Assembly (NCBI GenBank): GCA_050246815.1
Contig: JBFWVI010000068.1
Coordinates: 1-13,513, forward strand
Length of the DNA stretch: 13,513 bases
Direction of reading: 5' to 3'
Source: Bdellovibrionales bacterium
GTDB taxonomy: Bacteria; Bdellovibrionota; Bdellovibrionia; Bdellovibrionales; UBA1609
A program made the position numbers and the translations under genes. The notes under the pieces were generated by a model. The model had not been told where the DNA came from and did no database searches. It saw only the letters and a program-made list of their open reading frames with translations. Below, in pieces: positions 1-13,513 of this stretch (position 1 is its first letter; the number at the start of each line of letters is the position of its first letter).

Positions 1-1077
1 GTGGGCGATAAAACCAGTCTGATTTTATCCCCCCTGGTGGCCGCGGCCGGCGTGCCCGTGCCCATGATGGCGGGGCGGGGCCTGGGCCACACCGGTGGAA
101 CCCTGGACAAGCTTGAGGCGATTCCGGGTTTCAACGTGCGCCTTGATCTTGATCAATTCCGCCGGCTGATCGATCAGGTGGGCACGGCGATCATCGGGCA
201 AACCCAAAATATCTGCCCGGCCGATCTTAAGCTTTACTCCTTACGCGATGTGACCGGAACCGTGGATTCGATCCCCCTGATCTGTGCATCCATCATGTCT
301 AAAAAACTGGCCGAGGGTGTGGGCGGCTTGGTTTTGGATGTCAAATACGGCAGTGGCGCCTTTATGAAAGACCTCGAACAGGCGCGCACTTTAGCGCGCA
401 ATCTGGTGCAGATCGGCCATCTGCGCGGCCGCCGCATGGTCGCGCTGCTGACCGACATGAATCAACCCATGGGGCGCTTTGCCGGCAATGCTTGCGAGGT
501 GCAGGAATGTCTGGATATTCTCGGCGGCCAAGATCAAGAGCATCGCGAGTTGCATCACGACACGCGCGAAGTCACTTTGCAATTGGCCTCTCACATGTTG
601 GTGCTTGCAGATGTGCAAAAAGATCTTTTAAGCGCGCGCCAAGAGTGTGAACGCCTGCTGACCAGCGGCGCGGCCCTACAGAAATTCAACCAGATGTGTC
701 TGGCCCAAGGCGCCCAGCCCAATTGGCGCCTGCCTGTGGCCAAATACCAAAAAATCATTGCGGCACCGGCGGCCGGCTTTGTTAACGGCTATCAAGTAGA
801 ATCGATCGGCTTTGCCGGCATCGAACTTGGTGCTGGACGACTGCAAAGCAAGGATGTCATCGATCCCACCGCCGGCATCGAGTTTTACAAAAAACTTGGC
901 ATGCGCACAGAAAATGGCCAGCCGCTGTTCAGAATTTTTGCGAACTCCGAAAAGGGGTTCCAAGCCGCCGAAACAAGATTGCTTCAGGCGGTTACGATCG
1001 ACGCCACCCCAAAATCAGCGCCACCTTTAGTGGCCGCAATTGTCACACCAAACGGAGGACAAGATGTCCACGGATGA
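1..1077 (+). CDS. pdp: Pyrimidine-nucleoside (thymidine) phosphorylase, 5'-truncated by the window edge
   Basis: Family motifs GDKTSLIL, GRGLGHTGGTLDKLEAIPGF, YSLRDVTG, ASIMSKKLAEG, LVLDVKYGSGAFMK and C-terminal LGAGR..IDP.AGI. The ORF begins mid-protein (the GVGDK motif normally follows an N-terminal helical domain), so the true start is upstream. Confidence 0.95.
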   Translation: MGDKTSLILSPLVAAAGVPVPMMAGRGLGHTGGTLDKLEAIPGFNVRLDLDQFRRLIDQVGTAIIGQTQNICPADLKLYSLRDVTGTVDSIPLICASIMSKKLAEGVGGLVLDVKYGSGAFMKDLEQARTLARNLVQIGHLRGRRMVALLTDMNQPMGRFAGNACEVQECLDILGGQDQEHRELHHDTREVTLQLASHMLVLADVQKDLLSARQECERLLTSGAALQKFNQMCLAQGAQPNWRLPVAKYQKIIAAPAAGFVNGYQVESIGFAGIELGAGRLQSKDVIDPTAGIEFYKKLGMRTENGQPLFRIFANSEKGFQAAETRLLQAVTIDATPKSAPPLVAAIVTPNGGQDVHG

Positions 1078-1906
1078 ATTAAAACGACAACTCGACGATG
1101 CCGTGCAGTTTATTCGCGGTCTAATTTCCGTCCAACCAAAGCTGGGTATCACACTGGGCTCGGGTCTTTCGGGCTTTGCCGATCAACTGCAAAAGGCCAT
1201 CAAAATTCCTTTCGCGGAAATTCCGCACTTCGCGCCCCCCACTGTGGCGGGACATGGCGGACATTTAGTCGTGGGTCTGCTGGACTCAACGCCCGTCGCG
1301 ATTCTGCAGGGCCGGGTTCACTATTACGAAGGTCACGACATGGCTAAAGTGGTGTTTCCCACGCGCGTGTTGGCGCAACTGGGCGTGCAAGTGTTGCTTT
1401 TGACCAATGCCTCGGGCGGACTTGACCCTTTGATGCGGCCTGGGGACTTTATGATCTTGCGCGATCACATTAATTTAACGGGGGCGAACCCTTTGCGCGG
1501 ACCTAACCCTGATTTTTTAGGCCTGCGCTTTCCGGACATGAGCGAGCCCTATGACAAAAACTTAAGAAAACTTTTGCATCAGTCTTTAGACAAAGCGGCG
1601 GCCCGCTACTCCGAAGGAGTCTATGCGGGCGTGGCCGGCCCCTGCTATGAAACCGCCGCTGAAGTTCGCTTTTTACAGATCATCGGCGCCCAAGCCGTGG
1701 GTATGAGCACCGTGGCCGAAACCATTGCCGCTCGCCACTGCGACATGCGGGTGGCCGCCCTGGCTTGCATCACCAACCAGGCCACGGGCTTGAGCTCGGG
1801 GCAGATCACCCATGACGAAGTCAAAGACATCGCCAAGCTTGTCGAACAAAAATTTTCTGCGGCCTTAACCGATTTCACAAAGCGCCTGAGCCCGGAATTA
1901 AAATAA
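1064..1906 (+). CDS. punA: Purine-nucleoside phosphorylase, trimeric PNP-I (inosine/guanosine) type
   Basis: Motifs LGSGL, GRVHYYEG, LTNASGG, DHIN, RFPDMSEPYD, GPCYETAAE, VGMSTVAE, ITN, THDEV. Start moved to ATG 1064 because GGAGG lies at 1054-1058. Overlaps the pdp 3' end by 14 nt. Confidence 0.95.
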   Translation: MSTDELKRQLDDAVQFIRGLISVQPKLGITLGSGLSGFADQLQKAIKIPFAEIPHFAPPTVAGHGGHLVVGLLDSTPVAILQGRVHYYEGHDMAKVVFPTRVLAQLGVQVLLLTNASGGLDPLMRPGDFMILRDHINLTGANPLRGPNPDFLGLRFPDMSEPYDKNLRKLLHQSLDKAAARYSEGVYAGVAGPCYETAAEVRFLQIIGAQAVGMSTVAETIAARHCDMRVAALACITNQATGLSSGQITHDEVKDIAKLVEQKFSAALTDFTKRLSPELK

Positions 1907-1908
1907 TT

Positions 1909-3231
1909 ATGGCGGTTTTATTGCGCGGTGGCCGCGTTGTCACCATGAATTCAAAGCGCCATGTTTTCACCGGCGACGTCCGTGTCGATGGCCGCCACAT
2001 TGTCGCGCTTGGCACCAAAATCGACGCGCAAAAAGGCGACACAATCTTAGATGTCCAAGACCATTTTGTTATCCCGGGCTTGATTCAAGTGCACACCCAC
2101 TTATGCCAGGCCATGTTTCGCGGCTTCGCCGACGATTTGCGCTTATTGGATTGGTTAAAGAAAAAAATCTGGCCCATGGAAAGCGGTCACAACGGTGAAT
2201 CCTTGACCGCTTCCGCTCAGATCGGCCTGCTTGAAATGCAACTTTTAGGCACCACAAGCATTTTGGATATGGGGACCGTTCAACACACGGACCACATTTT
2301 TAAAGCCGTCCAAGAAAGTGGCATGCGTTACGTCGGCGGCAATTGTTTGATGGATCGCAAGGGCTCTGCGGGTCCTTTGTGGCAAGCGCGCCAGCCCGCC
2401 CTCAAAGAATGCCAACGCCTGATTGAAAAATGGCAGGGTCAAAATCCTTTGATCGAATACGCGTTGAACCCTCGCTTCGCCATCTCTTGCAGCGACCATC
2501 TGCTACGCGACTGCGTCGGCCTGCAAAAATCCTACAATTTGAAAATTCATACGCACGCCTCGGAAAGCCTTGAGGAGATCGCCATCGTCAAAGCCCGCAC
2601 CGGACTTAGTAATGTAGATTACTTGGATTCCCTTGGCATGCTGGGCCCGCAAACAGTCCTGGTGCATGGCGTTCATTTAAGCGCGGGTGAGCTTCGAAAG
2701 ATGATTCGCACGAAAACCCCGCTGGTACATTGCCCCAGCTCGAATTTAAAATTGGCCAGCGGGATCGCGCCAATTGAACGGTATAGAAAATTAGGTTTGC
2801 AAATGGGCCTCGGCTCTGATGGGGCGCCCTGTAACAACAACATGGACCCTTTTTTAGAAATGCGCCTAACTGCACTGCTGCAAAAGCCGCGCTTTGGCCC
2901 CGAAGCGATGTCGGCCGCGCAGGCTTTCGAGCTGGCCACACTTGGTGGCGCGCGGGTCTTAGGTAAGAGCGATTTGCTGGGTTCGCTGGAGGCCGGCAAA
3001 CTTGCAGACATTGCCGTAGTTGAGGCTTCGCATCCTTCGGTCGCCACGGTAGAAAATCCCTATTCTGCTTTGGTGTACAGCTGTTCCGGCCGCGACGTGC
3101 GACATGTGTTGATTGATGGACAAATTGTGGTTCGTGATCGCCAGCACTGGCGCTGGTCCTTGCCACAAGTGGTCGCCAAAACCAAAGACGAGCGCAAAAA
3201 ACTCTTCTCCCGCATCGGTATTTCAGCTTAG
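1909..3231 (+). CDS. Metal-dependent amidohydrolase, MtaD/5'-deoxyadenosine deaminase (AtzA/TrzA-like) family
   Basis: PGLIQVHTHLCQ (HxH), HTHASE (HxxE), HCPSSNLKLASG, LGSDGAPCNN (catalytic Asp), GSLEAGKLAD. Starts 2 nt after the punA stop. Exact substrate is inferred from context. Confidence 0.85.
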   Translation: MAVLLRGGRVVTMNSKRHVFTGDVRVDGRHIVALGTKIDAQKGDTILDVQDHFVIPGLIQVHTHLCQAMFRGFADDLRLLDWLKKKIWPMESGHNGESLTASAQIGLLEMQLLGTTSILDMGTVQHTDHIFKAVQESGMRYVGGNCLMDRKGSAGPLWQARQPALKECQRLIEKWQGQNPLIEYALNPRFAISCSDHLLRDCVGLQKSYNLKIHTHASESLEEIAIVKARTGLSNVDYLDSLGMLGPQTVLVHGVHLSAGELRKMIRTKTPLVHCPSSNLKLASGIAPIERYRKLGLQMGLGSDGAPCNNNMDPFLEMRLTALLQKPRFGPEAMSAAQAFELATLGGARVLGKSDLLGSLEAGKLADIAVVEASHPSVATVENPYSALVYSCSGRDVRHVLIDGQIVVRDRQHWRWSLPQVVAKTKDERKKLFSRIGISA

Positions 3232-3241
3232 GAGGCCGGGC

Positions 3242-3760
3242 ATGAAAACACTTATTCACATTTTGTTTTTTCTTTTGTCTTGTGGTGCCTTCGCCGCAAG
3301 CCCCTCGTCGGCCATCATCACGCATCAAAGGTGGGGCAACTTGGACCAGGTCACCCAATACGGACAGTTCTATTTTTCAGCGGCCCCCGACGAAAACGCT
3401 TTGGCTGAATTTAAAAAACGCGGCGGCCAGGCCGTCGTTGATCTGCGCACCACTAAAGAAATGGATTGCAGTGAATTGGCCGTGGCAACCAAGCTCGGTT
3501 TGAAGTACCAAAATATTCAATTTAAGAAAGCGGAGCCAATTAACAAAGCTGTGATCGCGCAAATTGAAAAGGCGGTGGCTGACAGCAAGGGGGCATCCAT
3601 TTTGCTTCATTGTGAAACCGGCAATCGTGCGGCGGCTTGGTTGGCAATTCATTTGGTGACTCAAGATAAAATGAAGCCAAAAGAAGCCTTGAGCATTGCC
3701 GAAGAAGTGGGCTTAAGATCCGCTGACCTTAAAACCAAAGTCGGCACCTACCTGAAGTAG
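3242..3760 (+). CDS. Secreted DUF442/Blh N-terminal-type protein (PTP-like fold, CxxGxR; phosphatase-like or sulfurtransferase)
   Basis: ATG 3242 follows GGAGG (3231-3235). Sec signal MKTLIHILFFLLSCGAFA. Motifs AVVDLR..E, LGLKYQNI and LLHCETGNRA (HCETGNR at 3608-3628). The 43-aa upstream extension in the ORF track overlaps the deaminase and is probably not translated. Confidence 0.75.
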   Translation: MKTLIHILFFLLSCGAFAASPSSAIITHQRWGNLDQVTQYGQFYFSAAPDENALAEFKKRGGQAVVDLRTTKEMDCSELAVATKLGLKYQNIQFKKAEPINKAVIAQIEKAVADSKGASILLHCETGNRAAAWLAIHLVTQDKMKPKEALSIAEEVGLRSADLKTKVGTYLK

Positions 3761-3784
3761 TTGCAGCGCATTAGTGTTTTTTGT

Positions 3785-4195
3785 TTACGTGACTCGTCGG
3801 CCCCTAAACACCACGTCAACGTGGTCAATCTGGTACCCTTGCAAGGAGTCTGCGTTGACCTGCACCTGCGAAGGATCGATATCAAAAATTTGATTGGCGT
3901 CCGAGTCATATAAGTGGAAATGATTGGACGTGTTCGAATCGTAAATAAGTCGTGCCGCTTGCGGCGAATAAAACGCACGAATCAAACCCACGGCCACGAA
4001 CTCGTTGAGGGTGTTGTAGATGGTTGCGCGACTCACTTGGGTTAAATTTAAATCCGCCCAATTGTAAAGATCGTCCGCCGTGAAGTGTTGGTGCTCTTTT
4101 AATATGTAAGCTGCAAGAGCGATTCGATGCACGGTGGGCCTGACGCCACGCGCTTTTAATTTTTCAACGGTCTTTATCTGATCTTCTGTGTTCAT
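3785..4195 (-). CDS. Fur-family transcriptional regulator, Irr/PerR-like
   Basis: LKARGVRPTVHR, HFTADDLY, VSRATIYNTLNEFVAVGLI (Fur wHTH) and YDSNTSNHFHLYD (HxH). No Cys residues, so no CxxC zinc site. ATG at 4195 gives 136 aa, a typical Fur size. Confidence 0.9.
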   Translation of the reverse strand: MNTEDQIKTVEKLKARGVRPTVHRIALAAYILKEHQHFTADDLYNWADLNLTQVSRATIYNTLNEFVAVGLIRAFYSPQAARLIYDSNTSNHFHLYDSDANQIFDIDPSQVQVNADSLQGYQIDHVDVVFRGRRVT

Positions 4196-4204
4196 AACTA
4201 AACT

Positions 4205-4233
4205 CTTATAACATGTTTTTAGATTGAATCTAA
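4205..4233 (-). promoter_or_regulatory. Candidate promoter for the Fur-family gene (extended -10)
   Basis: Minus strand reads TTAGAT (4233-4228), 17 nt, TATAAG (4210-4205), with the -10 preceded by TGt. It ends only 9 nt before the ATG. Confidence 0.4.
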
Positions 4234-4235
4234 AA
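4217..4235. promoter_or_regulatory. Perfect 9-1-9 inverted repeat, probable operator of the adjacent Fur-family regulator
   Basis: TTTTAGATT-G-AATCTAAAA lies in the 93-bp AT-rich divergent gap. Its core TTTAGAT-N3-ATCTAAA differs from the Irr ICE consensus TTTAGAA-N3-TTCTAAA at 2 symmetric positions. Confidence 0.8.
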
Positions 4236-4252
4236 TTCTTTCTCTTTAAGCT
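4224..4252 (+). promoter_or_regulatory. Candidate sigma70 promoter for the diheme enzyme operon
   Basis: TTGAAT (4224-4229), 17-nt spacer, TAAGCT (4247-4252). Lies 36 nt upstream of the GTG start at 4289. Confidence 0.55.
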
Positions 4253-4288
4253 TTGTTTGAAAGTATTTTGAGAACAGGGGGATTCCAA

Positions 4289-5431
4289 GTGAAAGATAAA
4301 CAACTGCGCCCATGGCTCGCTGCATTGCTGTGCTTCGTGACGGCCGGGTCTCAAGCACAAAATAAAAGTGCTGAAGCCAATCAAGATTTGTTGGGCCTGC
4401 CCGCGCTGAACGTGCCCAAAGACAATCCCATCACCAAAGAAAAAGTGGTTTTGGGGGACCGTCTATTTAATGACGTGCGCTTTAGCTCGACAGGCAAAGT
4501 GTCTTGCGCCACTTGCCACGATCCCAATAAAGCTTTCACAGACTCGCCACTGAAAACCTCGAAAGGAATCCATGATCTGACCGGCACTCGCAACGCGCCG
4601 ACGGTGATCAATTCCGCTTTCTACCAAACCCAATTTTGGGATGGACGGTCCCCCAGCCTAGAAGATCAGTCCCAACATCCGATCATCAACCCCGTCGAAA
4701 TGGGCTTAAAAAATCACGAGCCCTTGCTGCAAATTGTACGTGGAGAAAAATCTTACCAGGATATGTTCAAGGCCGCATTCGGGGTGGCCGCGCATAAAAT
4801 CAGCATGAAACATGTGATGATGGCAATGGCCACCTTTGAAAGAACCATTATCGACGGCAACAGCCGCTTTGATCGCTGGTACTTCAAGGGCGAAGCCACT
4901 TTGTCTGAAAAAGAAATCGCAGGATTTCAAACTTTCGTTGGCAATGGCCGCTGTGTTTCATGCCACGCGGTCGAACAAACCAGCGCCTTGTTTACAGACA
5001 ATAAATTTCATGCCATTGGTGTGGGCATCAACCGCCTACCACAAGCCGAGGTTGAACGACTTGGTCATGAATTCTTACAGGCTCAGTACGACAACAAACA
5101 AGTTGATGAAAAAGTCTTGAGTGATGCCAAAGTCTCGGAGCTTGGCCGTTTCGCCGTGACTCGAAACATGAGCGAAATGGGCGCATTCAAAACATCCGGC
5201 CTTCGCAATATCGATCTGACCGCGCCTTACATGCATGACGGCAGCTTGAAAACGCTCGAAGACGTGGTTGAACACTACAACCGCGGTGGTGCGAGCTCGG
5301 ACAAAGAGAAAAGCGCCATTACGCCGTATTTGAGCGGCGGCATTCGCCCCTTGAATCTGACCAACGCCGAAAAATCCAACCTGGTCGCCTTTATGAAAGC
5401 TTTGACCAGCCAAAAGCGCGAAAAGAAATAA
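4289..5431 (+). CDS. Diheme bCcP/MauG-superfamily enzyme (annotatable as cytochrome c peroxidase), exported
   Basis: Two heme motifs, CATCH (4505-4519) and CVSCH (4952-4966). Also RNAPTVIN, QFWDGR, NPVEMG and LRNIDLTAPYMHDGS. GTG 4289 follows AGGGGG (4276-4281). Sec signal ending ..AGSQA. Confidence 0.93.
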   Translation: MKDKQLRPWLAALLCFVTAGSQAQNKSAEANQDLLGLPALNVPKDNPITKEKVVLGDRLFNDVRFSSTGKVSCATCHDPNKAFTDSPLKTSKGIHDLTGTRNAPTVINSAFYQTQFWDGRSPSLEDQSQHPIINPVEMGLKNHEPLLQIVRGEKSYQDMFKAAFGVAAHKISMKHVMMAMATFERTIIDGNSRFDRWYFKGEATLSEKEIAGFQTFVGNGRCVSCHAVEQTSALFTDNKFHAIGVGINRLPQAEVERLGHEFLQAQYDNKQVDEKVLSDAKVSELGRFAVTRNMSEMGAFKTSGLRNIDLTAPYMHDGSLKTLEDVVEHYNRGGASSDKEKSAITPYLSGGIRPLNLTNAEKSNLVAFMKALTSQKREKK

Positions 5432-5440
5432 GGAGACCCC

Positions 5441-6514
5441 ATGAGCTCAAACAATTCTCGACGTCATTTTATTCATAGCGGCTTGTCCTTGGCGGCCATG
5501 GCGACTTTGCCAATGAGCATGGTGCGCATTGCCTTTGGCGACTCCAAAAAAGAGGACTTCACCTTCGCTTATATCTCGGACTCACACATTCAGCACATCA
5601 AGGGTAATGAGTTCGTGCGCAATTGGGATCAGGGCTTGAAGCGCGCAGTGGCGGAAACAAATCTTTTGGTTCCTAAACCCGACTTTGTCATTTTCGGTGG
5701 CGATTTGGCCCAGCTGGGGACGAAGCCCGAACTGGACCACGGCGCCGAAATGCTCTCGGCTTTAAAATACAAAACCTATCATGTGATGGGCGAACACGAC
5801 TTCTATTTGGACATGGGCCAATACTGGGAAAAGCTTTTTGGCCCCCAATATTACAGCTTCGATCACAAGGGCGTGCACTTTGTCGTGTTGAACAGCATTT
5901 TGACTTACGATTCGTGGATCAAACGCTGGGCCACGCCCGAGCAACGCATGAACGAAATGGCCGGCCTCGACAACCCGAACGGCTCGCCGTTTATGGTAGG
6001 CGAAACCCAACGTAAGTGGCTAGCTAAAGATCTTGAAAAAGTCAGCAAAAACACTCCACTGGTCGTGCTATCGCATTCACCGCTACAAAAAATATTTAAA
6101 AACTGGAATTTCTGGACCGACGACGCCGAGCAAGTTCAAGCCCTGCTTAAACCATTCAAAAAGGTCAACGTGCTCTATGGTCACGTGCACCAGATCCAGT
6201 ACAACCAAATCGGCAACATCGCCTTTAATTCTGTGATGGCGACCGCTTGGCCGTGGCCGTACCCGGCGTCTTACGCATTGGCCGACAGTCATCTGCCGGT
6301 GTTGACCGTGCCGATGAATCGCGCCGACCCCTTTGACGAACGCGACGCCACCGGCTGGCAGTACATCAACATGAACACTGGCCGCGTGGCCGCCCGCTAC
6401 CAACTGGCCAGCAACCAAAACCGCACGGTGGCGTTCAACAGCAAAACCGGTCGGCCCGAAGACGTTTCGTTTCAAAAGCCAAGCTCGCAAATTCCACCAC
6501 AAACCCATTATTAG
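5441..6514 (+). CDS. Tat-exported calcineurin-like metallophosphoesterase
   Basis: Twin-arginine signal SRRHFI (5456-5473) plus a hydrophobic stretch ending IAFG. Metal motifs DSH, GGDL, GEHD, LSH, GHVH. RBS AGGAG abuts the upstream stop. Confidence 0.9.
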   Translation: MSSNNSRRHFIHSGLSLAAMATLPMSMVRIAFGDSKKEDFTFAYISDSHIQHIKGNEFVRNWDQGLKRAVAETNLLVPKPDFVIFGGDLAQLGTKPELDHGAEMLSALKYKTYHVMGEHDFYLDMGQYWEKLFGPQYYSFDHKGVHFVVLNSILTYDSWIKRWATPEQRMNEMAGLDNPNGSPFMVGETQRKWLAKDLEKVSKNTPLVVLSHSPLQKIFKNWNFWTDDAEQVQALLKPFKKVNVLYGHVHQIQYNQIGNIAFNSVMATAWPWPYPASYALADSHLPVLTVPMNRADPFDERDATGWQYINMNTGRVAARYQLASNQNRTVAFNSKTGRPEDVSFQKPSSQIPPQTHY

Positions 6515-6525
6515 ATTGGACACCA

Positions 6526-6543
6526 GGGTCGCTTTTGCGGCCC
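6526..6543 (+). other. Intra-operonic GC-rich hairpin without U-tract
   Basis: GGGTCGC-TTTT-GCGGCCC forms a 7-bp stem with one U:G pair, fully paired only on the + strand. Confidence 0.5.
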
Positions 6544-6563
6544 CACCTCACACAGGAGTTGTT

Positions 6564-6968
6564 ATGATGAAATTAATTTTGAGCGTTATGTTGATGCTGT
6601 TCTCTGCCGCCTCGGCCTTGGCTGATGACTTCACTAAAGAGGACGTGGCCCGCTGGCAAAAAGAATTCGACACCGTGGCCAAATACGGTCGCGAGCTTTG
6701 GACCAACTCCGCCAAGGTGAAAATCGGCACCAACGGCGTGGCCTGCGCTCAGTGCCACCCGAATGGCGCCAATACCCACCCCGAAACTTACCCCAAGTTC
6801 CAAAAGCAACTGGGCAAGGTCACCACCATTTTTGAAATGATCAACTGGTGCATCCGCAACCCACTGCAAGGCACAAACCTAGCCGCCGACTCCAAAGAAA
6901 TGATCGCGCTGCAAGCCTACATCGCCGCCGAACGAAAAGGCATAAAACTAGCCCCCGGCAAACACTAA
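6564..6968 (+). CDS. Exported monoheme cytochrome c resembling the TsdA heme-1/SoxA domain (probable His/Cys ligation)
   Basis: AGGAG (6554-6558) precedes ATG 6564. Sec signal ending ASALA. CAQCH at 6744-6758, followed by YPKF...VTTIFEMINWCIRNPLQG..LAADSKEMIALQAYI, which matches the TsdA/SoxA pattern YP.Y....TL..RI..C....M.G..L..DS.EM.A..AY. Confidence 0.8.
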   Translation: MMKLILSVMLMLFSAASALADDFTKEDVARWQKEFDTVAKYGRELWTNSAKVKIGTNGVACAQCHPNGANTHPETYPKFQKQLGKVTTIFEMINWCIRNPLQGTNLAADSKEMIALQAYIAAERKGIKLAPGKH

Positions 6969-6983
6969 GGTGCCTGGCACCTT
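6967..6983. repeat. Perfect 8-1-8 palindrome (REP-like element or terminator hairpin)
   Basis: AAGGTGCC-T-GGCACCTT overlaps the cytochrome stop codon and is followed by TTGGTTT. Confidence 0.55.
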
Positions 6984-7004
6984 TTGGTTTAGCTTTGCGT
7001 CATA

Positions 7005-7034
7005 GGCGGGCTGAAAAGTCCGCTGCTTATTTTT
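7005..7034 (+). terminator. Probable intrinsic terminator of the diheme/metallophosphoesterase/cytochrome operon
   Basis: GGCGGGCT-GAAA-AGTCCGCT stem (GNRA loop, two G:U pairs) followed by GCTTATTTTT. Confidence 0.55.
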
Positions 7035-7183
7035 ATAGCCGTCCCGTGAACCTGGACCTTGGCCAAGATCAGAGCCCGCTTCTGGTCATGCTTCGTTTTA
7101 GAACAATTTGGACTAACCCAAACTCCAGTTCAGCCGACATATAAGAAGGGCCCCATGCACGGGGCCAGGGGCTTGGGGGGAAC

Positions 7184-8434
7184 ATGGTTGTTCCAAAGAA
7201 TTTCGTCTTAAAATTAACCGCTTGCGCATTTTTGTTACTGAGTGCGGTCGGTTGCGCCAAAACCAAAACGTCTGAAACTGTTTTCCCAAAAGTAACCACC
7301 GAATGTGACGATCAATCGCTAAAAGGCCGCTATGTGGTTCGCTGGGTGGATGGCCACGTCACACTTTATAAAGGCCAAGACCGCGAGCAGGTTTTGCGCG
7401 ATTTAGTCGATCAAAACTTACAGCACTTGGATCTAGTCGAGCCTGACTACCGCGTGACATTGCCAAAGGCAGCGGGCGATTTGCCGACCGCGGTGACCAC
7501 CGCGCCTGACAACTGGGGCCCCGCGCGAGTCAACGCCGATCAAGCCTGGCAGCAAGGCTATCGCGGCGACGGGATCACCGTGGCCGTGATCGATAGTGGC
7601 GTCGACATCAGCCACGATCAATTGCGTAGTCAAGTGGCTCGCAACACCGGTGAAATCGCCAACAATCGAATCGACGACGACGGCAACGGCTACGTGGACG
7701 ACGTGAATGGTTTTGATTTTACCATTGATCAACCCACCATTCGCGACAACGGCGAACACGGCACCCACGTCAGCGGCATCATCGCCGCCCAACACGACGA
7801 CAACGTGGCCGGCGCCCAAGATCACGTGCAGGGCATTGCGCCAGAAGCTAAAATTTTACCCTTGGCCTTTATCGACAGTAGCGGCAGCGGCTCACTGTTT
7901 AATGCCATGCGCGCCATCGACTACGCCGCCGAACGTGGCGCCCAAGTCATCAACGCCAGCTGGGGTGGAGCCTCTTGCTCTTCCATCATGCGTGATCAAA
8001 TTGGTGGGCTTTACGCCAAGAAAGTGATTTTTGTTGCGGCCGCCGGCAACAGCGGTTTGAACATCGATCAATTCCCCGAATACCCCGCCGCCTTCAACCT
8101 GCTCTCGCAACTGACCATCGGTGCCACCGGCGGCTTCGAAGCCCGAGCACAATTTTCAAATTACGGCGATCAGGGTGTGCATCTTTTTGCTCCTGGAGTG
8201 GACATTGTCAGCACCCTGCCCGACCAAAGCGTCGGGCCCATGAGCGGAACGTCCATGGCCACACCGATGGTAGCCGGTGCGATTGCAGTTTTATTAAGTG
8301 CCCGCCCCCTTGCCGGCGTCGACCAGTTGCGCCAAGCTTTGTATCAATCCGCCCGAATCGACCGCACCTACCGCAATGCCTCTAGGGGCCGCATGGATCT
8401 AGGGGCAGCAGTGGCCCGCCTGCTTCTTCAATAG
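7184..8434 (+). CDS. Subtilisin-family (S8) serine protease, probable lipoprotein
   Basis: Catalytic triad motifs VAVIDSG, HGTHVSG and GTSMATP. Oxyanion AAAGN. Ca-loop DDDGNGYVDD. Lipobox-like LSAVG-C after a hydrophobic stretch, then a short propeptide. Confidence 0.93.
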   Translation: MVVPKNFVLKLTACAFLLLSAVGCAKTKTSETVFPKVTTECDDQSLKGRYVVRWVDGHVTLYKGQDREQVLRDLVDQNLQHLDLVEPDYRVTLPKAAGDLPTAVTTAPDNWGPARVNADQAWQQGYRGDGITVAVIDSGVDISHDQLRSQVARNTGEIANNRIDDDGNGYVDDVNGFDFTIDQPTIRDNGEHGTHVSGIIAAQHDDNVAGAQDHVQGIAPEAKILPLAFIDSSGSGSLFNAMRAIDYAAERGAQVINASWGGASCSSIMRDQIGGLYAKKVIFVAAAGNSGLNIDQFPEYPAAFNLLSQLTIGATGGFEARAQFSNYGDQGVHLFAPGVDIVSTLPDQSVGPMSGTSMATPMVAGAIAVLLSARPLAGVDQLRQALYQSARIDRTYRNASRGRMDLGAAVARLLLQ

Positions 8435-8503
8435 CGCGCCGCAGAATATTGGCCCCAATTCCGCTGCAAATTCAGCTCCTCGCGTGCTAAAAATTCGGAC
8501 GAT

Positions 8504-9796
8504 ATGAAAAAAGTCTGGATTCGCGATTTAAAGGACAAGGTTGGGCAAACCGTTGAGCTGCAAGGCTGGGTCTACAACACCCGCTCTTCGGGAAAAATTA
8601 AGTTTCTGTTATTGCGTGATGGCACAGGCACCTGCCAATGCGTTTACTTCCGTGGTGAGTGCGAAGAGAAGGCTTTTGAAATCTTCGAACAGGCTACTCA
8701 GGAAAGCCTGGTGACGGTCACCGGTGTGGTTCGCGCTGAACCGCGCAGCCCCGGTGGATACGAAATCTCGGCCCGCGCGCTTGAAGTCGTCCACCAAGCC
8801 AAAGATTATCCCATTACTCCCAAAGAGCATGGCACTGATTTTTTAATGAACAATCGCCATCTTTGGCTTCGTTCAAAGCGACAGACGGCGATCCTGGGCG
8901 TTCGCCACGAAATCATCAATGCGATTCGCGATTTCTTTGACGGCCGCGGCTTTACTTTGGTCGACGCGCCGATCTTTACGCCCAGCGCTTGCGAGGGCAC
9001 ATCGACTTTGTTTGAAACCAAGTACTTCGACACCAAGGCCTACTTGTCACAAAGTGGTCAGTTGTACATGGAGGCCGCCGCCGCCGCTTTAGGCAAAGTA
9101 TATTGCTTTGGCCCTACTTTCCGCGCAGAAAAATCCAAAACCCGTCGCCACTTGATCGAGTTTTGGATGGTAGAGCCGGAGGTGGCCTTTAATGACCTTT
9201 ACGACAACATGGAATTGGCTGAACAATTCGTTGAATACATTGTCCAGCGCGTGCTCACCAACCGCCCCGACGAGATGAAGGCCCTTGAGCGCAACGTCGA
9301 CGCTTTGAAAAACGTCAAAGCGCCCTTTCCGCGGCTTCATTATAACGAAGCCGCGCAAATGATTTTAAAAGAGAACCCCGAATTCAAAGTGGGTGACGAT
9401 TTCGGCGGTACTGATGAAACGATTGTCAGTTCAAAATTCGACAAACCCTTGTTTGTGCACCACTACCCGGCGGCGGTGAAAGCTTTCTATATGAAAGAAG
9501 ATCCCAAAGAGCCGGGCGCCAGCATGAGTTGTGACTTGCTGGCCACCGAAGGCTACGGCGAAATCATCGGCGGCGGCCAACGCGAAGACAGCCTGGATAT
9601 TTTGCTCGAGAAAATCAAAGAACATAAATTACCTCAAGCCGACTTTGAGTGGTTTTTGGATTTGCGCCGCTATGGCACATTCCCCCACGCCGGTTTTGGC
9701 TTAGGCGTCGAACGCACGGTCAGCTGGATCTGCGGCTTGCCCCACGTTCGCGAAACTATTCCCTTCCCGCGACTTTATGGCCGAAGTTACCCGTGA
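8504..9796 (+). CDS. asnS: Asparagine--tRNA ligase
   Basis: N-terminal OB fold (GWV..R.SGKI.FL.LRDGTG), [61 protein letters not shown]. Confidence 0.96.
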
Positions 9797-9803
9797 GGTT
9801 TTC

Positions 9804-11375
9804 ATGCTAGAGAAAAACACCCCCCTGACCACGCAAACCAAATTGCAGAATCTGGAGCATCGTAACGACGCGGCCATGGTGGGCGGTGGCCCCGAGCGCG
9901 TTGCCAAACATAAAAAGGGCGGACGCCTGACCGCGCGTGAGCGGCTGGATGTCTTGTTGGATCCGGGTAGTTTTGTCGAAGTGGATCGTTTTGTTACACA
10001 CCGCTGCGAAAATTTTGGCATGAGCGAGGAGCGAATTCCTGGCGACGGCGTGATCACTGGCTATGGCCGCGTGAATGGAAAACTGGTTTATGTTTACAGC
10101 CAAGACTTCACTGTTTTTGGCGGCTCGATGTCGCGCACACAGGCCAATAAAATTTGTAAAATCATGGAAATGGCCCTTAAAAACGGCGCCCCCATGATCG
10201 GCTTAAATGACTCCGGCGGCGCGCGCATTCAAGAGGGTGTAGAGGCTTTGGGCGGATACGCCGACATTTTTCTGCGCAACGTGACGTCTTCAGGAGTGAT
10301 TCCGCAAATCAGTGCGATCATGGGCCCCTGCGCGGGCGGTGCGGTTTACAGCCCCTCCCTCACCGATTTTATTTTCATGGTGAAAAACACCAGCTACATG
10401 TTTGTGACCGGCCCTGACGTGATCAAGGCCGTCACCCACGAAGAGGTCACCAAAGAAGAGCTTGGTGGAGCGCTGACCCACAATCAAAAATCGGGAGTGG
10501 CCCACTTTGCCGCTGACGATGACAAGCACTGCCTGCTGCTTATTCGCGAGCTCTTGAACTTTCTGCCCGGCAATAACCTGGACGATGTCCCCGTTTTGCC
10601 CAGCAAAGACCGCCCTGACCGCATCGAAGAATCGCTAAACACGTTTATTCCAGACAGCTCAAAAAAGCCTTATGACATGAAGCAATTGATCACGAAAGTG
10701 GTCGACGATGGCTACTTTTTAGAAATCCAACAGCATTACGCACAAAACATCATCATCGGTTTTGCTCGATTGAATGGCCGCAGTGTGGGTATCGTGGCGA
10801 ACCAGCCACAAATTTTGGCGGGTTGCTTGAATATTCCGGCTTCGATCAAAGCCGCTCGTTTTGTGCGCTTTTGTGACGCCTTCAATATTCCTGTGGTCAC
10901 GCTTGTCGACGTCCCCGGTTTCTTGCCCGGCACCGATCAAGAGTGGAGCGGCATCATCACTCACGGAGCAAAGCTTCTTTATGCATACGCCGAAGCCACC
11001 GTGCCCAAAGTGACTTTGATCACGCGCAAAGCCTACGGCGGAGCCTATGACGTGATGTCGTCAAAACACCTGCGCGGCGATATCAACCTGGCCTACCCCA
11101 CAGCCGAAATCGCCGTCATGGGCGCGGATGGTGCGGTGAACATTATCTTCCGAGAAGAAATCAAAGGCGCCAAAGACCAAGCGGGCGAAAAAAATCGACT
11201 AGTGAAAGATTACGAAACCAAATTCGCCAATCCCTATGTGGCGGCAGAAGTGGGTTATATCGACGAAGTCATTGAACCCGCGATGACCCGCAAACGCCTA
11301 ATCGATAGCCTTGAAATGCTGAAAAACAAGCGCGACACGAATCCTCCAAAAAAACACGGGAACATTCCTCTTTAA
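9804..11375 (+). CDS. pccB: Acyl-CoA (propionyl-CoA) carboxylase beta / carboxyltransferase subunit
   Basis: [54 protein letters not shown]-terminal [11 protein letters not shown] 9804 follows GAGG (9795-9798), which overlaps the asnS stop. Confidence 0.93.
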
Positions 11376-11385
11376 AGGCGGCCAT

Positions 11386-12885
11386 ATGTTTCGAAAAATT
11401 CTGATCGCCAATCGTGGAGAAATCGCCGTGCGGGTCATTCGCACTTGTCGCGAGCTGGGCATCTTAAGCGTGGCCGTGTATAGCGATGCCGACCGCAACG
11501 GCATGCACGTTATGTTGGCTGATGAAGCTTATCACATTGGCCCGGCCCCCAGTATCGAGTCCTATTTGAACGTCGAAAAGATTCTGGATGCCGCGCGCCG
11601 CTCAGGCGCTGAAGCCATCCATCCCGGATATGGTTTTTTAAGCGAATCGCCGGCCTTTGCCAAAGCTGTGAAAGATGCCGGCCTCACCTTTATCGGTCCC
11701 ACGGTCGAAAATATCTTGGCCATGGGCGATAAGCTTGCTTCGCGCGAATTAATGAAAAAAGCCGGGGTGCCGACGGTGCCTGGCAGCAAAGATGCGGTTA
11801 AAGATTTGGCTGAAGCTGAAAAAGTCGCGGCCGAAATCGGCTTTCCGGTCATTTTAAAGGCTTCCGCCGGAGGCGGCGGTAAAGGCATCCGAGTCGTCCA
11901 CGAGAAAAAAGAATTGGAAAGCGCGCTGCGCGCCTGCCAAAGCGAAGGTCGCAACTATTTTAAAGACGACCGGGTCTTCATTGAACGCTTTATTCAAAAC
12001 CCCAAACACATCGAAGTTCAGCTGTTTGGCGACACCCATGGCAATGTGGTCCACCTTTACGAGCGCGAATGTTCGATGCAACGTCGCCACCAAAAACTGG
12101 TCGAAGAATCGCCCAGCATTTCGGTACCGCAAGACGTGCGTGAAAAAATGGGGCAAGTGGCAGTGGCGGCCGGCAAGGCCATTCGTTACGTTGGTGCCGG
12201 CACCATCGAATTCATTTTTGACAACCGCACCAAAGAATTTTTCTTTATGGAGATGAACACCCGCCTACAGGTGGAGCATCCCGTAACGGAACTGGTCGTG
12301 GGCTACGATCTGGTCAAAGAGCAAATCATGGTGGCCGCCGGTGAGCCCCTGTCATTCAAACAAAGTGACGTCAAGCAAAGCGGTCACTCCATTGAACTTC
12401 GAATCTGTGCTGAGGACCCGGTGACCTTTGCGCCCAATCCTGGCACCATCCGTCGCTACCGCACCCCACAGGGGCCGTTTGTCCGCTTGGACAACTGTGC
12501 ATACCCGGGCTATGAAGTGCCGATTTATTATGACCCCATGATCGCCAAACTGATCACCTGGGGGAAAACCCGTGAAGACTGTATTCGCCGTTTACAGCGC
12601 GCTTTGGGTGAATACATGTGTACGGGTATTAAAACCAATATCGTCTTCCACAAAAATATTCTGGTGCACCCGACCTTTTTGGATGGGACTTACACGACCC
12701 AATTTATTGATCAGCAGTTGACCGGAAAAAAACAGCGCGAACTGTTCATGTTCGTGGACGATCATGTTTTTTTGATCGCCGCAGCCATTACCGCCTACAA
12801 CGACAGCAAGTCGCGCGATGTCTCGGAACACAACCTGGCCAGCCAGTGGCGCAAATTCGGCCGGCAAAAGCAGTTGAGGACTTAA
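11386..12885 (+). CDS. accC: Biotin carboxylase subunit of the acyl-CoA carboxylase
   Basis: KILIANRGEIA, IHPGYGFLSE, KASAGGGGKG, ERECSMQRRHQKLVEE, EMNTRLQVEHPVTE, YYDPMIAKLI. No biotinyl domain in this ORF. Confidence 0.94.
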   Translation: MFRKILIANRGEIAVRVIRTCRELGILSVAVYSDADRNGMHVMLADEAYHIGPAPSIESYLNVEKILDAARRSGAEAIHPGYGFLSESPAFAKAVKDAGLTFIGPTVENILAMGDKLASRELMKKAGVPTVPGSKDAVKDLAEAEKVAAEIGFPVILKASAGGGGKGIRVVHEKKELESALRACQSEGRNYFKDDRVFIERFIQNPKHIEVQLFGDTHGNVVHLYERECSMQRRHQKLVEESPSISVPQDVREKMGQVAVAAGKAIRYVGAGTIEFIFDNRTKEFFFMEMNTRLQVEHPVTELVVGYDLVKEQIMVAAGEPLSFKQSDVKQSGHSIELRICAEDPVTFAPNPGTIRRYRTPQGPFVRLDNCAYPGYEVPIYYDPMIAKLITWGKTREDCIRRLQRALGEYMCTGIKTNIVFHKNILVHPTFLDGTYTTQFIDQQLTGKKQRELFMFVDDHVFLIAAAITAYNDSKSRDVSEHNLASQWRKFGRQKQLRT

Positions 12886-12888
12886 ACG

Positions 12889-13422
12889 ATGTACTTCGAA
12901 GCAGAATCCAACGGAAAAAAATACCAGCTTAATGTTTCAGAGACCCGAACCGTCTGGAAGATCGACCTGAAAGAAGATTCTGCGGACTGGGTCCACTACG
13001 ATATCCCCAAATCTGATTATCAGTACATTGACCAAACGCTCTCTTTTATTTTCAAGAACAGCTCGTATTTGGTGGATGTCACCGGCCGCGGTACTGACTA
13101 CACAGTCTACACGCGAGGTGCGCACAGCACAGTCAGGATCTACAACGAAGAAAAAATTCTGCACGAAAGCCTCAAAGGCGGGGGCAGTCTGGGCCAAAGC
13201 AACAGCTTGAATTCAGGCATGCCCGGCAAAATCGTCAAAGTCTTTGTAAAAGCAGGCGACATGGTCAAAGAGGGCGATCCCCTGCTGATCATGGAAGCTA
13301 TGAAAATGGAAAATGAAATGCGCGCAACTGGTGAAACCAAAATAAAAGAAGTTTTGGTTAAACCAGGCGACAATGTTGAATCCGGCGTTGTTTTGATCAG
13401 CTTTGAAAAAGCTCAGGCTTAG
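12889..13422 (+). CDS. Biotin carboxyl carrier protein with N-terminal beta-rich (BT-like) domain
   Basis: MPGKIVKV.VK.GD.V..GD.L.IMEAMKMENE biotinylation motif in the C-terminal part. The N-terminal ~90 aa has an alternating beta-strand pattern. Confidence 0.92.
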   Translation: MYFEAESNGKKYQLNVSETRTVWKIDLKEDSADWVHYDIPKSDYQYIDQTLSFIFKNSSYLVDVTGRGTDYTVYTRGAHSTVRIYNEEKILHESLKGGGSLGQSNSLNSGMPGKIVKVFVKAGDMVKEGDPLLIMEAMKMENEMRATGETKIKEVLVKPGDNVESGVVLISFEKAQA

Positions 13423-13430
13423 GAAGTTCG

Positions 13431-13513
13431 ATGGCCAACGAAAAGCGGCCTTCCACGCGAAAGCCCGAATTCCGTAATTCCAGTCAGATTCGCCTGAAGG
13501 ATGTCTACACGCC
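13431..13513 (+). CDS. N-terminal fragment of a probable methylmalonyl-CoA mutase-family subunit (runs off the window; absent from the ORF track)
   Basis: AGGA at 13421-13424, then ATG 13431. Translates as MANEKRPSTRKPEFRNSSQIRLKDVYT(P). RK.EF...S.I..K.VYTP resembles mutase N-termini, and it directly follows the carboxylase genes. Confidence 0.65.
   Translation, partial: MANEKRPSTRKPEFRNSSQIRLKDVYT

Follow-up and report, generated by a model that had tools for sequence, protein, structure and literature searches.

The question raised by this locus is what three closely spaced genes in a Bdellovibrionales genome (G000, the source genome) accomplish together: they encode a di-haem enzyme (CCP), a metallophosphoesterase-fold metalloprotein (MPE) and a small cytochrome (CYT). 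The window analysed was the whole 13,513-nucleotide stretch of contig JBFWVI010000068.1. Its relevant features are the following:

3242..3760, + strand: exported DUF442/Blh-type putative sulfurtransferase (NCBIfam Blh E 1.7e-11, well short of the cut-off)
3785..4195, - strand: divergent Fur-family regulator, PerR/Irr type (136 aa from ATG, FUR E 4e-16)
4218..4234, no strand: palindromic operator candidate TTTAGA-N5-TCTAAA (12/14 matches to the Irr ICE consensus)
4289..5431, + strand: Sec-exported di-haem CCP/MauG-family enzyme, CCP (GTG start, 380 aa, CCP_MauG E 9e-54)
5441..6514, + strand: Tat-exported calcineurin-like dimetal protein, MPE (357 aa, Metallophos E 5e-13)
6564..6968, + strand: Sec-exported mono-haem SoxA/TsdA-fold cytochrome, CYT (134 aa, SoxA-TsdA_cyt-c E 2e-14)
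6967..6983, no strand: short palindromic genome repeat, not operon-specific (26 copies of its 13-nt core in G000)
7005..7034, + strand: possible intrinsic terminator (hairpin -14.0 kcal/mol for 6999-7040)

Gene calls and layout

E-values for CCP_MauG, Metallophos, SoxA-TsdA_cyt-c and FUR refer to Pfam profiles. The intergenic gaps of 9 and 49 nt were verified. Sec, Tat and Sec export, proposed by the first-pass annotation, was upheld with signals assigned by eye for all three proteins; the twin-arginine pair is present in all 110 rows (of 124 MPE rows) that cover that stretch, and the Pfam TAT match alone is weak (E 0.014). Each protein departs from the textbook member of its family, as had been noticed: CCP by Tyr330, MPE by a GEHD motif and CYT by a lone free cysteine, Cys96.

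Of the shared promoter and operator that had been suggested, the operator palindrome stood, being conserved elsewhere, but the sigma-70 promoter-like site was at chance level (1 found vs 2.7 in shuffles). The possible terminator at the operon end was likewise no better than chance: six terminator-like hairpins were found in the region, that at 7005-7024 among them, vs 6.6 in shuffles. The 13-nt core of the hairpin at 6967-6983 occurs 26 times genome-wide, vs 0.1 expected. The description of the module as self-contained proved too narrow, since the DUF442-type gene outside the annotated unit accompanies the cassette in 6/80 loci. Here that gene lies 10 nt downstream of a nucleoside-salvage gene, outside the operon, and its product keeps the catalytic Cys in an HCETGNR loop.

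Conservation of the locus

In 80 loci picked by MPE, all three genes were present in the order CCP-MPE-CYT in 75, and the five misses coincided with contig ends. An independent set of 80 loci, chosen via a long form of CYT, held CYT in 80, MPE in 65 and CCP in 37, with every miss at most 300 nt from a contig edge; 15/15 further loci held the complete trio. Co-localisation across many bacterial phyla was thus clear, as expected for the single uncharacterised system that had been proposed, and the scattering of homologues that would have spoken against it was not seen. A literature search found no paper describing the three-gene system.

Di-haem enzyme

Tyr330 stands where canonical peroxidases carry Met (it aligns with the Met of 1iqc) and is Tyr in 107/107 aligned rows; this column is presumably the second-haem ligand position, and the second haem is predicted to be His/Tyr-ligated. 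By alignment, the His/Met electron-entry haem of canonical bacterial cytochrome c peroxidase is absent from CCP. Two CxxCH motifs, the bridging Trp117 and the distal Gln127/Pro131/Glu137 are kept. The position that we take to be the MauG surface Trp199 appears to be Gly220. The best PDB match, and closest solved relative, is 6e1c (E 1e-46). CCP does not reach the model cut-off of MauG (205 of 444 bits) or of MbnH (257 of 363 bits), and no MADH or MbnP substrate gene recurs near the cassette in the clustered loci. Two other CCP-family genes are present in G000, and in both the ligand position holds Met. In the cited portions of two reports, Tyr-ligated di-haem enzymes are known chiefly as strong oxidants of partner proteins (PMC6405878, PMC11951088).

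GEHD metalloprotein

MPE scores over the PF00149 cut-off and has the fold and five metal-binding motifs; D47, H49, D88, H212, H248 and H250 are invariant, as is the catalytic His119. Asn is replaced by Glu in the GNHD motif, giving GEHD, in 124/124 rows. Among wider representatives covering this column Glu was found in 103/113 and Asn in none, and in 30 ordinary PF00149 control loci GNH(D/E) was found in 28 and GEHD in none. A carrier motif, in any frame, occurred in 4/30 of these control loci. The WNFW and WPWPY motifs are invariant (W270 and W272 in 124/124 rows), and MPE contains no cysteine. Its best fold matches are purple acid phosphatase (Foldseek E 8e-10), Rv0805 and GpdQ. The CpdA model gave 41 of 225 bits, under cut-off, and the SoxB model TIGR04486 matched neither MPE nor anything else in G000.

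MPE identity across phyla is 67-80%. Distant GEHD relatives adjoin a cupredoxin in 4/5 loci, and fusions to cupredoxin (3) and Rieske (1) domains were present among 34 proteins scanned. One close MPE gene is isolated among transposases (L167), and no carrier accompanies one of the distant relatives (L178).

His/Cys cytochrome

CYT matches PF21342 (SoxA/TsdA fold) over cut-off and contains one CxxCH, hence a single haem. Cys96, its only free cysteine, is found in 158/158 rows, and His/Cys96 ligation is predicted. The best fold matches are TsdBA (Z 10.6, rmsd 3.5, 105 aligned), TsdA (Z 10.2) and SoxA (Z 9.6). In a separate alignment CYT fitted the SoxA N-terminal domain best; TIGR04484 gave 48.7 of 110 bits, under cut-off. 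The active-site arginines of TsdA are lacking: TsdA Arg82, Arg92, Arg99 and Ser100 align with Gln82, Met92, Asn99 and Pro. Met92 (157/158 rows) occupies the SoxA Arg position four residues before the ligating Cys, an Arg that we take to serve the SoxA catalytic haem. A C-terminal GKH is near-invariant.

A predicted MPE-CYT complex scored 0.59, vs 0.00 for the best control; at least 32% of contacts were shared between runs and partner pLDDT was at least 85. In the calibration of this score, 18/157 solved complexes and 2/215 mismatches passed at 0.60 or under. Support for the modelled complex is weak.

Loci without the di-haem enzyme

In ten rhizobial and myxobacterial loci CCP is absent and a cupredoxin takes its place; a terminal oxidase is present in 8/10 and a SoxY-like carrier in 9/10. 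The fixed core is the GEHD metalloprotein with the His/Cys cytochrome. The five rhizobial-type loci have the order cupredoxin-MPE-CYT, with a cbb3-like oxidase and FccAB in 5/5 each. They carry soxY/soxZ-like genes in 4/5, the fifth stretch having ended first; the SoxY-like gene reaches 88.7 of 125 bits, under the true-SoxY cut-off. In the five myxobacterial loci, cupredoxin-MPE-CYT is followed directly by a Tat-exported SoxY-SoxZ fusion (5/5), with a rhodanese inside the operon in 2/5 and a different, aa3-like oxidase in 3/5. Two of the five carriers have an in-frame TGA at the SoxY arm cysteine codon, which likely encodes selenocysteine; selA was over cut-off in 4/5 of these genomes, and SoxB in 0/5. 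The myxobacterial SoxY domains also match Desulfoferrodoxin and keep a superoxide-reductase-like metal site, a match that would suit a superoxide role equally well.

WNFW and WPWPY are kept in 5/5 rhizobial-type MPEs and in the one myxobacterial MPE examined in full. The Trp motifs thus track CYT, not the di-haem enzyme. No PF03150 member was found in G589, the one variant genome searched as a whole, while three control genomes gave matches.

Sulfur-related neighbours

Secreted sulfurtransferases recur alongside the peroxidase form. An exported rhodanese with its catalytic Cys lies directly upstream in 13/80 loci; the DUF442 homologues, also with catalytic Cys, occur in three arrangements with unrelated flanking genes. 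No sulfur gene lies close by in about three quarters of the 80 loci, which counts against a sulfur substrate, and none recurs across the 80 long-cytochrome loci. SoxY was found in only 11/50 cassette genomes, SoxY, FccB and SoxB were not found in G000 (99.1% complete), and SoxX and SoxCD were absent from the loci examined. Each of these associations (rhodanese, DUF442, rhizobial and myxobacterial) was seen in a small number of genomes related to one another, and together they amount to about four events.

Regulator and operator

The Fur-family protein has H37, D86, H92, H94 and D105, read in what we take to be PerR site numbering, and lacks a Cys4 zinc site. Its earlier designation as Irr-like is reasonable but inseparable from PerR: the Irr, PerRB and IrrA models gave 96.7, 96.2 and 95.9 bits, each under cut-off. 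The palindrome at 4218-4234 gave one match vs 0 in 200 shuffles with a pattern derived from this very site, and its real support is conservation in other genomes: scored by a matrix built from 21 sites of other genomes, it ranks 2 of 94 genome matches. It agrees at 12/14 positions with the ICE consensus TTTAGAA-N3-TTCTAAA, as given in the cited part of the source (PMC1698941). ICE-like sites also lie upstream of the peroxidase form in other genomes and in 3/5 rhizobial loci. Near the cassette, Fur/PerR genes were found in 23/80 loci (PerR/Irr-type neighbours coming from at least two clades), bacterioferritin in 7/80 and peroxiredoxin in 4/80. Palindrome and regulators suggest control by peroxide or iron. 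No monofunctional catalase was found in G000.

Proposed function and alternative explanations

The fixed gene order, the persistence of the core with a cupredoxin and an oxidase, the recurring sulfur carriers and the conserved operator lead to a proposed pathway, to which a probability of roughly 45% was given: the exported MPE-CYT core would oxidise sulfur bound to a persulfide carrier, and the electrons would go to an exchangeable acceptor, in this locus a MauG-type enzyme predicted to reduce H2O2. A sulfurtransferase (DUF442 here, a rhodanese or SoxYZ-like protein elsewhere) would deliver sulfane sulfur, which the GEHD dimetal site would oxidise or cleave. CYT, probably bound to MPE, would carry single electrons, and the di-haem enzyme, under predicted PerR/Irr control, would discharge them on H2O2; the module would thereby rid the periplasm of both peroxide and reactive sulfur. 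Sulfur as the substrate is suggested solely by neighbouring genes. The Gln82/Met92/Asn99 substitutions in CYT, the lack of Cys in MPE, the position of the DUF442 gene outside the operon, the solitary L167 gene and the carrier-less L178 count against it.

The first-pass annotation had offered two alternatives. The recurrence next to the core of SoxY-like carriers, FccAB and two unrelated sulfurtransferases favours a minimal Sox-analogous pathway, but CYT is without the SoxA/TsdA arginines, and "without SoxYZ" is wrong for variants that carry SoxYZ-like genes. The other cast the phosphoesterase as a redox enzyme that the MauG-type enzyme matures. Its redox half is favoured by the pairing and fusion of the phosphoesterase with one-electron carriers. 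Such maturation, in which a Trp of WPW or WNFW would be oxidised to a protein-derived cofactor and CYT would be the modified enzyme's acceptor, appears improbable. Tyr330, Trp117, the distal triad, the relation to 6e1c and the invariant W270 and W272 would suit it, and the cited part of one report derives the kynurenine of MbnP, formed by MbnH, from a WxW motif (PMC11951088). What weakens it is that the core, with its Trp motifs intact, is found where no CCP/MauG gene exists (0/10 variant loci, and no PF03150 member in G589). The apparent Gly220 at the presumed Trp199 position also speaks against it.

Detoxification of reactive oxygen or iron without sulfur is a stronger competitor, though still unlikely: the dimetal site would oxidise superoxide or Fe(II), CYT would pass electrons to H2O2 (in the variant with an oxidase, to O2), and both Fenton reactants would be removed. 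The regulators from at least two clades, the bacterioferritin and peroxiredoxin neighbours, the ICE-like operator common to both variants, the superoxide-reductase-like site, the missing catalase and the sufficiency of a cupredoxin alone for distant GEHD relatives are in its favour. It leaves three unrelated persulfide carriers, FccAB and the Cys/TGA arm of the SoxYZ fusion unexplained, and G000 already has its two other CCP-family genes, those with Met in place of Tyr330. That MPE is instead a hydrolase, either a SoxB-like S-sulfo hydrolase acting in a redox pathway or an ordinary phosphoesterase under shared control with the peroxidase, as suggested for BthA/PhosA, was judged a poor prospect. 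Its other metal ligands and His119 are all invariant, its best folds are phosphoesterases, PhoD hydrolyses even with an acidic residue in a comparable position, and SoxB, which shares the calcineurin-like fold, is a hydrolase; the cupredoxin and Rieske fusions, the constant pairing with one-electron carriers and the 67-80% identity across phyla argue otherwise. A SoxB-like step is compatible with carrier-bound sulfur oxidation and would make the system a variant of Sox-type chemistry; the genuine competitor is the plain phosphatase alone.

A wider and more doubtful proposal is that the GEHD lineage comprises phosphoesterase-fold oxidoreductases which, with a stand-alone SoxA-like haem, form a widespread Sox-independent periplasmic pathway. 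Carrier-bound sulfur would be burned with H2O2, the MauG-type enzyme being terminal acceptor and not maturase, or with O2 by way of a dedicated oxidase. Such a pathway would tie the oxidation of sulfur to defence against peroxide in predators, methanotrophs, nitrifiers, myxobacteria and rhizobia that are not known to oxidise sulfur. If true, redox chemistry would join a fold known almost only for hydrolysis, a MauG-type enzyme would gain a role as terminal electron sink, and a sulfur- or peroxide-handling pathway would come to light in hundreds of species whose present annotation for it reads "cAMP phosphodiesterase" or "hypothetical". The system consists of three small soluble proteins, and harmless hosts in culture include Methylomonas, myxobacteria and Sinorhizobium meliloti strains.

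Relation to known systems

The system was set apart from Sox, TsdA, MauG, MbnH, canonical peroxidases and CpdA-type hydrolases because defining features of each were looked for and not found. With Sox (SoxAX, SoxYZ, SoxB, SoxCD) it shares a periplasmic location, a SoxA/TsdA-fold His/Cys cytochrome with a Tat-exported calcineurin-like dimetal protein and, in variant forms, adjoining SoxYZ-like carriers, FccAB and rhodaneses. It was not assigned to Sox, since the SoxA/TsdA arginines are lacking and neither SoxB nor SoxY was found in G000; CYT resembles the N-terminal haem domain of SoxA, the loci have no SoxX or SoxCD, the acceptor is a MauG-type enzyme or dedicated oxidase, and the regulators are of the PerR/Irr type. 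TsdA and TsdBA are the closest structural matches of CYT, with Cys96 aligned to the haem-ligating Cys, but CYT has one haem rather than two, no arginine-lined pocket and a near-invariant C-terminal His.

MauG/preMADH/amicyanin and MbnH/MbnP likewise combine a second-haem Tyr and bridging Trp with a Trp-rich exported WxW neighbour and an electron carrier in the operon; they differ in model scores, in that the neighbour here is a metallophosphoesterase and in that the core exists without the di-haem enzyme. BthA of Burkholderia is a MauG-like enzyme always adjoining a putative phosphatase, PhosA, but the pair is Burkholderia-specific, and the cited part of the report mentions no cytochrome partner (PMC6405878). 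BthA (6nx0) is a distant match to CCP (E 3.5e-15) and has no bridging Trp, which CCP keeps. The ECF206/ECF207 loci, in the portion of the source cited, are given by gene context alone, with no function stated and no di-haem enzyme or His/Cys cytochrome; they conserve a calcineurin-like phosphoesterase beside a cytochrome c or cupredoxin, a layout shared by the distant GEHD relatives (PMC7826278).

Genes and local signals of the window

The four genes and their families, as called in the first-pass annotation, were confirmed by gene calls and family profile searches, and the three exported genes are indeed separated by 9 and 49 nt. The elements considered were as follows:

4195-3785, minus strand: Fur-family regulator gene, divergent from the other three
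4218-4234: ICE-like palindrome, 22 nt before the regulator ATG and 54 nt before the di-haem gene
4289-5431, plus strand: di-haem CCP/MauG-type enzyme (CCP)
5441-6514, plus strand: metallophosphoesterase-like metalloprotein (MPE)
6564-6968, plus strand: cytochrome (CYT)
6967-6983: hairpin at the cytochrome stop

A shared promoter and a terminator had also been proposed; promoter-like and terminator-like sites were no more frequent than in shuffled sequences. The hairpin at 6967-6983 is a palindromic, REP-like genome repeat, whose 13-nt core has 26 copies in the source genome (0.1 expected). Judged by eye, the flanks (1-3231 and 7184-13422) look unremarkable and carry nucleoside-salvage genes, a subtilase lipoprotein (Pfam S8), asparaginyl-tRNA synthetase and acyl-CoA carboxylase subunits.

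Distribution of the cassette

Homologous loci were taken as the best 80 (67-80% identity) of 500 stretches with a close MPE relative in a species-level genome collection. The expectation that the three genes co-localise elsewhere held: the trio was found in constant order in 75 of these 80 loci, the remaining five being cut by contig ends. Going by their record titles, the loci belonged to Bdellovibrionota, Acidobacteriota, Gamma- and Betaproteobacteria, Desulfobacterota, Spirochaetota, Myxococcota and others. All 15 further hand-picked loci carried the trio, and 80 metagenome loci picked by the long cytochrome form contained CYT (80), MPE (65) and CCP (37); wherever one was missing, a contig edge lay no more than 300 nt away. 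The sole exception seen was L167, a solitary metalloprotein gene amid transposases. Occurrence was patchy: 3/301 genomes in the window's own phylum, 3/401 in that of locus L017, 12/401 in that of L009 and 67/301 in that of L018 (centre genomes included).

No description of the cassette was found in open full-text literature (PMC, bioRxiv; subscription journals and most supplements were outside the scope). In the same open full text, no paper was found for metallophosphoesterase with cytochrome c peroxidase (with or without MauG), for phosphoesterase with cytochrome c peroxidase, SoxA and rhodanese, or for metallophosphoesterase with cupredoxin and sigma factor; papers combining calcineurin-like phosphoesterase, peroxidase and cytochrome c were seemingly unrelated, as far as their titles and abstract openings tell.

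The metalloprotein

The MPE model (pLDDT 69, unreliable over residues 269-318) has a calcineurin-like fold. The usual metal ligands were invariant, and the Asn of the GNHD motif was Glu (GEHD) in 124/124 rows; this column was covered by 113 of 150 representatives (50% identity), 103 of them with Glu and none with Asn. MPE has no cysteine, and its WNFW and WPWPY motifs are invariant; WPW falls in the unreliable stretch, and its placement relative to the metals is not readable from the model. In a control of 30 ordinary PF00149 loci, GNH(D/E) was found in 28 and GEHD in none, and a carrier motif in any frame occurred in 4, by a scan that was rough, since it missed one real cupredoxin (L181). In a quick MPE tree of 60 rows, the close group, the long-cytochrome group and the oxidase-linked group each formed a cluster, and GEHD proteins stood apart from the GNHD outgroup. 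An ESM Atlas search returned generic metallophosphoesterase clusters only.

Distant GEHD proteins lacking WPW had a cupredoxin neighbour in 4/5 loci; among 34 scanned, three were fused to cupredoxin domains and one to a Rieske domain, and one more carried a C-terminal CxxCH domain (by eye). In the passages covered, the PMC7826278 supplement lists ECF207 and ECF206 loci in which a phosphoesterase gene neighbours one for a cupredoxin or a cytochrome c, and gives no function. One distant GEHD gene belongs to a chromate-resistance cluster (L178:2933-7090) that contains a rhodanese and a cytochrome c assembly gene and has no cupredoxin. Proteins in which MPE and cytochrome seemed to be fused (P0125-P0127, P0182, P0283, also P0296) appear to reflect frameshifts or assembly errors and were left out of the counts.

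The di-haem enzyme

The enzyme has two CxxCH motifs. Of 107 aligned rows, 106 keep Trp117, Gln127, Pro131 and Glu137 (the other has a gap), and all 107 keep Tyr330, in the column that we take to be the axial ligand. In the alignment this column holds Tyr in 6e1c and Met in the canonical peroxidase 1iqc. The enzyme scored below both the MauG and MbnH model cut-offs: it has MauG-type features, yet is neither MauG nor MbnH. The source genome (G000) has two more CCP/MauG-family members, both with Met at the Tyr330 place (by eye). At G000:C49:9678-12219, a gene for a canonical Met-type cytochrome c peroxidase immediately precedes one for a sulfide:quinone-reductase-like flavoprotein (identified by eye); this may be a second peroxide-sulfur pairing in the genome.

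The cytochrome

The cytochrome model (pLDDT 89.5) has the TsdA/SoxA fold (Z 10.6, 10.2 and 9.6). Cys96 was present in 158/158 rows. The C-terminus is a near-invariant GKH (window 6957-6965), with His134 in 156/158 rows and GRH in myxobacterial variants; it is possibly a switchable haem ligand or a partner contact. Arginines 82, 92 and 99 have a role in TsdA. They align with Gln, Met and Asn of the cytochrome, and a SoxA/TsdA catalytic haem is therefore unlikely, judging from the alignment. The long cytochromes (L084-L163, e.g. P0231) form a second subfamily, with an N-terminal extension bearing one conserved extra Cys (LCDG).

Structure prediction hints at an MPE-cytochrome complex: it scored 0.59 vs 0.00 for the best control, in a range (0.60 or under) where 18/157 solved complexes and 2/215 mismatches passed in calibration, with at least 32% of contacts common to runs and partner pLDDT of at least 85.

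Variant operons

MPE and the cytochrome also exist, at about 40% identity, without the di-haem gene. In five rhizobial-type loci a cupredoxin-like gene replaces it, and these loci also encode FccAB, a cbb3-like oxidase and its assembly genes; four of them have soxY/soxZ-like genes, the fifth stretch having ended earlier. This rhizobial island (L164, L165/L174, L172, L173, L176) is accessory and borne on symbiotic-type plasmids, and includes an atypical cbb3-like oxidase with a three-haem CcoO fusion, SCO, hemA, groEL, FccAB and a SoxY ending in TNGCA. Its 'TauE/SafE sulfite exporter' proved to be a DsbD_2 oxidase-assembly protein and was left out of the evidence for sulfur chemistry. S. meliloti and S. 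americanum retain a short cytochrome-gene remnant beside moved oxidase genes.

In five myxobacterial loci, the order cupredoxin-MPE-CYT is followed directly by a Tat-exported SoxY-SoxZ fusion (three by Pfam, two by sequence by eye); a rhodanese lies within the operon in 2/5 and an aa3-like oxidase accompanies 3/5. The arm cysteine codon of the fusion is an in-frame TGA after GGG at L212:2442-2444 and L214:2143-2145 (minus strand), and the position is Cys in L213, L215 and L216. In the five genomes selA was above cut-off in four and SoxB in none. From these sequences, the TGA-bearing fusion is likely a selenoprotein sulfur carrier. Within the fusion, the SoxY part gives a match to Desulfoferrodoxin as well, with His/Cys metal ligands kept. 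At L213:6625-8299, cytochrome P460 and cytochrome c'-like genes diverge from the oxidase-linked variant operon.

Neighbouring genes and proposed pathway

Neighbours of the 80 peroxidase-form loci were Fur-family regulators (23), exported rhodaneses (13; directly upstream of the cassette in Gammaproteobacteria), bacterioferritin (7), DUF442 (6) and peroxiredoxin (4). The rhodaneses and DUF442 proteins look exported, and their catalytic Cys is retained within a C-x-(T/S)-G-x-R loop. FccAB lies near one such locus, and a CoA-disulfide-reductase/rhodanese fusion adjoins another.

An oxidation pathway accounts most simply for a constant core whose acceptor can be any of two or three, and for three persulfide carriers unrelated to one another. 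Carrier-bound sulfur would feed the dimetal site of MPE, from which electrons would pass to the predicted His/Cys haem of the cytochrome and on to H2O2 or O2 as final acceptor; we infer this substrate and direction tentatively, with a probability of about 0.45. The cassette would work most like Sox, yet it falls outside the definitions of SoxA, SoxB and SoxYZ. BthA/PhosA (PMC6405878) and MbnH/MbnP (PMC11951088) offer analogies.

Several results speak against a sulfur role: most of the 80 loci have no sulfur-gene neighbour, no sulfur gene recurs in the long-cytochrome set, SoxY was present in 11 of 50 cassette genomes (from the 80, mostly picked for long contigs), and a genome search of G000 found no SoxY, FccB or SoxB. 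Each sulfur-gene association comes from related genomes, giving about four independent events. A sulfur-free sink for superoxide or Fe(II) is a less probable account. A Trp maturase is improbable: variant genome G589 has no CCP/MauG-family gene, in a search positive for three control genomes, although its metalloprotein retains both Trp motifs. A hydrolase role of MPE is equally improbable. The data show the order of the genes, the exchange of partners, the altered residues and the conservation of the operator site directly, whereas haem ligation, binding between the proteins and regulation are, like substrate and electron direction, inferred. Under the oxidation pathway, peroxidase and oxidase forms would differ in the final acceptor.

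Regulation

The palindrome matches the ICE consensus given in PMC1698941 at 12/14 positions. In 18/112 rows (11 invalid, the gene being cut by a contig edge, none scored; seven without control) the 800 nt preceding the di-haem gene contain an ICE-like match of at least 10/12, vs 0/105 coding-sequence controls, which are less A+T-rich than intergenic DNA. The sites lie mostly just before the first operon gene, and also upstream of 3/5 rhizobial variant operons, where no FNR box stood at a consistent place in the upstream regions. Acidobacteria regulators matched PerR and Fur models best and have a Cys4 site, which the window's regulator lacks; different peroxide or haem sensors would thus have been recruited.

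Scored with a matrix built on 21 sites found in other genomes, the palindrome ranked 2/94 in G000; no clear regulon emerged there, the top match lying at a gene end and the third within a gene. The rank-4 operator-like site (G000:C86:1116-3037) precedes a secreted Cu/Zn-superoxide-dismutase-like protein (by eye) and a small His-rich protein.
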